Assembly: GCA_965231095.1 (NCBI GenBank) | Contig: OZ246416.1 | Coordinates: 50,938 to 114,937, forward strand | DNA length: 64,000 nt | Direction of reading: 5' to 3' | Source: an uncultured Gammaproteobacteria bacterium | GTDB taxonomy: Bacteria > Patescibacteriota > Patescibacteriia > XYB2-FULL-38-15 | Shown here: one piece after another, positions 1-64,000 of the stretch | Layout: each line of letters starts with the position of its first letter | Position numbering within the stretch: position 1 is the first letter of the stretch | Made by a program: the position numbers and the translations under genes | The notes under the pieces: generated by a model | What the model was told of the DNA's origin: nothing | Seen by the model: the letters and a program-made list of their open reading frames with translations, nothing else | The model's database searches: none

Positions 1-35
1 GCGCCGAGGAGCCTCGAATCTCACCCTCTCCGCCA
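1..35 (+). tRNA. 3' fragment of a tRNA (T-arm, acceptor 3' strand, CCA), probably a second tRNA-Ser; the 5' part lies upstream of the window
   Basis: Window starts inside ...ggagcctcgaatctcaccctctccgCCA. The acceptor 3' strand CCTCTCC plus G plus CCA is identical to that of the complete tRNA-Ser just downstream. Confidence 0.5.
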
Positions 36-46
36 TGCCGAAAAGT

Positions 47-137
47 GGAGAGGTGGCCGAGCGGCTGAAGGCAGCGGTTTGCTAAACCGTTATACGGTCG
101 AAAGTCCGTATCGCGAGTTCGAATCTCGCCCTCTCCG
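47..137 (+). tRNA. tRNA-Ser (anticodon GCU), class II tRNA with long variable arm
   Basis: Acceptor GGAGAGG pairs with CCTCTCC at 130-136 (discriminator G137). D-arm GGCCGAGCGG; anticodon loop uuGCUaa closed by a 5-bp stem; long variable arm; T-arm GAGTTCGAATCTC. ~91 nt. Confidence 0.8.
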
Positions 138-172
138 TTTTAATAAAACAATATTCATTAGCCCATAAAAAT

Positions 173-667
173 ATGTCTCCAGAAACAAAAGACATAGAAC
201 GCGGCGCGCTTTTGGCCGGGTGGAAAATTCCCGAATACACAAAACATGAGCGAGGCCGTTATTGGTACCTTTGGGCGGGAATAATTTTTGCGTTGCTTTT
301 GACGTACGCAATTTACACGCTGGATTTTCTTTTTGCGGTTATTTTAGTTTTAGCGGCGGTAATTATTTTTATTCGTTCGCGCGAGGAGCCGGCGGAAATT
401 GATTTTAATATTTTTGAAAGGGGAATTGGCGTGGGGGGAAAATTTCATACATGGAAAGAGATGGTTTGTTTTTACATAATTTATGAACCGCCGGAAGTTA
501 AAAATTTATATTTTGATTTAAAGGGTTTGAGGTCAAGATTATCTATTCCGCTCGGAAGTCAAAATCCAGTTAAAGTAAGGGAGGCATTGTTAAAATATCT
601 GACAGAAAATTTGAATGAGGAGAAGGAACCCCTATCCGAAGAGTATGAAAGATTTTTGAAAATTTAG
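173..667 (+). CDS. hypothetical small membrane protein (two predicted TM helices)
   Basis: 164-aa ORF with hydrophobic segments (WYLWAGIIFALLLTYAIY..LVLAAVIIFI); no recognisable domain. Confidence 0.5.
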   Translation: MSPETKDIERGALLAGWKIPEYTKHERGRYWYLWAGIIFALLLTYAIYTLDFLFAVILVLAAVIIFIRSREEPAEIDFNIFERGIGVGGKFHTWKEMVCFYIIYEPPEVKNLYFDLKGLRSRLSIPLGSQNPVKVREALLKYLTENLNEEKEPLSEEYERFLKI

Positions 668-679
668 TTTAAGATAATA

Positions 680-726
680 AAAATATTTTTTCCCGCGCCC
701 AGCCAGTAAAAAGCGTGGGTTTTTTA
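680..726 (+). terminator. putative intrinsic terminator after ORF 173..667 (imperfect GC stem then T-run gggttttttatt)
   Basis: cccgcgcccagccagtaaaaagcgtgggtttttt. Confidence 0.35.
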
Positions 727-806
727 TTGGATTTAGATATTTTGACGAGGAGTAGACAAAAATTTGATTTTTTGGTTAAATAGTAGAATATTCAGTTTAT
801 TTCCTT

Positions 807-878
807 GCGCCCGTAGCTCAACGGATAGAGTACGAGCTTGCGGAGCTTGTGATCGAGGTTCGATTCCTCGCGGGCGCA
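807..878 (+). tRNA. tRNA-Arg (anticodon loop uuGCGga; anticodon read as GCG/ICG-type)
   Basis: gcgcccg acceptor pairs with cgggcgc at 871-877; D-arm tagctcaacggatagagta is typical of tRNA-Arg; anticodon stem cgagc/gcttg; T-arm gaggttcgattcctc. Upstream TAGTAGAAT extended -10. Confidence 0.75.
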
Positions 879-907
879 GAGAATTAATCTGAATTAAAAA
901 TTTAAAA

Positions 908-2956
908 ATGGTTACCCGAGAAACACCGATAGAAAATCTTCTGCGGGTTGGAAAAGCAACGTCAAAAAAATTACAAAATTTAGGTCTCCGAACTGCCGAA
1001 GACCTTCTTTTTTATTTTCCCTTTAGATACGAAGATTGGAGTAAAATTTTGCCAATCGGCCAGATGACTTATGGATCAGTCGGAACTTGCCGCGGGCGAG
1101 TGGAATTGATTAAAAATACAAGAAGTTTTCATAGAAGAAAAAATATTACTGAAGCGTTAATTTCCGATAATTCCGGATCCATTAAGGCGGTATGGTTTAA
1201 TCAGCCGTTTTTGGTAAAAATTTTAAAAGTCGGCGATGAAATATTTTTATCGGGTAAGGTTGATTTTGACCGGTATGGCATACACCTTACATCTCCGTCT
1301 TATGAAAAAATCGGAGAGGAAGCGGAGACAACTCATACGGCGAGAATTGTTCCGGTTTACCGCACGACGGAGAATTTAACCAACAAACAAATAAGATTTT
1401 TAGTTAAGTTGGCCGCGCCATTGGCTCTGAAAATTTCCGAGTGGTTACCCCCGGGAATTAAAAAAGAGTTTGGTTTAATTGATTTAAATAAGGCCTTGGG
1501 GCAAATTCACTTTCCGGGGAATATTAATTTGCTTAAGGCGGCGCGCCATCGTTTGAAATTTGATGAATTATTTTTAGTTCAGCTGCGGAATTTATTGTTA
1601 AAAAATAATTTACAAAAAAGCGTCGCGCCCAAAATTATTTTCCGCGAAGAGGAAACAAAAAAATTTACCGCCGCGCTCCCTTTTAAATTAACCGACGGTC
1701 AGCGCCAGGCGGCTTGGGAAATTTTAAAGGATTTGGGGGCGGGCGTGCCAACAAATAGGCTCCTCGAGGGAGATGTCGGCTCGGGCAAAACAATTGTGGC
1801 GGCGATCGCGATTTTGAATATTTTTTTAAATGGCTACAAAACAATTTTAATGGCTCCGACAGAAATTTTGGCGCATCAACATTATGACACGTTTTGTAGG
1901 TTATTTCATAGCCTGGACGTGAAAGTTGGATTGGTCACGCGCAGCGAAAAAAAGATGAATGGAGAAAAAGATAAAAATGCGGAATTTGTTATTAGTAATT
2001 CAGATTTAGTTATCGGCACGCACGCCTTGATTCAAGATGGAATTATTTTTGATAAATTAGGGATGGCGATTGTTGACGAGCAACATCGTTTCGGCGTGAA
2101 ACAGCGGCAAGCCCTGAAAGGCAATAGGGAAAATCCGCATTTTCTTTCCATGACCGCGACGCCGATTCCGCGGACAATGTCTTTGGCTTTTTATGGCGAT
2201 TTAGACATTTCCGTCATAAAAGAATTACCAATCGGACGAAAGAAAATTTTGACTAAAGTTGTGCCGCCGGAAAAAAGAGACGCGGCTTATGAATTTGTAA
2301 AAAAGGAAATAAAGGACGGCCGGCAAGTTTTTGTGATTTGTCCGTTGATTGATCAATCAGACAAGCTCGGCGTTAAGTCGGCGAAAGAGGAATATAAAAA
2401 ATTAAGCCAAGAAATTTTTCCCGAATTAAAAATCGGACTTTTGCATGGAAAAATGAAATCGGAAGAAAAGGAAAAGGTGATGGGGGAGTTTTTGGAAAAT
2501 AAAATAAATATTTTAGTTTCTACTTCTGTTGTAGAAGTCGGCGTTGACGTGCCCAACGCGACAGTCATGATAATTGAGGGTGCGGAGCGGTTTGGTTTGG
2601 CGCAGCTGCATCAGTTCCGGGGGAGAGTGGGGCGCTCTGATTTCCAATCGTATTGTTTTTTGTTTTCCGATAGCGACAGCGAGGAAGCGGCGAAAAGGTT
2701 GTTTGTGCTGACAACTTGTAACGACGGATTTGCATTGGCGGAAAAAGATTTGGAATTCCGCGGGCCGGGGGAAATTTGGGGAGTGCGGCAGTCGGGAATG
2801 CCAGACTTACAAATCGCGACCCTTGCGGATTATGCGATTATTAAAGAAGCAAAAACAGCAGCGGAAAATTTAATAAGAAAAGACCCGGAACTTTTATCGT
2901 GGCCGGATCTCAAGGAGAGGTTGGGTGATCTTGAGAAAAAAGTACACCTGGAATAG
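908..2956 (+). CDS. recG: ATP-dependent DNA helicase RecG
   Basis: 682 aa; wedge domain then SF2 helicase motifs GDVGSGKT, DEQHRFG, TATPIPRT, QLHQFRGRVGR. Confidence 0.9.
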   Translation: MVTRETPIENLLRVGKATSKKLQNLGLRTAEDLLFYFPFRYEDWSKILPIGQMTYGSVGTCRGRVELIKNTRSFHRRKNITEALISDNSGSIKAVWFNQPFLVKILKVGDEIFLSGKVDFDRYGIHLTSPSYEKIGEEAETTHTARIVPVYRTTENLTNKQIRFLVKLAAPLALKISEWLPPGIKKEFGLIDLNKALGQIHFPGNINLLKAARHRLKFDELFLVQLRNLLLKNNLQKSVAPKIIFREEETKKFTAALPFKLTDGQRQAAWEILKDLGAGVPTNRLLEGDVGSGKTIVAAIAILNIFLNGYKTILMAPTEILAHQHYDTFCRLFHSLDVKVGLVTRSEKKMNGEKDKNAEFVISNSDLVIGTHALIQDGIIFDKLGMAIVDEQHRFGVKQRQALKGNRENPHFLSMTATPIPRTMSLAFYGDLDISVIKELPIGRKKILTKVVPPEKRDAAYEFVKKEIKDGRQVFVICPLIDQSDKLGVKSAKEEYKKLSQEIFPELKIGLLHGKMKSEEKEKVMGEFLENKINILVSTSVVEVGVDVPNATVMIIEGAERFGLAQLHQFRGRVGRSDFQSYCFLFSDSDSEEAAKRLFVLTTCNDGFALAEKDLEFRGPGEIWGVRQSGMPDLQIATLADYAIIKEAKTAAENLIRKDPELLSWPDLKERLGDLEKKVHLE

Positions 2957-2968
2957 TGGGTCAGAACT

Positions 2969-3592
2969 TTATTTTTTTGATATGAATTTATTTCCCTTAA
3001 TATAAAACCTCCAGGGTTTATTTTTGTATCGGCCGGCGTAATCCACCCCGACTCTTTTCGCGGCAACAATTTCCGACGATTTTATTTTTACGCCGCGATC
3101 TTCAACCCATAAAATATCAGAGGTGAGGTCGGTGGTATTTAAAGATTTATCTATTTTTAACGCCTGACAAAGTTTGCCCGGGCCGTTTGTGAGACTTCGT
3201 TCATCTTTCGGCGCGTGGCGTTCGTGGCGCATTAAGTCAGCTCCCTCGGCTGGTTCTAACGCGCGGATTAAAATTGCCGCCGGATAATTTTCTTTTTCCG
3301 TGACAATATTAAAACAATAATTCAGGCCGTAAATTAAATAAATATAAGCGTGGCCTGGAGGGCCAAACATCGGCGCGGTGCGGGCGGTTTTTCCGCGGGA
3401 GGCATGGCTAGCCTTGTCGCTCGGTCCGACATAGGCTTCAGTTTCTACAATTTTTCCAGCAAGAATTTTTTTACCAATTTTTTTGACTAAAAATTTACCC
3501 AGGATCTCCTGGGCAACTTTCAATGTTTCTCTATTATAAAATTTTTTTTTAATTTTCTTCTTCATTTTTTTCTTCGGTATGGCGTATGTCAA
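2969..3592 (-). CDS. DNA-3-methyladenine glycosylase (Mpg/AAG family); true start probably internal (overlaps radA 3' end)
   Basis: Motifs ETEAYVGPSDKASHA, GPPGHAYIYLIYGLNYCFNIV, LTNGPGKLCQALKI characteristic of PF02245. Confidence 0.8.
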   Translation of the reverse strand: MTYAIPKKKMKKKIKKKFYNRETLKVAQEILGKFLVKKIGKKILAGKIVETEAYVGPSDKASHASRGKTARTAPMFGPPGHAYIYLIYGLNYCFNIVTEKENYPAAILIRALEPAEGADLMRHERHAPKDERSLTNGPGKLCQALKIDKSLNTTDLTSDILWVEDRGVKIKSSEIVAAKRVGVDYAGRYKNKPWRFYIKGNKFISKK

Positions 3593-4937
3593 GTTGGAGA
3601 TATTTTATCGCTTCGGCGATATTTTTTATTTTTGTAATTTTTATATTTCCCTTAACTTGTTGTTTAAAGTTTGGCGCCAAAATTTCTTTGAATCCCATTT
3701 TTTCCGCCTCATTAATTCTTTTTTCAATTTGTCCCGCCGCGCGCACTTCGCCGCCCAAGCCGACTTCGCCAAAAGCGAGCATGGTCCGCGGCAGAGGTTT
3801 ATTTTTAAAAGCGGAGGCTACAGCCAAAACGACGGCAAGGTCGCAGGCCGGTTCTTGAATTTTATAACCGCCGGCGACGTTTAAATGGACATCGTGCGTT
3901 CCCAAATTTATTCCCGCCCTTTTTCCCAAAACCGCGAGAAGGAGCTGCAAGCGATTTAAATCAAAACCGCCGGAACGCCGTTGGGGATAGCCAAAATAAG
4001 TTCGGGAAACAAGCGATTGAATTTCAACGAGTAGCGGCCGGGAACCTTCAATCACGCAAGTCGTAGCCGAGCCGGCGATATCGCTATCGCGTTCTTCAAG
4101 AAAAATCGCCGAAGGATTTTTAACTTCTTCTAGGCCACTTGATTTCATTTCAAAAATTCCCACTTCATCGGTTCCGCCAAATCTATTTTTAACGGTGCGC
4201 AGCAGCCGGTAGGCGTGGAAGCGATCGCCTTCAAGATATAAAACCGTGTCCACTAAATGTTCCAGAGTTTTTGGTCCGGCGACTTGGCCTTCTTTTGTGA
4301 CATGGCCGATTATGAAAATCGGAATATTGTTTTTTTTGGCGACTTCCAAGAGTTTTACGGTGCAGGCGCGGACTTGGTTTACGCTGCCGGCTTCGGAGGG
4401 GAGTTCGGGCGTGGCCATGGTTTGGATTGAATCAATAATCGCCATGGCCGGTTTTAATTTTTCTATTGTCGAACAAATTATATTAATATTTGTTTCGCCC
4501 AAAAATTGAAGGGCGGTGGTTTTAAGCCCCAAGCGGTCCAGCCGCATTTTTATCTGTTCGGCGGATTCTTCTCCGGAAACGTAAAGAGTATTTCCGTTTT
4601 TTCCCGACGCGGCCATTTGCGCCACAAGAGTTGATTTTCCAATTCCCGGTTCGCCGCCCAAAAGTACAAGCGAGCCCGGAACAATTCCGCCGCCTAAAAC
4701 CTGATCAAGCTCATTAATGCCGGTTTTTATCCGCGCGAAATCTTTTCCTGTGACCTCATTAAAATTTACGACTTTACCCATGGGCATTTTTCCCGATTCT
4801 TGCATTTTTTGACTTTCAGATTTCATTACTTCCGAAAGTGTTCCCCACGCGCCGCATTCCAAGCACCGCCCCGCCCACTTGGTGGATTGAGCCCCGCACT
4901 TGGAACATTCATAAATTGTTTGTGGTGAATTGGGCAT
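3549..4937 (-). CDS. radA: DNA repair protein RadA/Sms
   Basis: N-terminal zinc ribbon CSKCGAQSTKWAGRCLECGAWGTL, Walker A GGEPGIGKSTL, KNRFG motif, C-terminal Lon-protease-like domain. Confidence 0.9.
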   Translation of the reverse strand: MPNSPQTIYECSKCGAQSTKWAGRCLECGAWGTLSEVMKSESQKMQESGKMPMGKVVNFNEVTGKDFARIKTGINELDQVLGGGIVPGSLVLLGGEPGIGKSTLVAQMAASGKNGNTLYVSGEESAEQIKMRLDRLGLKTTALQFLGETNINIICSTIEKLKPAMAIIDSIQTMATPELPSEAGSVNQVRACTVKLLEVAKKNNIPIFIIGHVTKEGQVAGPKTLEHLVDTVLYLEGDRFHAYRLLRTVKNRFGGTDEVGIFEMKSSGLEEVKNPSAIFLEERDSDIAGSATTCVIEGSRPLLVEIQSLVSRTYFGYPQRRSGGFDLNRLQLLLAVLGKRAGINLGTHDVHLNVAGGYKIQEPACDLAVVLAVASAFKNKPLPRTMLAFGEVGLGGEVRAAGQIEKRINEAEKMGFKEILAPNFKQQVKGNIKITKIKNIAEAIKYLQLDIRHTEEKNEEEN

Positions 4938-4942
4938 ATTTT

Positions 4943-6673
4943 TTACGGTTCTGGTTTATAGGTTGATGTGAGTGGGAAGGGGAGACCACAGGTGCTTTTT
5001 AGGCAAACAGTCCCTCTTTTGACAACTTTTCCCGGAGAACCCTGAACTACACTGGCTACTCCTGCTCGTGAGGTCCAGCCCATAAAAATCACGGCATGGC
5101 CACCTCGCGTAGACGAGTTGGCATTAAAAATCACAATGGAATCACCGGCCTGCAATTCGTCTGCCCAAGAATCCGGATAACCATCACCGATTCCGCTCCT
5201 TAATTTTTCATAAACCTTTCTTATTTGTTCTGCGGATTTGCAATCGGGTATACTTCCGTCGCAATTCATTGTATCTAAATATGCCCAAAGATCACTGTAT
5301 GAATAGACGGAGTGTCTCACTATGCCGCGGGTTGAGACTCCTAAACCATTTTTTAATGCCTCCTCAACGTTTCGTCCTCTTTGGCCAGCCGTAGCTTGCG
5401 GAACTCCGGCTAAGTAGTTAATTCTCAAATTTGATTCTCCGCAACTTCCCAGGATAACACAACAATTGGCAGCCGCATTTGCGACAGCTGTAACTTTAGC
5501 CCTTGTGCTTCCGCTACTAGGAATTAGTTTTTTCATAAATTCTAACGCACGAGTATTCCCCGGGCCAGTCCCAGTGTCCGCTTGTGCTTCTGCCGAAAAA
5601 GTCACAAAGCATCTTGACAAGCTCTCATCACATTTTTCAGAGGTCGCAATCGGTCTACTCCCTTCTGGAACCGAAGTATCCGATGCCGCGGCTTCACTGG
5701 CCGCAGCAGTATCAACGTTATTCCACGTTGCCTCCTCAATATACTTTACTTTTAATGAATCAAACTCCGTCAATTTGGGATTTATGGCAAAAAGAAGCAA
5801 ATATGAAGTTAAAGCAATAACCAAACCCACGAGTGACGATTCAATAAAACTTTTTGCCGTGGAAACTTTTCCTGCGTCTCCGCCGGCTGTGAGCCAGAGA
5901 AGTCCACCAATGACAATCATAATTCCCGCCAAGATTCCGACGACGCCGATGGCATATTTATAAATTGCCGCAATGTATTGCCCAAGCCAGGGGATTAAGA
6001 GATAACGGTTTGGTGCGTCGCCCTGGAGTGTCAAATCGGCAAATTGAGAAAGACTTGGGAGAGTGGGTAGAGGAATTTCAAGGGTAGGGGTGACAGATTC
6101 AAATTGATGCGGCGCCGGAGGTTCGGCAACGGGGCTCAGTTTTTCGCAAGTCGTTTTTGTTTCATCGCAGAGAAGAGATGATAATGAGGCACCTAAACAT
6201 TGCGCTTTGGCAAGACCGCAAAGATAATTGCAGGCGTCCTCGGTGGCAGTCAGAACTTCGAATCCTCCTACGATAACTTCCGACCCATCACTTTTTCTCG
6301 GAGTAAATTTACATTTTATCGTTAAAGTCGGAGTAGTTGTCTCGCCGCAAGTTGTGTAAGTCGCGTCGCAGTTTTCCGGATCGTGGGGGATGGCGTCAAG
6401 AATGCCGCCGCCTGAAGCGCATTGGGCCATCAGTCCGCCAGAAAATTCTCGGCTGCATTTTAGCAAACATTCTGCTTTTTCCAGTTCTCTGCTCCAAGGC
6501 CGGTGATCGGCGTCAGAGCCGGTATATATGATATTCCGGCTGCTATCGCGCGGGACGTATTCGCACTGAATTTTTTCCGCCAAAACCGGGCCGCCCATAA
6601 ATAAAAATAACACCGGTGATAAAAAAAATACTGACATCGCGGCGAAAAAATTTCGGCGGTTTGTTTTTTTCAT
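4943..6673 (-). CDS. secreted Cys-rich surface protein with a TrbC/VirB2-like two-helix membrane hairpin and a C-terminal CHAP/NlpC-P60-like putative hydrolase domain
   Basis: Signal peptide MKKTNRRNFFAAMSVFFLSPVLFLF; many Cys in the N-terminal region; hydrophobic hairpin IGGLLWLTAGGDAGKVSTAKSFIESSLVGLVIALTSYLLLF resembling conjugative pilins; C-terminal GDSIVIFNANSSTRGGHAVIF resembling the His motif of CHAP/NlpC-P60 hydrolases. Confidence 0.45.
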   Translation of the reverse strand: MKKTNRRNFFAAMSVFFLSPVLFLFMGGPVLAEKIQCEYVPRDSSRNIIYTGSDADHRPWSRELEKAECLLKCSREFSGGLMAQCASGGGILDAIPHDPENCDATYTTCGETTTPTLTIKCKFTPRKSDGSEVIVGGFEVLTATEDACNYLCGLAKAQCLGASLSSLLCDETKTTCEKLSPVAEPPAPHQFESVTPTLEIPLPTLPSLSQFADLTLQGDAPNRYLLIPWLGQYIAAIYKYAIGVVGILAGIMIVIGGLLWLTAGGDAGKVSTAKSFIESSLVGLVIALTSYLLLFAINPKLTEFDSLKVKYIEEATWNNVDTAAASEAAASDTSVPEGSRPIATSEKCDESLSRCFVTFSAEAQADTGTGPGNTRALEFMKKLIPSSGSTRAKVTAVANAAANCCVILGSCGESNLRINYLAGVPQATAGQRGRNVEEALKNGLGVSTRGIVRHSVYSYSDLWAYLDTMNCDGSIPDCKSAEQIRKVYEKLRSGIGDGYPDSWADELQAGDSIVIFNANSSTRGGHAVIFMGWTSRAGVASVVQGSPGKVVKRGTVCLKSTCGLPFPLTSTYKPEP

Positions 6674-6691
6674 AATATTTTAAAAATTTAT

Positions 6692-7939
6692 TTACTGCAA
6701 TCGCACTCGCTCTATCCGGCCCGTCTGGCTATTGGTAAAAGTTAAATATTGGCCGTCGGAAGTGATCGCGACATTTTCCGCGCTAAAAGATCCGTAAGGA
6801 ACGGCGACAAGACTTCTAAGTCCGGTTGTTAAATCAATTCTGTAAAATGAATCCGGGGTGGATCTGAAAAGTTCAGGTTGGAATCCGGCGCCGGTTTCCA
6901 TGGATTGAGGCACGGCGCAGTAAACGGTGTCATCGTCGGCAAAAGTGCATTTGTCGGCCCAAGTATTTACCGAGAGGCTTCTTCTTCCGGTTCCAATACT
7001 GTCTCCTTGCGCGCCCACAATCCAAAGGGTGGGTTTATATTCGGAAGCAGAGTTATAAACAGAATAAAGCAAGCGATCGCCGGTTTCCGACCATTCGGAT
7101 TGGAATCCTTGCCCTTCAACAGTTAACCCCGGAAAATTTTCATGATTTTTCCCGACGAAAAGAATTTGTTGGCGTTCAAAACCCATGGCCTGGCCGGTGC
7201 GCGAGGTGGCAATCACTTGATTGTTTGGCGACCAATTTACATCTACTTTATCCGCGTTATCGCCAAGGGGTTCAATGGCTTTTACTCCCGTGCCGTCGGG
7301 ATTGGAAGTAAAAAGCCAACGGTTATTTGGATCAATGCCAATGCTTTTACCGGCGATTTGGGCGCCGTCAGGAGAAAAACTAAAACCCTCCCAGTGTTTT
7401 GGCAGAGTGAATTGCTTGTCTGACGCGAAATCGTAGAGAACATTCGCCCCGTCGGGAAATTCCAAAATTGCCTTGTCGGTCGTGGGCGCCCAATTTACTT
7501 TTTCCACATTTTGAAAAGTTTTGTCGGAGAGTTTTAAAATATTTCCGTTTTCATCAACGCGATAGAATTTTCCATCGGTTGTGTCATAATAGGCAACATC
7601 TTTTCCGCTTGATGACATTAAAGCGTTAGCTACGGGTTTATCAACAAGCGTCCCCACCCAAGTTACGCCGCCCTTGGCAACAGTTGAAATTTCTTTAGGC
7701 AATTGTGGTGGAGGAGTAAGCGATGGCGCGAGAATTTGTGTCGGGGTCGCGGAAACTTCAACCGGCGTGGGCGGGCCCTCTAACGCTCGGCCAAGGCCGC
7801 CCGGCGTTACGGCTTCATTTGTGATTGGGGCGTTTACAATCGGAGCGGTGGGCCGGAAAAAAACATAATACATTAAATATCCGATGCCAAGCGTGACACC
7901 GATAAAAGCTGCAACAATTAATATTTTTTTCCAATCCAT
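6692..7939 (-). CDS. membrane-anchored TolB-like beta-propeller (PD40/WD40-like repeat) protein
   Basis: N-terminal TM anchor, Pro-rich linker, then repeated beta-propeller-like blades (NWAPTTD, FSFSPDGAQIAGKS, NWSPNNQVIATS, SPDGQYLTFT). Confidence 0.55.
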   Translation of the reverse strand: MDWKKILIVAAFIGVTLGIGYLMYYVFFRPTAPIVNAPITNEAVTPGGLGRALEGPPTPVEVSATPTQILAPSLTPPPQLPKEISTVAKGGVTWVGTLVDKPVANALMSSSGKDVAYYDTTDGKFYRVDENGNILKLSDKTFQNVEKVNWAPTTDKAILEFPDGANVLYDFASDKQFTLPKHWEGFSFSPDGAQIAGKSIGIDPNNRWLFTSNPDGTGVKAIEPLGDNADKVDVNWSPNNQVIATSRTGQAMGFERQQILFVGKNHENFPGLTVEGQGFQSEWSETGDRLLYSVYNSASEYKPTLWIVGAQGDSIGTGRRSLSVNTWADKCTFADDDTVYCAVPQSMETGAGFQPELFRSTPDSFYRIDLTTGLRSLVAVPYGSFSAENVAITSDGQYLTFTNSQTGRIERVRLQ

Positions 7940-7981
7940 ATTTTTAGTTATTAGTTAATAGTTATCAGTTAGCAGTTTTTA

Positions 7982-8878
7982 TTACGTCATACTGCGAAGA
8001 GATTTGATCCTTTCTTCCGCCGGGGGATGAGTCGAAAATAATTTATGAAAAAATTTTCCGGTTTTTGCGCCGAAAGGATTTGAAATATAAAGATGAGCCG
8101 TGGCGTCGTTGGCGCGTTTCATTGGTTCCCTATAAGCGGTAATTTTTTCGAGCGCTCGCGCCAATCCTTCGGGGTAGCGAGTTAAAAGCGCTCCGTCGGC
8201 GTCAGCTAAAAATTCTCGTTTTCGGGAAACCGCGAGTTGGATAAGTTTACCGATAAGCGGCGAGATTATTGCCAAAACAATGCCGGCTATAAGTAAAATC
8301 GCGCCAAGCTGTCCGCCGCCGTCGCGGTCATCGCGCCTTCCTCCAAAAAAACGAAAGCGTAAGAGCCAATCGGAAAGAAGCGCCACAACGCCGACTAAAA
8401 CAATCACCACCATCATTAACCGGATGTCATAATTTTTAATATGAGAAAGTTCGTGGGCAATAACTCCTTCCAGTTCCTCATTTTCCAGCCGTTCAATCAA
8501 GCCGGTAGTTATGGCGATTGAAGCGTGCTTCGGATCGCGGCCGGTGGCAAAGGCATTGGGCGCCGGATCAGTAATGATATAAACTTTAGGCGTGGGAAGG
8601 CCAGAGGTGATGCAGAGATTTTCCACCATTCGGTAGACGTAAGGATTATCATTTTTTTGGATCGGCCCTTTCGCGCCGGCAGTCCAAAGGGCGATTTTAT
8701 CTCCGCTATAAAAACTAAAGAGCGCCATCACAAGAGAAATAATAATGGCGAAAAAAAGCGAGCCGTATCCAAAATCCGAGATTTGGCTGAAAATCCAGCC
8801 GACAAAAATTACGAAAATAACAAAAATCGCGATTAACAAAAATGATTTTCGCTTATTAGAAGTGATTTGTTTATACAT
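7982..8878 (-). CDS. htpX: M48 family zinc metalloprotease HtpX
   Basis: HELSHIKNYD HExxH motif, two N-terminal TM segments, typical HtpX size; ATG at 8876-8878 preferred over the TTG at 8920. Confidence 0.85.
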   Translation of the reverse strand: MYKQITSNKRKSFLLIAIFVIFVIFVGWIFSQISDFGYGSLFFAIIISLVMALFSFYSGDKIALWTAGAKGPIQKNDNPYVYRMVENLCITSGLPTPKVYIITDPAPNAFATGRDPKHASIAITTGLIERLENEELEGVIAHELSHIKNYDIRLMMVVIVLVGVVALLSDWLLRFRFFGGRRDDRDGGGQLGAILLIAGIVLAIISPLIGKLIQLAVSRKREFLADADGALLTRYPEGLARALEKITAYREPMKRANDATAHLYISNPFGAKTGKFFHKLFSTHPPAEERIKSLRSMT

Positions 8879-8941
8879 AAACAGGTTTGAGACTTGAGAA
8901 TTGAGAAATTTTAATCTCAATTCTCATTTTCCAAATCCGTT

Positions 8942-9505
8942 TTAGAATTTCACGGCCGGGGCTTCTCTTTGTGCCGCTTCTTCTATTTCAAAAAATTCTT
9001 TTGACTTGAAGCCAAACATTCCGGCAATAGTGTTCGTCGGGAATTGTTCCGTTTTAGTGTTGAAGTCGCGGACGTTGCCGTTATAAAAGCGGCGGGCGGC
9101 TTGAACTTTATTTTCTGTGTCGGATAATTCATCTTGCAACTGCAAAAAATTTTGCGAAGCCTTGAGGTCGGGATAATTTTCCGCTACGGCAAAAAGGGAT
9201 TTTAGGGTTCCGGCGAGCATATTTTCCGTTTTGGCAATTTCGGCCGGATTTCCGCCTTTTTCCGCGTTAATAGCCGCGGCGCGGGCCAAAGTTACTTTTT
9301 CAAAAACTTCCTTTTCGTGGCCGGCGTAGCCTTTGACTGTTTCCACAAGATTTGGGATCAAGTCGTAGCGGCGTTTTAGTTGGACATCAATGTCAGACCA
9401 GGCTTCGTCCGTGCGGTTTCGGAGAGTAATTAATCCGTTGTAGGTGGCGATGAGCCAGATTACAATCAGGCCGACGGCACCTAAGAGTACCCAGAGAATA
9501 ATCAT
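8942..9505 (-). CDS. lemA: LemA family protein
   Basis: N-terminal TM then [51 protein letters not shown], characteristic LemA; conserved htpX-lemA pairing. Confidence 0.85.
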
Positions 9506-9647
9506 AAATTTAGACAGACGACTGACGACAAACGACTGACGACGCGGAGGTTGTTAGTTGTAAGTCGTTAGTTGTAAGTTGTAAGAATTCTTTTATTATT
9601 ATATAATGAAAAAATACAAAAGTCAAAGTTATCTTTGAAGTTGTTTT

Positions 9648-10997
9648 ATGTCCATAAATTCATCAATTTTTAAGGCTTACGATATCCGCGGGATTTACCC
9701 CGAAGATTTGAATGAAGAGGTAGTATACCGTATTGGCCGGGCGGCGGTTGTTATTACCGGCGCGAAAACCGTGGTGATTGGACGTGATGTCCGCGCTTCG
9801 TCGGACGCCCTTTTTGAATCATTGGCAAAAGGCGTAATGGAACAGGGGGCAAATGTGGTTGATATTGGAGTTGTGACCACTCCAATGTTGAATTTTGCGG
9901 TGGGTGAATATAAGGAGCATGAGGCGGGGATTATGGTGACCGCTTCGCATAATCCGAAAGAATATAATGGTTTAAAATTGTGTTATGAAAATACTTTGCC
10001 AATCGGTGAAAATACGGGCATGGCCGAGCTTGCACGGGCGGCCACGGAAGAGAATTTTCCCGCTGCGCCGACTGTTGGTAAATTGGTAAAAAAAGAAATC
10101 TTGAATGCTTATATAGAAAAAGTTTTAAGTTTGGTGGATGTTAAAAAAATCAAACCGTTAAAAGTTGTGGTGGATACGGCGAACGCGGTGGGGGCGGTTC
10201 CATTGCCCGAAATTTTTAAAAAAATTCCGTGTAAATTAATCCCGCTATATTTTGAACTTGACGGAAATTTTCCAAATCATGAAGCCAATCCGCTGAAAGA
10301 AGAAACTTTGGAAGATTTAAAAAAGAAAGTTTTAGAAGAAGGGGCGGATCTTGGCGTGGCAATTGACGGCGACGCCGACCGGATTGGTTTTGTTGATGAA
10401 AAAGGGAACACTGTGCGCGCTGATTTGATTTCAACTTTGATTGCCAAAGAGTTATTACGGGAAAAACCGGGAGAATTAATTTTATATGATGTGCGTTCAA
10501 GTCTGGTAGTTCGTGAAGAAGTTGAAAACGCTGGCGGCCGGGCGGAAATGTGCCGCGTCGGCCACGCCCCAATAAAAAAACAAATGTGGGATCATGGCGC
10601 GCTTTTTGCCGGGGAATTTTCTTCGCATTTTTATTATCGGGATTTTTATAACGTGGAATCCGGAGATCTGACCATGTTGAAATTATTGGAAATTATTAGC
10701 GAGTCCGGGAAAAATTTTAGAGATATTGTCGCGCCGCTTAATCGGTATTTTCATTCCGGAGAAATAAATTTTAAAGTGAGTGATAAGACGGGAAAAATGA
10801 AAGAATTAGAAAAAAAATATGGCGCCGCGGCAAAAGAAGTTTCTCATCTTGACGGAATTCGTTTGGATTTTTCTGATTGGTGGTTTAATGTCCGGCCGTC
10901 AAATACTGAACCGCTTTTAAGATTAAATTTGGAAGCAAAAACAAAAGAAATGATGGAGGAAAAGAAAAAAGAATTAACAGAGTTTATCAACAAATAA
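9648..10997 (+). CDS. phosphomannomutase/phosphoglucomutase family (alpha-D-phosphohexomutase)
   Basis: FKAYDIRG and TASHNPKEYNGLK active-site serine loop; GVAIDGDADR metal-binding loop. Confidence 0.85.
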   Translation: MSINSSIFKAYDIRGIYPEDLNEEVVYRIGRAAVVITGAKTVVIGRDVRASSDALFESLAKGVMEQGANVVDIGVVTTPMLNFAVGEYKEHEAGIMVTASHNPKEYNGLKLCYENTLPIGENTGMAELARAATEENFPAAPTVGKLVKKEILNAYIEKVLSLVDVKKIKPLKVVVDTANAVGAVPLPEIFKKIPCKLIPLYFELDGNFPNHEANPLKEETLEDLKKKVLEEGADLGVAIDGDADRIGFVDEKGNTVRADLISTLIAKELLREKPGELILYDVRSSLVVREEVENAGGRAEMCRVGHAPIKKQMWDHGALFAGEFSSHFYYRDFYNVESGDLTMLKLLEIISESGKNFRDIVAPLNRYFHSGEINFKVSDKTGKMKELEKKYGAAAKEVSHLDGIRLDFSDWWFNVRPSNTEPLLRLNLEAKTKEMMEEKKKELTEFINK

Positions 10998-10999
10998 TT

Positions 11000-11785
11000 A
11001 TGATTGGAGTTTTTGATTCGGGTGTTGGCGGCCTGACGGTGGTGCGCGAGATAATTAAAAAATTACCGGATTACAAAATTATTTATTTCGGCGACACGGC
11101 GCGAACTCCGTATGGCACTAAAAGCAAAGAGACAATTATAAAATACGCCCGCGAAGACGCTAAATTTTTATTGGATCACGGCGCGAAAATAATTGTTATC
11201 GCTTGTAATACCGCCTCGGCCGTGGCGGCGGAGGTTTTGCAGGAAGAATTAAATGTTCCAGTTTTTGAAGTGATTATCCCGGCCGTTTCGGCGGCAGTTT
11301 CCGCGACGCGCGGGAAAATCGGGGTGATTGGGACGCGAGCCACGATTAGAAGCGGCGTTTACGAGGAAATGATAAAAAAAGAAAATAAAAATATAGAGGT
11401 GGAAAGCCAAGCCTGTCCGCTTCTTGTGCCGCTCGTGGAAGAAGCTTGGTTAAACCAGCCGGAAACGAAAAAAATTGTTAGAAAATATCTTCAGCCGTTA
11501 AAAAATAAGCAGATTGATACGTTAATTTTGGGCTGTACGCATTATCCGGTTTTAAAAAATATTATTAAAACGCGGATCGGCCGGAAGGTTAAATTGGTGG
11601 ATTCGGCCGAAGAGGTGGTGGGTAATTTAGAAAAATTTTTGGCGAAAAATAGCGAGGTAGAAAAAAGTTTGGAGAAAGATGGTGAACATAAATTTTTTGT
11701 TTCCGACTTGACGGAGCAGGTGCCGAAAATCGCGGAGAAGTTACTTGGCAGAGCGGTAAAATTTGAAAAAGCGGAAGTGGGGTAA
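11000..11785 (+). CDS. murI: glutamate racemase
   Basis: VFDSGVGGLTV, IACNTAS, LGCTHYP motifs. Confidence 0.9.
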   Translation: MIGVFDSGVGGLTVVREIIKKLPDYKIIYFGDTARTPYGTKSKETIIKYAREDAKFLLDHGAKIIVIACNTASAVAAEVLQEELNVPVFEVIIPAVSAAVSATRGKIGVIGTRATIRSGVYEEMIKKENKNIEVESQACPLLVPLVEEAWLNQPETKKIVRKYLQPLKNKQIDTLILGCTHYPVLKNIIKTRIGRKVKLVDSAEEVVGNLEKFLAKNSEVEKSLEKDGEHKFFVSDLTEQVPKIAEKLLGRAVKFEKAEVG

Positions 11786-11832
11786 ATAATTTAAAGATGA
11801 TCATAAATCATAATTTTTAATAAAATAAAAAA

Positions 11833-12942
11833 ATGTTTCTTACTATAATCGTTTTTATCCTAATCCTCGGCCTTCTCGTTTTTGTCCACGAGCTTGGTCA
11901 TTTTGTCGCCGCGAGAAAAAACGGCGTAAAGGTTGAGGAATTTGGTTTTGGTTTTCCTCCGAGAATTTTTGGGATAAAAAGGGGAGACACAATTTATTCC
12001 TTAAATTGGATACCGCTCGGAGGTTTTGTAAAAATTAAAGGTGAAGGAGGAGAAAACAGGGAAGATGAGGACAGTTTTTCTCATAAAAAAATTTGGCGGC
12101 GCGCGGTAATTTTGGCGGCGGGAGTTTTGATGAATTTTATTTTGGCGGCCGTTCTTTTGTCCATCGGTTTTATGGTCGGCTTGCCTCAAGTGGTTGACGG
12201 AGAAAATGGTTATGCCAAAGTTAAAGACGCTAAAGTTCAAGTTGTCCAGATTTTAGAGGGGACGCCGGCCTCAGAGGCGGGGGTGGCGGTGGGAGATGCG
12301 ATTTTAGAAATTGATGGGCAAACCTTGGAAGAAGTTGAAACCATGCAAAATTATCTCGCGGGAAAAATTGACGCGCCGGTGAAATTTGTTTTGGAAAGAG
12401 ACGGGCAAAAAATTGAAAAGGAAATCAGTCCGACGTTTTTGATTGAAACCGGCCGCGGGGGAATTGGCGTGGGGCTTATAAAAACCGGAATAGTTTCTTA
12501 TCCTTGGTATTTATCTTTATGGAAAGGGGCGGAGAGCGCGGTTTTGTTCACCGGAGAAGTGGTGGTCGCTTTTTATGAATTAATTAAAAATTTAATTGTC
12601 ACGCAAAAAGTTTCCGTTGATCTCTCGGGTCCGGTCGGTATCGCGGTTTTGACCGGACAAGTGGCGAGAATGGGAATAATTTATCTTTTGCAATTTACAG
12701 CGCTGCTCTCTATAAATTTAGCAGTGATAAATTTTTTGCCGTTTCCGGCGTTGGATGGCGGAAGAATTTTATTTTTGATAATTGAAAAAATTCGCCGCAA
12801 GCCGGTCAGCCAAAAAATTGAAAATTTAGTTCATAATATTGGTTTTGGCCTTCTGATGCTTTTAGTGCTGCTCGTCACTTATCGCGATGTTATAAAATTT
12901 AGCGATAAATTTGTGGGATTGTGGGATAAAATCGTAAAATAA
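11833..12942 (+). CDS. rseP: RIP site-2 metalloprotease (M50, RseP family) with PDZ domain
   Basis: HELGHF HExxH in TM1, PDZ domain, LAVINFLPFPALDGG motif. Confidence 0.85.
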   Translation: MFLTIIVFILILGLLVFVHELGHFVAARKNGVKVEEFGFGFPPRIFGIKRGDTIYSLNWIPLGGFVKIKGEGGENREDEDSFSHKKIWRRAVILAAGVLMNFILAAVLLSIGFMVGLPQVVDGENGYAKVKDAKVQVVQILEGTPASEAGVAVGDAILEIDGQTLEEVETMQNYLAGKIDAPVKFVLERDGQKIEKEISPTFLIETGRGGIGVGLIKTGIVSYPWYLSLWKGAESAVLFTGEVVVAFYELIKNLIVTQKVSVDLSGPVGIAVLTGQVARMGIIYLLQFTALLSINLAVINFLPFPALDGGRILFLIIEKIRRKPVSQKIENLVHNIGFGLLMLLVLLVTYRDVIKFSDKFVGLWDKIVK

Positions 12943-12946
12943 TTAT

Positions 12947-13972
12947 ATGATGCAAGAAAACCTTCAACAATTAAAGGCGCGGGCATTGGATGAAATTAAA
13001 AAAATCGGCGACCAAAATCAGCTGCAAAGTTTGGAAATTAAGTATCTCGGCCGAAAAGGGGAGCTGACAAAAATTTTGCGGACGGTCGGCGAATTGCCGG
13101 CGGAAGAACGCGGAAAAATGGGAGATCTTGCAAATCAGGTGAAGCAAGTTTTGGCGAGCGAAATTGGGCGAGTAAAAAAATCTCTCGGCGAAAAAAGTGG
13201 CGGGGTGACAGATGAAAAAGAATGGATTGATGTGACTGCTTCAAAAACGAGCGACGGTTTTGGCCATTTAAATCCGGTTTCTAAAATTCAGTATGAATTA
13301 GAAGATATTTTTTCTTCTATGGGTTTTATGGTTTTGGACGGCCCGGAACTGGAATCGGAATATTATAATTTTGAGGCGCTGAATATTCCCTCCTGGCATC
13401 CGGCGCGGGAAATGCAAGATACTTTTTACGTTGAAGGTGATGGACTCCTGATGCGCACACAGACTTCGGCGATGCAAGTGCGGGCCATGGAAAAATATGG
13501 AGCGCCACTTCGGGCGATTGTGCCCGGCCGCTGTTTTAGAAATGAGGCGACTGATGCCCGTCATGAACATACATTTTATCAATTTGAAGGCTTTATGGTT
13601 GATAAAAATATTTCTTTTGCCAACTTAAAAGCAGTTTTGGAAGTGGTGGCAAGAAAATTATATGGTCCGGAAACAAAAATGCGCTTGCGGCCAAAATATT
13701 TTCCTTTTGTTGAGCCAGGAGTAAATGGTGAAGTGACCTGTTTTTTGTGCCACGGAAAAGGTTGCCGGCTTTGTAAAAATACCGGATGGTTGGAAATTTT
13801 TGGCGCGGGCTTAATTCATCCAAATGTTTTGAAAGCGGGCGGAATCAATCCGGAAAAATGGAGTGGGTTTGCTTTTGGTTTTGGGCTGACGCGGCTCGCA
13901 ATGCTAAAATATGGTATTGATGACGTTAGATTATTTTGTAGCGGAGATATTAGGTTTTTAAATCAATTTTAA
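12947..13972 (+). CDS. pheS: phenylalanine--tRNA ligase alpha subunit
   Basis: FRNEATDARHEHTFYQFEG and GAGLIHPNVL class II aaRS motifs. Confidence 0.9.
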   Translation: MMQENLQQLKARALDEIKKIGDQNQLQSLEIKYLGRKGELTKILRTVGELPAEERGKMGDLANQVKQVLASEIGRVKKSLGEKSGGVTDEKEWIDVTASKTSDGFGHLNPVSKIQYELEDIFSSMGFMVLDGPELESEYYNFEALNIPSWHPAREMQDTFYVEGDGLLMRTQTSAMQVRAMEKYGAPLRAIVPGRCFRNEATDARHEHTFYQFEGFMVDKNISFANLKAVLEVVARKLYGPETKMRLRPKYFPFVEPGVNGEVTCFLCHGKGCRLCKNTGWLEIFGAGLIHPNVLKAGGINPEKWSGFAFGFGLTRLAMLKYGIDDVRLFCSGDIRFLNQF

Positions 13973-13975
13973 TAT

Positions 13976-16408
13976 ATGAAAATATCTTTAAATTGGCTGA
14001 AAGATTTTGTAAGCGTTTCCAAAAATGTTACGCCGGAAATTTTGGCGTCAAAATTAATGCTCGTGACAACGGAAATTGAAGGAATGGAAAAACGCGGTGA
14101 GGTTTTGGATAAATTAATTGTGGGATATGTCGAAAGCCGAGAGAAACATCCGAATGCCGACCGGCTTTCCGTGACAAAAGTTGATGTTGGTGGCGGGAAA
14201 ATTTTGACGATTGTTTGCGGCGCACCAAACGTCGCGGCCGGACAAAAAGTAGTCGTGGCCTTGCCGGGAGTAACTTTGCCGAATGGTCTCACATTGGAAC
14301 GGCGGGAAGTTCGAGGAATCGTGTCAGAGGGTATGATCTGCTCAGCAGACGAAGTGGGCCTTGGCCCGTCGTCGCACTCCGGGATTTTGGTTTTAAATCC
14401 TTCGGCAAAAGTCGGGACAAAAGTGAGCGAAGTAATGCCCTCGAAAGATGTAATTTATGAAATTGACAATAAATCACTTTCTCATCGAAGCGATCTTTGG
14501 GGACATTATGGTTTGGCGCGGGAAGTGGCGGCGATTCTTGGGCAGAAATTTAAAGAATATAAAATTAAGAAAGCAAAAACGGCGGCGAAGTCCTCAATAA
14601 AATTTGATGTTAAAGTTCAAAATAAAAAATTGTGTCCAAGGTATCTCGGCGTTGTCGTGGAAAATATTAGCGTCGGTCCGTCGCCCGCGTGGCTTGCCGC
14701 GAGATTGGAGGCGGTTGGGGTTCGTTCTATTAATAATATTGTGGATATTACAAATTATGTAATGTTGGAATTTGGCCAGCCGATGCATGCATTTGATTTT
14801 GATAAAATTGGTGACGCGAAACAAAGAACAATTGTGGTTCGGGAAGCAAAAGAGGGAGAAAATTTGACCACGCTTGACGGCGCGCAAAGAAAATTAGATA
14901 AATCCATGCTCGTGATCGCCGATAATAAAAAGGCAGTGGCGATTGCCGGAGTGATGGGCGGGGCAAACAGTGAGGTTGATGAAAAAACCACGGCCATTAT
15001 TTTGGAAGCGGCAAATTTTGATTTTGTCAGTGTCAGAAAAGCTTCAATGAAATTGGGTTTGCGGTCCGAGGCTTCGATCCGTTTTGAAAAAGGACTGGAC
15101 CCGGATCTGGCGGAAATGGGAATGGCGCGGGCGATTGAGCTTATTTTGAAAGTTATGCCCGGAGCAAAACTCGGCGGAAAAATTATTGACGTGAAAAATT
15201 TTAAATTAAATCAGGGTCCGATAAAATTGAGCTTGGATTATTTGGATAAAAAAATCGGCGAAACAATTCCGCCGGCAAAAGTGGTAAGTATTTTAAAATC
15301 TCTAGGTTTTGGAGTGACAAAAGTTGGAAAAAATTTAAATGTTAAAATTCCGAGCTGGCGGGCGACGGGTGATATTAAAATTACCGAAGATTTGATTGAA
15401 GAAGTGGCGCGGGTTTATGGGTACGATAATATCCCGGGAAAAATGCCGGAAGTATCAATGTCGGCGCCGGAAGAAAATCGCGCGCGAAAAGCGGAACGGA
15501 TGGTAAAAAATATTTTGGCCGCTGGGCTCGGGATGACCGAAGTTTATAATTATTCTTTTACCGAGGAAAAGGTTGTAAGAAAATTTGGGCTTAATCCGGC
15601 CGAACATATTAAATTAAAAAATTCCATCAATAAAAATTTAACTCATCTGCGGCAGAGTTTGATTCCCGGGCTGGTGGAAAATATCTCTACCAACCAATAT
15701 TTTGCCGACGAAGTTAGAATTTTTGAAATGGGAAAAATTTTCTTCCGCGAATTGGGAGAATTAAAAAAAGACGGAAAAGGCGCCGAACGTCTGAGCCGGC
15801 AGGATGAATCTTTAGCCGGGATGATTTTGGCAAAAAATAATGAGACCCCGTTTTATGAAGCAAAAGCCGCAGCCGAAGAGATTTTAAACGCCTTGCACAT
15901 CGCGCATAAATTTGAAATTTGGCAAAAAGATTTGCCGACTTGGGCGAACGGGGCGAGAACCGCGAAGATTGTGGCCGGCGGAAGGACGCTGGGAGTTGTG
16001 AGCGAACTTGCGACGGGAGTGCAACAGAGCTCGGGCATCCGGCATCGGGTTGGAATTTTTGGCATGAATTGGTTGAATCTGGTAGAATTACATAAAGAGG
16101 CCGTGGTCTATAAGCCGATTCCTAAATATCCGGGCGTCGAGCTTGATTTGGCGATTTTAGTGCCAAGAAAAACGGTTTGGAATGATGTTTTGAAAAATAT
16201 TTTTGAAACGGAAAATAAATTAGTAAAAGAAGTTAAACTTTTTGATGTTTATGAGGGCAGGGGAATGGAGCCGGGGAAAAAGAGTTTGGCTTTCAGGGTT
16301 GTTTATCTCTCGGACGAGAGGACATTGAAACTTGAAGAGGTAAAAAATGTGGAACAAAAAATCATTAAAAAGTTGGAGCAGAAATTTGGCGCAAAGTTGA
16401 GAAGTTAA
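13976..16408 (+). CDS. pheT: phenylalanine--tRNA ligase beta subunit
   Basis: MKISLNWLKDFV N-terminus, tRNA-binding domain, B3/4, B5, FDX-ACB domains; 810 aa. Confidence 0.9.
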   Translation: MKISLNWLKDFVSVSKNVTPEILASKLMLVTTEIEGMEKRGEVLDKLIVGYVESREKHPNADRLSVTKVDVGGGKILTIVCGAPNVAAGQKVVVALPGVTLPNGLTLERREVRGIVSEGMICSADEVGLGPSSHSGILVLNPSAKVGTKVSEVMPSKDVIYEIDNKSLSHRSDLWGHYGLAREVAAILGQKFKEYKIKKAKTAAKSSIKFDVKVQNKKLCPRYLGVVVENISVGPSPAWLAARLEAVGVRSINNIVDITNYVMLEFGQPMHAFDFDKIGDAKQRTIVVREAKEGENLTTLDGAQRKLDKSMLVIADNKKAVAIAGVMGGANSEVDEKTTAIILEAANFDFVSVRKASMKLGLRSEASIRFEKGLDPDLAEMGMARAIELILKVMPGAKLGGKIIDVKNFKLNQGPIKLSLDYLDKKIGETIPPAKVVSILKSLGFGVTKVGKNLNVKIPSWRATGDIKITEDLIEEVARVYGYDNIPGKMPEVSMSAPEENRARKAERMVKNILAAGLGMTEVYNYSFTEEKVVRKFGLNPAEHIKLKNSINKNLTHLRQSLIPGLVENISTNQYFADEVRIFEMGKIFFRELGELKKDGKGAERLSRQDESLAGMILAKNNETPFYEAKAAAEEILNALHIAHKFEIWQKDLPTWANGARTAKIVAGGRTLGVVSELATGVQQSSGIRHRVGIFGMNWLNLVELHKEAVVYKPIPKYPGVELDLAILVPRKTVWNDVLKNIFETENKLVKEVKLFDVYEGRGMEPGKKSLAFRVVYLSDERTLKLEEVKNVEQKIIKKLEQKFGAKLRS

Positions 16409-16444
16409 TTATATAATTTAAATAATTAATTTGTAGGGGGAAAT

Positions 16445-16726
16445 ATGATTGAGACAAGTAAAGATTTACTTTACGTAGTTTTGGCTTTTTCGGTTTTGTG
16501 GCTGACGATTTTTCTTTCCTGGATGCTTTACTATGTTATAATGATGCTACGTCAGACAAACCAGGCGGTAAAACATTTCCGCGAAAAAATGGAAAAAGTT
16601 AGCCAGGCCGTGGAGAAAATCAAGGAGAAATTTGAAAACACCTCGGCGTATTTGGGGCTTATCGGCAAGGCCGTGGAGAAAATGGTTGAGTTTATTGGGG
16701 AGAGGAAGAAAAAATCCAGAAAGTAG
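16445..16726 (+). CDS. small membrane protein with coiled-coil tail (hypothetical)
   Basis: 93 aa, one TM helix, KE-rich C-terminus; AGGGGG Shine-Dalgarno-like upstream. Confidence 0.45.
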   Translation: MIETSKDLLYVVLAFSVLWLTIFLSWMLYYVIMMLRQTNQAVKHFREKMEKVSQAVEKIKEKFENTSAYLGLIGKAVEKMVEFIGERKKKSRK

Positions 16727-16819
16727 AAAGAGAATAAGAAGTAAGGGTTTTTAAAGTCAAAATTCCTATTTTAGTTTTTTATAATGTAAGGGGGATTTTG
16801 ACTTTTGAGTTTTATAAAT

Positions 16820-19800
16820 ATGTTTGTCCATCTCCACACCCACAGCCACTACTCTCTGCTTGACGGCTTGGCAAAACTTGATGATTTGATTGCCAAAGCC
16901 AAAGCAGAAAAGATGCCGGCGCTGGCCTTAACCGATCACGGCGTGATGTATGGTGTGGTTGAATTTTATCAAAAATGTCGGGCGGCCGGCGTAAAACCGA
17001 TTTTGGGAGTGGAGGCGTATCTCGCGAGAAACGGGCGGCAGAATAAACGGGCAAGAATTGACGAACGGCCATATCACCTCGTACTCCTCGCGAAAAATAA
17101 AACCGGTTATCAAAATCTTATCAAACTGACTTCCATTGCTCATTTGGAAGGTTTTTATTATAAACCAAGAATTGATTGGGAAATTTTGGAAAAATATCAC
17201 GAAGGATTGATTGCTCTCTCGGCTTGTCTTCAGGGGGAAATTCCCGCGTCGGTTTTAAACGGTGATTTAGAAAAAACTAAAGAATTAATTTTAAAATATC
17301 AAAATCTTTTTGGTCCGGAAAATTTTTATTTGGAAATACAGCACCATCCCTCAAGCGAAGAACAAAAAGTTGTAAATCGTGAGTTAATAAATTTTTCTAA
17401 AACCTTGGGCGTGCCGCTTGTCGCGACCAATGATATTCATTATTTAAACTCAGAAGACGCCGAAGCGCAGGATGTTTTGCTTTGCCTTCAGACTAAAAGA
17501 AAAATTAATGAAAAGGATAGAATGTGCATGTTGGGTGAAGATTATTCAATGCGACCGACAGAGCAGATGGAGAGAGATTTTAGCGCGACACCGGAGGCAA
17601 TCGCGAACACCGCAAAAGTTGCCGAGATGTGCAACGTGGAATTGGAGCTTGGGAAAATAATGTTGCCGCACTTTGAAGTGCCGGACGGGAAAACGGCGAA
17701 TGTTTACCTCCGTGAATTATGCGAGAAGGGTTTGGAAAAAAGATATGGGATTGTCCGTGATGGCGAAGAATTTATGGTGAAAGATGGCGCGGGAGAAGTG
17801 GATGTGAATAAAGTTATTGAAAGATTAAATTATGAATTGGGAGTAATTGATAAAACCGGATTTGCATCTTACTTTTTAATTGTTCAGGATTTTGTTAATT
17901 GGGCGAAAAATAATGGAATTGTTGTCGGGCCGGGACGTGGGTCGGCTGCCGGATCAATCGTGTCCTATTTAACAAACATTACAAACATTGATCCGTTGCT
18001 TTACAATTTGCTTTTTGAAAGATTTTTGAATCCGGAAAGAATCAGCATGCCTGATATTGATTTGGATTTTACCGACACCAGGCGCGACGAAGTTATCCGT
18101 TATGTGGAAGGAAAATACGGCCGTGATCATGTGGCGCAGATTATTACTTTTGGAACAATGGCCGCGCGCGCCGCGATCCGCGATGTCGGGCGCGTATTGG
18201 ATTTTCCGTATGGTTTTTGCGATCAGTTAGCAAAATTAATCCCCATGATGTTTACGCTTGATGAAGCTCTAAAAAATATTTTGGAATTTAAGGAAGTATA
18301 CGACAAAGATGTCGGCGCGAAAAAATTAATTGATACGGCGCGAAAATTGGAAGGAGTGGCACGCCACGCTTCAACTCATGCTTGTGGGGTTGTAATTACA
18401 AAAAATCCGCTGGATCACCACACGCCGCTGCAGTTCGCGAGTAGCGGCGACCAGACTATTGTTTCCCAATATTCTCTGCATCCGATTGAAGATTTGGGAC
18501 TTTTGAAAATGGACTTTTTGGGATTGAAAAATTTAACCATTTTGGAAAATACGCTGGGAATTATTGAAAAAATTCATGGTGAAAAAATTCACACGGAAAC
18601 AATTCCGCTGCAAGATGAAAAAACATTTGCGCTTTTGCGAAAAGGGGACACGACGGGTGTGTTCCAATTAGAATCCTCGGGCATGAAAAGATATTTGCGC
18701 GAGTTGAAACCGACAATTTTTGAAGACATCATTGCCATGGTTGCGCTCTATCGGCCGGGACCGATGGACTGGATACCGAGTTTTATTGCCGGGAAAAATT
18801 CAAATAAAAAAATAAAATATCTTCATCCAAAATTGGAGCCGATTTTGGCGACGACGCATGGCATCGCTGTTTATCAAGAACAAGTTTTGCAAATCGCCCG
18901 CGATCTCGCCGGCTTCACTCTTGGCGAAGCGGATATTTTGCGTAAAGCTGTCGGTAAAAAAATCGCCAAACTCCTGGCCGAACAAAAAGAAAAATTTATT
19001 AATGGTTGTATAAAAAATGGCATCAGTAAAGAAACGGCGGAAAATGTTTTTGCTTTTATTGAACCCTTCGCCGGTTATGGTTTTAATCGGTCGCACGCCG
19101 CCTGCTACGCGCGAATTGCTTATGAAACGGCATATTTCAAGGCAAATTATCCGGCCGAATTTATGGCCTCGCTTTTGACTTCAGACCAAGGGGACATTGA
19201 GCGCATCGCTGTTTTGGTTGAAGAATGCAAGCAGATGAAGTTGGAAGTTTTGCCGCCGGATATTAATGAAAGTTTTTCCACTTTTACGGTTGTGGCTGCA
19301 TCCCTCGCCGAAGGCCGGCCGCGCATCAGGTTTGGACTTTTGGCCGTGAAAAATGTTGGAGAAAATATTGTTAAAACGATAATTCATGAAAGAAAAGCAA
19401 ATGGGCCGTATAAAAATTTGGAAGATTTTCTGACGAGAGTCCAGACAAAAGATTTAAATAAAAAATCTTTGGAAAGTTTGATAAAATGCGGGGCGTTGGA
19501 TTTTTTTGGTGAGAGAAATCAGATGCTTCATAATTCGGACAGGCTACTTGATTTTACAAAAGATTTGGGGCGCGAAGCGGCGAGCCAGCAGACAAGTTTA
19601 TTTGGAATGATGGCGACGTCGTCGGGCGTTCCGACGCTACGGCTTGACCCCGCACCTGAGGCGACGAAAGAAGAAAAACTTTCTTGGGAAAAAGAACATC
19701 TTGGATTATACATCAGTGAGCATCCTTTAACCGAGTTTGCGCCCAGTCTCCGGGAAATTGTTGTGGCGTGTTCGGCGCTAAACCAATGTCCGCCCAATAC

Positions 19801-20413
19801 AAAAATAAAAATTGCCGGAGTGATCAATGATGTTAAAAAAGTAATTACGCGAAGCGGTGAGCCGATGATGTTTGCCAAAGTGGAAGATCTGGGCGGTTCC
19901 ACAGAACTTTTAATTTTTCCTAAAACGTTAAAAAATTTAAGCGACGTTTTTCATGTTGGAAAAATGATTCTGGCGGGCGGCCGGCTATCGGATAAAGACG
20001 GGGAGATGAAATTGATTTGTGAAGACGCGAAAGAAATAAATAAAAATAATATCACGGAAGTCGTAAGAAACGCAGGAAAAACAAACGGAAATTTTTATCA
20101 TACGGCTCGATCGGCCGAAGAAAACGGCGCGGCAAAAATTCAAAATGGCCTCGGCGCCCCGCCGGCTTCCGAAATTTTAAATTGTCCCAAGGCCGTGTGT
20201 ATTCGGATAAATTCTTTGGGCGCGGAAACAACGCAAAAATTAAAAGAGATATTTTTTCAATACAAGGGAGAACATAGGGTAGTGCTCTCGGTTTTAAGCC
20301 CTGACGGCAGAAAAAAAATTCAGACAGATTATGCCGTTTCTCCAAACGACGAATGCCGCGCGGCTCTTGAAGCGATAATCGGCAAGGGGAATTTACAGGT
20401 TTTGACAAGTTAG
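16820..20413 (+). CDS. dnaE: DNA polymerase III alpha subunit
   Basis: PHP domain MFVHLHTHSHYSLLDG, polymerase core, OB fold; start moved to the ATG at 16820 rather than the TTG at 16805. Confidence 0.9.
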   Translation: MFVHLHTHSHYSLLDGLAKLDDLIAKAKAEKMPALALTDHGVMYGVVEFYQKCRAAGVKPILGVEAYLARNGRQNKRARIDERPYHLVLLAKNKTGYQNLIKLTSIAHLEGFYYKPRIDWEILEKYHEGLIALSACLQGEIPASVLNGDLEKTKELILKYQNLFGPENFYLEIQHHPSSEEQKVVNRELINFSKTLGVPLVATNDIHYLNSEDAEAQDVLLCLQTKRKINEKDRMCMLGEDYSMRPTEQMERDFSATPEAIANTAKVAEMCNVELELGKIMLPHFEVPDGKTANVYLRELCEKGLEKRYGIVRDGEEFMVKDGAGEVDVNKVIERLNYELGVIDKTGFASYFLIVQDFVNWAKNNGIVVGPGRGSAAGSIVSYLTNITNIDPLLYNLLFERFLNPERISMPDIDLDFTDTRRDEVIRYVEGKYGRDHVAQIITFGTMAARAAIRDVGRVLDFPYGFCDQLAKLIPMMFTLDEALKNILEFKEVYDKDVGAKKLIDTARKLEGVARHASTHACGVVITKNPLDHHTPLQFASSGDQTIVSQYSLHPIEDLGLLKMDFLGLKNLTILENTLGIIEKIHGEKIHTETIPLQDEKTFALLRKGDTTGVFQLESSGMKRYLRELKPTIFEDIIAMVALYRPGPMDWIPSFIAGKNSNKKIKYLHPKLEPILATTHGIAVYQEQVLQIARDLAGFTLGEADILRKAVGKKIAKLLAEQKEKFINGCIKNGISKETAENVFAFIEPFAGYGFNRSHAACYARIAYETAYFKANYPAEFMASLLTSDQGDIERIAVLVEECKQMKLEVLPPDINESFSTFTVVAASLAEGRPRIRFGLLAVKNVGENIVKTIIHERKANGPYKNLEDFLTRVQTKDLNKKSLESLIKCGALDFFGERNQMLHNSDRLLDFTKDLGREAASQQTSLFGMMATSSGVPTLRLDPAPEATKEEKLSWEKEHLGLYISEHPLTEFAPSLREIVVACSALNQCPPNTKIKIAGVINDVKKVITRSGEPMMFAKVEDLGGSTELLIFPKTLKNLSDVFHVGKMILAGGRLSDKDGEMKLICEDAKEINKNNITEVVRNAGKTNGNFYHTARSAEENGAAKIQNGLGAPPASEILNCPKAVCIRINSLGAETTQKLKEIFFQYKGEHRVVLSVLSPDGRKKIQTDYAVSPNDECRAALEAIIGKGNLQVLTS

Positions 20414-20517
20414 TTTTGTTAGTGGAGTTTTACTAAAACCCCATTTTCGTGTATAATTGAATAATGTGTTTTGTTAATATTAGCTCCAAGCGGGGCTGTA
20501 ATATATTTTTTAAAAAT

Positions 20518-21969
20518 ATGAAAAAACTCATCGCGAAAAAAGTATTTTTTGGGGTGGCGATTTTTGTTGTCACCTTTTTGCCATTTGGCCTCGGCGCCCA
20601 ATCTTTAGAATACGATTTGGGCATAAGCGCGGGTGATATTTTCTTTTCAGAGGCAACTTTAATCGCGGGCAAGCCAATGAGGCTTTATGCCTCCATAAGA
20701 AATTATGGCACGAGAGATGTTTCGGGTTATGCCACTTTTTATTCGGGTCCAACCATTATTGGTTCATCGCAAGTCGTTTCAGTGCGCGCCGGCGGTTATA
20801 GCGACGAAGTTTTTGTTGACTGGACCATTCCCGAAGGAAGTTTCAATGTGAAAGTTGATATAAATGGCCAATTGCCTCAAGATCAAAATCCATCCAACGA
20901 TTCGGCCCTGACTGGAATGTTTTTTCCGGAAAAAGATACCGATGGCGATGGAGTGATTGATAAAAATGACAATTGCCCCAGCATGGCGAATTCCAACCAA
21001 ACAGATACCGACGGCGATGGAATAGGAAATGTTTGCGATGCCGACGATGATAATGACGGATTGACTGATGTAAAAGAACAAGAAATCGGGACAGATCAAC
21101 TTGATTCAGATACTGACAATGACGGAGTTTTAGACGGCCAAGATAATTGCCCAAAAGTTTCCAACGCGAACCAAGCCGATAAAGACAAAGATGGCGCGGG
21201 TGATGCTTGCGATTCAGTTGATAATAGCGGTCCGCCGCCAAGTTCTGGCGGTGGCTCCTCCTCTCCGGTTGATACAGATGGAGACGGAGTGGCCGACGGC
21301 CGTGATAATTGTAAAACAGTGGCTAACGCTTCCCAGGCAGACAACGATAAAGACGGGATCGGAGATGTTTGCGATTCTGATGATGATAATGACGGAGTGA
21401 GCGACGTCGACGAAGGAAAAACCGGGACTGATCCAAAAAATTCAGATACTGATAATGATGGGACAAAAGACGGCGATGATGCCGCGCCATTGAATCAAGA
21501 TGAAAGTGGTGTCTTAGGCGAAGAGGGTGGAGAGGGTGAGGATGTTTTAGTAGGCGGAGGAACTCTCAGGGGCGACGATTTTTCCGGACAAACCACGGGA
21601 CTAGAAAATATATTTATTGATTCATCCCAACTAAGTTGGAATACTTTTATTTTTAAAGTCAGAGATAATTCCGGAATGGAAAATTTAAGTTATGACTGGG
21701 ATTTAGGGGATAATACGGCCGCCTCCGGAAGCGAAGCCCAGCATTCCTACGGAAAGTCGGGGACGTACCTTGTAATTTTAAGCATTAATGACGGAGCGGG
21801 CGTTGTGAAAAAAGTTCCGACCACCGTGCGAGTAAGTTTCTTGTCAGTAAAAAATCCATACCTCTCTTTCCCGCTCGGAATTTTGTTTGGCTTGACAATT
21901 CTTTTCGGAACCAGAAAATGGTTAAAGAAGAAAAATGAATTGAACGAGATAGACGGAGAAATTAAATAG
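20518..21969 (+). CDS. secreted calcium-binding surface protein with thrombospondin type-3 repeats and a PKD-like domain, C-terminal TM anchor
   Basis: Signal peptide MKKLIAKKVFFGVAIFVVTFL; repeated DTDGDGVxDxxDNCPxxxNxxQxDxDxDGxGDxCD units; YDWDLGDNTAASGSEAQHSYGKSGTYLVILSINDGAG PKD signature; C-terminal hydrophobic helix. Confidence 0.7.
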   Translation: MKKLIAKKVFFGVAIFVVTFLPFGLGAQSLEYDLGISAGDIFFSEATLIAGKPMRLYASIRNYGTRDVSGYATFYSGPTIIGSSQVVSVRAGGYSDEVFVDWTIPEGSFNVKVDINGQLPQDQNPSNDSALTGMFFPEKDTDGDGVIDKNDNCPSMANSNQTDTDGDGIGNVCDADDDNDGLTDVKEQEIGTDQLDSDTDNDGVLDGQDNCPKVSNANQADKDKDGAGDACDSVDNSGPPPSSGGGSSSPVDTDGDGVADGRDNCKTVANASQADNDKDGIGDVCDSDDDNDGVSDVDEGKTGTDPKNSDTDNDGTKDGDDAAPLNQDESGVLGEEGGEGEDVLVGGGTLRGDDFSGQTTGLENIFIDSSQLSWNTFIFKVRDNSGMENLSYDWDLGDNTAASGSEAQHSYGKSGTYLVILSINDGAGVVKKVPTTVRVSFLSVKNPYLSFPLGILFGLTILFGTRKWLKKKNELNEIDGEIK

Positions 21970-21996
21970 ATTTAAAAATATTTTTAAGGAGGTACT

Positions 21997-23178
21997 ATGG
22001 CAAAAAACAAAACATCGCGAAAACATGAGGCGCCGGTCAGTTTTTATAGAAAAATCGCTTTTGTTTTCGTGGCGCTGACGAGTGTTTTAATAATTTTCGC
22101 GGCGTACTTTGTTTTGAGTAGGGCCGAGATAACCGTGACTATTGCCAAGGAATCGGTCAGTACGGATTTTATTGCCGACTTGAAGGAAGTGGCTGTGCAA
22201 AATCCGGCCGAGCCGTCGGTTGCCGTGCCCGGCGCGGCGACAATTTCGGGAAAAGTTACGGAAGCGACTGTTTCGGGAAGCGAAGAGTATCCGACTACCG
22301 GGAAGAAAACCGCGGAAGGGGAGGTGGGCGGGACGGTTACAATTTTTAACAATTACAGCAAAGACCAGCCGCTTGTGGCGACCACGCGATTGCTTTCTTC
22401 AGAAGGTATTTTATATCGTCTAAAAAACAGAGTTAACGTCCCAGCCGGCGGCAAAGTGGAAAATGTGGAAGTCTACGCCGACACGCCCTCGGAGGCGGCA
22501 TCAAAACTCGGGCCGACAAAATTTACCATTCCCGGACTTTGGGAAGGATTACAAGATAAAATTTATGCCCAGAGTTTTGGGGCGATGCACGGCGGAGAGC
22601 AAGAAGTTAAATTTGCCACACAAGCTGATCTGGATAATGCTTACGCCGATTTAACAAAAACTCTTTCGGAACAACTATTGAATGATTTAAAAAAGGAAAT
22701 GCCCTCGGCCGGAGAGATTTTTGGAAAAGTTGTAATAAAAGAAATTTCTGAAAAACGCAGTAGTCTTAAGGCAGACGCCGTGGGAGATAAATTTACCATC
22801 AACTTGAAAATGAAAGTTATTGGCATCGCTTTTTACAAGCGAGATTTGGAAAGTTTGGCATGGCAAGAATTGAGCGCGAAAATTCCGGCGGATAAAGAGT
22901 TAAAGAGCGTTGATTATGAAGGCATGACTTTCCTGGTGGAAAAATATGATGTGGAAAGCGGCGAGGCAAATATTTTAGTTCATCTTGCCGGAGAGATGGC
23001 TCTGAAAGTTGACAGCTCCATTTTTGACAAAGATAAATTTATCGGACTCTCCAAGGAAAAAATAATCCAGTATCTGTCTATTTATCCGGAGATTGAACGC
23101 ATCACCATAAAATTTTCTCCTTTCTGGGTGAAAAAAGTTCCGCAGATAAAAAATAATATCAGCATCATTGTTAAATAA
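21997..23178 (+). CDS. hypothetical membrane-anchored protein
   Basis: 393 aa, N-terminal TM (IAFVFVALTSVLIIFAAYFVL), no recognised domain. Confidence 0.5.
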   Translation: MAKNKTSRKHEAPVSFYRKIAFVFVALTSVLIIFAAYFVLSRAEITVTIAKESVSTDFIADLKEVAVQNPAEPSVAVPGAATISGKVTEATVSGSEEYPTTGKKTAEGEVGGTVTIFNNYSKDQPLVATTRLLSSEGILYRLKNRVNVPAGGKVENVEVYADTPSEAASKLGPTKFTIPGLWEGLQDKIYAQSFGAMHGGEQEVKFATQADLDNAYADLTKTLSEQLLNDLKKEMPSAGEIFGKVVIKEISEKRSSLKADAVGDKFTINLKMKVIGIAFYKRDLESLAWQELSAKIPADKELKSVDYEGMTFLVEKYDVESGEANILVHLAGEMALKVDSSIFDKDKFIGLSKEKIIQYLSIYPEIERITIKFSPFWVKKVPQIKNNISIIVK

Positions 23179-23302
23179 AGGGCTTCGCCCTGTGTTATCT
23201 GCACTCGCTCGGAAATGAATAAATTCATTTCTCTTACTCGCTTGATAATAAAAAATTTATATTTATAGAATCTTTGTAAATGGGGGAGACAAAGTTTTAT
23301 TT

Positions 23303-25087
23303 ATGAATAAAGAAAAATTGGAAATGATGAGACATTCCGCGGCACATGTTTTGGCAGCCGCTGTTTTGGAGTTATATCCGACCGCGAAATTCGGAGTGGG
23401 GCCGGTTGTGGAAAATGGATTTTATTATGATTTTGAATTGGGAAAAAATTTGACCGTGGCTGATTTGCCAAAAATTGAAAGTAAAATGCGCGAAATTATA
23501 AAAAGGAATTTGCCCTTTGAAAGACAAGAATTGTCGCGCGAAGAAGCAATCAAACTTTTTGAACAATATAAACAGCCGTATAAATTGGAATTGTTGCGCG
23601 AGGGAACGGTGGGCGTTGAAGGGAAAATGGAATCGCTTGGTGAACGCGTCACAATTTATAAAACCGGAAAATTTACCGATCTTTGCCGGGGGCCGCATAT
23701 CCCGACGACGCGGGGGATCGGCGTTTTTAAATTGACGACCGTGGCCGGCGCGTATTGGCGCGGCGATGAAAATAAGCCGATGCTCCAGCGGATTTATGGT
23801 GTGGCTTTTGAAACGCAGAAAGAATTGGATGAATATTTGAAAATGCGGGAAGAAGCAGAAAAACGAGATCATAGAAAGCTTGGAAAAGATCTGCAGATAT
23901 TTTCCTTCAGTGATTTTGTCGGTCCGGGTTTGCCGCTTTGGCTTCCGAACGGCGCAGTGGTTATTAATGAATTGGAAAAATTAGCGAAAGAAACGGAGCG
24001 CGAAGCCGGGTATCTTGAAGTCAGAACGCCGCATGTTGCCAAGGAAGAAATGTATTTAAAATCCGGGCATCTTCCGTACTATAAAGACAGCATGTTTCCT
24101 CCAATGATTATGATGGAAGAAAATGGCCAAAAGACGACGTATTACCTGAAAGCGATGAATTGTCCGCACCATCATCAAATTTTTGCGGCCGATCCCAAGA
24201 GTTATCGCGATATGCCGCTCCGACTCGCGGAATATGGAACTTGTTATCGTTATGAAAAAAGCGGTGAACTTTTTGGTTTGATGCGCGTTCGGATGCTCTC
24301 CATGAACGATGCCCATATTTATTGCACTGAAGAACAATTTGCTAATGAGTTTATGGGCGTGATAAAACTTTATTTGAAATATTTTAAAATTTTCGGAATC
24401 AAAAAATACGTGATGCGGTTAAGTTTGCACAGCAAAGAGGGTTTGGGCAAAAAATATATTGATAACCCCGAACTTTGGAAAAAAACAGAAGAGATGGTGC
24501 GAGCGGCGATGAAAAAAGGAAAAGTTTCTTTTGTGGAGGTGGCTGACGAGGCGGCATTTTACGGGCCGAAAATTGATGTGCAAATTTGGAGCGCGATCGG
24601 CCGGGAGTTTACGCTCGCCACCAATCAAGTTGATTTTGCCGTGCCGGAAAGATTCGGTCTGGCTTACAAAGATGCTGACGGAAAAGATAAAACGCCGATT
24701 TGCATTCATCGCGCGCCCCTCTCCACTCATGAACGAATGATCGGATTTTTGCTTGAGCATTATGCTGGGGCTTTTCCGACGTGGCTCGCGCCCGTGCAGG
24801 TAGCCGTGATTCCGGTTGGCAAGCGCCACGTTAAGGCATCGCAGAAGTTGGGAAAAGAATTACGTGCAGAGGGGATTAGAGTTCAGGTCGAAGACGCCAA
24901 CGAAACAGTTGGTTACAAGATCAGAAAAGCGGAAAAACAAAAAGCGCCGTATATGCTCGTGATCGGAGATAAGGAAATGGGTGGGAAGAAGTTAAACGTC
25001 CGCGTCCGCGGTAAACAAAAGACCGTAGCGATGACCGTGAAGAAATTTATTGAAAAAGTTAAGACGGAAATTGATAAGAGAAAATAA
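23303..25087 (+). CDS. thrS: threonine--tRNA ligase (lacks N-terminal TGS domain)
   Basis: Begins at second additional domain (HSAAHVLAAAV...GFYYDFEL), class II core, anticodon-binding domain; 594 aa. Confidence 0.9.
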   Translation: MNKEKLEMMRHSAAHVLAAAVLELYPTAKFGVGPVVENGFYYDFELGKNLTVADLPKIESKMREIIKRNLPFERQELSREEAIKLFEQYKQPYKLELLREGTVGVEGKMESLGERVTIYKTGKFTDLCRGPHIPTTRGIGVFKLTTVAGAYWRGDENKPMLQRIYGVAFETQKELDEYLKMREEAEKRDHRKLGKDLQIFSFSDFVGPGLPLWLPNGAVVINELEKLAKETEREAGYLEVRTPHVAKEEMYLKSGHLPYYKDSMFPPMIMMEENGQKTTYYLKAMNCPHHHQIFAADPKSYRDMPLRLAEYGTCYRYEKSGELFGLMRVRMLSMNDAHIYCTEEQFANEFMGVIKLYLKYFKIFGIKKYVMRLSLHSKEGLGKKYIDNPELWKKTEEMVRAAMKKGKVSFVEVADEAAFYGPKIDVQIWSAIGREFTLATNQVDFAVPERFGLAYKDADGKDKTPICIHRAPLSTHERMIGFLLEHYAGAFPTWLAPVQVAVIPVGKRHVKASQKLGKELRAEGIRVQVEDANETVGYKIRKAEKQKAPYMLVIGDKEMGGKKLNVRVRGKQKTVAMTVKKFIEKVKTEIDKRK

Positions 25088-25115
25088 TGGATCTAAATCT
25101 ACAAAATAACAAAAA

Positions 25116-25138
25116 CCCGCCGGCGAGGCGGGTTTTTT
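25116..25138 (+). terminator. bidirectional intrinsic terminator between thrS and the convergent PP2C gene
   Basis: aaaaacCCGCCggcgaGGCGGGtttttt. Confidence 0.7.
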
Positions 25139-25145
25139 AACATAT

Positions 25146-26522
25146 TTAAGCTACTTTGGATTTTATTCTATCAATGGTTTCTTGATCTCGCGCCTTAAGA
25201 TGTTTTTCTCTGGTTTCCCGGAGTTCGCGAAGCTGCTCAGTTATTTTTTGCATGTCCGCGATATTTCCTTGATGTTCCGCAAGGTTACGTTCCATTTGGA
25301 GAATTTCCGTTTGAGTTGTGTAAAGCGTGTCTTCCACACCGCGCGCTCCGCCCAATACCATAATTTCTTCCAATCTTTTTTTACTGGTCAGCGGCTTTAA
25401 TCCTTTTTCCATGGTTTTAGCCATAGGTAAAAGTTTTCCAAGATACTCGGACATTTCCCGGAGTTTTTGGAGATCAACCTCTATTTTAGCGGCTTGCTCG
25501 GGAGTGATAGTTGGTTCCTCGGCCGCTTCCATGGCTTCAATCTTTTCTGGAACCTCAATAACAAGCGCAGTTTTATCATCTTCTTTAGATCTTAAAACTT
25601 TTTTAGCAACACGTTTTCCTGCCGCCTCAACAAGCCGCGCGGAAATTTCCGCTGGCGTTCCGCCTTTTATCATTTCTAACTGAATTTCCTCATCGGTTAG
25701 ATTATCGTGGATACCATCAGAAGTAACAACTGTTAGGTCGCCCGGCTCAAGGTGTTCAATGCCTGTTTGAAATTCACATCCGTTAAGTCCAAGGGCGCTC
25801 TTTACGCCTCGTCGTAAATCTTTGTAAAGAAGGGCTACGGTTTTACCTCTTTCCGGTCCGAATTTTTGAATTATTTCCTCTTTGCTGGTCGCTTGGTCAA
25901 TAAAATCGGCCTCTTCTTTTGTAATGTATTTGTTTTGAACAGCTTCTTCTAGGGCGCCTTGATCTTTCGTTAGTCTTTTAAATTCCTTACCTCCCTTTAA
26001 AACATAAATTCTACTGTCGCCAGTGTGACCGAATACCAAGTCGGCGCCGCCGTCTGGTTGTTCAAGCATTTTTATGATAGAAGCTGTTGTTCCTGCAGGG
26101 GACATTCCCTTTTCCATAATTAATTCTTGGATTTTATCTTGGGGTTGGTCTTTATAGGCGGCTTCAGTAAAGGGGTCGTCTAATTGTTCAAAAAAAAGAT
26201 GGTTGCCTAATTTTATAACTTCTTCTTGAGTTTTTTCTAGGGCTCGTCTAATAGCAGTCTCCCATTTTTTGGCATCGACCCCCTCGGGGACTCGAGCTAG
26301 CTCTTCAGAAGAAATTTTGGCAGCTAATTCACTAGTTTGTTTTCCAGCCAAACCACCGCCCATGCCATCAAAAAGACCAGATAATTCTTTTTGGGCGTCT
26401 ACAAAAGTAGAGTCTTCATTGTCGGGATGGTTTTTTGATTTTTCAGAAGTTTTTGCGATATGGGCCGCAATTTTTTCTATTTCTGGCGCCGCAATTTTTT
26501 CTGCCCTTGAAGTTTGTGGCAT
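25146..26522 (-). CDS. PPM/PP2C-family Ser/Thr protein phosphatase with long C-terminal coiled-coil extension
   Basis: PP2C motifs LFDGMGG, TGDSRIYVL, VVTSDGIHDNL; C-terminal ~200 aa Glu/Lys-rich predicted coiled coil. Confidence 0.65.
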   Translation of the reverse strand: MPQTSRAEKIAAPEIEKIAAHIAKTSEKSKNHPDNEDSTFVDAQKELSGLFDGMGGGLAGKQTSELAAKISSEELARVPEGVDAKKWETAIRRALEKTQEEVIKLGNHLFFEQLDDPFTEAAYKDQPQDKIQELIMEKGMSPAGTTASIIKMLEQPDGGADLVFGHTGDSRIYVLKGGKEFKRLTKDQGALEEAVQNKYITKEEADFIDQATSKEEIIQKFGPERGKTVALLYKDLRRGVKSALGLNGCEFQTGIEHLEPGDLTVVTSDGIHDNLTDEEIQLEMIKGGTPAEISARLVEAAGKRVAKKVLRSKEDDKTALVIEVPEKIEAMEAAEEPTITPEQAAKIEVDLQKLREMSEYLGKLLPMAKTMEKGLKPLTSKKRLEEIMVLGGARGVEDTLYTTQTEILQMERNLAEHQGNIADMQKITEQLRELRETREKHLKARDQETIDRIKSKVA

Positions 26523-26650
26523 ATAAATTAATCAAGAATTATTCTTTTATTTTAACATAAAATCATAGCTTATTTAAGAGAAAAAGTCAACCCTACGTAA
26601 AAAATAAAAAAAAGGGGACCGAAGCGCTTTTTCGCGTCGATCCCATGCGG

Positions 26651-27055
26651 TCACGAGGTTTCCTTGACCTCGTGTATTTTGTCCTCCTTGGTGGCGACAA
26701 ACGACTTTTCTTGTTCACCAGCCACAAAGACGATTTCTAGCGTTTTCCACTCCCCGAGGGGTTCTTCGCGGCCCGTTTTCGGGTCGCGGAACTCAATCCT
26801 CGCATAATGGATGTTCTCTTCGTTCGAAAAATGATGGAGCCCCTGACAGCGTCCTCCATCAAGAGTCCGCTCGCCGCCGTTCACAATGAAGCGGAAAATC
26901 ACGTGGCTGGTGATCCAGTGGTAATTCACATCACCGGTTGCAGCCAAGCGAAGGTAAAGGCAGCCGTTCATGTAGTCGAGGTCAAGCCTCGTGATTCGGT
27001 CCAAGAGTTGCCGATGGAGTCTGCCATCGGCGAAGATACTTTTTACTTCACCCAT
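26651..27055 (-). CDS. GC-rich island A: hypothetical 134-aa protein, no recognisable domain
   Basis: ~58% GC versus ~38% for flanks; strong SD aaaGGAGtacgATG; upstream TTGACA-N17-TAAGAT promoter (27101-27129, minus); hairpin overlapping stop. Confidence 0.55.
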   Translation of the reverse strand: MGEVKSIFADGRLHRQLLDRITRLDLDYMNGCLYLRLAATGDVNYHWITSHVIFRFIVNGGERTLDGGRCQGLHHFSNEENIHYARIEFRDPKTGREEPLGEWKTLEIVFVAGEQEKSFVATKEDKIHEVKETS

Positions 27056-27100
27056 GGCGTACTCCTTTCTTTTGCCACGCGCTCCTTGTGGAGACCTCTT

Positions 27101-27129
27101 ATCTTATAATGATATCATAAATTTGTCAA
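27101..27129 (-). promoter_or_regulatory. sigma70-type promoter of island A (TTGACA-N17-TAAGAT, minus strand)
   Basis: Minus-strand reading cTTGACAaatttatgatatcattaTAAGATaag; contrasts with native extended -10 promoters. Confidence 0.5.
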
Positions 27130-27173
27130 GCCTTGAAGAAAGTAAGGTTTTTTGATAGAATAATTTTACGAGT

Positions 27174-28460
27174 ATGAAAAAATATTTTATTATTTCCTAC
27201 GGCTGCCAAATGAATAAGAGCGATTCCGAGCGAGTGGCGGCGGCGCTGGAAAAAATCGGTTATAAGCCCGCTCGGAGCGAAGCGCAGGCTGATTTGGTTG
27301 TGCTCGTAGCGTGCTCCGTGCGGCAGGCGGCGGTGGATCGGCTTTTTGGGAAAGCAAGAGAGTTGGCCAAACTTAAAACTCATAACTTAAAACTTAAAAC
27401 AGTTTTAACCGGTTGCGTTTTGCCGCAGGACAAGAAAAAATTTATAGGCAAATTTGATTTTATTTTAAATTTAGAAGATATCTCAAAATTAAAAAATCCA
27501 AAATCCAAGATACAAGATACTAAATACAAAATACTAAACACGGGCTATTTGCACCTTCAGCCGCGGCGTACGGAAAAATTTCGCGCTTACGTGCCGATTA
27601 TGACCGGCTGTAATAATTTTTGTTCATACTGCGCCGTGCCTTATGTCCGGGGAAGGGAAGCAAGCCGCCCAGCCGCCGAAGTCCTGGCCGAAATAAAAAA
27701 TTTAGCAAAAAATGGCTGCCTTGAGGTGACACTTCTTGGACAAAATGTAAATGCTTATCGGCCGAGTGACGTGAAAATTTTTTCCAAAAAAAATCCATAT
27801 AAGCATCCTTTTGCCGCGCTCTTATGGGAAGCAAATCAAACCCCGGGTATAGAGCGAATATTTTTTACCGCGCCGCATCCGCGCGATATGACGGACGATG
27901 TAATTCGCGCTCTGACTTTACCCAAAATGGTAAATTATTTGCATCTGCCGGTGCAGGCGGGCGATGATGAAGTTTTAAAACGGATGAATCGCCGTTATAC
28001 CGTGGCAGATTATTTAAAATTGGTGGCGAAAATAAAAAAGAAAAAACCGGGCATCGCGCTCGGCACGGATATTATTGTTGGATTTCCCGGCGAAACCAAA
28101 AAGGCGTTTCAAAATACTGTGGAACTTTATAAAAAAGCGGATTTTGATATCGCGTATCTGGCAATATACTCGCCACGGCAGGGGACAGCGGCAGCGAAAT
28201 TAGTTGATGATGTTCCGCGGCAAGAGAAAAAACGTCGGCGGGATATTTTGCAAAAGTTAATGGAGAAAATAGTTTTAGAAAAAAATCAAAAGTATGTCGG
28301 AAAGACAGTGTCAGTTTTGGTTGATAAATTTAAAAACGGCCAGTGTGTCGGTAATTCGCGGGAAATGAAAGTAGTACGATTTTCCGGAAAGAAAAATATG
28401 GTTGGGAAAATTTTTGAGGTTAAAGTTAAAAAAGCGTTGGAGTGGATTTTGGAAGGATAA
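27174..28460 (+). CDS. miaB: radical-SAM methylthiotransferase, MiaB/RimO family, with in-frame low-complexity insert
   Basis: MTTase N-domain YGCQMNKSDSE, radical SAM CNNFCSYC, C-terminal TRAM domain; tandem DNA repeats at 27375-27410 and 27490-27545 encode KLKTHNLKLKT and KSKIQDTKYKILNTG. Confidence 0.8.
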   Translation: MKKYFIISYGCQMNKSDSERVAAALEKIGYKPARSEAQADLVVLVACSVRQAAVDRLFGKARELAKLKTHNLKLKTVLTGCVLPQDKKKFIGKFDFILNLEDISKLKNPKSKIQDTKYKILNTGYLHLQPRRTEKFRAYVPIMTGCNNFCSYCAVPYVRGREASRPAAEVLAEIKNLAKNGCLEVTLLGQNVNAYRPSDVKIFSKKNPYKHPFAALLWEANQTPGIERIFFTAPHPRDMTDDVIRALTLPKMVNYLHLPVQAGDDEVLKRMNRRYTVADYLKLVAKIKKKKPGIALGTDIIVGFPGETKKAFQNTVELYKKADFDIAYLAIYSPRQGTAAAKLVDDVPRQEKKRRRDILQKLMEKIVLEKNQKYVGKTVSVLVDKFKNGQCVGNSREMKVVRFSGKKNMVGKIFEVKVKKALEWILEG

Positions 28461-28495
28461 AAAAAGGGCTCGCTTTGAGGTGGAGCCCGTACCAT
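28461..28495 (-). terminator. intrinsic terminator of island B operon (also downstream of miaB)
   Basis: Minus strand GGGCTCcacctcaaagcGAGCCCttttttt. Confidence 0.6.
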
Positions 28496-28505
28496 TTGCT
28501 GTCCG

Positions 28506-28754
28506 CTAGCCGATCCTTTGGACGACTTTGACATCGTGGATCTTCTGGACGTCGAACCAGTGAGTTGCTTCGCAGAGCGGTTTGTGGGGTTGATCGTACC
28601 CGCAGGGCAAGAGTTGGAAGATGTGACCATGGACCGTGATCACCTCGCCGATAAAAGCGTCCCATGGGTCGACCCACAATTGTTTTCCCTCTTTAGCCGT
28701 CTTCACAAAAGAGATCAACTTGCCGAGGTACCTTTCGGCCGATGCTTCAGCCAT
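28506..28754 (-). CDS. GC-rich island B gene 3: 83-aa soluble His/Cys-containing protein (hypothetical)
   Basis: MAEASAERYLGK...ITVHGHIFQLLPCGYDQPHKPLCEATHW; SD GAGGAGGAGG; start overlaps stop of upstream gene (gATGgcTGA). Confidence 0.55.
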   Translation of the reverse strand: MAEASAERYLGKLISFVKTAKEGKQLWVDPWDAFIGEVITVHGHIFQLLPCGYDQPHKPLCEATHWFDVQKIHDVKVVQRIG

Positions 28755-28980
28755 CGTCTTCCTCCTCCTCTTCTTCGCAGTTTTTCTTGCGGGCGCGGCG
28801 GAGAGATTCAGCCACGCAAATGACAAGGACGACGGTCATGCCGACAAGCACGGCGATCATGTAGGCCTTTCGCCAGAAGGTCAGTCCCTCGGCGGGAAGA
28901 ACCACAATGACGCCGATCACGCAGAGAATCGCGAGTAGGGCGAAGAACAGAGCGCGTAGCACGCTCCAGAGTTGTTTCAT
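28747..28980 (-). CDS. GC-rich island B gene 2: 77-aa two-TM membrane protein with poly-Glu/Asp C-terminal tail (holin-like topology)
   Basis: MKQLWSVLRALFFALLAILCVIGVIVVLPAEGLTFWRKAYMIAVLVGMTVVLVICVAESLRRARKKNCEEEEEEDDG; SD GGGGGGAG; ATGA start/stop overlap with gene 1. Confidence 0.55.
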   Translation of the reverse strand: MKQLWSVLRALFFALLAILCVIGVIVVLPAEGLTFWRKAYMIAVLVGMTVVLVICVAESLRRARKKNCEEEEEEDDG

Positions 28981-29210
28981 GGGCGTGACTCCCCCCAACG
29001 CCGCCGGGCGAAAAGCGATGCCACCGAGGTGCCGACAACCGAAAGAGCAATCCCGACGAAGCATCCAAGGATCACTTCCGTCTTCAGCTCTCCGAAGAGG
29101 TTGGTATGCGCCGCCAGGGGAATCGCCGCGGCCAGGGTGCATCCGATCAGGGCGAAGACGAGCAGACAACGGCCCGTCCTATCCTCACGTCGCGATTCTT
29201 CAAGAGTCAT
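28977..29210 (-). CDS. GC-rich island B gene 1: 77-aa two-TM membrane protein (holin/antiholin-like topology)
   Basis: MTLEESRREDRTGRCLLVFALIGCTLAAAIPLAAHTNLFGELKTEVILGCFVGIALSVVGTSVASLFARRRWGESRP; SD GGAGGAAG 2 nt before ATG. Confidence 0.55.
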   Translation of the reverse strand: MTLEESRREDRTGRCLLVFALIGCTLAAAIPLAAHTNLFGELKTEVILGCFVGIALSVVGTSVASLFARRRWGESRP

Positions 29211-29248
29211 GGCTTCCTCCTTTGCCACTTATAAGTTAATATAAAAAG

Positions 29249-30232
29249 ATGAAAGTGTCAAGAATTAAACCCCGCCTAAAGGCGGGACTCCGATCGGAGT
29301 ATAAATTGCCAAAACTAATTGTTATTTTAGGTCCGACGGCGTCGGGAAAGACGGGCTTGTCTTTGAAATTGGCAAAAAAATTTGGTGGAGAAATCGTGAA
29401 TGCCGACTCGCGGCAAGTTTATAAAAAAATGGATATTGGAACTGGAAAAGTTGAAAATAAAAAAGGAGTAAGGCATTATTTGTTGGACGTGGTCAATCCC
29501 GACGAAGAGTTTACTTTGGCAGGTTATAAAAAAAAAGCCGTGGCGGCGATTGACCATATTTTGAAACGTGGGAAAACCCCGTTTTTAGTCGGTGGCACTG
29601 GGTTATATATTCAAGCCATCGTGGACAACTTAACTATTCCCAGTGTTCCGCCGAATAAGAAACTTCGCACTGAATTCGAGCATGAACTGGCTAAAGCAAA
29701 AGAATTAGGAATTAAGAAGTATGAATTAAGAGTTTTGGAGAAGTGGTTTAAGAAATTATTAAAACTTGATCCTTGCGTAAAAGATGTAGTGGACGCTAAA
29801 AATCCGCGGAGAATAATTCGGGCGCTGGAAATTTGTCTTGCAACCGGCCGGCCGTTTTCAAAAATGCGGGGAAAGGGCGAGCCGTTGTTTCACGCGCTAC
29901 AACTTGGCATCACCATGCCGCGAGAAAAACTTTATAAAAATATTGATGATCGCGTAGACGAAATGATTAAAGACGGGTTAATAGAGGAGACAAAAAAATT
30001 ATTAAAAAAATATAATCCGAATATCCCATCAATGAGCGGGATTGGATATAAAGAAATAGGGGACTATCTGGGTGGAAGCTATGATTTAGATGAGGCGGCA
30101 GAGAAAATTAAATTTCGAACGCACGCGTACGCTCGGCGGCAGATGACGTGGTTCCGCCGTGGTAAAAGAATTAAGTGGATAAAAAATTATAAAGAAGCGG
30201 AACGAAAAATTGGTAAATGGCTAAATGGTTAA
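29249..30232 (+). CDS. miaA: tRNA dimethylallyltransferase; real start probably the SD-preceded TTG near 29309 (the first ~60 nt as tracked look like island B promoter/operator sequence)
   Basis: P-loop ILGPTASGKT, DSRQVYK motif; annotated N-terminal 20 aa are GC-rich and contain hairpins and the palindrome ACTCCGATCGGAGT. Confidence 0.8.
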   Translation: MKVSRIKPRLKAGLRSEYKLPKLIVILGPTASGKTGLSLKLAKKFGGEIVNADSRQVYKKMDIGTGKVENKKGVRHYLLDVVNPDEEFTLAGYKKKAVAAIDHILKRGKTPFLVGGTGLYIQAIVDNLTIPSVPPNKKLRTEFEHELAKAKELGIKKYELRVLEKWFKKLLKLDPCVKDVVDAKNPRRIIRALEICLATGRPFSKMRGKGEPLFHALQLGITMPREKLYKNIDDRVDEMIKDGLIEETKKLLKKYNPNIPSMSGIGYKEIGDYLGGSYDLDEAAEKIKFRTHAYARRQMTWFRRGKRIKWIKNYKEAERKIGKWLNG

Positions 30233-30284
30233 ATTGTTAAAACAAAAACGCCCCGGGATATAACCGAGGTGTTTTTTTATTTTT

Positions 30285-31850
30285 TTATGACAACTTCTTT
30301 TTAATAATTTCTTCGGCGACTTTTGGATTGGCCTTTCCTTGAGTTTTTTTCATTGTCTGGCCGATGAAGAATTGGAGAAGCGCTAGTTTACCTTGTTTAT
30401 ATTCCGCTACTTCCTCGGGATGTTCAGCGATCAGCGCGTCAATTATTTTTTCAAGTTCCCCGGTATCGCTAATTTGGCCAAGATTTTTACTTTCCATAAT
30501 CTGCGAAGGATCGCCGCCGGTCATCATCATTTCTTCAAGAATTTTTAAGGCCGTCGGACCGGAAATTTTATTTTGATAAATCATGGTGATAAATTCGGCA
30601 AAATTTTCCGGAGTGATTTTCAAGCGGCGAATATCAATTTTATTGTCCGCCATCAAACCGCCGAGTTTATTGATAAGCCATCCGGCGAGGAGGCGAACTA
30701 ATTTATGTTTATGCTTTTCCCAAATTTCTTTTTCCGTGCCTTCTACTTCTTCCAGCGACAAAAGCCATGACTGAAGTTCGGAAATAACGTTTTCCGCGTA
30801 GCTAGCTAATTTTTTATCTTCAACTAAAATTCGCGTTTCTTCTTCGGTAAATTCGTATTGAGTTATAAATCGGATTTTTTTGGCGCGCGGCAATTCGGGC
30901 AGATGGCCGATAACTTTATCGCGTAATTTACTTAAATCAAGTGGCGGCAAATCCGGTTCGGGAAAATAGCGATAATCATTTTCCGCTTCTTTGGTGCGCT
31001 GCGGAACGGTTTTCTGCCCCGCATCATCCCAGCCGCGAGTCGTCGTGACGGCCGGCGGTTTTCCGGCTTCCCAAAGTTCGGTTTGTCTTTTTATTTCATA
31101 CTCAAGCGCTCGCTCAACCGCCCGGAAAGAATTTAAATTTTTAATTTCCGTTTTCGCATTAAGTTTAAGAAGATTTTTTTCTTTAGCAGGATTATCCAAA
31201 GCTTCTCGAAGAGAAATATTGGCGTCGCAGCGGAGATGCCCCTTTTCCATATCGGCATCGGAAATTTCAAGATAGCGGGCAATGAGCCGCAATTCTTGCA
31301 TAAAAATTTTTGCTTCAAGTGGTGAATGCAAATCCGGTTCAGTGACAATCTCCAAAAGCGGCGTGCCGGAACGGTTGTAATCAATCAGGCTGTATTTTCC
31401 GTCTTCGCTATGGAAATTTTTAGCCGCGTCTTCTTCAAGATGGACGCGGTTGATTTTTATTTTTGCCCAAGGGCGTTGTTTTTTTTCATCCTTGGTCGGA
31501 ATATCAATTTCCAGAAATCCGCCCAGACAGACAGGTTTGTCGTATTGAGAAATTTGATAACCCTTTGGCAGATCAGGATAAAAATATTGTTTGCGGTCAA
31601 ATTTTGATTCATCTTGGATTTTACAATTCAAAGCCATGGCCAGAAGTCCCGCCCATTCGAGCGCCTGCTCATTTATGACTGGCAATGTGCCGGGATGGCC
31701 CATGCAGATCGGGCAGACGGTAGAGTTCGGCGGTTGGTCTTCGCCGGTATTGTCGCAACCGCAGAACATTTTTGATTTTGTTTTCAATTGGACATGGATT
31801 TCAAGCCCAATGACCGGGACGAGATGCATAAAAAATAATTCAAAAATCAA
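30285..31850 (-). CDS. gatB: aspartyl/glutamyl-tRNA amidotransferase subunit B
   Basis: VIGLEIHVQLKTKSKMFCGCDN...CPICMGHPGTLPV, GatB/YqeY C-terminal domain; start may be the internal Met (MHLVPVIGLE) at 31829. Confidence 0.9.
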   Translation of the reverse strand: MIFELFFMHLVPVIGLEIHVQLKTKSKMFCGCDNTGEDQPPNSTVCPICMGHPGTLPVINEQALEWAGLLAMALNCKIQDESKFDRKQYFYPDLPKGYQISQYDKPVCLGGFLEIDIPTKDEKKQRPWAKIKINRVHLEEDAAKNFHSEDGKYSLIDYNRSGTPLLEIVTEPDLHSPLEAKIFMQELRLIARYLEISDADMEKGHLRCDANISLREALDNPAKEKNLLKLNAKTEIKNLNSFRAVERALEYEIKRQTELWEAGKPPAVTTTRGWDDAGQKTVPQRTKEAENDYRYFPEPDLPPLDLSKLRDKVIGHLPELPRAKKIRFITQYEFTEEETRILVEDKKLASYAENVISELQSWLLSLEEVEGTEKEIWEKHKHKLVRLLAGWLINKLGGLMADNKIDIRRLKITPENFAEFITMIYQNKISGPTALKILEEMMMTGGDPSQIMESKNLGQISDTGELEKIIDALIAEHPEEVAEYKQGKLALLQFFIGQTMKKTQGKANPKVAEEIIKKKLS

Positions 31851-31885
31851 AAGTCAAAATGCAAAATTAATTTTGTAATAAAAAT

Positions 31886-32656
31886 TTATTGTTTAGCCGG
31901 CGTGGGCGCAATTTCTTTTTTAACGGAGTTGTAGAGGATTAAACCTAACGCGTAGAAAAGCGGAGCGGCTAAAACAGGAATGATGTTGGCGATAATCATT
32001 GACCACCAGGTTGAGGCGGCGGTAAAGCTTGCGCCGGGTCGGCCCGCGGCAAAATCAATTATGTAAATAGGAACCAAGATGATAATTAAAAGAATTATGC
32101 CGTAAACAAAATTTGGGGCAATCCACCGCCAGAGAAGCGGCCAAAATTTTCCCTTTACCAATTCGCGGCTCGCGGAAAGCGCCTCGGTTCCTTTTTTATT
32201 TTCCAGAACAAGAACATAAAGGCTGAAGGAAAACCAGACAGAAAAAATTATGCCGGGGATAATCAAAAGCAGCGTGCCAAAACCAACCGCAAGGGAAACC
32301 AAAATGGAAAGGATTATTCCGGAAAAAGTTTTTGAATAACTCAAATTATAAATATTTTTAAAATTGACTGGTTCTTTCTTAATTGTGGCGTCCATTACTA
32401 AAATCAAAGCGATTGTGACCAAAACGCTCAACACCCACGAGGCGAGGGAAAGGATGAAGTTCGTCGCCAAAAAGGCCACGGGACTTGAGATAAAGTAGGG
32501 GAGTAAAGACAAGATGACGGACGGAATAAGGAGCCAGGCAATAATTTTGGCGAAGAGGGCAAAATTATTTTTGTAAAGCGTCCAGCTCTCGCGCATTAGG
32601 GCGCCGACTTGAATAAGCATAAGATTACGAATTAAAGCGAATAAAAGCGAATACAA
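31886..32656 (-). CDS. polytopic integral membrane protein (hypothetical)
   Basis: 256 aa, ~6 predicted TM helices, no recognised motif. Confidence 0.5.
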   Translation of the reverse strand: MYSLLFALIRNLMLIQVGALMRESWTLYKNNFALFAKIIAWLLIPSVILSLLPYFISSPVAFLATNFILSLASWVLSVLVTIALILVMDATIKKEPVNFKNIYNLSYSKTFSGIILSILVSLAVGFGTLLLIIPGIIFSVWFSFSLYVLVLENKKGTEALSASRELVKGKFWPLLWRWIAPNFVYGIILLIIILVPIYIIDFAAGRPGASFTAASTWWSMIIANIIPVLAAPLFYALGLILYNSVKKEIAPTPAKQ

Positions 32657-32686
32657 ATAAATTTGTATTGATTCGCTATGATTTGC

Positions 32687-33418
32687 TTAAGATTCGCATT
32701 TATTTATTATAAAATTTTTCCAAATATTAACCGCTTCTTCCATTGTATCATAAACGGTTTTGTCTGTCTTTAAATAAACAAATTCACTGCCGCGCGATTC
32801 CATGAGTTTCCGAAACCACGGCGCGTCGTATCTTTTGGCTATTTTTTCCAAGAATGGCAATTTTTCAAAAATAGAATTATCTTTTTTATCACGTTCGGCA
32901 AGGCGCGCCATTGCTTCTTTGGGATCAACTTGGGCAATGATCAATAAATCCGGCCGGTACTCCAGCGCAAGTTTATTGCCGGGCAATTCCATAATTTTTT
33001 CAAGAGGCAACGCCTCCTCCTGAATCGGCTGATAAATTATTGAAGTTGTGACGCCGCGTTCTTGAAAAATAATTTTTCCTTGGGCAAGCGCCGGAATAAT
33101 TACGCGGCGGTATAAAATTTCCCGGTCGAGAGAAAAAGCTTGAGAGGTAGTCCAGGCAGAATAATGGCGATTATTTTCGCGGACAATTTCTTCGCGAATC
33201 GCCTGGCCAACCATGGCAAAAGTCGGTTCATTGGAAATGATAACGTCAAACTCGGCAATTTCTTCCGGCTCCGGGAAGGTGTGTTTTTCTTTCCAATAAT
33301 TTCTTATATCAAAAATCTTCATCTTTTCCGCCGCCGCCCAGTCGGCGAAAGTTTTCAAAATTACGCCTTTGCCGCTGCCGTCAATTCCATCAATCATGAC
33401 AAGGATACCCTTTTTCAT
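32687..33418 (-). CDS. deoxynucleoside / thymidylate kinase-like P-loop kinase
   Basis: VMIDGIDGSGKG P-loop resembling dNK/Tmk families; embedded in dTMP-synthesis gene block. Confidence 0.55.
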   Translation of the reverse strand: MKKGILVMIDGIDGSGKGVILKTFADWAAAEKMKIFDIRNYWKEKHTFPEPEEIAEFDVIISNEPTFAMVGQAIREEIVRENNRHYSAWTTSQAFSLDREILYRRVIIPALAQGKIIFQERGVTTSIIYQPIQEEALPLEKIMELPGNKLALEYRPDLLIIAQVDPKEAMARLAERDKKDNSIFEKLPFLEKIAKRYDAPWFRKLMESRGSEFVYLKTDKTVYDTMEEAVNIWKNFIINKCES

Positions 33419-33987
33419 ATTTTATTTAAAATATTTTCTATTTGGGTGTAAGCATTTTCCAGCGTGCTGGTATTTAAAATTGTATAATCAGCCATGGCGA
33501 TTGGCCCACCCTTTTCTATATTTTCAATTTCCGCATAATCACGATCCCTCGCCGCTTCGGGGGTAGAAGAGCGATATTTTAATTTTGAATCGTCTCCATG
33601 GCGCGCGGCGCGGCCGGACAATCTTTTGTATCTTAATTTCGGCGGGGCGTAAACCGCGATAACAATTAAATTTTCTCCGTATTTATCTTTTAAAATTTTA
33701 TATTCCGACCAACTGTAAAGTCCGTCGCCAACCACATCGCCGTTTTTCAAAGCCTCATCAAATTTTGGGATATTTAAAGTAGCAAAAGCGCCAGGGCCAT
33801 ATTGTTTTCGGAGTTCTTCGCGGATTGGCCGCTCGTTTTCTTCGGTCGGCGCGAGCCCTCGTTTTTTAACTTCGTCCAGGGTGATCTGGCCAAAACGAAT
33901 ATATTGATAACCTTGTTTTTTTAAAAAATCGGCCACCTCGGTTTTTCCCGCACCAGGCATCCCGACTAGGGCGACAAAGTTATTCAT
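33415..33987 (-). CDS. P-loop nucleotide kinase (adenylate/dNMP kinase-like)
   Basis: VALVGMPGAGKTEVADFL Walker A; 190 aa. Confidence 0.5.
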   Translation of the reverse strand: MNNFVALVGMPGAGKTEVADFLKKQGYQYIRFGQITLDEVKKRGLAPTEENERPIREELRKQYGPGAFATLNIPKFDEALKNGDVVGDGLYSWSEYKILKDKYGENLIVIAVYAPPKLRYKRLSGRAARHGDDSKLKYRSSTPEAARDRDYAEIENIEKGGPIAMADYTILNTSTLENAYTQIENILNKI

Positions 33988-33994
33988 AAATGTT

Positions 33995-34492
33995 TTATTT
34001 TACCAATTCAATAAATTTAAATTTCAATCCGTTGTGTTCCTGTGTTTCAGATTCATTTATAATTTTAAATTTAGAATAATCTGGGAAAAAAGTGTCAACT
34101 TCTGCGGGCTCATCATCAACAATTGTTAAATAAAGTTTTTCCACGCGCGGGAGAAGCTGCGTATAAATTGACGCGCCGCCGATGACAAAAATTTCTTTGT
34201 GATCGTTTGCCAATTTTTCTTCTTCAATTTTTGCGCGCTCCAAGGCTTCGTCCGGAGAAGAAACAATAATGCAACCTGGCGCGGTAAAATCTTTGTTTTT
34301 GGTGATAACAATATTTGTGCGGTTCGGAAGCGGGCGGCCGAGCGATATAAAAGTATTGCCACCCATAATAACCGTATGGCCGGAAGTAATTTTTTTGAAA
34401 TGTTCCAAATCAGGCGGAAGATTCCAAAGTAATTTATTTTTAAAACCGATGGCGCGGTTTTTGTTTGTAACCGCGATGGCTGAAATTGTCAT
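33995..34492 (-). CDS. folA: dihydrofolate reductase
   Basis: ISAIAVTNKNRAIGFKNKLLWNLPPDLEHFKKITSGHTVIMG, GGASIY motif. Confidence 0.85.
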   Translation of the reverse strand: MTISAIAVTNKNRAIGFKNKLLWNLPPDLEHFKKITSGHTVIMGGNTFISLGRPLPNRTNIVITKNKDFTAPGCIIVSSPDEALERAKIEEEKLANDHKEIFVIGGASIYTQLLPRVEKLYLTIVDDEPAEVDTFFPDYSKFKIINESETQEHNGLKFKFIELVK

Positions 34493-34495
34493 AAA

Positions 34496-35494
34496 TTAAA
34501 ATCCTCCGATGTTTGCGATTTCGGCTTTGATCGCCGGATGAGATTCGTAATTTTGTAATTCAAAATCTTCAAATTTAAAATCATCAATATTTTTTATCTC
34601 TGGATTTAATTTTAGAGCAGGGAAGGGGAATGGCTTGCGTGAGAATTGTTCTTTAACCGCGTCAAAATGATTTGAGTAAATATGAACGTCGCCAAAAGTA
34701 TGAACAAATTCTCCGGGTTTAAGCCCGGTGATTTGCGCGACCATAAGTAAAAGCATGGCGTAACTTGCGATATTAAACGGAACACCCAAAAATAAATCGG
34801 CGCTTCGCTGATAAAGTCCAAGATTTAATCGGCCGTCGGAGGTGGTTTGAAATTGAAAAGTCGTGTGGCAAAACGGGGGAACTTCGTTAGCGTTTCCCTT
34901 GCTCGCCATGGCGTAAATAAAATCCGGATTCCAGGCGGAAACAACATAAGATTTTCTGTAAGGTTTTTCTTTTAAACCTTGGATGCACCAACCGAGTTGA
35001 TCAATCTCGCGACCGTCGGAGGCCGGCCAGCGCCGCCACATTTTTCCATAAACCATAATCAAATCGCCCCATTTTTTTACGAATTCATCCGTCGCTGGCA
35101 GCGATTCCAGTTTCGCGATAAATTGTTCTTGGGTCAAATCTTCTGTCGGGGCGGAGGCGAGGCAATATTTATGATAACGTTTCCACGCCCATTCATCCCA
35201 AATATGGATTTTTTGATCAAGTAGAGGTTTGATGTTCGTGTCGCCGGATAAGAACCAAAGAAGTTCAACTAAAATTCCCCGGAAAAAAGTTTTTTTCGTG
35301 GTGAGGAGCGGAAAACCTTGCGACAAATCAAACCTAATCTGCCGGCCAAAAACCGAACGGATAAACGGCGGTTCTTCGCCTTTCTTTTTATATTCTTCCA
35401 AAACTTCGGGAGTAAAAAAAAGTTTTTTATCCGAGCCGTGATCTAAAATATCTTGCGCGAGGTCAAGATATTGGTATTCGGGATGTTTGTCCAT
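34496..35494 (-). CDS. thyA: thymidylate synthase ThyA
   Basis: LVELLWFLSGDTNIKPL, catalytic Cys region PFCHTTFQF; start set at MDKHPEYQYL. Confidence 0.85.
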   Translation of the reverse strand: MDKHPEYQYLDLAQDILDHGSDKKLFFTPEVLEEYKKKGEEPPFIRSVFGRQIRFDLSQGFPLLTTKKTFFRGILVELLWFLSGDTNIKPLLDQKIHIWDEWAWKRYHKYCLASAPTEDLTQEQFIAKLESLPATDEFVKKWGDLIMVYGKMWRRWPASDGREIDQLGWCIQGLKEKPYRKSYVVSAWNPDFIYAMASKGNANEVPPFCHTTFQFQTTSDGRLNLGLYQRSADLFLGVPFNIASYAMLLLMVAQITGLKPGEFVHTFGDVHIYSNHFDAVKEQFSRKPFPFPALKLNPEIKNIDDFKFEDFELQNYESHPAIKAEIANIGGF

Positions 35495-35498
35495 AAAA

Positions 35499-35996
35499 TT
35501 ATTTATTAAAAATTGCCATGGATAAAAAATCGTGATACTTACCTTTATAAAAAACTTCATCTTTCATTCTTCCTTCGATGACAAAACCCAGAGATTGATA
35601 TACTTTAATCGCATGGTTGTTGTCTTTGACGACACCAAGGTTGATTTTGTGGAGTTTCAGTTTTTTAAATCCGTAATTGATGAGCCATATTATGGCGATT
35701 TTTCCAATTCCCTTGCCACGATAATCATCTTCGCCGATAGCAATAAATAAATCAGCGTTTTTATTGGACTTGCTAATATTCGATAATCCCATAAAACCTA
35801 TTGGTTTGGAATTATCACAGATAGTAAAAAATTTCTTGTTTTTCGCTTTTTGATAATTAAAAAACCATTCTTTTTCTTTTTTTAGATTTGTCTTTTGTCC
35901 CATCTCGTCACCAATAAATTTGTTTACCTCGGGATTGTTTAACCATTTTACACGGTAGGGAATGTCTTTTTGTAAGTGTTTTCTAATTTTTATCAT
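35499..35996 (-). CDS. GNAT family N-acetyltransferase
   Basis: Acetyl-CoA binding motif IAIGEDDYRGKGIGKIAI; N-terminal Arg-rich extension in the track is out-of-frame overlap with dcd. Confidence 0.65.
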   Translation of the reverse strand: MIKIRKHLQKDIPYRVKWLNNPEVNKFIGDEMGQKTNLKKEKEWFFNYQKAKNKKFFTICDNSKPIGFMGLSNISKSNKNADLFIAIGEDDYRGKGIGKIAIIWLINYGFKKLKLHKINLGVVKDNNHAIKVYQSLGFVIEGRMKDEVFYKGKYHDFLSMAIFNK

Positions 35997-36541
35997 ATTT
36001 GCGTTTCTTTGCCGCCAGTCGCGACTCGGCCGCCTTGCCACTGGCCGCGGTATTGGTTGCCTTCGCCCAGCACTTCGTGAAAAGTGATATGGACAACCCG
36101 CGCGCCGAAAGAAATTTTGATATTTGATTTTCCAAGATTGCAAAGTCCAAAAGTCAGTTCGCCTTGATATCCCGGCTGGACAACGCCGTTAAAAAGGCCC
36201 AAGCCGGAGCGGAATAGCGTTGTGCGGGGGAAAATAATTCCGGAGACAGTGACCGGCAGATTTACTTTTTCCATTGTCTTTACCAAATAATATTTTCCCG
36301 GTTCAAAAATGAAAAAGTTTTCGCTTTCTGGTTTGCCTTCCTCATTTTTTGCCACGAGTTTGATGGTCGGCGTGTTTCGCTCTTCAACTCCCAAAAATCC
36401 GTCGCCTTCCAATTCATAAATTTCTCCCAGTCGCAAATCAAAACCCGCGCCTTCGGGATTATTTTTTTCCCGGTCACAGAGATTTTCCACTAAATTCATT
36501 TCCTTAACTAATTCGTGTAATTTTTTTATTCCAAGGATCAT
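35993..36541 (-). CDS. dcd: dCTP deaminase
   Basis: dUTPase-like fold motifs VTVSGIIFPRTTLFRSGL, GYQGELTFGLCN. Confidence 0.75.
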   Translation of the reverse strand: MILGIKKLHELVKEMNLVENLCDREKNNPEGAGFDLRLGEIYELEGDGFLGVEERNTPTIKLVAKNEEGKPESENFFIFEPGKYYLVKTMEKVNLPVTVSGIIFPRTTLFRSGLGLFNGVVQPGYQGELTFGLCNLGKSNIKISFGARVVHITFHEVLGEGNQYRGQWQGGRVATGGKETQI

Positions 36542-36662
36542 ATGATAATAGTGTCATTGCGAGCGGAACGTAGTGGAGCGAAGCAATCTCATGGGGTTTA
36601 GAAACAAGGGGATTGCCGCGTCGCTTCCTTCGGTCGCTCCTCGCAATGACATGTTGAGTGTG

Positions 36663-37193
36663 TTATTTAGTAAAATCAATATCGCAATAAACTTTGCCGT
36701 CGTATTTTCTGATAACAATACCTCGTTTGTCGGCCAACTCTTGCGCCTCGTTTTCTTCTTCTTTCCCTTCGCCGCCGGTTTTTATCCGTTCGTATTTTTC
36801 AAAATAAACAATTTCTTTCACTCCAACATTATTAAAAGCTTTCATGCAGTCGTAGCAGGGATAAAGGGCGGTGTAGACCGTCGCGCCGTTTAGGCGTCTT
36901 GTGTCCTGGGCGTTGATAATGCTGTTTATCTCGGCGTGCGCCCCGCGGCAGCGTTTTAATTTTCCCGTCACCGGATCGCCGTCAACTTTGGCGCAACCGA
37001 CTTCAAGGCAATGGTCGTCTCCGGCGGTCGGGCCGTTGTAACCGACAGAGACAATTCTCTTGTTTGCATCAACTACGACGACGCCGGCGGTATGAAATTT
37101 GCAGGCGGTGCGTTGCGCCGCTATCAGCGCCATGTTCATAAATGTCTCGTCCCAAGAGAGGCGGTTTTTTCTAGGATTTTGCAAATTACTCAT
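36663..37193 (-). CDS. dCMP deaminase (ComEB/cytidine-deoxycytidylate deaminase family)
   Basis: Zinc-binding HAEINSIINA...PCYDC motifs. Confidence 0.85.
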   Translation of the reverse strand: MSNLQNPRKNRLSWDETFMNMALIAAQRTACKFHTAGVVVVDANKRIVSVGYNGPTAGDDHCLEVGCAKVDGDPVTGKLKRCRGAHAEINSIINAQDTRRLNGATVYTALYPCYDCMKAFNNVGVKEIVYFEKYERIKTGGEGKEEENEAQELADKRGIVIRKYDGKVYCDIDFTK

Positions 37194-37296
37194 ATAAGTT
37201 TAGATCAAATTATTTATTAGTCAGTCTTTATATTTTAGCAAAATGAAAAAGAATAGGCAATTAAAAATCAAGGGGGATAAATGGCGCCAAAATAAG

Positions 37297-37329
37297 CAAA
37301 AAAACACCCCGATTAGAGGGTGTTTTTTA
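37297..37329 (-). terminator. intrinsic terminator downstream of rplA
   Basis: aaaaaaACACCCcgattagaGGGTGTtttttat. Confidence 0.65.
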
Positions 37330-37342
37330 TGTAAAATTTTAA

Positions 37343-38020
37343 TTATACGCTAAGTTTTATTCCCGGGCCCATGGTGGTGCAAAGTACCGCGGTTTGGATG
37401 TAGACACCCTTGGATGCCGCCGGTTTGGCTTTTTTCACCACTTCAATAAACATGGTCAAATTTTCCAAAAGCTTTTCTTTATCGTAGGAAACTTTGCCGA
37501 GTAATTGATGAATATTCCCGCCATCATCATTTTTGAAATTGATTTTTCCTTTTTTTAATTCACCAATTATTTTTTTGATGTTTGGGTTAACAGTTTCTGT
37601 TTTTGGATTTGGCATCAAACCCTTTGGACCCAAAATTTTCGCGATCTGGGCCAATTTAGGCATCATGGAGGGCGTTGCCACGGCGATTTCAAAGTTTGCT
37701 CTTTCTGTGGATTTGATTTCTTTAATCAAGTCCTCACCGCCGACAATTTCCGCTCCGGCTTCTTTCGCTTCTTTTTCCAAGGCCGGTTCAACGAAAGCGG
37801 CAATTTTTTTGGTCTTGCCGATTCCGTGCGGTAAAACTAAAGTGCCGCGCACGAGCTGGTCGCCTTTTTTAGGATCAATACCAAGTTTGATGTGGACTTC
37901 CACGCCGGCATCAAATTTTTCTTTTGGTCCGTTTTTTATTAAGTCCAAAGCCTCGGCGAGCGAATAGCTCTTTTTCGGGTCAATGGATTTTTTTGTTTCT
38001 TCGTAGCGTTTTCCGCGCAT
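37343..38020 (-). CDS. rplA: 50S ribosomal protein L1
   Basis: 225 aa; GKTKKIAAFV, L1 fold motifs. Confidence 0.9.
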   Translation of the reverse strand: MRGKRYEETKKSIDPKKSYSLAEALDLIKNGPKEKFDAGVEVHIKLGIDPKKGDQLVRGTLVLPHGIGKTKKIAAFVEPALEKEAKEAGAEIVGGEDLIKEIKSTERANFEIAVATPSMMPKLAQIAKILGPKGLMPNPKTETVNPNIKKIIGELKKGKINFKNDDGGNIHQLLGKVSYDKEKLLENLTMFIEVVKKAKPAASKGVYIQTAVLCTTMGPGIKLSV

Positions 38021-38044
38021 AAGTTTTTGGTGGTAATAACGTCC

Positions 38045-38190
38045 CCCACTAATTTTGCCATCGATAGATAAAAGTAATTTTGAGTGATTAATTTATTTTC
38101 TAAATTTGTGGCGCCGCTTGCCCGAATAGGGCAGGGCTATTCGCCCTCGCGGCGCCCCCGGGATCGGGAGCAAAATTAGTGGGGGACTCC
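38045..38190 (-). promoter_or_regulatory. large structured leader upstream of rplA: 17-bp outer inverted repeat enclosing GC-rich hairpins (possible L1-binding autoregulatory mRNA mimic or inserted GC-rich element)
   Basis: tcccccactaattttgc (38046-38062) pairs with gcaaaattagtggggga (38166-38184); inner ggcgccgc...gcggcgcc and cgaatag..ctattcg stems. Confidence 0.45.
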
Positions 38191-38203
38191 CACAAATTAT
38201 TTT

Positions 38204-38641
38204 TTAAACTTCTTTATTGTTTTCTTTCGACTCTTTTGTTTCTTTGCTAATCATTTTCCAGTGCCACAAGAACAGGGGAATAGCAACAACGAGCATGGAA
38301 ATATCGCGAACAGCGTTTTTCTGTTTTCTCGCAACTTTCATAATTCCTTGCTGATCCTGCCAATTTTTATAATCAACCAACCAATTTTGAATCTGCAATT
38401 TTTCGTCGGCAGTCAGGTCGCATTTTTCCGCGCAACGCTCGGCCGTTTCACCCTGCGCCCGCTCATTAATCATGTAAGGAACCGGCGGCGCCCATTCATC
38501 GGCGCGATCAGCGTTTTTAAAGACCCAAGTTTTGAGGCCGAGATTTGCGAGATCAACCGTTCCCCAAACAATCATCATTAAAGCAATCAAGGCAATCAGG
38601 TAGAAATAAACCGTTCGGATTGAGTTTAGTTTGATGGCCAT
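38204..38641 (-). CDS. hypothetical membrane protein inserted between rplK and rplA
   Basis: Start set at MAIKLNSIRTVYFYLIALIALMMIVW (TM helix); upstream track extension is GC-rich overlap with island G. Confidence 0.5.
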   Translation of the reverse strand: MAIKLNSIRTVYFYLIALIALMMIVWGTVDLANLGLKTWVFKNADRADEWAPPVPYMINERAQGETAERCAEKCDLTADEKLQIQNWLVDYKNWQDQQGIMKVARKQKNAVRDISMLVVAIPLFLWHWKMISKETKESKENNKEV

Positions 38642-38724
38642 ACATTGTAAATTAAGAGAAATAATTTTTTGTTCGCATAAAATTAGGTGGGGGAGTACTT
38701 GCGGAAGCACGCCCCCAACCTGGT

Positions 38725-38940
38725 CTACTTGGTCGCTGGTGGTGTTACGGCGTCGCCGTGATGGACGGGACAATTGGGGTCGTCTCGCTTAATCACATTC
38801 AGCTTTATCCCCATGCCAGTGCGCAAATGTCCGCAGGTGCATCTTGGGTCTACTCTGCCCAATCCGAAGCACGAGCAAACGGCAAAGTTGCAGTCGTCAT
38901 AGAATACGGCGCCGCACTTGTCACACCGGAATTCATGCAT
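38725..38940 (-). CDS. GC-rich island G: 71-aa Cys-rich putative metal-binding protein
   Basis: MHEFRCDKCGAVFYDDCNFAVCSCFGLGRVDPRCTCGHLRTG...NCPVHHGD (8 Cys, 4 His); SD GGAGG 7 nt before ATG; hairpin tgggggagtacttgcggaagcacgccccca at 38691-38722. Confidence 0.5.
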   Translation of the reverse strand: MHEFRCDKCGAVFYDDCNFAVCSCFGLGRVDPRCTCGHLRTGMGIKLNVIKRDDPNCPVHHGDAVTPPATK

Positions 38941-39008
38941 CTCTTTCCTCCTTCTCTTTACGGGAACAAAAAATTATTTCTCAAAATTTTTAATGAACTT
39001 TTATTATT

Positions 39009-39434
39009 TTATCCAACGACTTCCAAACCCATCTGCCGCGCCGTGCCTTCAATAGTTCTCATCGCCGCGTCAATATCATGAGCATTCAAGTCCGGCATTT
39101 TTTTCTCGGCGATTTCCCGGATTTGCGCTTTTGTCACTTTGCCAACTTTTTCCTGAAGCGGTTTTCCTGAACCCTTGGCGATTCCCGCTGCTTTTTTCAA
39201 AAGTTCAGCCGCCGGAGGAGTTTTTAAAATGAAAGTATAGGTGCGGTCTTCGTAAACCGTGATTTCCGCCGGAATAACATCGCCGGCCATTTTTGCAGTC
39301 GCGGCATTGAACTTCGTGCAGAACTCAGCGATATTCAAACCATGCTGACCCAAGGCCGGGCCGATTGGCGGCGCGGGGTTTGCTTTAGCAGCCTCAATTT
39401 GTAATTTTATTACTGTCTTAATTTTTTTTGCCAT
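39009..39434 (-). CDS. rplK: 50S ribosomal protein L11
   Basis: [35 protein letters not shown]. Confidence 0.9.
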
Positions 39435-39501
39435 AATTCTTATGTTACATAGTTAAGAGCTAAACTAGAAGCCTTTAGCGCTTAATAATGTAATTTTTAT
39501 T

Positions 39502-40047
39502 TTATATTTTTTTAACTTGTAAAAAATCCAGTTCTACCGGAGTTTCGCGGCCAAACATACTCACTAATACTTTAACTTTTCCGCGAGCTTCGTCAATCGC
39601 CGAAATTTTTCCTTCAAAGCCCTTAAACGGCCCGTCATTAATTTTAACCGGCGCGCCGACCGTGACATCAATTTTATATTGCGGTTCTTCTTCACCCATT
39701 CTTTTTTGTAAAACTTTTATTTCCGCTTCGGAAAGGGGAGTCGGGATTGTGCCCGTGCCGATAAAACCGGTGACATTCGGCGTATTTCGGACAACATACC
39801 ACGAATCATCAGTGACAAGCATTTCCACTAAAACATATCCCGGAAAAATTTTTTCAATGACTGTCCGGCGTTTGCCGTTTTTTATTTTTATCTTTTTTTC
39901 GGTGGGAATCAAGACATTGAAAATTTTGTCCTGCATTGCCATTGATTCAATTCTTTGTTTTAAATTGTGGGCGACATTTTCTTCATAACCGGAATAAGTG
40001 TGAATCGCGTACCAGAGCCGGCCTCTTTGGGCTATTTGTTTAGGCAT
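39502..40047 (-). CDS. nusG: transcription termination/antitermination factor NusG
   Basis: WYAIHTYSGYEENV NGN domain, KOW domain GPFKGFEG. Confidence 0.9.
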   Translation of the reverse strand: MPKQIAQRGRLWYAIHTYSGYEENVAHNLKQRIESMAMQDKIFNVLIPTEKKIKIKNGKRRTVIEKIFPGYVLVEMLVTDDSWYVVRNTPNVTGFIGTGTIPTPLSEAEIKVLQKRMGEEEPQYKIDVTVGAPVKINDGPFKGFEGKISAIDEARGKVKVLVSMFGRETPVELDFLQVKKI

Positions 40048-40094
40048 AAATAAAATTCAAAAGTCAAAATTCAAAAGTCAAAAGTTTTGTAAAA

Positions 40095-40295
40095 TTACTT
40101 TATATATTTTTCCAAGAGCCAAGTAAAAAGAAAATCAAGCGCTCCAAGAAAAACAGCCACGCCCAAACTTATGCCGATCACGGCCAGAGTGTGGTTTGTG
40201 GTTTCGCGTCTTGTCGGCCAGACAACTTTCTTTAATTCCCGATAAGAATCGCGAAAGTAGTTTGTTAATTTGTTGTTGGGAATGGATAGTTGCAT
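40095..40295 (-). CDS. secE: preprotein translocase subunit SecE
   Basis: 66 aa, single C-terminal TM; conserved position upstream of nusG. Confidence 0.8.
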   Translation of the reverse strand: MQLSIPNNKLTNYFRDSYRELKKVVWPTRRETTNHTLAVIGISLGVAVFLGALDFLFTWLLEKYIK

Positions 40296-40448
40296 GTTTT
40301 TATGTATTTTAAGCGGTTTTTAGCAAAATTTATGGTATTTAAAACAGCCCTGGGGGCTATTTAAATAAAGTATAGCACAGGGTGGAAAAAGCGCAAGGGC
40401 TGGGGGGTGATATAAATAAAAATGCGCCAAATTTGATAACAATTTTAG

Positions 40449-42506
<2,058 letters not shown>

Positions 42507-42717
42507 TTAAACCTCTCCGCCCACGGCGGAAAATGAGGTGAAATTGGCTAATATTTATTAAGTTATTATAGCATAGATTATTTTGTAAAACAAGGGTTTA
42601 ATGTTTGACTTTTTATAATAAAAAAAGATAGGATAAAAGCGCTTCTCATGGCGAGAAGACCCGGGCCACGGGCAGTGGCAAATTACCTTCGGGCTTACAG
42701 TCCGGAAGGAGACAGAA

Positions 42718-43632
42718 ATGGCGAAGTATGAAAAGCTGAACCTGGGTCAGATTGAAGCGCTCGTGAACATCTTGGGTGGCATGGAGGTCGTGAAGAAGAT
42801 TCTTCGCGGGACGAAGAAGCCTCTTCCCCCGGACAAAGGCTTTCGGTCCCTTTTTGACAACTACGGCCGCCGCGTTGCGCCTCCTACGATGAGCGACAAG
42901 GGAGGAGCCGATCCGGAGGTGTGTTTGGCTCAGCCGGCGATGCATCTTCCACCGGGACCGGGAACAAGGTTCAAGGGTTTGTGCGAACGCCTTGGCTGGC
43001 AGAACCAGATGACTCCGGAAGAATTTCGCGCGCGGGTGGACAAGGCGGTAGAGAAGATCAACTTCGGCAGCATCAGAGAAGAGGTGAGGGGAATTTTGGG
43101 TGGTGTGTATCTGCCCTTTGGTCTTCCGCAGGTGACCTCCAGCGATTGCGGGGAGATCCTTGACGAACTCGGCTTGATCAATGCGGTTGAGCGTGTTTTC
43201 AAGGAAAGATTTCCCGAGGGGCAGTTTTTCGGACAAGAAAAATCCCTGAAGGGAGGCTTCCGCTTGATCGAAGGAAGTCGCCACGAGCGATTTTTGGAGG
43301 CCTTGACAAAGGAGCCGGTCGTTGCCATCTACTTCCCATTGGCGCTCCAAGGGTATTTGCCCGATAAGGCCGTCGAGCAGATGGAGAGCCTGCCGGAAGA
43401 GTTTCTGCTTTCCGGTGTGGTTGATACAGCGGCGGCGATCATGATGTATCCGGAAGTTCTACTTCGGGACACCTGCGTGCCGCAGCTCGGATGTTCGGCA
43501 GTGAAGCGCTGGGTGACCGGAGTTTCCTCATTCGATGTCAGTGACGGCAGCGACAAGATCACGCTCGCCTTCGGGGGGTGCCAGATCTTTGGGCGCGGCA
43601 AGTTTACTTCCGGCCTCACCGTCATCGCGTAG
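42718..43632 (+). CDS. GC-rich island C: hypothetical 304-aa protein, no recognisable domain
   Basis: ~60% GC; SD GGAAGGAGA 6 nt before ATG; TTGACT promoter-like element at 42605; downstream terminator 43695-43728. Confidence 0.6.
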   Translation: MAKYEKLNLGQIEALVNILGGMEVVKKILRGTKKPLPPDKGFRSLFDNYGRRVAPPTMSDKGGADPEVCLAQPAMHLPPGPGTRFKGLCERLGWQNQMTPEEFRARVDKAVEKINFGSIREEVRGILGGVYLPFGLPQVTSSDCGEILDELGLINAVERVFKERFPEGQFFGQEKSLKGGFRLIEGSRHERFLEALTKEPVVAIYFPLALQGYLPDKAVEQMESLPEEFLLSGVVDTAAAIMMYPEVLLRDTCVPQLGCSAVKRWVTGVSSFDVSDGSDKITLAFGGCQIFGRGKFTSGLTVIA

Positions 43633-43694
43633 TGCAGAGTCGTTGTGCCTTGAGTTAAACCCGATAAGGGTTTGATTCTTGGACGCTAGTCGTC

Positions 43695-43728
43695 TGAGCG
43701 GATCCCGTGCGGTCCGCTCTTTTTTATA
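43695..43728 (+). terminator. intrinsic terminator of island C
   Basis: GAGCGGAtcccgtgcggTCCGCTCtttttt. Confidence 0.65.
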
Positions 43729-43783
43729 TTCGCCCAGATTTCATTTTTTTGGTATAATATAAATGTAATTAAAATTATTTTTT

Positions 43784-44653
43784 ATGGCAGTAGGAGTTGA
43801 GGGCCGAATGGCCGCACAATTGGACCGTGAACGGGTTTGGGGCTTTACTGATGATGAGAAATTTAACCGTGAGATTGCGCGGCCATGGAAAGACTCCGCT
43901 TTTAATCCGGAAGATTTTGTCGGCCGGCCGTACGCGCGCGCGGAAATTGCCGCGGATTTAGAGAGAGTTTCGGAAATAAAAAAATCTCCGGAGTTTGTGC
44001 ACGAACGAAGGAGCGAGGCGGTTGCTCTGGAATATGTTTTGATGGAAGGAATAAAAGTTCATGGTTGGTTTGGGGACAACGTGGAGTCGGTTCAAAAAAC
44101 TTCAGAATACGACGATGTGATGAATGGCGCGGATTTTGTCGTGACATTTCACGATGAGGATACGGATAGATTTATCCATTTGGCAGTTGATGCTACGACT
44201 TCTTCGGACGAAATGGTTCTTTGGCGTAAGGCGGAAAAAAATTTTGAAAAATTGGCCGGAGGGAAAATGGCAAAAATAAAATATTTTGAAGATCCGGATG
44301 AAACAGCGGGCGAGGTTCAAATGCCGCGAGTTGTTTTGGCCTTAAGCCCGGAAAAAACCGTGGCGTTACAAAAATTAATGTCCAATCCCAAAAACGCGGT
44401 AGGGGACGCGGCGGAAAAATATGAGTTTCTCGCTTCAGTGGAAAATCAATTATTAAAATTTATAAATTATATTTTGATTCGCGGAAAATTTCTCGGTGAA
44501 GGAAGAGACCTTAAAAGTTACGGCGAAGTTTTGGAGTTTATGTCGCGCCATGATGGAGATTTGGATGAAAAAACAAAAAATTTAATTTCAGCGCACATGG
44601 ATGTCTTGCAGTTTGTGTATGCCTCCGCGCCAAGACCGAAATCCTTGCATTAA
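43784..44653 (+). CDS. hypothetical protein (intermediate GC ~48%)
   Basis: 289 aa, no recognised motif; TATAAT -10 upstream. Confidence 0.45.
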   Translation: MAVGVEGRMAAQLDRERVWGFTDDEKFNREIARPWKDSAFNPEDFVGRPYARAEIAADLERVSEIKKSPEFVHERRSEAVALEYVLMEGIKVHGWFGDNVESVQKTSEYDDVMNGADFVVTFHDEDTDRFIHLAVDATTSSDEMVLWRKAEKNFEKLAGGKMAKIKYFEDPDETAGEVQMPRVVLALSPEKTVALQKLMSNPKNAVGDAAEKYEFLASVENQLLKFINYILIRGKFLGEGRDLKSYGEVLEFMSRHDGDLDEKTKNLISAHMDVLQFVYASAPRPKSLH

Positions 44654-44670
44654 ATTAATCATACAAAAAT

Positions 44671-45537
44671 ATGGACAACCAAAATCAGCCGGCGGATTTT
44701 ACCGAAAGCCAATTAAAAGTCGCTTCATGGTATGTCTCCCATAAAATTTTGTTGAAGAAAATTTTTATAGGTTTTTTGATTTTTTTGTGCGCGATTTTTT
44801 GGGGATTTGGGCTTTATGGTTTGATAAATTATTATTTTATTGAAGGTCCGAGTTTTAATTTGGCGATCAGAGAATTGAGCCGCGGAACGGATTATTCCAT
44901 TATCAATCAAAAAATTCAGCCAAAAGGCTTAGATATTGGAACAACGACAATTTTTTCTTCGGGAAAGGGGAGATATGATTTTGTGGGAAAGATTTTTAAT
45001 TCCTCCGCCGATTGGCGCGCGGAATTTACTTATGATTTTTTAGTGGATGGGGTGGCGCGAGCGGGGAAGAGCGGATTTATTTTGCCCGGCGAGGAAAAAT
45101 ATATTTTTGAACTTGGCGTGGAGGCGCCGGCAAAACCGCGTTCCGCGACTTTAGAAATTAAAGAGATAAAATGGCAGAGAATTGACGCCCACGAAATTTC
45201 CGATTACGCCGCCTGGCAGGACGAGCGCTTGAATTTTCCCGTGGCCGACGTGAAATTTACTCCGGCGGCGGTCGGAGAAAATATTCCGATAAGCCGAGCG
45301 TCTTTTACGGCGCGAAACGCGACAGCTTTCAGTTTTTGGGATGTGGGTTTTGCTATTTTTCTTTATCGCGGAAGTTCGGTTGCCAGCGTAAATTACGTGA
45401 CACTTGAGGAATTTCGTTCTGGACAAACCCGCCCGGTTGAAGTAAGTTGGTTTGAAACATTGCCAAGCATTACGCAAGTAAAAGTCGTACCGGAAGTGAA
45501 TATTTTTGATCCAAAAGTTTTCATGCCGGTGAATTAA
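44671..45537 (+). CDS. hypothetical membrane-anchored protein
   Basis: 288 aa, N-terminal TM region ILLKKIFIGFLIFLCAIFWGFGLYGLINYYF. Confidence 0.45.
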   Translation: MDNQNQPADFTESQLKVASWYVSHKILLKKIFIGFLIFLCAIFWGFGLYGLINYYFIEGPSFNLAIRELSRGTDYSIINQKIQPKGLDIGTTTIFSSGKGRYDFVGKIFNSSADWRAEFTYDFLVDGVARAGKSGFILPGEEKYIFELGVEAPAKPRSATLEIKEIKWQRIDAHEISDYAAWQDERLNFPVADVKFTPAAVGENIPISRASFTARNATAFSFWDVGFAIFLYRGSSVASVNYVTLEEFRSGQTRPVEVSWFETLPSITQVKVVPEVNIFDPKVFMPVN

Positions 45538-45621
45538 TTTAAAAGTCAAAGGTCAAAAATCAAAGGTCAAAAATTAAAGTCGAAATCCGAAATTTTGTCT
45601 TTTGAATTTTGACTTTTTGTT

Positions 45622-46716
45622 ATGCTCTCAAAATATTTTTCATTTTTAAAACGTTTTGACTGGGTGCTCGTCGTTGCAGTTTTTTTGCTTTTGGTTTTAA
45701 GTTTGGTCGCGCTCTACAGCGTTTCTTTAAGCAAAACAAATCCTGATTTTTTAAATTTGAAAAAGCAGATGATTTTCATTTTGGTCGGGTTGGTCGGATT
45801 TTTCGCCTTGTGCGCCATTGATTACAAGTGGTTGAAGTTTTACAGCATTCCCATTTATGGTTTGGCCGCCGCGCTCCTCCTCGCCGTTTTGATTTTTGGC
45901 CGGGTTATTCGCGGAACTCAAGGATGGTTTGGATTTGGGTGGTTTAATTTTCAGCCGGTGGAATTTGCCAAGCTCGCGATGATTATTTTTTTGGCAAAAT
46001 ATTTTTCCCGCGGGGCGCATGAAATTTTTCGCTTTCGGCATATTATGGTTAGCGGAATTTTTTCGGCAATTTTAATTGGCCTTGTTTTACTTCAACCCGA
46101 TTTTGGTTCCGCGCTTGTGCTCTTTTTTTTGTGGCTTCTGATGTTATTTTTAATTGGAATAAAGCGATCGCATTTGGTTGTTCTTTTACTTTTAGTTGCG
46201 ACGTTTTTGGCCGGTTCGTGGCTTTTTATTTTCCAAGATTATCAGAAAGAAAGAATTTTGGGATTTTTTGATCCTTCGCGCGATCCACTCGGCCGCGGTT
46301 ACAACATTACTCAAGCGCAAATCGCCGTTGGTTCCGGCCAAATACTCGGCCGCGGAATCGGTTTTGGGCCGCAAAGCCAATTGCGTTTTGTGCCGGAAAA
46401 TCAGACGGATTTTATTTTCGCCGTTTTGGCCGAAGAACTCGGATTTTTGGGAGCGGCGTTGATTCTTGCGCTTTGGGGAATTATTTTTTGGCGGATTCTT
46501 CGGATTGCCCGGCGGGCGCGAGATGATTTCAGTTTATTTTTTGCGGCCGGGTCGGCGATTGTTTTTTTGATTCAGATTTTTATTAATATCGGAATGACGG
46601 TCGGTGTGGCGCCGGTGACGGGCATTTCTCTGCCCTTTGTAAGTTATGGGGGAAGCGCGCTAGTTGTAAATTTGGCCATGGTCGGGATTTTGGAAAGTAT
46701 CGCGGCGAGAAGTTAA
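45622..46716 (+). CDS. SEDS family peptidoglycan glycosyltransferase (FtsW/RodA)
   Basis: 10 TM helices, NFQPVEFAKL, GISLPFVSYGGSALV motifs. Confidence 0.85.
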   Translation: MLSKYFSFLKRFDWVLVVAVFLLLVLSLVALYSVSLSKTNPDFLNLKKQMIFILVGLVGFFALCAIDYKWLKFYSIPIYGLAAALLLAVLIFGRVIRGTQGWFGFGWFNFQPVEFAKLAMIIFLAKYFSRGAHEIFRFRHIMVSGIFSAILIGLVLLQPDFGSALVLFFLWLLMLFLIGIKRSHLVVLLLLVATFLAGSWLFIFQDYQKERILGFFDPSRDPLGRGYNITQAQIAVGSGQILGRGIGFGPQSQLRFVPENQTDFIFAVLAEELGFLGAALILALWGIIFWRILRIARRARDDFSLFFAAGSAIVFLIQIFINIGMTVGVAPVTGISLPFVSYGGSALVVNLAMVGILESIAARS

Positions 46717-46812
46717 ATTGTTAGCCATTTAGCCATGGTTCATCTTGACTATTTTTATCTTTACTGCTAACATCTAATTATCGTATTTTAATTTAATTAA
46801 GCAGAGAATCTT

Positions 46813-47514
46813 ATGACCTTGAGTCTAAATGTCAAAAAACGAGAAGTGACTGGGAAGGGAGTAAAGAATCTCCGTAAGCAAAATTTGATTCCGGCCGTTA
46901 TCTATGGAAAAGACGTGCCGTCCCAAAATTTGGCTGTGGAGTATCTTCCCTTCAATAAACTTTACAGGGAAGCCGGAGAAAGTACGCTCATTGATTTAAA
47001 AGTTGATGACGCCGCGCCGGTAAAAGTTTTGGTGCAGGAAGTGCAATCGGATCCACTGACGGGAAAATTCGCGCACGTTGATTTTCGCCAAATTAAGATG
47101 ACGGAGAAACTCAAGGTGGACGCGCTCTTGAAATTTATTAATGAATCGCCGGCGGTTAAAGAACTTGGCGGAACTTTTGTCCACAGCATGGATAAAGTGG
47201 AAATTGAATGTTTACCGAGCGATTTGGTTCACGAAATTGAAGTTGATATTTCCGGGCTTAAAACTTTTGAAGACAGGATTCATATTAGAGATTTGAAAGT
47301 TTCTTCCGGTGTTAAAATTTTATCTGATATGAACGCGACGATTGCCGCGGTTGAAGCGCCTTTGACTGAAGAAGAATTGAAGGCAGAACTTGAAACGCCG
47401 GTCGTCGAGAAAGTTGAAGAAGTTGGCGTGGTGGAAAAAGAAAAGAAAGAAGGCGAAGAAGAGGCTGCTGCCGCTCCGGAAGCTCAAGGCGAGAAAAAGG
47501 AAGAGAAAAAATAA
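46813..47514 (+). CDS. rplY: 50S ribosomal protein L25 / general stress protein Ctc with Lys/Glu-rich C-terminal tail
   Basis: MTLSLNVKKREVTGKGVKNLRKQNLIPAVIYGK; two-domain Ctc form. Confidence 0.85.
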   Translation: MTLSLNVKKREVTGKGVKNLRKQNLIPAVIYGKDVPSQNLAVEYLPFNKLYREAGESTLIDLKVDDAAPVKVLVQEVQSDPLTGKFAHVDFRQIKMTEKLKVDALLKFINESPAVKELGGTFVHSMDKVEIECLPSDLVHEIEVDISGLKTFEDRIHIRDLKVSSGVKILSDMNATIAAVEAPLTEEELKAELETPVVEKVEEVGVVEKEKKEGEEEAAAAPEAQGEKKEEKK

Positions 47515-47536
47515 AAAAATTATCAGAATTATTTTG

Positions 47537-48628
47537 ATGGAGAAATTATTCAAAAAAATAATTGCTTTTGTAAAGAAACAACCGTCGATCTGGCTGGTTG
47601 TTTCTTTGTTATTAATTTCAGTTTTTGTTGTGGCCGGCGGAGGTTATCTACTTTTATCCCGAACTTCTTTTTTGGATTTTTTTTCACGGGCGGGAGCCGA
47701 GCAGAGAAATGAAGAAAACGAAACAGCGCCAGCCGCGGAATTTCGCCGGTTGATTGACGGGGTGAAAGTTGACGACGAAGCAAAAATAAATCCCGCGCTT
47801 TTTGCCGTGCAGATTGAAAATATGGTCGACGCTCGTCCGCTCTCGGGGGTGTCTCGCGCAAATTTAGTTTATGAAACTTTGGCCGAGGCCGGGATCACAA
47901 GATTTCTCGCGATTTATGCCGCAGACAGCGATGTTTCGGAAATCGGACCGGTTCGAAGCGCCCGGCCGTATTTTCTGGATTGGGTTTCTGAATTTGGCGC
48001 GCTCTACGCCCATTCCGGCGGCAGTCCGGAAGCGCTGCGCTTGATTCCCCAGTACGATATTTTGGATTTGAACGAATTTGCTTACGGAAGATTTTTTTGG
48101 CGAGCAAAGTCAAGATATATGCCGCATAATCTTTACACTTCAACTGAATTGCTGAACGAAGCTTTTGCGGCAAAAGAAGGCGAGATAAAAAATTTTCGCG
48201 GCTGGCAGTTTAAAGATGAAGCCTTATTGGAGGCGCGCCCGGAAGAAGAGAAAAGAATTAAAATTTATTTTTCCACAAAAACCTACGAAGCTGGATGGCA
48301 GTATAGTCGCGAGACAAATGATTATTTGAGATATCAAGCTGGATTGATCCAGCAAGACAGAGATGGCGGCGAAGTTCGGGCAAAAAATATTGTAGTGCAG
48401 TTTACGCGCGTGGTGGTTTTGGATGAAATTGGGAGAAAAGATATTGATACAGTTGGAGGGGGCGAGGCAATTGTTTTTCAGGATGGAGTCCGGATTGAAG
48501 GAACTTGGAAAAAAGAGGCGCGCGGGGAGCGGACAAGTTTTTATGATACAGTCGGAGTAGAAATAAAATTCAACCCAGGAGTGACTTGGGTTGAAGTGGT
48601 GCCAAACGGAACGGAAATTGAATTTTAA
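47537..48628 (+). CDS. DUF3048-like secreted/membrane-anchored protein
   Basis: N-terminal TM then conserved GVSRANLVYETLAEAGITRFLAIYAADS...SARPYFLDW; track start 47390 is out-of-frame readthrough of rplY tail. Confidence 0.55.
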   Translation: MEKLFKKIIAFVKKQPSIWLVVSLLLISVFVVAGGGYLLLSRTSFLDFFSRAGAEQRNEENETAPAAEFRRLIDGVKVDDEAKINPALFAVQIENMVDARPLSGVSRANLVYETLAEAGITRFLAIYAADSDVSEIGPVRSARPYFLDWVSEFGALYAHSGGSPEALRLIPQYDILDLNEFAYGRFFWRAKSRYMPHNLYTSTELLNEAFAAKEGEIKNFRGWQFKDEALLEARPEEEKRIKIYFSTKTYEAGWQYSRETNDYLRYQAGLIQQDRDGGEVRAKNIVVQFTRVVVLDEIGRKDIDTVGGGEAIVFQDGVRIEGTWKKEARGERTSFYDTVGVEIKFNPGVTWVEVVPNGTEIEF

Positions 48629-48738
48629 TTTTATATTTTAAAAATAACCAAACGATCTCGGCCGGCGAGGTCTTTTTTTACCCTCACACCAATGCATTGG
48701 TGTGAGGGTTTATTTCTCTTTGGGCTGGGGGTATAATT

Positions 48739-49623
48739 TTAAATTTCAAAAATAGCAATTCTATTTCTTCCCGAAAGATCTTGTTTAATCTTAATTTTTG
48801 CGGAAGGGAAGCGGCGTTTGATTAATTTTGTGATGGATTTTTTTTGAGAAGGGTCGATTTCAAAGATTGAAGTAATGGGTGACGAGTAATGGGTAACGAG
48901 GAATTCTATTTGTTGGAGGAGCTCGCGGTAATAATTTAAGCCATCGGTACCGCCGTCAAGCGCCGTTCGTGGTTCGTATTTTTTTATTTCCGGCTGGGTT
49001 TTTTGCCATTGGCGGGTTGTGAGATACGGAAGGTTGGCGACAATTAATAAATTTTCAATTTTCAATTTACAATTTTCAATTTTGCGAATTACAGGTTTTA
49101 GTAAGTCGCCATGGATTAGGGTGACGGCCGCCTCGTGGTGTTTAATATTTTTTCTTGCCACCTCCATGGCGCCGGAGGAAATTTCCGTGGCGAAGATTTT
49201 GGCATTGGGCAGACGGCGGGCAAGTGCGATGGCGATGGCCCCGCTTCCGGTTCCGACATCGACGATTGATGTATCTTGTATCTTGTATTTTGTATTTTGT
49301 ATTTTTCTCAAAACTTCCTCCACTAAAATTTCCGTTTCGGGGCGGGGGATTAAAACATTTTTGTTTACAAAAAAATCCAGGCCAAAAAATTCTTTGAGGC
49401 CAGTGATGTAGGCGATTGGTTCATGTTTGGCGCGGCGGGCGATAAGTTTTTTAAATTTTAACAATTGTGCCGCCGTCAATTTTTTTTCAGAATGCGCGTA
49501 TAAAAATTCTCGCGGTTTTTTTATGACAAAAGATAAAAGAATCTCGGCGTCCAAAGACGGGGAGAGAGTTTTTGATTTTTTTAAAATTTTTATCGCCCAG
49601 ACGATGGATTGTTTGATGGTCAT
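48739..49623 (-). CDS. prmC: release factor glutamine N5-methyltransferase PrmC/HemK with several in-frame tandem-repeat inserts
   Basis: SAM motif VDVGTGSGAIAIALA, NLPY substrate motif; in-frame repeats at 48860-48895, 49040-49090, 49265-49300. Confidence 0.85.
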   Translation of the reverse strand: MTIKQSIVWAIKILKKSKTLSPSLDAEILLSFVIKKPREFLYAHSEKKLTAAQLLKFKKLIARRAKHEPIAYITGLKEFFGLDFFVNKNVLIPRPETEILVEEVLRKIQNTKYKIQDTSIVDVGTGSGAIAIALARRLPNAKIFATEISSGAMEVARKNIKHHEAAVTLIHGDLLKPVIRKIENCKLKIENLLIVANLPYLTTRQWQKTQPEIKKYEPRTALDGGTDGLNYYRELLQQIEFLVTHYSSPITSIFEIDPSQKKSITKLIKRRFPSAKIKIKQDLSGRNRIAIFEI

Positions 49624-49650
49624 ATAAATATTTAAATATTATAACATAAA

Positions 49651-49692
49651 AAATCACCCGAGCGTTGCGTGCGATTGGGCGCGCAAAACTCG
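49651..49692 (-). terminator. intrinsic terminator of island D 197-aa gene
   Basis: Minus strand CACCCGAGttttgcgcgcccaatcgcacgcaacgCTCGGGTGattttttat. Confidence 0.6.
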
Positions 49693-49706
49693 GGTGTGAC
49701 GGTCGG

Positions 49707-50297
49707 TTACGGGGAAGTGATGTCCTTCGTCCCGTCGTAGGGATCGCCGGAGTCGGCGGAATCGTCGGCGGGCGGCGCAGCGGGCGAGACGACCTCGACT
49801 TCCTCCTCGATGTCCTCGGCCACCACGACCGTGGTTTCCGGCGCGTCTTCGAGGATCTCGACCATCTTCATCGCCTGGCGCACACAGGCCGACAGCTCGG
49901 CGGTGGAGAAGGCGTAGGAGAGTTGTTCGAAGGTAACCCGGCGTCCTGGTTCCGTGTCCTTCGACATCCAGTGTTCGATCAGCTTGGCGAGATCATCGTC
50001 GGAGACGCGTTTCAGGATCTCCTCGATCGCGGATTTTGCGCCGTTCTCGATACCGCCGAGCATCGCCTGGCGCATGATGGGCACGGTGTCTTTCTTGTCA
50101 CCGGGCCAGATCCCGAGTAGATCGCCAACGATCTTCTCGAAGGTGTGCACTTGGGCAATGTGAGCCAGGCCGCTGGCCCGGCTCAAATTGATGTGGTGCA
50201 AGATGATCCAGATGTTCAGGACGCCGAGATCCACGAAGTGCTGGAGCATCGCCGCTAGCGTCAACTTCTTGTCTCTTTCCTTCTTGGATTCCGCCAT
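49707..50297 (-). CDS. GC-rich island D gene 2: hypothetical ~197-aa protein (helical, acidic C-terminal tail)
   Basis: MAESKKERDKKLTLAAMLQHFVDLGVLNIWIILHH...; ~62% GC; minus-strand promoter cTTGACAa-N17-TAAGGT at 50342-50370; 5' UTR palindrome CTCCGATTAATCGGAG. Confidence 0.55.
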   Translation of the reverse strand: MAESKKERDKKLTLAAMLQHFVDLGVLNIWIILHHINLSRASGLAHIAQVHTFEKIVGDLLGIWPGDKKDTVPIMRQAMLGGIENGAKSAIEEILKRVSDDDLAKLIEHWMSKDTEPGRRVTFEQLSYAFSTAELSACVRQAMKMVEILEDAPETTVVVAEDIEEEVEVVSPAAPPADDSADSGDPYDGTKDITSP

Positions 50298-50382
50298 TGT
50301 CTTCCACTCGCTCCGATTAATCGGAGTCCTTTCTATCCGCACCTTAGTTTAAAAAATAAAATTTGTCAAGATAAAAAAAGAG

Positions 50383-50445
50383 CCCGTGGATTGCTTGGAG
50401 TTGGGGCACGGGACGTGTCTCCAAAGCAATCCACGGGCTGGGTGA
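50383..50445 (-). terminator. long-stem intrinsic terminator after island D zinc-ribbon gene
   Basis: agcccgtggattgcttggag...ctccaaagcaatccacgggct ~20-bp stem followed on minus strand by ctcttttttt. Confidence 0.6.
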
Positions 50446-50608
50446 TGCCCAGCGGGTGCCGTGAGGCTGGCCGGCTGGGCTCAGTCGCGTGACCCGCCCG
50501 GGGGGTAGGAGGGCACCGGGGAGCCGACGCGAGCTTGGGGAACGGAGAGTTCTCGAGCGAACTCGCAAACTCTCACGTTATTGGTGGGTAAGTTACAGGC
50601 GGGTCTTG

Positions 50609-50881
50609 TCAGGGTCGGGGGCAGTTCCGGACGACATGCATTCGCTTGCGCCTGGCGCGGGCGACGCCGTCCGTGTACTTCTTGCCCTTGCGTTCGGCGA
50701 AAGTGTGCATCGAGCAGTAGTGCCCGGTATTCCCGCTACGGAGAATCGTTCCACAGTCGGGTTCCTGGCATCGCCGCGGCTTGCCATCGTCGGTGCTCCG
50801 ACCGCTGTCGTGCACGTCGCCGAGCGAATTGGCGCCGACCGTGCCGGTACCCTGATCCATTCCGAGCGCGCTCCAGTCCAT
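50609..50881 (-). CDS. GC-rich island D gene 1: 90-aa Cys/His-cluster (zinc-ribbon-like) protein, possibly nucleic-acid binding
   Basis: ...RRCQEPDCGTILRSGNTGHYCSMHTF...; SD GGAGGAGGAAGG before ATG; 5' UTR hairpin ccttgcgt..acgcaagg. Confidence 0.55.
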   Translation of the reverse strand: MDWSALGMDQGTGTVGANSLGDVHDSGRSTDDGKPRRCQEPDCGTILRSGNTGHYCSMHTFAERKGKKYTDGVARARRKRMHVVRNCPRP

Positions 50882-51004
50882 CCTTCCTCCTCCTCAACCT
50901 TCCCTATTATCAACTCGTCCTGTCCACCAGGCCGAGGCTTAGGGCCACCTTCCTTGCGTTTTGACGCGTGCCAATAACGCAAGGCCACCCTGTTTGTTGA
51001 TTTT

Positions 51005-51065
51005 AGAATATAATAAAAAGCTTAATTTGTCAACCCCTTGACAAATTTTAAGATTGTGGTAGAGT
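51005..51065. promoter_or_regulatory. divergent sigma70-type promoter pair with palindromic overlapping -35 boxes (TTGTCAAccccTTGACAA)
   Basis: Plus: TTGACA(51038-43)-N16-TAGAGT(51060-65). Minus: TTGACA-N16-TATTCT (plus agaata 51005-10). Perfect inverted repeat ttgtcaa/ttgacaa around cccc. Confidence 0.55.
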
Positions 51066-51071
51066 GTTCTG

Positions 51072-51388
51072 TAGGGTAATGGGGAGTCCTGTTTGGTTGA
51101 TGCCGGCAGCGCACCGGCGTCGTGGGCAGTCATTTTTTGCTTCACTCTGAATCCGGAACCCTTGGCTGGTGAACAGCGCGTTGTAGCGCGGCTGGCCTTG
51201 TGGCGAAGGACCCACGGAGTGGCCCGACAGGAACCCGGTTCGCGAGCTGCCCGTTAAGCAGACGTGGGCTGAAATCTCCCCAGCGCATCTGATCCTCCAA
51301 GTCCGCTTCGGCGGGCACGGAGGTCACCATTCTTTGCACACCGCTGCATTTCGCGTTGTGCCCGTCGGTCGAACACCCTGTTCGACCG
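51072..51388 (+). ncRNA. candidate ~320-nt GC-rich structured non-coding RNA of unknown class, driven by the island D plus-strand promoter and ending in a strong intrinsic terminator
   Basis: No plus-strand ORF with SD; CCGCuucgGCGG UUCG tetraloop hairpin, several GC stems; terminator GTCGGTCGAACaccctGTTCGACCGACtctttttt at 51354-51388. Confidence 0.45.
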
Positions 51389-51394
51389 ACTCTT

Positions 51395-51418
51395 TTTTAT
51401 ATAAAAAACCGGCCTTGC
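51395..51418 (-). terminator. intrinsic terminator of prfA
   Basis: Minus strand CCGGCCgcaaGGCCGGtttttt, preceded by cccgactaaagtcggg hairpin. Confidence 0.6.
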
Positions 51419-51489
51419 GGCCGGAGGGAACGGAGTCCCGACTTTAGTCGGGTTATACATTGCCCACCCTGAAGAGTGGACTCCAAAAT

Positions 51490-52530
51490 TTAGTTTATAT
51501 CTTTTTTCAATACCTCAATAATTCCGTCCAATTCGCCGTCCATTACGTTATTAATATTGTGCCAACTTTCTTTTACCCGATGATCGGAAACGCGGTCTTG
51601 GGGAAAATTGTAAGTTCTGATTTTTTCCGCGCGCATGGCCGAACCGATTTGCGAACGCCGCGACGCAACTTCTGCCGCCTGGCGTTTTTCTTGTTCCATG
51701 GCAAAAAGACGGGCGCGCAAAACCTGCATGGCTTTTTCCCGGTTTTGCTGCTGCGATCGTTCGTCTTGGCAGGCGACAACAAGCCCGGTTGGAAGATGCG
51801 TAATTCTTACGGCCGAATATGTTGTTTGCACGCTTTGTCCGCCGTGGCCGCCGGATAAAAATGTATCAATGCGCAAATCCTTTGGTTCAATTTTTATATC
51901 AATTTCTTCGGCTTCGGGAAGTACGGCGACCGAGGCGGTTGAGGTATGAACCCGTCCGCTTTTTTCCGTGTCCGGAACGCGCTGAACGCGGTGCACGCCG
52001 CTTTCAAATTTTAAATTTCCCCAGGCGCCTTTTCCAATGACGGAAAAAATAATTTCTTTAAAACCGCCGAGGTCAGTGCGGCTTGAGGATATTAATCTTG
52101 TCTGCCAACCTTTCCATTCGGCAAACATGGAATACATTCTGAATAATTGCGCGGCAAAAAGCGCGGCCTCGTCTCCGCCCGCGCCGGCCCGGATTTCCAC
52201 AATAATATTTCTTTTGTCCAGCGGATCTTTTGGCGTCAGCTCTTCTTTGATTTCTATTTCAAGCGCTGCCTTATCTTGCCGAATTTTTTCCAACTCATCT
52301 TTCGCGATGGCGACCAGTTCCGGAACATTTTGTTTTGCGACTGTTTCTGTGTCGGCTTCTTCTTTTTCCCATTTATGAAATTTTTTTATTTTTTCCATCA
52401 CGTCTTTTATCTCGCTGTATTCACGGGAAACGGTTTTTAATTTTTCCGGATTAGAAACCACCTCGGGGCGGGCAAGTTCCGCTTCGAGTTCGGCAAAACG
52501 TTTTTCAGCTTTTTGGATTTCCGGGAGCAT
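51490..52530 (-). CDS. prfA: peptide chain release factor 1
   Basis: GGQ motif [12 protein letters not shown], PxT-type recognition motif RVPDTE, RF-1 size 346 aa; normally directly upstream of prmC. Confidence 0.85.
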
Positions 52531-52605
52531 AATTTAAATATTAGTTTATTCTAACATAAAAACATGATAACAAAAACGTCACCATGTTTTTTATGATTGG
52601 AATAG

Positions 52606-52863
52606 CTACTTTGTTTTTTTCGCTCTCGGTTTCTTTTCTTTTTTTGTTGCCGCCATAGACGCCTTCTTTTCCATTTTTTCTTTGAATTTTTCCACGCGTC
52701 TGGCCGAATCAACTAATTTCTGTTTGCCGGTGTAGAACGGATGGCAGGCAGAACACAACTCAACCTTTATTTCTTTTAAGGTTGAGCCGACGGTAAAAGC
52801 GTTGCCGCAGGCGCAAGTCACTTTTGCTTTTGGATAATATTCTGGGTGAATTTCTTTTTTCAT
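52606..52863 (-). CDS. rpmE: 50S ribosomal protein L31
   Basis: [23 protein letters not shown]...[10 protein letters not shown]. Confidence 0.9.
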
Positions 52864-52925
52864 AAAATAGATTATTTATTTACATTAATCTTAATTTAAC
52901 ATAAGGCCGTGAGTTTGGCAAGGGG

Positions 52926-52956
52926 TTGACAAAATTACGGGGTGGAGTAATAAGAT
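52926..52956 (+). promoter_or_regulatory. sigma70-type promoter of island E (TTGACA ... TAAGAT)
   Basis: ggggTTGACAaaattacggggtggagtaaTAAGATgag. Confidence 0.5.
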
Positions 52957-52987
52957 GAGTAGGGGTTGCCACAAAAGGAGGTGTTCT

Positions 52988-53224
52988 ATGGCAAGAAGAA
53001 GTTGGAGTTTCGAGCATCGGGGTACGGAAGGCGTCATCAAGACGCCTGACGGGGAGCACGTCGTCCATTCCAAAGAGGAGGCCAAGCGGCACTTGCAAGA
53101 GGGTGCACACCTGAAATATATCAGCTCTTCGATTGCCGGCCCTACCCTCGCGGAGCGGGACGAGGCCAGGGAATGGAGAGAGGCGGTGAGGCAGGTCAAT
53201 GAGTCCAGCCTTCCCGACAAGTAG
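52988..53224 (+). CDS. GC-rich island E: hypothetical 78-aa protein
   Basis: MARRSWSFEHRGTEGVIKTPDGEHVVHSKEEAKRHLQEG...; SD aaaGGAGGtgttctATG; terminator 53233-53285 with nested tccga-gaaa-tcgga hairpin. Confidence 0.55.
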   Translation: MARRSWSFEHRGTEGVIKTPDGEHVVHSKEEAKRHLQEGAHLKYISSSIAGPTLAERDEAREWREAVRQVNESSLPDK

Positions 53225-53232
53225 TCGGACAT

Positions 53233-53285
53233 CGGTTGTGTTGGTCGGCAGGAAATCCGAGAAATCGGAGAGTACTGCCGGCCGT
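53233..53285 (+). terminator. intrinsic terminator of island E with nested GAAA-tetraloop hairpin
   Basis: GTCGGCAGgaaaTCCGAgaaaTCGGAgagtaCTGCCGGCcgttttttt. Confidence 0.6.
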
Positions 53286-53621
53286 TTTTTTATTTTCAAA
53301 AATCTCTCCCCCTCCTTTCGAAGGAGGGGTTAGGGGTGGTTTTTAAAAACTCCCACCCCACCTAACCTCCCCTCGGGCAGGGGAGGAATATTGAGCATTT
53401 GCCCTTGCCCCCACACCAATTTCAGCGAGGCCATTTTTATCCGAGTTTAAAATAAAAAAATTGGTGTGGGGGCTTGCATTATTTTTGCTTTTGTGTAAAA
53501 ATAGATGAAAGTCATTTATTAATAGTAATCCCACATGTTTTGCCTTTAAAACTTGTTCCTGATCCCCGCCACTGCGGGGACCCGCAAGTTTTGGCAAAAC
53601 AGAGGTTAAAAAGGAAAATTT

Positions 53622-54407
53622 ATGCCAGAGATCCCAACAATGTTGGAAATGCTCCAGGCCGGTGTTCATTTTGGACACAAGGCCTCAAAGTGGCATCCGA
53701 AAATGAAGCCGTTTATTTTTGGAGAACGGAGCGAGGTCCACATCATCAACTTAGAAGAAACGGCGAAAAAATTAAAAGAAGCGTTAGAATTTGTCAGAAA
53801 AACAACAGCCGCGGGCGGAGTTGTTCTTTTTGTCGGTTCAAAAGAGCAAGCCAAAGAAATTGTGAAGCGCCACGCAAAAGACGCCGGCATGCCTTATGTT
53901 ACGACTCGTTGGCTCGGCGGAACTTTTACAAATTTTAAAACTATCAAGAGTGTGACTGATCGGTTTACTGATTTAAAAAACAAAACAGCGACCGGCGGAC
54001 TCGCGAAGTACACCAAAAAAGAGCAGTTGAATTTCCAAAAAGAAATTGTGAAATTGGAAGAATTGGTTGGCGGCATTGAAACTTTAAAGAAATTGCCGGA
54101 AGCGATTTTTGTCGTTGACGTCAGGGCGGAAAAAACCGCGGTGGCCGAAGCGAGAAATAGAAAAGTTCCGGTGGTCGCTCTTTGCGATACAAATATTAAT
54201 CCGGAAGATGTTGATTATCCGGTTCCTTCAAACGATGACGCGGTAAAAGCGATTGAAATGATGGTGGGACTTTTCGCCGCGGTCGCGAAAGAGGGAAAAG
54301 CGGAGTTTGAATCAAAAAGAGGCGCGGCTCCGGCTGCGGAAAAACCGGCGGCTCCAACTCCAACTCCGGCTCCGGTTACGGAGGTGAAAGAGGAAGAGAA
54401 AAAATAA
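53622..54407 (+). CDS. rpsB: 30S ribosomal protein S2
   Basis: MLEMLQAGVHFGHKASKWHPKM...; Pro/Ala-rich C-terminal tail. Confidence 0.9.
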   Translation: MPEIPTMLEMLQAGVHFGHKASKWHPKMKPFIFGERSEVHIINLEETAKKLKEALEFVRKTTAAGGVVLFVGSKEQAKEIVKRHAKDAGMPYVTTRWLGGTFTNFKTIKSVTDRFTDLKNKTATGGLAKYTKKEQLNFQKEIVKLEELVGGIETLKKLPEAIFVVDVRAEKTAVAEARNRKVPVVALCDTNINPEDVDYPVPSNDDAVKAIEMMVGLFAAVAKEGKAEFESKRGAAPAAEKPAAPTPTPAPVTEVKEEEKK

Positions 54408-54536
54408 TTCAATTGAAGTAATTAGTAATTGGTAATTAGTGCAGAACCACCCCCAACCCCCTCCTTCTAAAGGAGGGGAAAATGGTGGTTGAAATTACTC
54501 GTTGCCCGTTACGCGTTACTCGTTACTTATAAACAT

Positions 54537-55127
54537 ATGGGGGTAGATTCAAAATTAGTCATGCAACTTCGAGAACAAACCGGCGCGGGAATTGTTGAAT
54601 GTAAAAATGCCTTAGATGAGGCGGGCGGAGATATTCTAAAAGCGATTGAAGTTTTAAGAAAAAAAGGTGAAATAAAAGCGGCGAAAAAATCGGCGGAACG
54701 GACAGCCAAGGAAGGTTTAATCCATGCTTACGTCCACGCCAATGGAAAAGTCGGAGCAATGGTTGAAATAAGTTGTGAAACAGATTTTGTGGCGCGCACC
54801 GAAGAATTCCAAGCGTTGGTTCATGATATTGCCATGCAAGTCGCGGCGACGAATCCATTGTATGTAAAACCGGAAGACGTGCCGGAAGAAGTGGTTGCCA
54901 AAGAAAAAGAAATGTATCTTGAAGAAGTGCAGGGACAGGAAAAACCGCCAGCGGTCATAGAAAAAATTTTAGAGGGAAAATTGGAAAAATATTTTGAAGA
55001 CATTTGTCTTACCAAACAGCCGTTCGTGAAAGACGAAGATACTACGATTGAAGAATTGGTAAATCAAAAAATCGCCAAGATCGGAGAGAAGATTGAAATA
55101 AAAAGATTTGTAAGATTCCAAATATAA
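54537..55127 (+). CDS. tsf: elongation factor Ts (start at internal Met; track ORF begins earlier in a GC-rich repeat)
   Basis: LVMQLREQTGAGIVECKNAL UBA-like N-terminus typical of EF-Ts. Confidence 0.85.
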   Translation: MGVDSKLVMQLREQTGAGIVECKNALDEAGGDILKAIEVLRKKGEIKAAKKSAERTAKEGLIHAYVHANGKVGAMVEISCETDFVARTEEFQALVHDIAMQVAATNPLYVKPEDVPEEVVAKEKEMYLEEVQGQEKPPAVIEKILEGKLEKYFEDICLTKQPFVKDEDTTIEELVNQKIAKIGEKIEIKRFVRFQI

Positions 55128-55133
55128 GCCGCT

Positions 55134-55925
55134 ATGAAAATTGTTGAAGTCCAATTCACGCCCTGGGGGAGAATTTACGATTTTGACGCCGGGGAGATTA
55201 ATTTCTCAGTGGGTGATTTTGTGGTGGTGAAAACCGATTTGGGAGTGGAGATAGGAAAGGTGGTTGGCACGAAAGAATTTAACGCGAAAGAAATTGAAGC
55301 GGCGAAAATTGAAATCAAACCGATTTTCAGAAAAGCCAGCACGGCCGACATGATAAAATTTAAAGAAAAAGAAGATCAGAAAAAAGAGGCGCTCGCGGTT
55401 TGCAAACAATTAGTTAAAAAATATAATTTGCCGATAAAATTAATTGACGCTCACTTTTCTTTTGACGGTGGGCGTCTTACTTTTGCTTTTGTGGCCGACG
55501 GGCGAGTTGATTTCCGCGACTTGGTAAAAGATTTAACCAAAAATTTTCAAAAATCAATCAGGCTTCAGCAATTGGGAATTCGTGATGAAGCGAAAATTTC
55601 CGGCGACGTCGGAGCTTGCGGCAGAAATCTTTGCTGCCAAAAATTTAAAAAAGATTTGGGAAATATTTCTTCGGATTTGGCCGATCTCCAGCAAATCGCC
55701 CATCGCGGGAGCGATCGGCTGACCGGAGTTTGTGGCCGGCTGATGTGCTGTTTGGCCTACGAGCAAAAAAATTATGAAGAAGCGGTGAAAAAACTTCCGC
55801 CGATTGGCACAAGTGTCCGGACCGACCGCGGCCGGGGAAAAATAATCGGCTGGCATACCCTAAAACAGTCAGTTGTAGTAAAATTAGATGAAGGGACGAT
55901 AATTGAGGTGCAGATAAAAAAATAA
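55134..55925 (+). CDS. PSP1 C-terminal domain protein (RicT/YaaT-like)
   Basis: MKIVEVQFTPWGRIYDFDAGEINFSVGDFVVVKTDLGVEIGKVVG; Cys cluster CGRNLCCQ...CGRLMCC. Confidence 0.7.
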   Translation: MKIVEVQFTPWGRIYDFDAGEINFSVGDFVVVKTDLGVEIGKVVGTKEFNAKEIEAAKIEIKPIFRKASTADMIKFKEKEDQKKEALAVCKQLVKKYNLPIKLIDAHFSFDGGRLTFAFVADGRVDFRDLVKDLTKNFQKSIRLQQLGIRDEAKISGDVGACGRNLCCQKFKKDLGNISSDLADLQQIAHRGSDRLTGVCGRLMCCLAYEQKNYEEAVKKLPPIGTSVRTDRGRGKIIGWHTLKQSVVVKLDEGTIIEVQIKK

Positions 55926-56000
55926 GAGAATAGTTTCGTTTCGTGATTTTAATAGATTTTAATATTATATTTTGAAGACATAACCTGTTTTCAAAAATAG

Positions 56001-57020
<1,020 letters not shown>

Positions 57021-57042
57021 GATTTTTGATTTAAGATTTTAG

Positions 57043-57078
57043 ATTAAAATATAGAGCCAGCCCCGCCATGGCGGGGCT
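57043..57078 (+). terminator. intrinsic terminator after gap
   Basis: GCCAGCCCCGCCatgGCGGGGCTGGCttttattt. Confidence 0.7.
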
Positions 57079-57139
57079 GGCTTTTATTTATAATGCCTTC
57101 ATGTTAAAATGTTATAATGATTAAATGTTTTAATAGGGT

Positions 57140-57754
57140 ATGTTTTATCGCGCGATGAGAATTATTTTTTGGTTGGCCTTTTGCGTGGCTTTGGCGGCGG
57201 CGGCGTTTTATGGCTGGCAAGGAAATATTTTTTTGTTAAATAGTTTTGTTCTGGGAGCCTTGGCCTTACTTTTCCTTTATTTTTTACAAAAATCGGCGTT
57301 CGTTAGAAAATATTATAATGATAATTTTGGGGATACTTTGCTCGGGCTTGGCGGTTTGATTTTTTTAACAACCTCGCTTGGCACTTTTTATTTTTATCAT
57401 TACATAAAATTTTTTGAATACGATTTAATCGCCCACACGGTTATTCCGGCTTCTTTTGTAATTATGGGGGCGATGGCGTACGAAATCTTAAAAATAAAAA
57501 ATGGCGCGCCGAAAAAAATTGAAGCAATTTTGATCAGCGGAATTTTGGTTTTGTTGTTATCATTTTTTTGGGAACTTTTTCAGGAGCAGGGGGATATTTG
57601 GTGGGGGACGCGGATGTTTTTTGATTCCAACCAGCCGATCGCCGTTGACGTGGCAAATGATTTAGCGGCTGATACCTTTGGAGTTTTTGTCGGTTGTGTT
57701 TTGATTTTTAAAAATTGGGAGGGGTGGAATAAAAAGTGGCTCAAAAATAGTTAG
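57140..57754 (+). CDS. hypothetical integral membrane protein
   Basis: 204 aa, ~6 TM helices. Confidence 0.5.
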   Translation: MFYRAMRIIFWLAFCVALAAAAFYGWQGNIFLLNSFVLGALALLFLYFLQKSAFVRKYYNDNFGDTLLGLGGLIFLTTSLGTFYFYHYIKFFEYDLIAHTVIPASFVIMGAMAYEILKIKNGAPKKIEAILISGILVLLLSFFWELFQEQGDIWWGTRMFFDSNQPIAVDVANDLAADTFGVFVGCVLIFKNWEGWNKKWLKNS

Positions 57755-57847
57755 CGGGCGACGGTCAACAGTTAACAGTAATAAATATAGAGCGGGTTTT
57801 ATGCCCGCCTTTTTTGTGTTATAATGTTTTAATGTTAAAACGATTTT

Positions 57848-58813
57848 ATGACTCATAGCGAGTTGCAAAAATTTGTCGGATTTTTGATGAAGCGCGGTTA
57901 TATTGTGTGGGCGCCGGAAAAACGGCCGGAGGAAGTGGTCTACGCGAAAGTGGAAGACGCTACAAAAGTGAAATTGATTTCCGAGCCGCCGCTGCATTCG
58001 TTCAAGAGATTTTTAGTTCCGCCCGAGGAAACGCTTTTTGAATATAAAAAAGATAAAATGAGTGAAGCGCGGGAGAAGGGAGGGCAGGTAATTTTTGGTA
58101 TTAATCCGGTGGATTTAAAAGCGGTGGTAATGCTGAATCAAATTTTTGAGCGCGATCCGTGGTACCAAGAAAGAATGCGGCGGACGTTAATTATCGGCCA
58201 GAGTTTGATTCCGGAAGATGCCGAGCAAAATCTTTTCCAAATTAAATACGAAGAAGATATTTTGGAACATTTGCAATTTGATATTTTTTTGGAGGTGCAG
58301 AAAAATAAATATTTTGTTTTTACCGGTTCGGAAGAAGGGCAGAAAATTTTGGAAAAATTCGGGTACAAAGATTATGAGCATGTTGCCTACGCCGGCCCGA
58401 TTAAAGAAAGTGGGTTGGATCCCATGATGGTGAAATATCGCGACGCACTCCGGAAAAATTATAAAAAAGAAATTTGGGAGGAAGATGTTGGCGCGCGTTG
58501 CATTGAATGCGGGAAATGTACTTTAATTTGTCCGACTTGTTTTTGTTTTGATATGAAAGATCAGCCGGATCTCGTGGGCGACGGGGGAACGAGAAAACGG
58601 ACGTGGGGCGCCTGTTTTTATAATGATTTCTCAGAAGTCGCTGGCGGACATAAATTTTTGAAGACGACGGCGGAGAGAATTCATTTTTGGTATTATCATA
58701 AATTTGTTCGGATTCCCGACCAGATTCAGATTATGGGTTGCGTCGGCTGCGGGCGATGCGCGAAAGTTTGCCCCGTGAATATTAATATTTTTAAAGTGCT
58801 GGCGGCGTTATGA
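57848..58813 (+). CDS. sulfhydrogenase (group 3b [NiFe]-hydrogenase) beta subunit-like 4Fe-4S protein
   Basis: CIECGKCTLICPTCFC and CVGCGRCAKVCPVNI ferredoxin-type cluster motifs; operon context with gamma, delta, alpha subunits. Confidence 0.7.
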   Translation: MTHSELQKFVGFLMKRGYIVWAPEKRPEEVVYAKVEDATKVKLISEPPLHSFKRFLVPPEETLFEYKKDKMSEAREKGGQVIFGINPVDLKAVVMLNQIFERDPWYQERMRRTLIIGQSLIPEDAEQNLFQIKYEEDILEHLQFDIFLEVQKNKYFVFTGSEEGQKILEKFGYKDYEHVAYAGPIKESGLDPMMVKYRDALRKNYKKEIWEEDVGARCIECGKCTLICPTCFCFDMKDQPDLVGDGGTRKRTWGACFYNDFSEVAGGHKFLKTTAERIHFWYYHKFVRIPDQIQIMGCVGCGRCAKVCPVNINIFKVLAAL

Positions 58814-59622
58814 AAAATCCATATCAAACAGAGTCCGTAAAAATTTTAAAGATTGAGGACGAAGGTTCGCGTTCTCGGCTTTTTACGCTCGCCGCGCCGC
58901 GCGGATTTAAGGTTAAAAGTGGACAGTTCGTGGAAATTTCTTTGCCGGGATTTGGCGAGGCGCCGATTTCACTTTGTTCTGATCCGTTGGAAAAAAATAA
59001 ATTTGAATTGTGCGTCCGAAAAGCGGGAATGGTGACGGGCGCTCTGCACAAAATGAAAGTTGGCGACAAAGTCGGAGTGCGCGGCCCGTACGGCCGGCCG
59101 TTTCCGGTGGAACTTGGAAAAAAAAGAAATTTACTTTTGGTGGCCGGCGGATTGGGTTTGGAACCATTACGTCCAGCGATTTGGGAAATTATGAAAAACC
59201 GCGAGCAGTTTCAAAAAGTCCAAATTTTTTACGGCGCTTGCGACGAGAATGATTTGCTTTTTGCGAAAAATTACGACGAGTGGAAGAAAAAAATTGATTT
59301 ACATATTACCCTTGATAAACCAAGGGGCGGCAAAACTCCGGTGGCTTGCGGCACGGGCGTTGTCACCACACTTTTTGATCACGTAAAACTTTATAAAAAA
59401 CCGGTGGCGTTTTTGTGCGGTCCGCCCGTGATGTATAGATTTGTCATTAAAAAATTAAAAGAATTAAATTTTGAAGATAGCGATATATATTTATCGCTCG
59501 AGCGGCGGATGCATTGCGGCATCGGCGTTTGTAATCACTGCGCCGTCGGGAGTTTTTTTGTCTGCCAGGACGGTCCGGTTTTTTCTTGGGCGGAATTGAA
59601 AGATATTCGCGGCGCGATATAA
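58810..59622 (+). CDS. sulfhydrogenase gamma subunit-like FAD/NAD(P)-binding oxidoreductase with C-terminal 2Fe-2S motif
   Basis: Ferredoxin-NADP reductase-like fold, C-terminal CGIGVCNHCAV. Confidence 0.7.
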   Translation: MKNPYQTESVKILKIEDEGSRSRLFTLAAPRGFKVKSGQFVEISLPGFGEAPISLCSDPLEKNKFELCVRKAGMVTGALHKMKVGDKVGVRGPYGRPFPVELGKKRNLLLVAGGLGLEPLRPAIWEIMKNREQFQKVQIFYGACDENDLLFAKNYDEWKKKIDLHITLDKPRGGKTPVACGTGVVTTLFDHVKLYKKPVAFLCGPPVMYRFVIKKLKELNFEDSDIYLSLERRMHCGIGVCNHCAVGSFFVCQDGPVFSWAELKDIRGAI

Positions 59623-59659
59623 ACCTGACAATTAACAGTTGACAATTAACAATTAACAG

Positions 59660-60565
59660 TTGACTATGAAAAATAAAGGATATTTTTTGGTTTTAGGAAC
59701 GGCGATAATTTCCGGCGTTTCTATTTTTGTAAATCAGTTTGGCGTTAAAGTTATCAATTCGGATATTTTTACCGGTTTGAAAAATATAGTGGTGGCCGTA
59801 ATTTTGTTGTGTCTTATTTTTTGGTTTAAAGAATGGAAGTTATTGGCAAAATTAAAAATCAAGGAATGGCTGACTTTGGTTTTAATCGGTTTGGTCGGCG
59901 GCAGCATTCCGTTTTTACTTTTCTTCAAGGGCCTGGCCGCGACAAGCGGAGCGAGCACGTCTTTTATTCATAAAACTTTATTTATTTATGTAATAATTTT
60001 GGCGGCGCTGTTTTTGAAAGAAAAAATAAGTAAAAATTTAGCGATCGGCGCGGCCTTGCTTTTGCTCGGCAATGTGGCGCTCTTGAAAATTTTTAATGGA
60101 TTTCAATTCGGTTATGGCGAGTTATTGGTTTTGTTTGCTACGCTGTTTTGGGCGGCGGAACAAATTATTTCTAAGCGGGCGCTTCAAGATATTTCTCCGA
60201 AAATTGTCGCTTGGGGCAGAATGTTTTTCGGATTTTTATTTATTTTTATTTTTTGGGCGGCGACGGGTCAGTTGAAATTGCTGGGCGGGGTGGGAGCGGC
60301 GGAATTAAGTTGGGTTTGGATTACAGCCGTTTTTCTTTTAGGCTATGTTTTAACTTGGTATTCTGGCTTGAAATATATAAAAGTTTCAACCGCGGCGTGT
60401 ATTTTATCTTTAGGCGCGCCAATTACCAGCTTGCTTGAAATGGCGCAAAAAGGAATTTTTGATTGGCAGATTTTTCTCGGGAGTTTGTTGATGTTTGCGG
60501 GAGTAATTTTAGCGGTAGATTTATTTTCACGGATTAAAATGGCGGCAACAAACGCGATCCGTTAA
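59660..60565 (+). CDS. EamA/DMT superfamily transporter, flanked by ~35-bp inverted repeats
   Basis: 10 TM helices in two EamA-like halves; flanking caattaacagttgacaattaac (59629-59663) and its reverse complement (60561-60597). Confidence 0.65.
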   Translation: MTMKNKGYFLVLGTAIISGVSIFVNQFGVKVINSDIFTGLKNIVVAVILLCLIFWFKEWKLLAKLKIKEWLTLVLIGLVGGSIPFLLFFKGLAATSGASTSFIHKTLFIYVIILAALFLKEKISKNLAIGAALLLLGNVALLKIFNGFQFGYGELLVLFATLFWAAEQIISKRALQDISPKIVAWGRMFFGFLFIFIFWAATGQLKLLGGVGAAELSWVWITAVFLLGYVLTWYSGLKYIKVSTAACILSLGAPITSLLEMAQKGIFDWQIFLGSLLMFAGVILAVDLFSRIKMAATNAIR

Positions 60566-60599
60566 CTGTCAACTGTTAATTGTTAACTGTTTATTTACC

Positions 60600-60833
60600 A
60601 TGTGTTTTGGTGTCCCTTGTAAAATTGAAAAAGTAAATAAAAATAAAGCCACCATAAAAAATGGCGGCAAAGTTTTTGATATAGACACCTCGCTCTTGCC
60701 AAAAATAAAAAAAAATGATTGGATATTGGTGCAGGGCAATATTGGAATGAAGCAAATATCGGAGGATGAAGCAAAAAGTTGCCTTGCCGTTTTGGACGAA
60801 TTCCAAAGTAAAGAGGGGAAGGGAGGACTGTGA
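60600..60833 (+). CDS. hypC: [NiFe]-hydrogenase maturation chaperone HypC/HupF family
   Basis: N-terminal MCFGVPCKI (MCxxxP signature), ~77 aa. Confidence 0.75.
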   Translation: MCFGVPCKIEKVNKNKATIKNGGKVFDIDTSLLPKIKKNDWILVQGNIGMKQISEDEAKSCLAVLDEFQSKEGKGGL

Positions 60834-61567
60834 TGGAGAGAACATACGCAAGAGCGGCGCGCTACGCGCTCTATCCGAACATGCTCGGGCTTTGCGGGCC
60901 GCGCGGAAGGGGCAAGGAAAAACTCTACGAGTATTTGACTCTCAAGACCAAGGTGGACGACCAAGAGGCGAGGGAATTACTCGAGCAATTCACCGCGGCC
61001 ACGGCCTACATGAAACTGATTGCCGCGGCAAACGAGATTCCGGACTGGCTGGATCCGAGGGTGGTTGACGCCTACTGGATTGGAAACGACCTTTTGAACC
61101 TTGTCCGCGCCGAGGATCTGAAGGAATTGATCCATGGTCTCGTTCTAGCAGGAAAGCTTGCCGAGTCCGCGGCGGAAGAAGCGATTGCCCGTGTCCACCG
61201 CGATCATCGTCCGCACCATAGCTTCCATGTTTTTGTGATCGGCGGACTTTCCGGCCAAGTGGAGCGCGGGTCAATCGGCTGGGAACTTTGCCGTATCGGC
61301 TGGGGGACGGTCGCCCGCGTCAAGCATGACGGCAACCTCACAGTTTTGGCAGAGTCTTTGTTGCAAAAGGGCGGCAAGATTTTTCCTGAACTTGAGGGAG
61401 TGGAAAGAGAGCGGCTCATCAGGCGCGACCGGGAACTTTTCCCACGCGTTTCCTCTGGTGACCTCGTTGCTTTCCACTGGGGCAGAGTGGTTGAAATTAT
61501 TGACCACGACGCAGCACGGCGGCTGGACTATTGGACCGAACGGACGCTCCGGCACTGCAGACTGTAG
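60833..61567 (+). CDS. GC-rich island F: hypothetical 244-aa protein inserted in the hydrogenase cluster directly after hypC
   Basis: ~60% GC; SD AAGGGAGG; start overlaps hypC stop (gtgATGg); terminator 61593-61625 AGACTAGCttttaggGGCTAGTCttttttt. Confidence 0.55.
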   Translation: MERTYARAARYALYPNMLGLCGPRGRGKEKLYEYLTLKTKVDDQEARELLEQFTAATAYMKLIAAANEIPDWLDPRVVDAYWIGNDLLNLVRAEDLKELIHGLVLAGKLAESAAEEAIARVHRDHRPHHSFHVFVIGGLSGQVERGSIGWELCRIGWGTVARVKHDGNLTVLAESLLQKGGKIFPELEGVERERLIRRDRELFPRVSSGDLVAFHWGRVVEIIDHDAARRLDYWTERTLRHCRL

Positions 61568-61592
61568 AAAAAATCCATCGCAAACGTTTTCG

Positions 61593-61625
61593 GAGACTAG
61601 CTTTTAGGGGCTAGTCTTTTTTTGT
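61593..61625 (+). terminator. intrinsic terminator of island F
   Basis: GAGACTAGCttttagggGCTAGTCTttttttgtg. Confidence 0.65.
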
Positions 61626-61676
61626 GAATAAAAAATTCCGCCGAAGCGGATTTTTATTTTTGATATTTAATTTTTT

Positions 61677-62309
61677 TTAAAGTTTTTTTATAAGATTAAT
61701 TACTTCATCGTCGGTCGTCTGGCCAAATTCTTCGTAAAAAGATCCGACGGCGCCGAAAAAGGCCGGAGCTTCAAGATAAATTATTTCGTGAACTTCTTTT
61801 TTTATCAATTCCGCCGCTTCCGGCGAAGTGATAGGAGTGGCGACAATAATTTTTGCCGCGCCCATTTTTTCCACAGATTTTATTGCCGCGCGCATCGTAA
61901 GCCCGGTTGCCAGGCCGTCGTCAACAATAATGGCGGTTTTATTTTTCAGATCAAACGGCGAACGCGAACCTCGGTATAATTTTAACCGTCGCCCTGCTTC
62001 GACTTTTTCTTTTTCAATTTCATTTTGTAAATAAGATTCAGTTATTCCGTAAGCGCCGACTGTCATTTCGTCAAAAACTCCTTCGCCAGTCTCGGTAATG
62101 GCGCCGATCGCAAATTCGGGATTTCCCGGCGCGCCGATTTTTCGGGGGACAACAATATCCATCGGCAAGTTCAATTTTTTTGCCACTTCATACCCGACAA
62201 CAACTCCGCCTCTTGGCAAGGCCATGATTACGGTATTTGCCGCGTTTTTAAATTTTTCCAGCGCTTCAGCCAATTTTTGGCCTGCTTCCACGCGATTTTT
62301 GAATAACAT
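61677..62309 (-). CDS. type I phosphoribosyltransferase domain protein
   Basis: PRPP-binding motif TAIIVDDGLATGLTMRAA; start set at MLFKNRVEAG. Confidence 0.7.
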   Translation of the reverse strand: MLFKNRVEAGQKLAEALEKFKNAANTVIMALPRGGVVVGYEVAKKLNLPMDIVVPRKIGAPGNPEFAIGAITETGEGVFDEMTVGAYGITESYLQNEIEKEKVEAGRRLKLYRGSRSPFDLKNKTAIIVDDGLATGLTMRAAIKSVEKMGAAKIIVATPITSPEAAELIKKEVHEIIYLEAPAFFGAVGSFYEEFGQTTDDEVINLIKKL

Positions 62310-62357
62310 ATTAATAAATAATAGCAGTTTTAAACATTCCGTAAAAGTGCTATAATA

Positions 62358-63125
62358 ATGAAACATATGCCGAAGCCAACATTAGCCATTGCCAGCATGA
62401 CTTGTTGTGAAGGTTGTCAGGTGGAAATTTTGAATTTAGGGAAAAGGTTATTGGACATTTTCCAGGTTTTTGATTTAGGAAATTTTTCCTGGGCAGAAGA
62501 AAAGCGCGAACGGCCAAGTTATGACATCGCTGTGGTTGAGGGCACGCCGCTTACGGAAGAGGATATAAAATATTTAAAAGAATTAAGAAAAAAATCAAAA
62601 ATTTTGGTGGCGATTGGGAGTTGCGCCCATTTGGGCGGAGTTCAGGAAATAAAAAATTACGCCGAAAAAAATAAAGATGAAAAAGTAAAATACGTTTATC
62701 CAAAATATCAGCGGATACAAAATCCGACGGTCGTGCCGGTTTGGAAAGTGGTGAAAGTTGATTATACCGTGCCGTGCTGTCCGATTGATAAAGATGAATT
62801 TTTTCGGGTGATTTCAGATATTGCTTTTGGGCGCGCGCCGCGGATTCCTCTTCGACCGGTGTGTTTTGAGTGCCAGACACAAGGATATGAGTGTCTTTTG
62901 CAAAAAGGGGAGCCGTGTCTTGGGCCAATTACGATCGGCGGTTGCAAAGCGATTTGTTTACGCAGTAAAAGATTTTGCTACGGTTGCCGCGGACCGCTCG
63001 CTGGAGCCGGATCGCAAATTAAAAAACATCTGCGGAATTTAGAAAAATTAGTTGGGAAAAAATATCTCGCCGAAATTATGGAAACCTACGGCGCGGAAGA
63101 CGATTTTTTACGAATTGAAAAATAA
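62358..63125 (+). CDS. [NiFe]-hydrogenase small subunit (sulfhydrogenase delta-like)
   Basis: TCCEGCQV proximal cluster motif, GSCAHLGG, CPIDKDEF, C-terminal Cys cluster. Confidence 0.75.
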   Translation: MKHMPKPTLAIASMTCCEGCQVEILNLGKRLLDIFQVFDLGNFSWAEEKRERPSYDIAVVEGTPLTEEDIKYLKELRKKSKILVAIGSCAHLGGVQEIKNYAEKNKDEKVKYVYPKYQRIQNPTVVPVWKVVKVDYTVPCCPIDKDEFFRVISDIAFGRAPRIPLRPVCFECQTQGYECLLQKGEPCLGPITIGGCKAICLRSKRFCYGCRGPLAGAGSQIKKHLRNLEKLVGKKYLAEIMETYGAEDDFLRIEK

Positions 63126-63126
63126 T

Positions 63127-64000
63127 ATGAAAATCAAAATAAGCCATCTTGCCAAAATTGAAGGGCACGCCAGTTTTTTTGCTGATATGCTCGCCGGTGA
63201 TATTCGTAACGCCAAATTAAAAATTACGATTGGTGCGCGGTTGATTGAGTCAATAATTTTAAATCGGAATTATATTGAAACGCCGATTGTGACGTCGCGA
63301 ATTTGCGGCATATGTTCCGTGGCGCACAATATCACGAGTATCAAGGCGATTGAAAACGCCCTTGGCGTGAAAATTAATCCGCAAATTGAACGGCTCCGAA
63401 AAGTTTTGGTCCTCGCCGAGCCGATTCAAAGTCATGCGGCTCATCTTTTCTTTTTGTCCTTGTCTGATTTTTTTAAATATGAAAGCGACGTTGATTTGAT
63501 AAAAAAATATCCTGACCTCGCCAAAAAAATAATTTTAATTCGTGATTTTGGGAATAAAATAAAAGATGTGGTCGGCGGGCGGGATATGCACATGATTGTG
63601 ACGGAAATTGGGGGATTTAGAAGAGTGCTCGATGATAAAATTATTCAAGGATTAATTAATGAAACTGAAGGCGTGCTTGAAGCAGCGATTGGTGCGGCGA
63701 AATTTTTTCGGGCGCTTAATTATCCAAAATATGAAAGAAAAGTTGAATTTGCCGGATTGGTTGCGTCGCGGGAGTACGCGTTTTATGATGGCATGGTTGG
63801 ATCAAATATGGGATCAGCTCGCCCCGTGAAGAAATTTTATAAAGAACTTGCGGAAAAACAAACGACCAATGATCCGACCAAGCGCGCGAGCCATCTTGGA
63901 AAAAGTTTTATGCCCGGGGCGATTGCGCGGCTGAATTTGAGCCATAAATTTTTAAATCCCGAGGCAAAAAAGTTTTTGTCATTTTTTGAAAAACCAAACG
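63127..64000 (+). CDS. [NiFe]-hydrogenase large subunit (sulfhydrogenase alpha-like), 3' truncated by window end
   Basis: N-terminal Ni-binding RICGICSVAH (RxCGxCxxxH) motif. Confidence 0.8.
   Translation, partial: MKIKISHLAKIEGHASFFADMLAGDIRNAKLKITIGARLIESIILNRNYIETPIVTSRICGICSVAHNITSIKAIENALGVKINPQIERLRKVLVLAEPIQSHAAHLFFLSLSDFFKYESDVDLIKKYPDLAKKIILIRDFGNKIKDVVGGRDMHMIVTEIGGFRRVLDDKIIQGLINETEGVLEAAIGAAKFFRALNYPKYERKVEFAGLVASREYAFYDGMVGSNMGSARPVKKFYKELAEKQTTNDPTKRASHLGKSFMPGAIARLNLSHKFLNPEAKKFLSFFEKPN

Follow-up and report, generated by a model that had tools for sequence, protein, structure and literature searches.

Four intergenic hairpins in a 64-kb bacterial sequence probably belong to two unrelated families of miniature palindromic elements, one of them apparently related to a GIY-YIG nuclease cassette

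Results

The window (the whole 64-kb stretch of DNA analysed) contains four GC-rich hairpins that form two families, A and B, of two copies each, all inside 6 kb (Table 1). A1 follows the terminator of a DUF3048 gene, B1 and A2 precede the rpsB promoter and B2 lies in the rpsB-tsf spacer. All four are real and far beyond chance, and their sequences are exactly those given in a first-pass annotation, although the coordinates had to be corrected by 2-10 nt: A1 is ACCCTCACACCAATG/CATTGGTGTGAGGGT, a perfect 15-bp palindrome at 48680-48709 (annotated at 48690-48717); A2 has 16-nt arms, GCCCCCACACCAATTT and AAATTGGTGTGGGGGC, at 53407-53422 and 53458-53473 35 nt apart (annotated at 53411-53475); and the hairpins of B1 and B2, which have the same arms around loops of TCG and CTA, had been placed at 53306-53327 and 54447-54468, respectively. 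The motif ACACCAAT occurs four times in 64 kb against 1.25 expected and is confined to four arms of these hairpins, and CCCCTCCTT, likewise confined to them, occurs four times against 0.51 expected, a number reached in 0 of 100 shuffles. Perfect GC-rich hairpins with a stem of at least 8 bp number only 24 in the whole window. Single-strand folds, all far more stable than those of shuffles, gave -14.6 kcal/mol (z -7.9) for A1, -19.9 kcal/mol (z -5.3) for A2, -25.3 kcal/mol (z -4.1) for positions 53300-53395 and -14.4 kcal/mol (z -4.3) for B2. The string of consecutive hairpins described for 53300-53480 resolves into one composite palindrome of ~80 nt (53308-53386) plus A2. The arms are shared between copies, as had been noted, with a true extent of 13 nt in family A (12/13 identical) and 34 nt in family B, where B2 matches B1 plus its tail at 31/34 positions in inverted orientation. 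A suggested tie to GC-rich islands found no support, because the conserved island module is present in relatives L001 and L002/L003, which have neither A nor B elements.

Table 1. Features of the hairpin-bearing spacers (window positions; X and X', mirror tracts)
Feature	Position	Strand	Sequence or basis
Conserved intrinsic terminator of DUF3048 gene	48654..48679	+	GATCTCGGCCGGCGAGGTC plus T7; kept in L001-L009 with or without A1
A1 left target duplication, TTTA	48677..48680	.	Filled site tcttttTTTA(element)TTTAtttctc
A1, 28-bp family-A element	48681..48708	.	CCCTCACACCAAT-GC-ATTGGTGTGAGGG
A1 right target duplication, TTTA	48709..48712	.	Filled versus empty sites
B1, family B long form	53308..53386	.	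One imperfect palindrome; same architecture in other loci
B1 hairpin 1	53308-53329	.	CCCCCTCCTT-tcg-AAGGAGGGG
B1 linker	53330-53332		TTA
B1 mirror tract X	53333-53341		GGGGTGGTT; followed by AT-rich centre
B1 mirror tract X'	53352-53362		CCCACCCCACC
B1 second linker	53363-53365		TAA
B1 hairpin 2	53366-53386	.	CCTCCCCT-cgggc-AGGGGAGG
A2 left target duplication, CTTG	53404..53407	.	Filled site tttgccCTTG(element)CTTGCATtattttt
A2, 65-bp family-A element	53408..53472	.	Repeats CCCCCACACCAATTT / AAATTGGTGTGGGGG; AT-rich 35-nt interior
A2 right target duplication, CTTG	53473..53476	.	Overlaps -35 box of conserved rpsB promoter
Host heptamer-repeat hairpin, left arm, rpsB-tsf spacer	54417..54440	+	(AGTAATT)n; TRF
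B2, family B short form	54445..54490	-	Minus strand carries the G-rich motif
B2 mirror tract X' (+ strand)	54445-54454		AACCACCCCC; followed by AA
B2 hairpin (+ strand)	54457-54478		CCCCCTCCTT-cta-AAGGAGGGG; followed by AAAAT
B2 end (+ strand)	54484-54490		GGTGGTT
Host heptamer-repeat hairpin, right arm	54495..54527	+	(TTACTCG)n; sequence comparison, TRF

Comparison with orthologous spacers in relatives delimits both family-A copies. A1 consists of two terminal inverted repeats abutted without cargo, and five relatives (L001, L002/3, L004, L008 and L009) lack it and have the empty site tcttttTTTAtttc; an ortholog at L006:5157-5186 carries a T-A to C-G change that is compensated in both arms. 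The adjoining terminator is host context outside the element, and its T-run supplied the A1 target. For A2 the empty site, CCCTTGCRY, is present in L001, L004, L005 and L009. The -35 box overlapped by the right A2 duplication (TTGCAT, 53474-53479) belongs to an rpsB promoter and leader (53474-53621) kept at 82-93% in nine relative loci. Further family-A copies in L004 and L005 occupy positions that are not orthologous, and the one at L005:2247-2318 has the same arms as A2 around an unrelated loop and a CAAG/CAAG duplication. A 4-bp target duplication was found for A1, A2, the L005 copy and the L006 copy.

Beyond the window, the pattern CACACCAATN{0,30}ATTGGTGTGRGGG matched at least 120 metagenome stretches, and the matches listed, comprising 131 instances, were examined with short flanks (0.77 Mb in total). 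The family-A ends are perfect inverted repeats of 13-16 bp (CCCYCACACCAAT) whose consensus is conserved in 128 copies among the matches listed; the left CCCC, which was no part of the search pattern, is present in 123-126 of these 128. In the same matches the loops, of 2-35 nt, are unrelated to each other, the centre of the palindrome varies (GC, GT, AC, AT and others), contigs range from 34 to 60% GC and 86/113 copies are intergenic; in L146 and L133 insertions are nested. Perfect 4-bp direct flanks accompany 38 of the 83 listed copies outside a long class (permutation mean 8.5, maximum 17), and inverted flanks only 7 of the same 83. The long class itself (48/131 listed matches), in which the core is embedded in a larger loose palindrome, is at odds with a simple terminal-repeat model. 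With terminal inverted repeats, a target-site duplication of fixed length (4 bp) and empty orthologous sites in close relatives, family A appears, on this comparative evidence, to behave as a miniature transposable element.

Larger family-A members of ~300 bp (L098/L203) carry a single gene, an 85-aa GIY-YIG ORF (Pfam PF01541, 63 bits), and among the 131 listed instances and their flanks the larger repeat-bounded units hold either the GIY-YIG gene (L098/L203, L176) or no ORF (L146, L133). The cargo is a UPF0213-type nuclease of 84-85 aa whose closest solved structures are UPF0213 proteins (PDB 1ywl, 1zg2), with no obvious DNA-binding module in the 85-aa protein, and the repeats lie 0-12 nt from its start and stop codons. 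There are 729 GIY-YIG homologues; the best 120 of the 729 are 71-95% identical, those with a name coming from Planctomycetes, Omnitrophica, Cloacimonetes, Margulisbacteria and CPR. Family-A repeats bracket 7/8 independent gene copies from several phyla, and the gene sits between conserved genes, for example at pstA|pstB, and after rpsJ. Gene-bearing cassettes are flanked by TNNA-like tetranucleotides, the duplication being imperfect in 3/4 and perfect solely in L210 (TAAT|CCCCCACACCAACTCC..gene..GGAGTTGGTGTGGGGG|TAAT). No close relatives of the gene were found in IMG/VR phage contigs or in plasmids, and no gene of this family lies within the 64-kb window. A partner element with family-A ends thus exists, its product being a GIY-YIG nuclease, a class not established as a transposase; GIY-YIG nucleases are hydrolases, and we know of no strand-transfer chemistry for them.

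The family-B motif consists of a hairpin with one polypyrimidine and one polypurine arm and, 3 nt beyond it, a G-rich tract that is a mirror image of the purine arm; the motif recurs across taxa, including 13 IMG/VR contigs. The architecture of B1 is also seen at L085:3822-3903, in L235, L237 and L234, and in the reverse complement of L004:7113-7213. A mirror tract with at least 88% match, usually after a 3-nt linker, was present in 15/23 pyrimidine/purine hairpins compared with 6/23 in a direct-repeat control, and covariation between the purine arm and the spacing of the tract's non-G bases is seen across the 13 IMG/VR contigs. B2 is missing from L005, L002/3 and L008 even though the flanks, including the left heptamer-repeat arm, are conserved there, and relatives have tttgatacgattat where it stands. 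Direct repeats are absent from the flanks of 53308-53386, 54445-54490 and the copies in L109, L136 and L137, and neither a partner gene nor a clean empty site was found for family B.

Family B shares with H-DNA, purine-motif triplexes and G-rich hairpins (telomere-like GGGGTTAGGGG) a homopurine/homopyrimidine duplex, a mirror-repeat G/A or G/T tract and a 3-nt turn. In textbook triplex geometry such a third strand forms G.GC and A.AT or T.AT triads. The family-B geometry, we infer, could fit an intramolecular purine-motif triplex or a G-hairpin. Unlike in H-DNA, the duplex is the hairpin itself and lies within a small, dispersed, insertion-polymorphic element.

Discussion

We consider it likely that the hairpins are selfish insertions of miniature palindromic elements and belong to two families that are unrelated and widely dispersed, family A being the gene-less form of a GIY-YIG cassette and family B a mirror-tract hairpin. 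The host genome is Falkowbacteria-like (Patescibacteria), and such selfish palindromes would have built up in those of its spacers that tolerate insertion. A family-A copy would be a pair of terminal inverted repeats enclosing 2 to ~40 nt, and each insertion would have duplicated a target tetranucleotide, TTTA in the terminator T-run for A1 and CTTG in the rpsB promoter -35 box for A2. Both copies would be non-autonomous (MITE-like) versions of the ~300-bp cassette, whose nuclease may recognise the palindromic ends and mobilise both forms in trans. B2 may have been inserted at the apex of an older heptamer-repeat hairpin or have replaced sequence there.

Family A shares with known MITEs (Correia/NEMIS, MITEAba12, QMITE) its terminal inverted repeats, short duplication, lack of coding capacity and intergenic preference, as well as insertions that are polymorphic among relatives, nesting and a larger partner with the same ends. 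It differs from them in its size, down to 28 bp or two abutted 13-bp repeats, in its span of several phyla and in that the sole partner found encodes an 85-aa GIY-YIG rather than a DDE protein; family B differs in having no target duplication. Conceivably, family A could be an ordinary MITE moved by an undetected DDE transposase of the kind that leaves 4-bp duplications (for example IS5-, IS1380- or IS701-like), with the GIY-YIG gene as a passenger or secondary invader. Terminal inverted repeats with a 4-bp duplication are typical of DDE elements among the IS families, to our knowledge no GIY-YIG enzyme is a transposase, and the imperfect duplications at gene-bearing copies point the same way. 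We regard this as unlikely, however, given that a transposase is absent among the window ORFs scanned, that cargo other than GIY-YIG was not seen in the matches listed, where larger units carry that gene or none, and that nearly all independent copies of the gene have family-A repeats.

A quite unlikely alternative is that a GIY-YIG homing endonuclease recognises the 28-bp palindrome and that its gene lies inside its own target, the repeats being half-sites and the hairpins empty or decayed targets spread by other means. GIY-YIG is a classical homing-endonuclease fold (I-TevI, Seg proteins), the gene sits exactly between two half-palindromes and the proteins share high identity across phyla. 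Homing by break repair does not duplicate its target, whereas hairpin-only copies have 4-bp duplications; the empty sites contain no palindrome that could have been a pre-existing recognition site, the palindrome differs at its centre from copy to copy and arms of 13-16 bp would probably be too short for recombinational repair. The duplications and the palindrome-free empty sites therefore argue that the palindrome itself inserts. Like the homing genes of the T4 Seg and I-TevI family, the cassette gene has a GIY-YIG catalytic domain and sits between conserved genes, and it resembles the small UPF0213/YhbQ-like proteins; unlike homing genes, it is bounded by inverted repeats and TNNA-like flanks, has no DNA-binding extension and has derivatives without the gene that insert independently.

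Selection by the host for intrinsic terminators, mRNA stabilisers or ribosomal-protein leaders, with the similarity reflecting shared function, is very unlikely. The stems are very stable, and A1 together with the adjoining TTATTTCTCT is scored as a terminator, on the + strand only; A2 is trailed by T-rich sequence (judged by eye, as the terminator scan allows loops of 3-8). The family-B arms pair AAGGAGG with an anti-SD-like CCTCCTT, and B2 lies in the rpsB-tsf operon ahead of a 16-codon uORF that stops 4 nt short of the tsf ATG. Against this, the terminator or stabiliser role proposed in the first-pass annotation becomes unlikely because the elements are missing from orthologous spacers of most close relatives, including relatives with S2 82-96% identical. 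A1 adjoins, on its downstream side, a complete terminator that is conserved at the orthologous gene end where A1 is not; A2 is upstream of a promoter, and the conserved rpsB leader starts only past it; B1 and B2 have opposite orientations relative to transcription, and B2, which has no U-run, occupies the apex of a pre-existing hairpin. Moreover, identical family-A stems occur in unrelated phyla and in every gene orientation (51 tandem, 10 convergent and 8 divergent among the matches listed). Under the preferred reading of selfish insertion, the terminator-like look would mostly, and probably does, result from insertion next to T-rich sequence.

REPs are lineage-specific, and the same sequence here is common to several phyla. 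That the hairpins are REP/REPIN elements kept by a RAYT (IS200-like Y1) transposase encoded at another place in the genome can be dismissed almost outright, because one published description (PMC3733652) places a GTAG or CGTC tetranucleotide at one palindrome end, a tag that the hairpins lack, the family-A ends being CCCC/GGGG with TTTA or CTTG flanks, the window ORFs scanned gave no Y1_Tnp match, and target duplications and a GIY-YIG partner are present instead. REP families run to tens or hundreds of copies per genome, and the 64-kb window has two plus two. The hairpins do resemble REPs in being short (20-40 nt), GC-rich, imperfect extragenic palindromes with a terminator-like look, at times doubled or nested as in REPINs. 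The description of them as REP-like thus fails in the technical sense but holds insofar as they are repeated extragenic palindromes of multi-copy families, with at least 120 metagenome contigs carrying the A stem and 13 IMG/VR contigs carrying the B motif.

Two families of repeated hairpins in the window

All four GC-rich palindromic sequences quoted by the first-pass annotation are present in the window, displaced by 2-10 nt from where it had placed them. They belong to two families, the miniature inverted-repeat palindromes of family A (copies A1 and A2, arm word CCCYCACACYAAY) and the polypyrimidine/polypurine hairpins with a G-rich mirror tract of family B (copies B1 and B2). Within the window, A- and B-type hairpins are confined to 48.6-54.5 kb. 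The word ACACCAAT occurs 4 times against 1.25 expected in 64 kb, and CCCCTCCTT 4 times against 0.51 expected, a count matched in 0/100 shuffles; neither occurs outside the arms of these four hairpins. Only 24 perfect GC-rich hairpins with a stem of at least 8 bp exist in the window, and one pair of hairpins shares 13 nt and the other 34 nt (31/34); chance cannot account for two such pairs. The folding stability of all the A and B hairpins lies far above that of shuffled controls. A whole-window energy-threshold hairpin scan was too noisy (280 matches, mostly coding) and the spacers were viewed one by one instead; these also hold ordinary terminators, period-7 tandem-repeat hairpins and large GC-rich structures. 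Rfam returned only tRNAs at the gathering threshold for the window and ten matched loci, and at E<=1 only spurious miRNA/snoRNA-like matches, with no known RNA family, for 48500-54700.

Positions and sequences of the repeat elements and of features near them (hp1, hp2, family B hairpins; X, X', mirror tract and its complement)
Feature	Position	Description
A1	48680-48709	15-bp perfect palindrome
A2	arms 53407-53422 and 53458-53473	16-nt perfect arms, 35 nt between
B1	53308-53329	CCCCCTCCTT-TCG-AAGGAGGGG
Imperfect palindrome with B1	53308-53386	a single palindrome rather than a string of hairpins; order hp1, TTA, X, AT-rich centre, X', TAA, hp2
First half	within 53308-53386	hp1 CCCCCTCCTT-tcg-AAGGAGGGG, TTA, X GGGGTGGTT
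Second half	within 53308-53386	X' CCCACCCCACC, TAA, hp2 CCTCCCCT-cgggc-AGGGGAGG
B2	54445-54490	short form X'-hairpin-X; inverted relative to B1; 31/34 identical to B1 and tail
B2 hairpin	54457-54478	CCCCCTCCTT-CTA-AAGGAGGGG
Family B pairs of purine arm, mirror tract		AAGGAGGGG, GGGGTGGTT; AGGGAGGGG, GGGGTGGGT; AGGAGGGG, GGGGTGGT; GGGAGGGG, GGGGAGGG; AGGGAGAGAGG, GGAGAGAGGGA; AAAGGAAGGG, GGGATGGATT
GIY-YIG gene copy, L210	between pstA and pstB	TAAT, CCCCCACACCAACTCC..GGAGTTGGTGTGGGGG, TAAT
GIY-YIG gene copy, L230		repeats CCCTCACACCAATTG..CAATTGGTGTGAGGG
GIY-YIG gene copy, L209 (CPR)	after rpsJ	TCCCCACACTAATT..AATTAGTGTGGGGA, compensated C-to-T change
GC-rich (~59%) island	49650-51470	between prmC and prfA; own TTGACA promoters and terminators
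Period-7/14 repeats (examples)	7944-7977, 8887-8907, 9513-9585, 27369-27538, 40052-40085, 45541-45617, 48871-48904
Period-7/14 repeats (more examples)	49050-49083, 49270-49305, 54417-54440, 54495-54527, 57015-57045, 59628-59658, 60561-60595

Family A copies are insertions with 4-bp target duplications

By its S2 homologues the window belongs to Patescibacteria, near Candidatus Falkowbacteria, and eight close relatives have an S2 that is 82-96% identical (L001/L007, L002/L003, L004, L005, L006, L008, L009 and L010). Gene order was compared in L001, L002/L003 and L004, whose flanks were long enough; they share the order rodA, L25, DUF3048, prmC(-), a variable segment, prfA(-), rpmE(-), a second variable segment, rpsB, tsf, PSP1 and gap. 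The DUF3048 terminator (GATCTCGGCCGGCGAGGTC plus T7) is conserved in all relatives examined, and after it L001, L002/3, L004, L008 and L009 have a continuous, empty A1 site (...tcttttTTTAtttc...). The filled site of the window reads tcttttTTTA, the element CCCTCACACCAATGCATTGGTGTGAGGG and TTTAtttctc, a 28-bp insertion with TTTA duplicated. In the L006 ortholog of A1 both arms have changed, from CCCTC/GAGGG to CCCCC/GGGGG, and the palindrome is still perfect. As for the terminator role first proposed for such palindromes, A1 scores as a terminator, but it lies behind a complete conserved one and is missing in most relatives. The window and L006 also have an additional ~90 nt separating A1 from the conserved prmC 3' end (48713-48800, compared with L001:2650-2700); this sequence resembles a degenerate second copy of the terminator region of DUF3048, and PrmC reads through it to gain a 15-aa C-terminal extension (...AKIKIKQDLSGRNRIAIFEI, against ...AKIEI in L001).

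The filled A2 site consists of tttgccCTTG, arm CCCCCACACCAATTT, 35 nt, arm AAATTGGTGTGGGGG and flank CTTGCATtatttttgc. Since the relatives have at this point a single CCCTTGCRY, which serves as the -35 box in the conserved promoter of rpsB, A2 has split and duplicated CTTG, the right copy restoring TTGCAT. A copy in L005, across a small GC-rich ORF on the side opposite from A2, has the same arms as A2, an unrelated 37-nt loop and a CAAG/CAAG duplication, and in L004 a copy that has diverged lies downstream of prfA.

Family A is dispersed among metagenomes

The pattern CACACCAATN{0,30}ATTGGTGTGRGGG, run on JGI metagenome contigs in one scan whose gaps of 0-30 under-sample A2-type loops, matched at least 120 stretches, against ~10 per terabase expected by chance (our own estimate, with the collection size assumed). 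The first-pass reading of repeated extragenic palindromes is thereby borne out, with these stretches for family A and 13 IMG/VR contigs for family B; no match to the family A pattern was found in the IMG/VR viral contigs. Among the matches listed, the left CCCC, which lies outside the pattern, is present in 123-126/128 copies, an A stands before it in 98/128, and in 104/128 the right arm is followed by the complementary T; loops are of 2-4 nt (n=37), 5-18 nt (n=17), 19-30 nt (n=72) or more than 30 nt (n=2) and have no sequence relation between copies, and the contigs range from 34 to 60% GC. By crude ORF calls on the matches listed, 86/113 copies are intergenic, of which 51 have co-directional, 10 convergent and 8 divergent neighbouring genes. 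Once the long class of copies (see below) is excluded, a perfect 4-bp direct repeat abuts the CCCC/GGGG ends in 38/83 of the copies listed, compared with a mean of 8.5 and a maximum of 17 in 2000 permutations of the flanks, and inverted 4-bp flanks are found in only 7 of the 83. The repeats seen include TTTA, TAAA, TATA, CTTG, CAAG, CACG, TGAA, TCAA and CCTG. In each of two loci (L146 and L133), a ~150-bp copy contains a nested 28-bp one that has a duplication of its own. Because the element favours TWWA-type targets, family A will often gain a T-run by construction.

REP elements have a GTAG/CGTC tag and a RAYT. The elements here have no such tag, no RAYT was found among the window ORFs scanned, and there are target duplications (family A) and a sequence common to several phyla; the assignment to REP elements is therefore not upheld. 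Copy density, loop variability and the target duplications speak against an integron attC site, a DNA-uptake sequence or an operator, all of which were rejected. The A and B sequences were found in no paper in the literature.

The long class makes up 48/131 family A matches listed (L086-L200; for example L100, L101:569 and 3850, L183:1288 and 7713). Its core lies inside a ~130-nt loose palindrome (cgacataagttat..gcgaattNa, core, tNaattcg..ataacttatgtcg) with a conserved apical loop of ~27 nt (tg..tagcNNNNgcta..ca), and several copies per contig adjoin housekeeping genes such as recG, rsmD and coaD. Gapless outward extension of the long-class flanks located neither ends nor duplications.

The full-length form of family A encloses a GIY-YIG gene

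A family A member of ~300 bp occurs at the same locus in two strains (L098 and L203), where the repeats CCCTCACACCAATT enclose an 85-aa ORF. The encoded protein has a GIY-YIG domain (PF01541, 63 bits), and among solved structures the uncharacterised UPF0213 proteins 1ywl and 1zg2 come nearest to it. At E<1e-10, 729 members of its family were found; the best 120 of the 729 are 71-95% identical, 102/120 are of 83-95 aa, and those named among them include Planctomycetes, Omnitrophica, Phycisphaerae, Cloacimonetes, Margulisbacteria and CPR Gottesmanbacteria. Family A repeats bracket 7/8 independent gene copies fetched, with 0-12 nt separating them from the start (ATG) and stop codons, and in L176 a more distant GIY-YIG gene (phmmer E 6.5e-09) lies between outer long-class repeats. 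A1 and A2 are thus gene-less members of a repeat-bounded family whose full-length form has a GIY-YIG nuclease gene and no other. We found no GIY-YIG ORF in the window (hmmsearch E<0.1), only distant partial relatives among IMG/VR viral contigs, only Listeria and Enterococcus homologues (40-43% identity) on plasmids, and no description of repeat-bounded bacterial GIY-YIG cassettes in the literature.

The nuclease may mobilise A1/A2-type hairpins in trans, a reading that we put at slightly under an even chance. A less probable view, ranging from unlikely to at best doubtful, is that an unseen DDE transposase moves family A and the GIY-YIG gene is a passenger; no transposase or RAYT was found among the window ORFs scanned with Pfam, nor any kilobase-scale element with family A arms in the fetched loci beyond the ~300-bp unit. 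That a homing nuclease gene sits in a palindromic target is improbable, with its close bracketing by the repeats set against gene-less copies that have their own duplications.

Known prokaryotic transposase chemistries form a short list (DDE, DEDD, HUH, serine and tyrosine recombinases, and Cas1), and small GIY-YIG proteins of the UPF0213 type are widespread and uncharacterised. Should mobilisation be the work of the GIY-YIG protein, its nuclease superfamily would join that list and these proteins would gain a function. Insertions of 28-80 bp mimic terminators, at sites that include promoters (the rpsB -35 box) and operons (pstA/pstB, after rpsJ); being common to several phyla, they can cause errors in predicting terminators and ncRNAs and in inferring HGT in streamlined CPR genomes.

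More distant small GIY-YIG genes have other inverted or direct repeats at their flanks: L065:4800-5230 (GGGGACCCAGATATT / AATATCTGGGTCCCC), L148:3470-3800 (CCCGTAGT / ACTACGGG) and L168:9627-9990, where a tRNA 3' end is duplicated and a TAAA, CCCC...GGGG, TAAA hairpin is present. GIY-YIG cassettes bounded by repeats may thus extend beyond family A.

Family B has a mirror tract

The rpsB-tsf spacer of L005, L002/3 and L008 has a heptamer-repeat hairpin with the apex tttgatacgattat; as B2 takes the place of this apex in the window, it is an insertion or a replacement, and no target duplication was found around it. The long form of family B also occurs in L085, L235, L237, L234 and the reverse complement of L004, and the short form in L109, L136 and L137. 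The pattern CCCCTCCN7GGAGGGGTTAGGGG is present in the 13 IMG/VR contigs (34-72% GC), where ~0.05 would be expected by chance (our estimate, the collection size being assumed), and one of these viral-collection loci, L236, is nearly identical to B1. No GIY-YIG gene lies near B motifs.

After a 3-nt linker, the tract mirrors the purine arm, such that G stays G and A becomes A or T. A mirror match of at least 88% was found in 15/23 pyrimidine/purine hairpins, compared with 6/23 in a direct-repeat control, and palindromy does not explain this relation. The geometry would fit a putative intramolecular purine-motif triplex or G-G hairpin, making the mirror tract a natural, covarying candidate for a non-B nucleic-acid structure. 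S2 autoregulation or SD/anti-SD mimicry by B1 and B2 was dropped, since family B is absent from the rpsB and tsf spacers of relatives and B1 and B2 are oppositely oriented.

The joint reading, which we hold as tentative and on the whole doubtful, is that family A represents an unrecognised class of prokaryotic transposable element and family B a dispersed mirror-tract element that forms a triplex or G-hairpin. The sole gene of such a class would encode a stand-alone GIY-YIG nuclease of ~85 aa whose substrates are palindromic ends able to form a cruciform or hairpin. An element of this kind would duplicate 4 bp of its target, have spread over bacterial phyla including CPR and give rise to 28-bp 'two-repeat' derivatives that may be the smallest mobile DNA known.

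B1 with its tail (53308-53341) and B2 (54445-54478) lie 1.1 kb apart as inverted copies of 34 nt (31/34); they bracket A2, the rpsB promoter and rpsB, and are a potential inversion substrate. A 16-codon uORF (54482-54532; ATG GTG GTT GAA ... TAA) starts 3 nt after a strong SD (AAGGAGGGG) of B2 and ends 4 nt before the tsf ATG (54537); the insertion of B2 created it, and relatives lack a counterpart.

Other features of the neighbourhood

A link between the palindromes and GC-rich islands, as first suggested, is not supported; the module of the prmC-prfA island is kept in L001, L002/3 and L004 regardless of A or B elements. The small-ORF module in these relatives has a conserved GC-rich leader and the terminator AGCCCGTGGATTGYTT...AARCAATCCACGGGCT. 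The island ORFs 49707-50342- and 50609-50881- have no Pfam match, one being a zinc-ribbon-like 90-mer (CxxC...HxC); a plus-strand unit of ~360 nt from promoter to terminator (51038-51400), also present in L001, resembles a structured RNA, and Rfam returned nothing for the island. Between rpmE and rpsB lies a self-contained GC-rich cassette (52927-53283), kept in L005, with a TTGACA promoter, an AAGGAGG SD, a 78-aa ORF (MARRSWSFEHRGTEG...) that has no Pfam match and a terminator at 53243-53283.

The rpsB promoter (TTGCAT, 16 nt, TAAAAAT, extended -10) and leader (53474-53621) are 82-93% conserved in nine relative loci. A leader hairpin at 53565-53582 (TCCCCGC-cac-TGCGGGGA), set inside an outer AAAACTTG/CAAGTTTT helix, covaries with that of L005 (TCCGGCG-ctc-GCCGGA), and the leader is a candidate for S2 autoregulation.

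A further small element repeated in spacers (gttatctgcRctcgctcggaaatgaataaRttcatttctcYYactcgcttgataat) has a single copy in the window, at 23179-23260, and two tandem copies inside the L001 prmC-prfA island (L001:3470-3640). The whole window abounds in tandem repeats with a period of 7 (or 14), many as inverted pairs that give AT-rich spacer hairpins, and GTAATTN-type repeats are found in several spacers of relatives as well. Even the prmC coding sequence has period-7 repeats (AATTTTC x4.9 and TGTATTT x5.1), despite a period that is not divisible by 3.

What the first reader, a model, noticed from the sequence alone, without database searches (positions are those of the whole stretch)
49640..51470. 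Island D: 1.8-kb GC-rich insertion splitting prfA-prmC, with palindromic divergent promoter, two proteins and a non-coding RNA
prfA (51490-52530) and prmC (48739-49623) are normally adjacent and co-transcribed. Here they are separated by a GC-rich block. A perfect inverted repeat TTGTCAAccccTTGACAA (51027-51044) supplies two divergent -35 boxes. Leftward it drives a 90-aa Cys/His zinc-ribbon-like protein (50881-50609), which is followed by a 20-bp-stem terminator. A second promoter then drives a ~197-aa protein. Rightward it drives a ~320-nt transcript with no ORF, ending at a 12-bp-stem terminator. This is a compact, self-regulating module of unknown function.
Basis: seen in the sequence. Interest (0 to 1): 0.85.

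Follow-up and report, generated by a model that had tools for sequence, protein, structure and literature searches.

The report
Clade-specific GC-rich RNA/small-protein islet in Patescibacteria
A 1.8-kb GC-rich block between the release-factor gene prfA and its methylase gene prmC is real, sits at this site in every sampled member of one small group of ultra-small (Patescibacteria) bacteria, and carries a new structured RNA plus two orphan proteins whose untranslated RNA parts are better conserved than the proteins; its function is unknown.

Summary
Window 49648-51402 is about 58% GC in a 44% GC genome.

Comparison with 9 related lineages and one outgroup changes the interpretation:
- **Age.** The block is an old, clade-specific insertion. 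The outgroup has prfA and prmC adjacent. All ingroup genomes carry the block at the same site, sometimes with prs.
- **Organisation.** It consists of three separate transcription units with conserved promoters and terminators.
- **RNA.** The ~330-nt RNA recurs in two other lineages. 96.6% of pair positions are paired and 12 pairs show compensatory changes. It has no Rfam match.
- **Best-conserved parts.** These are the promoter, a structured 5' leader and a structured 3' UTR of the small gene.
- **Variable parts.** The small ORF between them comes in two non-homologous forms: a CCCH zinc type and a cysteine-free type. Both have Arg-rich C-termini. Protein X is helical with an acidic tail, evolves fast and is mosaic.
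- **Palindrome.** It is two back-to-back -35 boxes, not a conserved operator.

Neither protein nor the RNA matches any known family, phage or plasmid.

The most likely reading is an RNA-centred regulatory or RNP module (low confidence). The GC richness fits an ancient foreign origin that has not fully ameliorated.

The parts
51409..51424 (-). prfA intrinsic terminator (CCGGCCGCAAGGCCGG followed by a U-run). This is the right boundary of the islet.
   Evidence: Conserved in L012 and L018.
51070..51400 (+). ~330-nt structured non-coding RNA, a new family. It includes its own 12-bp terminator at 51364-51390 followed by a U-run.
   Evidence: MFE -145 kcal/mol, z = -3.4. Homologues in L004 at 6206-6548(-) and in L020 at 4372-4699(-), nhmmer E = 6e-80. 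98 pairs, 96.6% of pair positions paired, 12 pairs with compensatory changes. No Rfam match.
51038..51065 (+). Promoter of the RNA: TTGACA, 16-nt spacer, TG-n-TAGAGT (extended -10).
   Evidence: The -35 and the TGnTA(G/T)AGT element are conserved in L004 and L020.
51024..51047 (.). Palindrome formed by the two back-to-back -35 boxes of the divergent promoters.
   Evidence: I25. The spacer is 4 nt here and 5 nt in L020. In L004 it is 8 nt and not palindromic. Lineages without the RNA lack it.
51005..51033 (-). Promoter of the small-protein gene: TTGACA, 17-nt spacer, TATTCT.
   Evidence: Conserved in all 9 lineages.
50882..50996 (-). Structured 5' leader of the small gene (GGGUGGCC...AAGGUGGCCCUA, two hairpins, purine-rich SD GAGGAGGA). 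One of the best-conserved parts of the islet.
   Evidence: The promoter plus leader stretch (51033-50888) is 79-85% nt-identical in lineages whose small ORF is unrelated. Covariance model scores 71-144 bits in all 9 lineages and none elsewhere. 24 pairs, 97% of pair positions paired, 8 compensatory pairs, 0/500 shuffles reach this.
50609..50881 (-). Small protein, 90 aa: conserved N-terminal LGMDxGTGTIGASSLG, CCCH knuckle (C38, C43, C56, H59), Arg-rich C-terminal tail.
   Evidence: dN/dS 0.22-0.45. GC3 0.79. No family match. AF2 pLDDT 39.6.
50372..50608 (-). Conserved structured 3' UTR (CCACC...AACGUGAGAG-hairpin-CUCUCCGUU...) ending in the 20-bp-stem terminator at 50381-50439 followed by U7.
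   Evidence: 43 pairs, 9 of them compensatory, among 4 lineages.
50341..50370 (-). Promoter of X: CTTGACAAATTTTA -35 region and a non-canonical -10-like TAAGGT that is nearly invariant (TAATGT in L020).
   Evidence: (I7).
50298..50340 (-). 5' leader of X (GCGGAUAGAAAGGACU followed by a hairpin and the SD).
   Evidence: The X promoter and the start of its leader are 94% identical to L003 over 54 nt, against ~72% in the small-protein coding sequence.
49707..50297 (-). Protein X, 196 aa: 8-helix domain (residues 1-151) plus a disordered acidic tail (AEDIEEEVEVV...).
   Evidence: GC3 0.82 with GC2 0.38. dN/dS 0.37-0.98. No fold or family match.
49648..49696 (-). X terminator (18-nt arms, 83% complementary, 49655-49672 / 49679-49696, then U6). 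This is the left boundary of the islet.
   Evidence: I5. Hairpin-plus-U-run terminators follow X in the other lineages as read.
49638..49647 (-). prmC's own promoter -10 (ATGTTATAAT), just outside the islet.
   Evidence: Conserved in L003, L010, L014, L018 and L020.

Best explanation
**Shown**
- Island D is a clade-specific islet of a small Patescibacteria group. One member is labelled Candidatus Falkowbacteria.
- It entered between prfA and prmC before the sampled lineages diverged, and has stayed at that site since.
- It consists of autonomous sigma-70-type transcription units:
  1. an optional ~330-nt structured RNA, transcribed divergently from its neighbour;
  2. a small-protein mRNA whose promoter, structured 5' leader, structured 3' UTR and long terminator are among the best-conserved sequences of the islet;
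  3. the mRNA of X, a helical protein with an acidic disordered tail.
- The coding parts evolve fast and are mosaic. The small ORF exists in two unrelated forms, both ending in an Arg-rich tail.

**Inferred (low confidence)**
- This is an RNA-centred post-transcriptional module.
- The small Arg-rich protein binds the conserved hairpins of its own mRNA and/or the 330-nt RNA. This would act as autogenous control or as an RNP.
- X, through its acidic tail, is the partner or antagonist of that basic tail.
- The palindrome is a by-product of two abutting -35 boxes.
- The GC richness is the incompletely ameliorated signature of an ancient foreign origin.
For: **Age and position**
- The outgroup L021 has prfA and prmC adjacent.
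- Nine ingroup lineages carry [RNA]/[prs]-small-X at the same site.
- Island dS (0.5-1.5) equals flank dS (0.56-1.5).

**Genes are real**
- Codon-position GC for X is 0.61/0.38/0.82, and dN/dS is below 1.

**RNA**
- Three homologues.
- 96.6% of pair positions paired, and 12 compensatory pairs against 0-3 in slid controls.
- Frame-breaking indels.

**The RNA parts are the constrained parts**
- The promoter plus leader stretch is 79-85% identical where the ORF shows no nucleotide similarity.
- The leader has 8 compensatory pairs, reached by 0/500 shuffles.
- The 3' UTR has 9 compensatory pairs.

**Two unrelated small ORFs in the same frame of UTRs**
- hhalign probability 0.4%.
- Both end in Arg-rich tails.

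**X has a small partner gene immediately upstream in every locus examined**
- This holds even at a different locus: L015, between clpP and rny.

**X structure**
- The tail is acidic and predicted disordered.
Against: - No binding, expression or interaction data exist.
- The RNA is present in only 3 of 9 lineages at this locus.
- RNA-versus-UTR duplex energies are no better than shuffles.
- The small protein gives no confident fold, and its Zn knuckle could equally bind DNA.
- Arg-rich tails are also typical of ribosome-binding proteins.
- No donor for the supposed transfer was found. The X family has only 12 clusters among 1.84 billion representatives. Every locus examined sits in a Patescibacteria-type gene neighbourhood.
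Confidence: 0.35

Rival explanations
1. One reading: the Zn protein is a DNA-binding autoregulator that acts on the palindromic divergent promoter, and on the similar X promoter, making a self-regulating transcriptional module.
For: - The palindrome is perfect.
- Three promoters share CTTGACAAAT(T) contexts.
- The CCCH knuckle has a weak resemblance to the zinc-binding N-terminus of phage HNH endonucleases (phrog_144, E = 0.012).
- The spacer sequences of the small-gene promoter are well conserved.
Against: - The palindrome equals two -35 hexamers.
- Its spacing is not conserved (4, 5 or 8 nt). It is absent in the six lineages lacking the RNA.
- In five lineages the Zn protein is replaced by a Cys-free, non-homologous protein, yet the promoter is unchanged.
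- TTGACAAAT-like -35 contexts are common host promoters in the window (10 matches).
Confidence: 0.12
2. The small proteins are lineage-specific, release-factor-dependent ribosome-rescue or other ribosome-binding factors, analogous to ArfA, BrfA and ArfT. Their basic C-tails would probe the empty mRNA channel, and they sit next to prfA (RF1).
For: - Small size (69-95 aa).
- Two non-homologous forms, both with positively charged C-termini.
- The gene lies next to prfA and prmC, in a neighbourhood of translation genes: rpmE, rpsB, tsf, rplY.
- Known rescue factors are likewise unrelated small proteins with positively charged C-terminal extensions (PMC6881298).
Against: - ArfA and BrfA are made from non-stop mRNAs because a terminator or cleavage site lies inside the ORF. 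Here the stop codon is intact and the terminator lies ~170 nt downstream.
- In L015 the X module lies between clpP and rny, not near prfA.
- This model gives no role to X, the RNA or the conserved UTRs.
Confidence: 0.1
3. It is a selfish or conflict cassette. Candidates are a toxin-antitoxin-like pair with a divergent regulatory RNA (type I-like), a toxin/immunity locus, or a defence locus kept variable by recombination.
For: - Fast-evolving, mosaic ORFs whose combinations disagree with flank similarity. For example, L018 prmC is 78% identical to the window's but its X only 30%, and its X is 58% identical to X of L003/L004.
- Mosaic tails of X.
- A divergent RNA and small-protein layout recalls tisB/istR-type loci (my own knowledge).
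- Atypical GC.
Against: - No PADLOC, Pfam or PHROG hit.
- The small protein is hydrophilic, not a membrane peptide.
- The two proteins have separate promoters with a strong terminator between them.
- No RNA-mRNA complementarity beyond shuffles.
- A fixed syntenic position and no mobility genes or flanking repeats.
- No phage, plasmid or viral relatives.
Confidence: 0.1
4. The small Arg-rich protein is a lambda-N-like antiterminator. It would bind hairpins in the leader or 3' UTR and allow read-through of the strong internal terminators into X and prmC.
For: - Arg-rich motif and predicted disorder.
- Conserved hairpins both upstream and downstream of the ORF.
- Strong terminators after every unit.
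Against: - X and prmC have their own conserved promoters, so read-through is not needed.
- The Arg-rich motif is C-terminal, unlike N.
- Nothing tests this directly.
Confidence: 0.08
5. It is an artefact (assembly chimera) or a functionless recent passenger of horizontal transfer.
For: The GC content is strikingly different from the flanks.
Against: - The same junctions occur on 3 contigs carrying these proteins.
- The islet is conserved at the same site in 9 diverged lineages from many samples.
- Purifying selection on the ORFs.
- Compensatory changes in the RNAs.
- The outgroup lacks it.
Confidence: 0.02

Closest known systems
Compositionally atypical genomic islets acquired by horizontal transfer
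   Same: - A sharp GC step (0.58 against 0.44; GC3 0.8 against 0.45).
- Sits between two genes that are adjacent in an outgroup.
- Orphan genes.
   Different: - No integrase, tRNA target, flanking repeats or mobility genes.
- Fixed and co-diverging with its flanks in all 9 sampled relatives.
- Host-type AT-rich promoters and terminators.
- No donor or homologue outside the clade.
ArfA / BrfA / ArfT alternative ribosome-rescue factors
   Same: - Small, lineage-restricted, mutually non-homologous proteins with positively charged C-terminal tails.
- Here the gene lies next to the RF1 gene.
   Different: - No terminator or cleavage site inside the ORF, so the mRNA is not non-stop.
- Accompanied by X, long conserved UTRs and an RNA.
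- No sequence similarity.
Arg-rich-motif RNA-binding peptides (lambda N-boxB type) and autogenous control through r-protein mRNA leaders
   Same: - A small, probably disordered protein with an Arg-rich tail.
- It is encoded behind a strongly conserved hairpin-containing leader.
- Strong terminators lie nearby.
   Different: - The Arg-rich motif is C-terminal.
- There is no boxA/boxB-like consensus.
- The leader matches no Rfam r-protein leader.
- Downstream genes have their own promoters.
Divergently transcribed sRNA and small-protein loci (type I toxin-antitoxin, e.g. tisB/istR-1, zor/orz)
   Same: An sRNA gene and a small ORF share a back-to-back promoter region.
   Different: - The RNA is ~330 nt and highly structured.
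- There is no complementarity to the mRNA beyond chance.
- The protein is hydrophilic.
- The RNA is absent in most lineages that keep the proteins.
Large structured bacterial ncRNAs found as GC-rich intergenic regions in AT-rich genomes (Rfam: OLE, ROOL, GOLLD, raiA and others)
   Same: GC-rich, multi-helix RNA with its own promoter and terminator and with covariation support.
   Different: - No Rfam model matches, even at E <= 10.
- Very narrow distribution (3 lineages).
- Embedded in a GC-rich protein-coding islet.

Membership tests
Horizontally acquired genomic island | Base composition atypical for the host | tested here: met
   GC 0.58 against 0.438. GC3 0.79-0.82 against 0.43-0.46 in the flanks.
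Horizontally acquired genomic island | Absent from related genomes at the same site | tested here: inconclusive
   Absent from the outgroup L021 (prmC 49% identical), where prfA and prmC are adjacent. Present in all 9 ingroup lineages.
Horizontally acquired genomic island | Mobility signatures: integrase or transposase, tRNA target, flanking direct repeats | tested here: not met
   Only two ORFs, neither with a Pfam or PHROG hit. No flanking repeats. tRNAs only at 46-879.
Horizontally acquired genomic island | Identifiable donor or homologues in other taxa or mobile elements | tested here: not met
   The X family has 12 clusters among 1.84 billion representatives. The Zn protein has 3 hits in 5.8 billion. 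No phage, plasmid or viral hits.
ArfA/BrfA-type rescue factor | Small protein with a positively charged C-terminal extension | tested here: met
   90 aa ending ...ARARRKRMHVVRNCPRP. The non-Zn forms end in RRRAKQPIRR, RRRLARNQRQRNR and similar.
ArfA/BrfA-type rescue factor | Made from a non-stop mRNA (terminator or RNase III site inside the ORF), as described in PMC6881298 | tested here: not met
   The stop codon at 50609-50611 is intact. The terminator is at 50381-50439, ~170 nt downstream.
ArfA/BrfA-type rescue factor | Recruits RF1 or RF2 to stalled ribosomes | not testable with these tools
   Needs biochemistry.
Type I toxin-antitoxin with divergent sRNA | Small hydrophobic membrane toxin | tested here: not met
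   The sequence is hydrophilic and charged.
Type I toxin-antitoxin with divergent sRNA | sRNA complementary to the toxin mRNA | tested here: not met
   Duplex energies of the RNA against the 5' UTR, 3' UTR and X leader fall within the shuffled range in all 3 lineages.
Any Rfam RNA family (RNase P, tmRNA, 6S, SRP, riboswitches, r-protein leaders, large ncRNAs) | Covariance-model match | tested here: not met
   No match at gathering threshold. No match at E <= 10 on the RNA alone. Only noise on the UTRs. ARAGORN finds no tmRNA.
Known protein families or folds for X | Sequence-profile or structural match | tested here: not met
Zinc-ribbon / Zn-finger DNA-binding regulators with a palindromic operator | Conserved operator repeats at the regulated promoters, co-occurring with the regulator | tested here: not met
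   The palindrome is two -35 boxes with variable spacing, and is absent without the RNA gene. The promoter is retained where the Zn protein is replaced.
Zinc-ribbon / Zn-finger DNA-binding regulators with a palindromic operator | Recognisable Zn-ribbon domain | tested here: inconclusive
   An invariant C-x4-C-x12-C-x2-H in three of the four sequences (L010 has a longer first spacer). Only sub-threshold hits: CxC6 E = 0.052, zf-CGNR E = 0.56, phrog_144 HNH E = 0.012. AF2 pLDDT 39.6.

The most novel reading that the evidence does not exclude
The islet is a previously unseen kind of RNA-framed expression cassette confined to one Patescibacteria clade. Conserved structured UTRs and promoters form a fixed scaffold. 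Unrelated small Arg-tailed ORFs and mosaic X alleles are exchanged within that scaffold by recombination between lineages. Together with the ~330-nt RNA they form a new ribonucleoprotein or translation-linked system. The high GC would then be actively maintained, by selection on RNA structure or by GC-biased conversion at a recombination hotspot, rather than being a fading transfer scar.
Probability: 0.2. Interest if true: 0.8.

Novelty: new variant of a known kind. Interest (0 to 1): 0.6.

Why it matters
Patescibacteria (CPR) have tiny genomes, so a module that every sampled member of a clade keeps between two translation-termination genes is probably useful to them.

The islet supplies several things to follow up:
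- A candidate new structured RNA of ~330 nt.
- Conserved structured mRNA UTR elements (a 5' leader and a 3' UTR).
- Three orphan protein families.

All sit next to RF1 and PrmC.

The islet also shows an unusual pattern. Its untranslated RNA and promoters are more constrained than its ORFs, and the ORF between them has been swapped for an unrelated one. If the mechanism is RNA-centred, or if it acts in ribosome rescue, this would be a new regulatory or quality-control device in a poorly understood part of the bacterial tree.

If it is only an old transfer scar, it is still a clean case for studying amelioration and recombination in streamlined genomes.

Tried and rejected
- **Remnant of prs.** Relatives have prs between prfA and the small gene, so I asked whether the RNA region is a decayed prs. 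tblastn of three Prs proteins found nothing in 51070-51400. Rejected.
- **Known RNA.** Rfam at gathering threshold and at E <= 10, plus ARAGORN, gave nothing. The local resemblance of ACAGGAACCCGGUU to the RNase P P4 3' strand is not backed by any model. In the consensus fold those bases pair differently.
- **Coding potential of the RNA.** The 54-aa ORF is disrupted by indels in L004.
- **Phage, plasmid or virus origin.** No hits with protein or DNA queries. The 22 viral hits to a 15-mer of the leader are chance matches: nhmmer gives E >= 0.003 and short alignments.
- **trans-antisense role for the RNA.** Duplex energies are not better than shuffles. The unrestricted duplexfold run is itself of limited value (the first attempt timed out).
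- **Homology between the two small-protein types.** hhalign probability 0.4%.
- **Structure-based function.**
  - The AFDB library was unavailable.
  - The Zn protein model is unusable.
- **Polarised synonymous-change test for amelioration.** The counts are strongly S->W in island genes (prs 46:8, Zn 10:1) and balanced in the flanks. At dS of ~0.5 per branch, parsimony produces the same skew at equilibrium, so I treat this as inconclusive.
- **Prs donor from PDB similarity.** Uninformative.
- **More RNA copies.**
  - The 22-mer scan of genome contigs found nothing.
  - The 20-mer scan of metagenomes found only the L004 lineage again.
  - The protein-pattern scan of genome contigs found only the L003 genome.
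  - Alignment A8 was too diverse for that tool.
- **Other copies of the motifs in the window.** The leader and UTR motifs occur nowhere else in the 64 kb.


Full report
**1. What is in the sequence**

Window 49631-51450 has GC 0.58 against a window mean of 0.438. It is the longest GC-rich patch in the 64 kb.

It lies between two genes on the minus strand. prmC is at 48739-49623 (Pfam PrmC_N, MTS). prfA is at 51490-52530 (Pfam PCRF, RF-1).

- The palindrome AATTTGTCAAccccTTGACAAATT at 51024-51047.
- Two divergent promoters, each scoring 10/12.
- A 90-aa Cys/His ORF at 50881-50609.
- A 20-bp-stem terminator at 50381-50439.
- A second promoter at 50370-50357 whose 14-mer is identical to the one at 51037-51050.
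- A 196-aa ORF, here called X, at 50297-49707.
- On the plus strand, a ~330-nt ORF-free stretch ending in a 12-bp terminator at 51364-51390.

Three further elements complete the layout:
- prfA has its own terminator at 51424-51409.
- X has its own terminator at 49696-49655.
- prmC has its own -10 (ATGTTATAAT, 49647-49638).

The islet is therefore three self-contained transcription units placed between two self-contained genes. The same arrangement occurs on three contigs, so a chimera is unlikely.

**2. Nothing known matches**

| Search | Query | Result |
|---|---|---|
| Pfam, PHROGs, NCBIfam, PADLOC | both proteins | only sub-threshold noise |
| PDB sequence profiles | both proteins | nothing significant |
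| Phage, plasmid and IMG/VR | proteins, RNA and UTR DNA | nothing |
| Rfam | whole window, RNA, UTRs | nothing at gathering threshold or at E <= 10 |

Structure prediction added little:
- X is modelled as eight helices (residues 1-151) plus a disordered acidic tail, with pLDDT 70.5.
- The Zn protein is modelled at pLDDT 39.6.

Both protein families are extremely rare:
- X has 4 clusters in 5.8 billion sequences and 12 in an exhaustive profile search of 1.84 billion representatives.
- The Zn protein has 3 clusters.

**3. Comparative genomics**

I looked up the contigs that encode the homologues, and those that encode prmC relatives. This gave nine ingroup lineages:
- the window
- L003, labelled Patescibacteria group bacterium JTS-AC368 (GCA_041737355.1)
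- L004, which is the same as L011
- L010
- L012/L013
- L014
- L016
- L018/L019
- L020, labelled Candidatus Falkowbacteria (GCA_016214745.1)

All have the same neighbourhood: rpsB-tsf ... rpmE-prfA-[islet]-prmC-DUF3048-rplY-ftsW.

Across the ingroup, prfA is 86-94% identical and prmC 60-78%.

An outgroup (L021, prmC 49% identical) has prfA followed by a terminator and then prmC 205 nt later, with no islet.

The block is therefore an insertion, but an old one that predates the divergence of the sampled lineages. Its synonymous divergence (dS 0.5-1.5) equals that of the flanks (0.56-1.5), so it has co-diverged with the chromosome.

Five lineages also carry a GC-rich prs gene upstream of the small gene. 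The window has no trace of prs.

One distant X homologue (L015) lies between clpP and rny, behind another Cys-rich 93-aa ORF.

**4. The RNA**

The ORF-free stretch has homologues in two lineages:
- L004, ~70% identical over 401 nt by blastn, lying between prfA and prs (alignment).
- L020 (nhmmer E = 6e-80).

Each copy is on the strand opposite to prfA. Each has a conserved TTGACA / TGnTA(G/T)AGT promoter and a terminator whose stem covaries.

Evidence for structure:
- The window copy folds to -145 kcal/mol, z = -3.4.
- On the three sequences, a 14-helix consensus of 98 pairs has 96.6% of pair positions paired. Twelve pairs show changes on both sides.
- When the partner columns are slid, only 36-41% pair and 0-3 pairs show such changes. 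At most 1 of 500 shuffles reaches the observed values.
- Caveat: there are only three sequences and the structure was derived from them.

Indels of 1, 2 and 15 nt rule out coding.

The RNA is not found within the fetched DNA of the other six lineages. It may lie elsewhere in those genomes or be absent.

**5. The most conserved parts are untranslated**

Between the window and the five lineages whose small ORF is unrelated, nucleotide similarity is confined to a few regions:
- The small-gene promoter plus 5' leader (51033-50888, 79-85%).
- The small-gene 3' UTR and terminator (50589-50373).
- The X promoter and the start of its leader (50400-50325, 81-89% over the core).
- The part of X that encodes the acidic tail (49860-49708, 79-83%).

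Evidence that the UTRs are structured:
- A covariance model of the leader finds exactly one copy per lineage (71-144 bits) and none elsewhere.
- The leader's three helices are 97% paired, with 8 compensatory pairs; 0 of 500 shuffles reach this.
- The 3' UTR has 9 compensatory pairs among four lineages.

**6. The ORFs are variable and mosaic**

The small ORF comes in two forms:
- A CCCH form in the window, L003, L004 and L010. The spacing is C-x4-C-x12-C-x2-H, with a longer first spacer in L010.
- A Cys-free form in L012, L014, L016, L018 and L020.

Profile comparison finds no homology between them (probability 0.4%). Both end in Arg-rich tails.

Within the Zn type, dN/dS is 0.22-0.45.

X falls into at least three to five types that are 26-64% identical. 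The combinations of small-ORF type, X type, prs and RNA do not follow flank similarity. For example:
- L018 prmC is closest to the window's (78%).
- L018's X is 30% identical to the window's, but 58% identical to X of L003/L004.
- L018's small ORF is the Cys-free type, whereas L003/L004 have the Zn type.

The window's X tail is closer to that of L012 (68%) than to tails of its own type (33-48%).

I read this as recombinational mosaicism, but formal tests are needed.

**7. GC content**

| Genes | GC3 |
|---|---|
| Small ORFs, X and prs, in every ingroup lineage | 0.65-0.84 |
| Flanking genes | 0.36-0.52 |
| X in L015, a 37% GC genome | 0.69 |

Singleton synonymous changes are strongly S->W in island genes (prs 46:8, Zn 10:1). 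They are balanced in the flanks (prfA 21:28, prmC 5:8).

This fits slow amelioration from a very GC-rich ancestor sequence. My rough estimate is that a start near GC3 0.95 decays to about 0.7 at this divergence. At this level of saturation, however, parsimony would give the same skew at equilibrium, so the test does not decide the question.

No donor was found. Several other GC-rich orphan genes occur in the window, so the islet is one of a class in this genome.

**8. The palindrome**

The palindrome consists of the two -35 hexamers of the divergent promoters plus AT-rich flanks.
- The spacer is 4 nt in the window and 5 nt in L020.
- In L004 it is 8 nt, the left promoter drives prs, and the sequence is no longer a palindrome.
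- The six lineages without the RNA gene have a single promoter preceded by the upstream gene's terminator.

This argues against an operator.

**9. Interpretation**

Firmly shown:
- An ancient, clade-restricted islet of three autonomous units.
- A new structured RNA.
- Structured, strongly constrained UTRs.
- Fast-evolving, real protein genes.

Inferred with low confidence:
- The small Arg-tailed protein is an RNA binder that acts on the conserved hairpins of its own mRNA and/or on the 330-nt RNA.
- X, which has a small partner gene upstream in every locus examined and carries an acidic disordered tail, is its partner or antagonist.

Rivals I considered:
- An ArfA/BrfA-like ribosome-rescue factor next to RF1. 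The basic C-tail and lineage-specific non-homologous forms fit. The defining non-stop-mRNA arrangement described in PMC6881298 is absent.
- A conflict or toxin-antitoxin-like cassette.
- N-like antitermination.

None can be settled without transcript mapping and binding assays.

**10. Verdict**

The mechanism (palindrome-based self-regulation) is not supported. 'Insertion' is right only as an ancient, now fixed event.
- The elements belong to no known family.
- I rate the finding as a new variant of a known kind: a compositionally atypical islet with an sRNA and small proteins.
- There is about a 20% chance that it is something new, namely an RNA-framed, recombining cassette or RNP linked to translation.
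- Interest: 0.6.

Noticed in passing
window 52961-53290 (ORF 52880-53299, minus): A GC-rich (0.57) segment lies directly upstream of rpmE. Relatives L004, L012, L018 and L020 have a conserved 139-160-aa membrane-protein gene there (GC 0.39-0.44). The window lacks that gene. Its own 139-aa ORF is unrelated and shows no codon-position GC signal (GC3 0.51 against GC 0.52), so this may be another non-coding or replaced islet.
   Followed up: partly
window 42718-43632 (+), 60830-61567 (+), 28471-29240: There are further GC-rich patches. One holds a 304-aa orphan ORF (GC3 0.69). One holds a 245-aa ORF at 60830-61567 (GC3 0.66), which is probably the DUF6390 gene cut at the start of locus L001. The third is a 770-nt GC 0.57 stretch between a miaB-like gene and miaA, with only overlapping ORFs including a hydrophobic 140-aa one. 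None shares the Island-D promoter or leader motifs.
   Followed up: partly
L003 6826-7794, L004 6659-7642, L010 1318-2295, L014 341-1309, L016 228-1205: In five relatives the islet also contains a GC-rich prs gene (ribose-phosphate pyrophosphokinase, GC3 0.68-0.76, dN/dS 0.14-0.19). The window, L012, L018 and L020 lack prs at this locus. Whether the window's genome has prs elsewhere was not determined.
   Followed up: partly
window 50341-50346 (minus) and the equivalent position in all 9 lineages: The X promoter has a non-canonical -10-like TAAGGT, matching TATAAT at only 3 of 6 positions. It sits inside the block CTAAGGTGCG, which is nearly invariant: TAATGT in L020, and small changes in L010 and L016. 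This conservation suggests more than a -10 element, such as a binding site or the start of a functional leader.
   Followed up: no
window 50583-50588 (minus strand) and the X 3' UTRs of L004, L012, L014, L018 and L020: A CCCACC / CCACC motif follows the stop codon of the small gene. In most relatives it also follows the stop codon of X (...GCCCACCGCAGUACAAAUCCCAAGGAGGU...). It is complementary to the GGUGG repeats of the small-gene leader. Possible 5'-3' UTR pairing or a shared protein site was not tested.
   Followed up: no
L015 5557-6507: A distant X homologue (GC3 0.69 in a 37% GC genome) lies between clpP and rny. It sits behind a different Cys-rich 93-aa ORF (...PCNCSGFAKGKHASACHSRRRE...) and has a different promoter and leader. 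X is therefore not tied to the prfA-prmC site.
   Followed up: partly
P0012 (1601 aa) and P0016 (1134 aa): Two long proteins match only the acidic-tail region of the X profile, in 11 and 6 repeated stretches. This is probably low-complexity acidic repeats rather than homology.
   Followed up: no

What the first reader, a model, noticed from the sequence alone, without database searches (positions are those of the whole stretch)
51072..51388. Candidate novel structured sRNA (GC-rich, ~320 nt) with own promoter and terminator
The region downstream of TTGACA-N16-TAGAGT has no SD-preceded ORF on the plus strand. It is ~62% GC and contains stable motifs (CCGCuucgGCGG UUCG tetraloop, several 5-8 bp GC stems). 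It ends in the intrinsic terminator GTCGGTCGAAC-accct-GTTCGACCGAC+U7. I compared it with RNase P RNA and tmRNA consensus elements: only weak partial matches (for example GACAGGAACCCGG resembling the RNase P 3' ACAGAACCCGG, and CUAAAGUCGGGACUCC on the opposite strand), so the class is undetermined.
Basis: partly seen in the sequence, partly recalled or inferred. Interest (0 to 1): 0.7.

Follow-up and report, generated by a model that had tools for sequence, protein, structure and literature searches.

The report
Orphan structured RNA gene beside prfA
A roughly 330-base gene in a tiny-genome (Patescibacteria) bacterium makes a folded RNA rather than a protein; it matches no described RNA family, a few close relatives keep it with its fold preserved, and what it does is unknown.

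Summary
Window 51071-51398 (+) has a near-consensus promoter (TTGACA-N16-TGgTAGAGT), a 12-bp intrinsic terminator with a U-run, and 61.5% GC against 43.8% for the window.

It is a real, non-coding, structured RNA gene:
- It folds better than shuffles on the + strand only (z = -3.9, against -1.8 on the minus strand).
- Homologues in two further related lineages give z of about -4.
- Across four distinct sequences, 96.8% of predicted pairs form, and 12 pairs show changes on both sides (shuffles 3.6 +/- 1.6).
- No reading frame survives the indels.

Rfam 15 gives nothing, even at E <= 10. ARAGORN gives nothing. It is not a remnant of prs, which fills this slot in some relatives.

The gene always lies tail-to-tail with the prfA terminator, but its other neighbour varies. 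It is missing from the closest relatives, and one of them keeps a decayed promoter. It is therefore dispensable and has probably been lost repeatedly.

Best reading: a new, narrowly distributed orphan RNA that acts in trans through its fold. The partner and the function are inferred, not shown. Interest is moderate.

The parts
51038..51065 (+). Promoter of the RNA gene: -35 TTGACA (51038-51043), 16-nt spacer, extended -10 TGgTAGAGT (51057-51065).
   Evidence: scores it 10 of 12 with TG. It is conserved in all homologues, for example TTGACA-N17-TGaTATAGT in L006.
51071..51398 (+). The RNA itself, about 328 nt. The start is inferred as 6-7 nt after the -10 (G/UAGGGUAAUGGGGAG...). The end is inferred as the U-run.
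   Evidence: Strand-specific fold z = -3.86. Homologues: L006:4208-4552(-), L020:5140-5481(-), L026:3232-3573(-). Covariation. No conserved ORF. No Rfam family.
51081..51281 (+). 5' domain of about 200 nt. It is closed by the invariant helix GGGGAG (51081-51086) / CUCCCC (51276-51281). Inside are UCCUGU/ACAGGA, a CCGG...CCGG hairpin, a variable U- or A-rich linker, the helix CACUCUG/CGGAGUG around a three-tier sub-domain, and a long hairpin (51236-51271) with a variable tip.
   Evidence: Consensus fold. Helices 2-9: 5 of the 8 show changes on both sides. The L006 MFE fold reproduces most of the same helices independently.
51290..51326 (+). Hairpin H4: UGA-U-CCUCC AA GUCCGC UUCG GCGGGC AC GGAGG UCA. 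About 14 pairs, one U bulge, a 2x2 internal loop and a UUCG loop.
   Evidence: Helix 10: 100% paired, 2 pairs changed on both sides (G-C to A-U and similar in L020 and L026). The sequence is almost invariant across lineages.
51336..51361 (+). Hairpin H5 (GCACA.CCG ... CGC.UGUGC) with a variable loop.
   Evidence: Helix 11: 2 pairs changed on both sides (GCACA/UGUGC against GCCAU/UUGGC in L006).
51364..51398 (+). Intrinsic terminator: a 12-bp stem (51364-51390) plus UCUUUUUU.
   Evidence: Helix 12: 100% paired, 2 pairs changed on both sides.
51399..51424 (-). Convergent terminator of prfA (CCGGCCGCAAGGCCGG + U-run). It shares the AT spacer UUUUUUAUAUAAAAAA with the RNA terminator. This tail-to-tail arrangement is conserved in every lineage that has the RNA.
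   Evidence: alignments; for L006.
51005..51033 (-). Divergent promoter of the small-ORF operon. Its -35 lies 4 bp from the RNA's -35, which forms the palindrome AATTTGTCAA-CCCC-TTGACAAATT (51024-51047).
   Evidence: 10 of 12; inverted repeat I3. Conserved in relatives with and without the RNA.

Best explanation
Window 51071-51398 (+) is a stand-alone gene for a non-coding RNA of about 330 nt, of a family not yet described. The organism is a Falkowbacteria-like Patescibacteria bacterium.

A strong sigma-70-type promoter with an extended -10 and a strong intrinsic terminator should yield a discrete transcript. That RNA folds into a closed multi-helix 5' domain of about 200 nt, followed by two conserved hairpins and the terminator.

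Most likely mechanism (inferred): the RNA acts in trans through its folded shape, as a scaffold or binding partner for a protein or small ligand. This is how other orphan large bacterial RNAs are thought to act. Short antisense pairing or cis control of a neighbouring gene is less likely.

The RNA is an accessory gene, not an essential one. It was probably ancestral at the 3' end of prfA in this clade and has been lost repeatedly.

My probabilities: real, transcribed, structured ncRNA of a new family, about 0.85. Structure-dependent action in trans, about 0.35-0.4.
For: Shown here:
- A near-consensus promoter and terminator bracket the element. Both are conserved in every homologue.
- Folding stability is strand-specific: z = -3.86 against -1.76. 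The homologues give z = -3.97 and -4.10.
- There are four distinct sequences from three lineages, 67-99% identical. Of predicted pair cells, 96.8% form. Twelve pairs changed on both sides, against 3.6 +/- 1.6 in shuffles (0 of 500 reach 12) and 0-3 when partners are slid. Eight of 12 helices carry such changes.
- Indels of 1, 2, 4 and 15 nt break every frame.
- No Rfam family matches at E <= 10, and there is no tmRNA or tRNA.
- It is not a prs remnant (tblastn).
- Purifying selection: L020 and L026 are 99.1% identical in the RNA but 92% in prfA DNA. The window and L020 are nearly identical across the 5' domain.
- No gene lies downstream on the same strand. The next feature is the convergent prfA terminator.
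- The RNA does not depend on its other neighbours. It occurs with a type-A small ORF (window), a type-B small ORF (L020), no small or 196-aa ORF (L026), or prs (L006).
- It is dispensable. It is absent from L017 and L018, whose flanks are 86-90% identical to the window, and from L012, L001, L023 and L028.
- L002 keeps a decayed copy of the RNA promoter followed by unrelated sequence, which points to loss rather than gain.

Inferred: transcription itself, and the mode of action.
Against: - There are no expression data.
- Only four distinct sequences exist, effectively three lineages, two of them close. The covariation is suggestive but too thin for a formal test such as R-scape.
- The structure was predicted on the same alignment on which the pairs were counted.
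- No partner protein or ligand is identified.
- Predicted unpaired columns are less conserved than paired ones (44% against 71% invariant). This gives no special support for sequence-specific junctions.
- The invariable adjacency to prfA, and the back-to-back promoters, could mean a local (cis) role instead.
- All cassettes in this slot are GC-rich. The high GC is therefore not by itself a sign of RNA structure.
Confidence: 0.55

Rival explanations
1. It is a local regulator of the flanking genes. Either conditional read-through of its terminator makes an antisense RNA to the convergent prfA, or its strong promoter competes with the small-ORF/prmC-operon promoter whose -35 lies 4 bp away. In that case the RNA product would matter less than the act of transcription.
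For: The gene is always tail-to-tail with the prfA terminator and shares an AT spacer with it, while its other flank varies. The two -35 boxes form a palindrome 4-5 bp apart in the window, L020 and L026. A TGTCAA...TTGACA pair also persists in L006.
Against: The terminator is strong (12 bp plus U7) and preserved by compensatory changes. I saw no conserved alternative (anti-terminator) pairing by inspection. The two facing terminators look like insulation. Transcription alone would not need 200 or more nt of conserved, covarying structure under purifying selection. prfA and the operon leader are intact and similar in lineages without the RNA.
Confidence: 0.12
2. It is a classical base-pairing sRNA. 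It would regulate mRNAs elsewhere in the genome, or the conserved leader next door, through a short exposed seed such as 5' UAGGGU, GAACCC or CCUCC.
For: It has the typical sRNA gene layout: its own promoter, an intrinsic terminator and an intergenic position. Its 5' UAGGGU is complementary to the invariant GCCCUA of the neighbouring leader.
Against: It is much larger and more intricately folded than typical seed-pairing sRNAs. A complementarity scan against the 5' regions of local genes found no match that is long and conserved across the RNA+ lineages. The energy-based scan was uninformative. The leader is present in every lineage, but the RNA is not. CCUCC is sequestered in hairpin H4.
Confidence: 0.13
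3. It is cargo of a foreign or mobile gene pool, for example an RNA from a plasmid, phage or defence cassette. It would have entered the hypervariable GC-rich slot between prfA and prmC, and its function would relate to that element rather than to the host.
For: The slot holds interchangeable GC-rich cassettes of about 60% GC in a 44% GC genome. These are the RNA, prs, two unrelated small-ORF types and a 196-aa ORF, in different combinations even among close relatives. Presence and absence are patchy.
Against: There is no match in phage or plasmid collections or in IMG/VR beyond chance. No integrase, transposase, terminal repeats or target duplication are present; the only flanking repeat is a 9-mer at chance level. 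RNA divergence ranks in the same order as prfA divergence, as expected for vertical descent. The gene always sits at the same site and in the same orientation, and L002 keeps a promoter remnant.
Confidence: 0.12
4. It is a highly diverged housekeeping RNA (RNase P RNA, 6S, tmRNA or SRP RNA) that Rfam models fail to recognise in Patescibacteria.
For: Its size is similar to RNase P RNA, and it carries the string ACAGGAACCCGG, which resembles CR-V ACAGAACCCGG.
Against: No hit to any of these models at E <= 10, on the element or on its homologue. ARAGORN is negative. There is no GGAAAGUCC-type partner on the same strand. ACAGGA pairs locally with UCCUGU, and the 5' and 3' ends do not pair. The gene is missing at this locus in sister lineages, although a copy elsewhere in those genomes cannot be excluded.
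Confidence: 0.03
5. It encodes a small protein, or is a decaying pseudogene, for example of prs, which occupies this slot in relatives.
For: In the window a 54-codon ORF starts at a TTG (51093), 6 nt after GGGGAG. prs lies between prfA and the small ORF in L006, L012 and L001.
Against: Frames are broken by indels between homologues. Matching peptide segments jump between frames, and start codons are not conserved. tblastn of three Prs proteins gives only noise. In L006 the RNA and an intact prs coexist.
Confidence: 0.02

Closest known systems
Orphan large structured bacterial ncRNAs found by comparative genomics (raiA motif RNA, OLE RNA and similar; the GC-rich-intergenic-region approach, PMC11109978)
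   Same: It lies in a GC-rich intergenic region of an AT-rich genome. It is transcribed independently, has a multi-helix fold supported by compensatory changes, has no coding potential, and has no function evident from gene context.
   Different: It shows no sequence or structure match to any of them in Rfam 15. Its distribution is far narrower: three lineages of one Falkowbacteria-like clade. With fewer than five distinct representatives it would rank only as a low-ranking candidate by the criteria in PMC11109978.
Bacterial RNase P RNA (Rfam RNaseP_bact_a / RNaseP_bact_b)
   Same: Similar length, high GC, and a string (ACAGGAACCCGG) that resembles the CR-V element.
   Different: No covariance-model hit. 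No CR-I partner on the same strand. No P1 pairing of the two ends. The 3' third is a string of separate hairpins. The gene is dispensable at this locus.
Terminator-ended intergenic sRNAs (the general class, for example Qrr, the best but sub-threshold Rfam match on the L006 homologue)
   Same: Own promoter, Rho-independent terminator, intergenic position.
   Different: It is three to four times longer and has a closed 200-nt multi-helix domain. The Qrr match is 22 bits against a 50-bit cut-off and rests mainly on the terminator.

Membership tests
RNase P RNA (bacterial) | Significant match to the Rfam covariance models | tested here: not met
   No hit at E <= 10 on the 4.2-kb region, on the element alone, or on the L006 homologue.
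RNase P RNA (bacterial) | CR-I (GAGGAAAGUCC...) and CR-V (ACAGAACCCGGCUUA) on one strand forming helix P4, with the 5' and 3' ends paired in P1 | tested here: not met
   Only a CR-V-like string is present. It pairs with UCCUGU 140 nt upstream. The AAAGUCGGGACUCC string is on the opposite strand, in the prfA 3' UTR. The ends do not pair.
RNase P RNA (bacterial) | Universal presence as an essential gene | tested here: inconclusive
   Absent at this locus in L017, L018, L012, L001, L023 and L028. The rest of those genomes could not be searched.
tmRNA | tRNA-like domain plus a tag reading frame | tested here: not met
   ARAGORN finds nothing in 49000-54000. No Rfam hit.
6S RNA | Rod-like fold with paired ends and a large central bubble; match to the Rfam model | tested here: not met
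   No Rfam hit. The fold is a branched 5' domain plus separate 3' hairpins.
Riboswitch or other cis-regulatory 5' leader | A regulated gene downstream on the same strand | tested here: not met
   The terminator is followed by the convergent prfA terminator in the window, L006, L020 and L026. No riboswitch family matches.
Stand-alone structured ncRNA gene (generic class) | Own promoter and terminator, conserved in homologues | tested here: met
Stand-alone structured ncRNA gene (generic class) | Secondary structure maintained by compensatory substitutions | tested here: met
   Twelve pairs changed on both sides, against 3.6 +/- 1.6 in shuffles and 0-3 in slid controls; 96.8% paired. Caveat: only four sequences.
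Stand-alone structured ncRNA gene (generic class) | No conserved reading frame | tested here: met
Stand-alone structured ncRNA gene (generic class) | Detected as a discrete transcript | not testable with these tools
   No transcriptome data are available here.

The most novel reading that the evidence does not exclude
The RNA is the founding member of a new class of large RNAs with tertiary structure, either a ribozyme or the RNA core of an unknown ribonucleoprotein. The class would be confined to Falkowbacteria-like Patescibacteria. The RNA would be one module of a cassette-like, hypervariable GC-rich slot between prfA and prmC whose contents (this RNA, prs, two small-ORF types, a helical 196-aa protein) are shuffled between close strains. 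Its fixed attachment to the release-factor-1 gene would reflect a link to translation termination.
Probability: 0.12. Interest if true: 0.7.

Novelty: new member of a known kind. Interest (0 to 1): 0.45.

Why it matters
Structured RNAs longer than 300 nt are rare in bacteria. Several earlier orphans of this size later proved to be ribozymes or ribonucleoprotein cores.

Patescibacteria have tiny genomes with little spare DNA. A 330-nt RNA gene kept under purifying selection there suggests a real function.

Its natural presence and absence among near-identical strains gives a ready comparison for finding that function. The same locus also shows that a slot between two translation-termination genes works as a cassette exchange site in these organisms.

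Against this, the family is very narrowly distributed and nothing yet points to a specific activity.

Tried and rejected
1. Known RNA families. Rfam at gathering score on the whole window, and at E <= 10 on 4.2 kb, on the element and on the L006 homologue, gave nothing credible. ARAGORN gave nothing.
2. prs pseudogene. tblastn of three Prs proteins gave only noise, and there is no prs anywhere in the window.
3. Small protein. Rejected by frame analysis.
4. Exact-pattern scans for more homologues.
   - Genome contigs returned 4 chance hits in GC-rich coding DNA.
   - Metagenome contigs returned only the L006 organism again.
   - In hindsight both patterns contained GCGCATCTGATCC, which is GCGTTTTCGATCC in L020 and L026.
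   - Three viral-contig scans gave chance hits only.
   - blastn against the phage and plasmid collections gave none.
5. Paralogues. nhmmer --max with a four-sequence profile over the window and all 31 related loci (237 kb) found no second copy and no diverged copy in the RNA-minus loci.
6. Target search. RNAduplex over 58 gene starts was uninformative because it allows long loops. A scan for contiguous complementarity to local gene starts found nothing conserved.
7. The idea that the RNA mimics, or was duplicated from, the neighbouring leader. Local alignment scores were mostly within the range of shuffled leaders: 2% of shuffles reached the window score, 34% the L020 score and 79% the L006 score.
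8. Mobile-element signatures. No terminal repeats or target duplication.
9. Neighbouring proteins as clues.
   - The 196-aa ORF is all-helical (AF2 pLDDT 70.5). It has no PDB fold match (best E 0.9) and no Pfam, PHROG or NCBIfam family.
   - The 90-aa ORF has only a weak CxxC...HxxC-type zinc-ribbon flavour.
   - Neither co-varies with presence of the RNA.
10. The afdb50 fold library was unavailable.
11. Literature searches found no description of this RNA.

Full report
OBSERVATION

- A promoter-like site, TTGACA (51038) - 16 nt - TAGAGT (ends 51065), is preceded by TGg, an extended -10. It scores 10 of 12 and is joint best in 49400-53600. That region holds 11 such sites against 3.2 +/- 1.6 in shuffles.
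- A 12-bp inverted repeat at 51364-51390 is followed by TCTTTTTT.
- The interval is 61.5% GC, against 43.8% for the window.
- As RNA, the + strand folds at -145.4 kcal/mol against -125.9 +/- 5.1 for dinucleotide shuffles (z = -3.86). The minus strand gives z = -1.76.

One detail needs correcting. A 54-codon ORF (51093-51257) starts at a TTG 6 nt after GGGGAG, so the plus strand is not free of SD-preceded ORFs. That ORF is not conserved (see 'It is non-coding and structured').

CONTEXT

PrfA of the window is 91% identical to a protein labelled Candidatus Falkowbacteria bacterium. The window comes from an 886-kb contig. The organism is therefore a Patescibacteria (CPR) bacterium.

On the minus strand lie:
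- rpmE (52606-52863);
- prfA (51490-52530);
- a 90-aa ORF with a CxxC...HxxC pattern (50609-50881);
- a 196-aa ORF (49707-50297);
- prmC (48739-49623).

The candidate RNA sits on the plus strand between prfA and the 90-aa ORF. It converges on prfA and diverges from the 90-aa ORF. The whole stretch 49650-51400 is GC-rich.

KNOWN FAMILIES

- Rfam 15 gives only two tRNAs in the whole window at gathering score.
- At E <= 10 it gives nothing for the element, whether searched inside 4.2 kb or alone.
- The L006 homologue yields only noise: Qrr at 22 bits against a 50-bit cut-off, resting mainly on the terminator.
- ARAGORN finds no tRNA or tmRNA.

The RNase P-like strings are superficial. ACAGGA pairs locally with UCCUGU. 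The AAAGUCGGGACUCC string is on the other strand, in the prfA 3' UTR.

HOMOLOGUES

I reached relatives through the neighbouring proteins and through PrfA.

The RNA is present in three further sets of contigs:
- L006-L009 and L019, one organism, 69% identical to the window;
- L020-L022, 87% identical;
- L026-L027, 87% identical to the window and 99% to L020.

In all of them the promoter, the terminator and the tail-to-tail junction with the prfA terminator (UUUUUUAUAU(A/C)AAAAAA) are conserved.

The other flank differs:
- a type-A small ORF in the window;
- an unrelated type-B small ORF in L020;
- a type-B remnant fused to prmC, with no 196-aa ORF, in L026;
- an intact prs gene in L006.

The RNA is absent, as a clean indel of about 350 nt, from L017 and L018, whose flanks are 86-90% identical to the window. 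It is also absent from L012, L001, L023 and L028. L002 keeps a decayed copy of the RNA promoter followed by unrelated sequence.

On the PrfA tree each RNA-plus lineage has an RNA-minus sister. Yet RNA divergence ranks in the same order as prfA divergence. The simplest history is an ancestral gene at this site that has been lost several times. The gene is therefore dispensable.

IT IS NON-CODING AND STRUCTURED

Indels of 1, 2, 4 and 15 nt separate the homologues. Peptide matches jump between frames on both strands. The TTG ORF has no start and a shifted frame in L006, and an alternative AUG ORF is lost in L020 and L026. tblastn with three Prs proteins shows that it is not a prs remnant.

The homologues are as unusually stable as the window copy (z = -3.97 and -4.10). 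The L006 minimum-energy fold reproduces most of the same helices on its own.

On the four distinct sequences the consensus fold has 102 pairs in 12 helices.
- 96.8% of pair cells form standard pairs; slid controls give 37-46%.
- 12 pairs changed on both sides. Shuffles give 3.6 +/- 1.6 (none of 500 reaches 12), and slid controls give 0-3.
- Eight helices carry such changes.

Caveats: there are only four sequences, and the structure was predicted on the same alignment.

Purifying selection is visible. L020 and L026 differ by 0.9% in the RNA but by 8% in prfA DNA.

ANATOMY (window coordinates)

- An invariant helix, GGGGAG (51081-51086) / CUCCCC (51276-51281), closes a domain of about 200 nt.
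- Inside that domain are UCCUGU/ACAGGA, a CCGG...CCGG hairpin, a variable U- or A-rich linker, CACUCUG/CGGAGUG around a three-tier sub-domain, and a long hairpin with a variable tip.
- Next comes a nearly invariant hairpin with a UUCG loop (51290-51326). It buries CCUCC against GGAGG.
- After that come a variable hairpin (51336-51361) and the terminator (51364-51398).

HOW IT MOST LIKELY WORKS

Shown: a conserved, self-contained transcription unit. It has a conserved fold, no coding capacity and no downstream gene to control. It does not depend on any neighbour except by position next to prfA.

Inferred: the RNA acts in trans through its shape, as a partner for a protein or small ligand. I give this about 0.35-0.4.

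Rivals:
- Local action, either antisense read-through into prfA or competition between the two promoters, whose -35 boxes lie 4 bp apart and form a palindrome. The strong terminator, itself kept by compensatory changes, and the long conserved fold argue against this.
- Seed-pairing sRNA. I found no conserved target.
- Cargo of a mobile gene pool. The slot is a mosaic of GC-rich cassettes. However, there are no mobility genes or repeats, no phage or plasmid matches, and the divergence looks vertical.
- Diverged housekeeping RNA, or a coding gene. Both are essentially excluded.

COMPARISON AND NOVELTY

The element works like, and is best filed with, the orphan structured ncRNAs found in GC-rich intergenic regions of AT-rich genomes. 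It belongs to no described family.

By the ranking used in PMC11109978, fewer than five distinct representatives make it a low-ranking candidate on numbers alone, despite its size and complex fold.

The neighbouring proteins gave no clue. The 196-aa protein is helical and has no fold or family match.

VERDICT

This is a genuine new RNA family of unknown function with a very narrow known distribution. It is of moderate interest.

My two large-collection scans used patterns that proved too strict, so the true range of the family is still open.

Noticed in passing
window 50882-51004 (minus strand); also L006:5872-6000, L012, L001, L002, L017, L018, L020, L023, L026, L028: A 5' leader of about 110 nt upstream of the small ORF is conserved in all 11 lineages, whichever small-ORF type follows. 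It reads GGAAGGUGGCCCUA .. CUCGGCCYGAUGGACRGGACGAG .. AUAGGGAAGGU, then the SD. The invariant helix CCCUA/UAGGG encloses a hairpin with CG<->UA compensatory changes, and an upstream hairpin also covaries. There is no Rfam match. It is a candidate cis-regulatory element for the small ORF-(196 aa)-prmC operon.
   Followed up: partly
window 49650-51400 and the equivalent slot in L001, L002, L006, L012, L017, L018, L020, L023, L026, L028: The slot between prfA and prmC is a mosaic. The RNA (present or absent), prs (present or absent), one of two unrelated small ORFs (A: RRCQEPGCGT..YCSLH..RMHVVR; B: GVFGPDGTPISRDG..) and a helical ORF of about 170-205 aa (present or absent) occur in different combinations, even among strains with 86-90% identical flanks. 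All cassettes are about 60% GC in genomes of about 44% GC.
   Followed up: partly
window 52955-53299: A second GC-rich patch. On the plus strand a 78-aa ORF (52989-53225, MARRSWSFEHRGTEG...) has a good SD (AAAGGAGGTG). It is shared with L026 at 86% nt identity. It replaces the AT-rich 141-aa membrane-protein gene that relatives carry upstream of rpmE. The 139-aa minus-strand ORF listed there is probably spurious.
   Followed up: partly
window 51425-51480 (minus strand): The prfA 3' UTR has a compound hairpin, GGAGUCC..ACCCGACUAAAGUCGGG..ACUCC, ahead of the terminator. It is shared with L017, and a related one occurs in L023.
   Followed up: no
window 53300-53400: A long imperfect palindrome (CTCTCCCCCTCCTTTCGAAGGAGGGG..GGGGTGG..CCACCCC..CCTCCCCTCGGGCAGGGGAGG) lies between the 78-aa ORF and rpsB. 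It draws only sub-threshold miRNA-precursor matches in Rfam.
   Followed up: no
window 51024-51047: A perfect 10-bp inverted repeat, AATTTGTCAA-CCCC-TTGACAAATT, is formed by the two back-to-back -35 boxes of the divergent promoters. The equivalent palindromes are TTTGTCAA-GGGGG-TTGACAAA in L026 and TGTCAA-N9-TTGACA in L006.
   Followed up: no
L028:4480-4700: In L028 the 196-aa ORF is replaced by about 200 nt of GC-rich sequence with no called gene. It ends in a strong terminator (GCCCGCGTACTGC...GCAGTACGCGGGCATTTTTTT) and could be another RNA cassette.
   Followed up: no
window 47-137 and 807-878: Two tRNA genes are the only Rfam gathering-score hits in the 64-kb window. The first has a long variable arm.
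   Followed up: no
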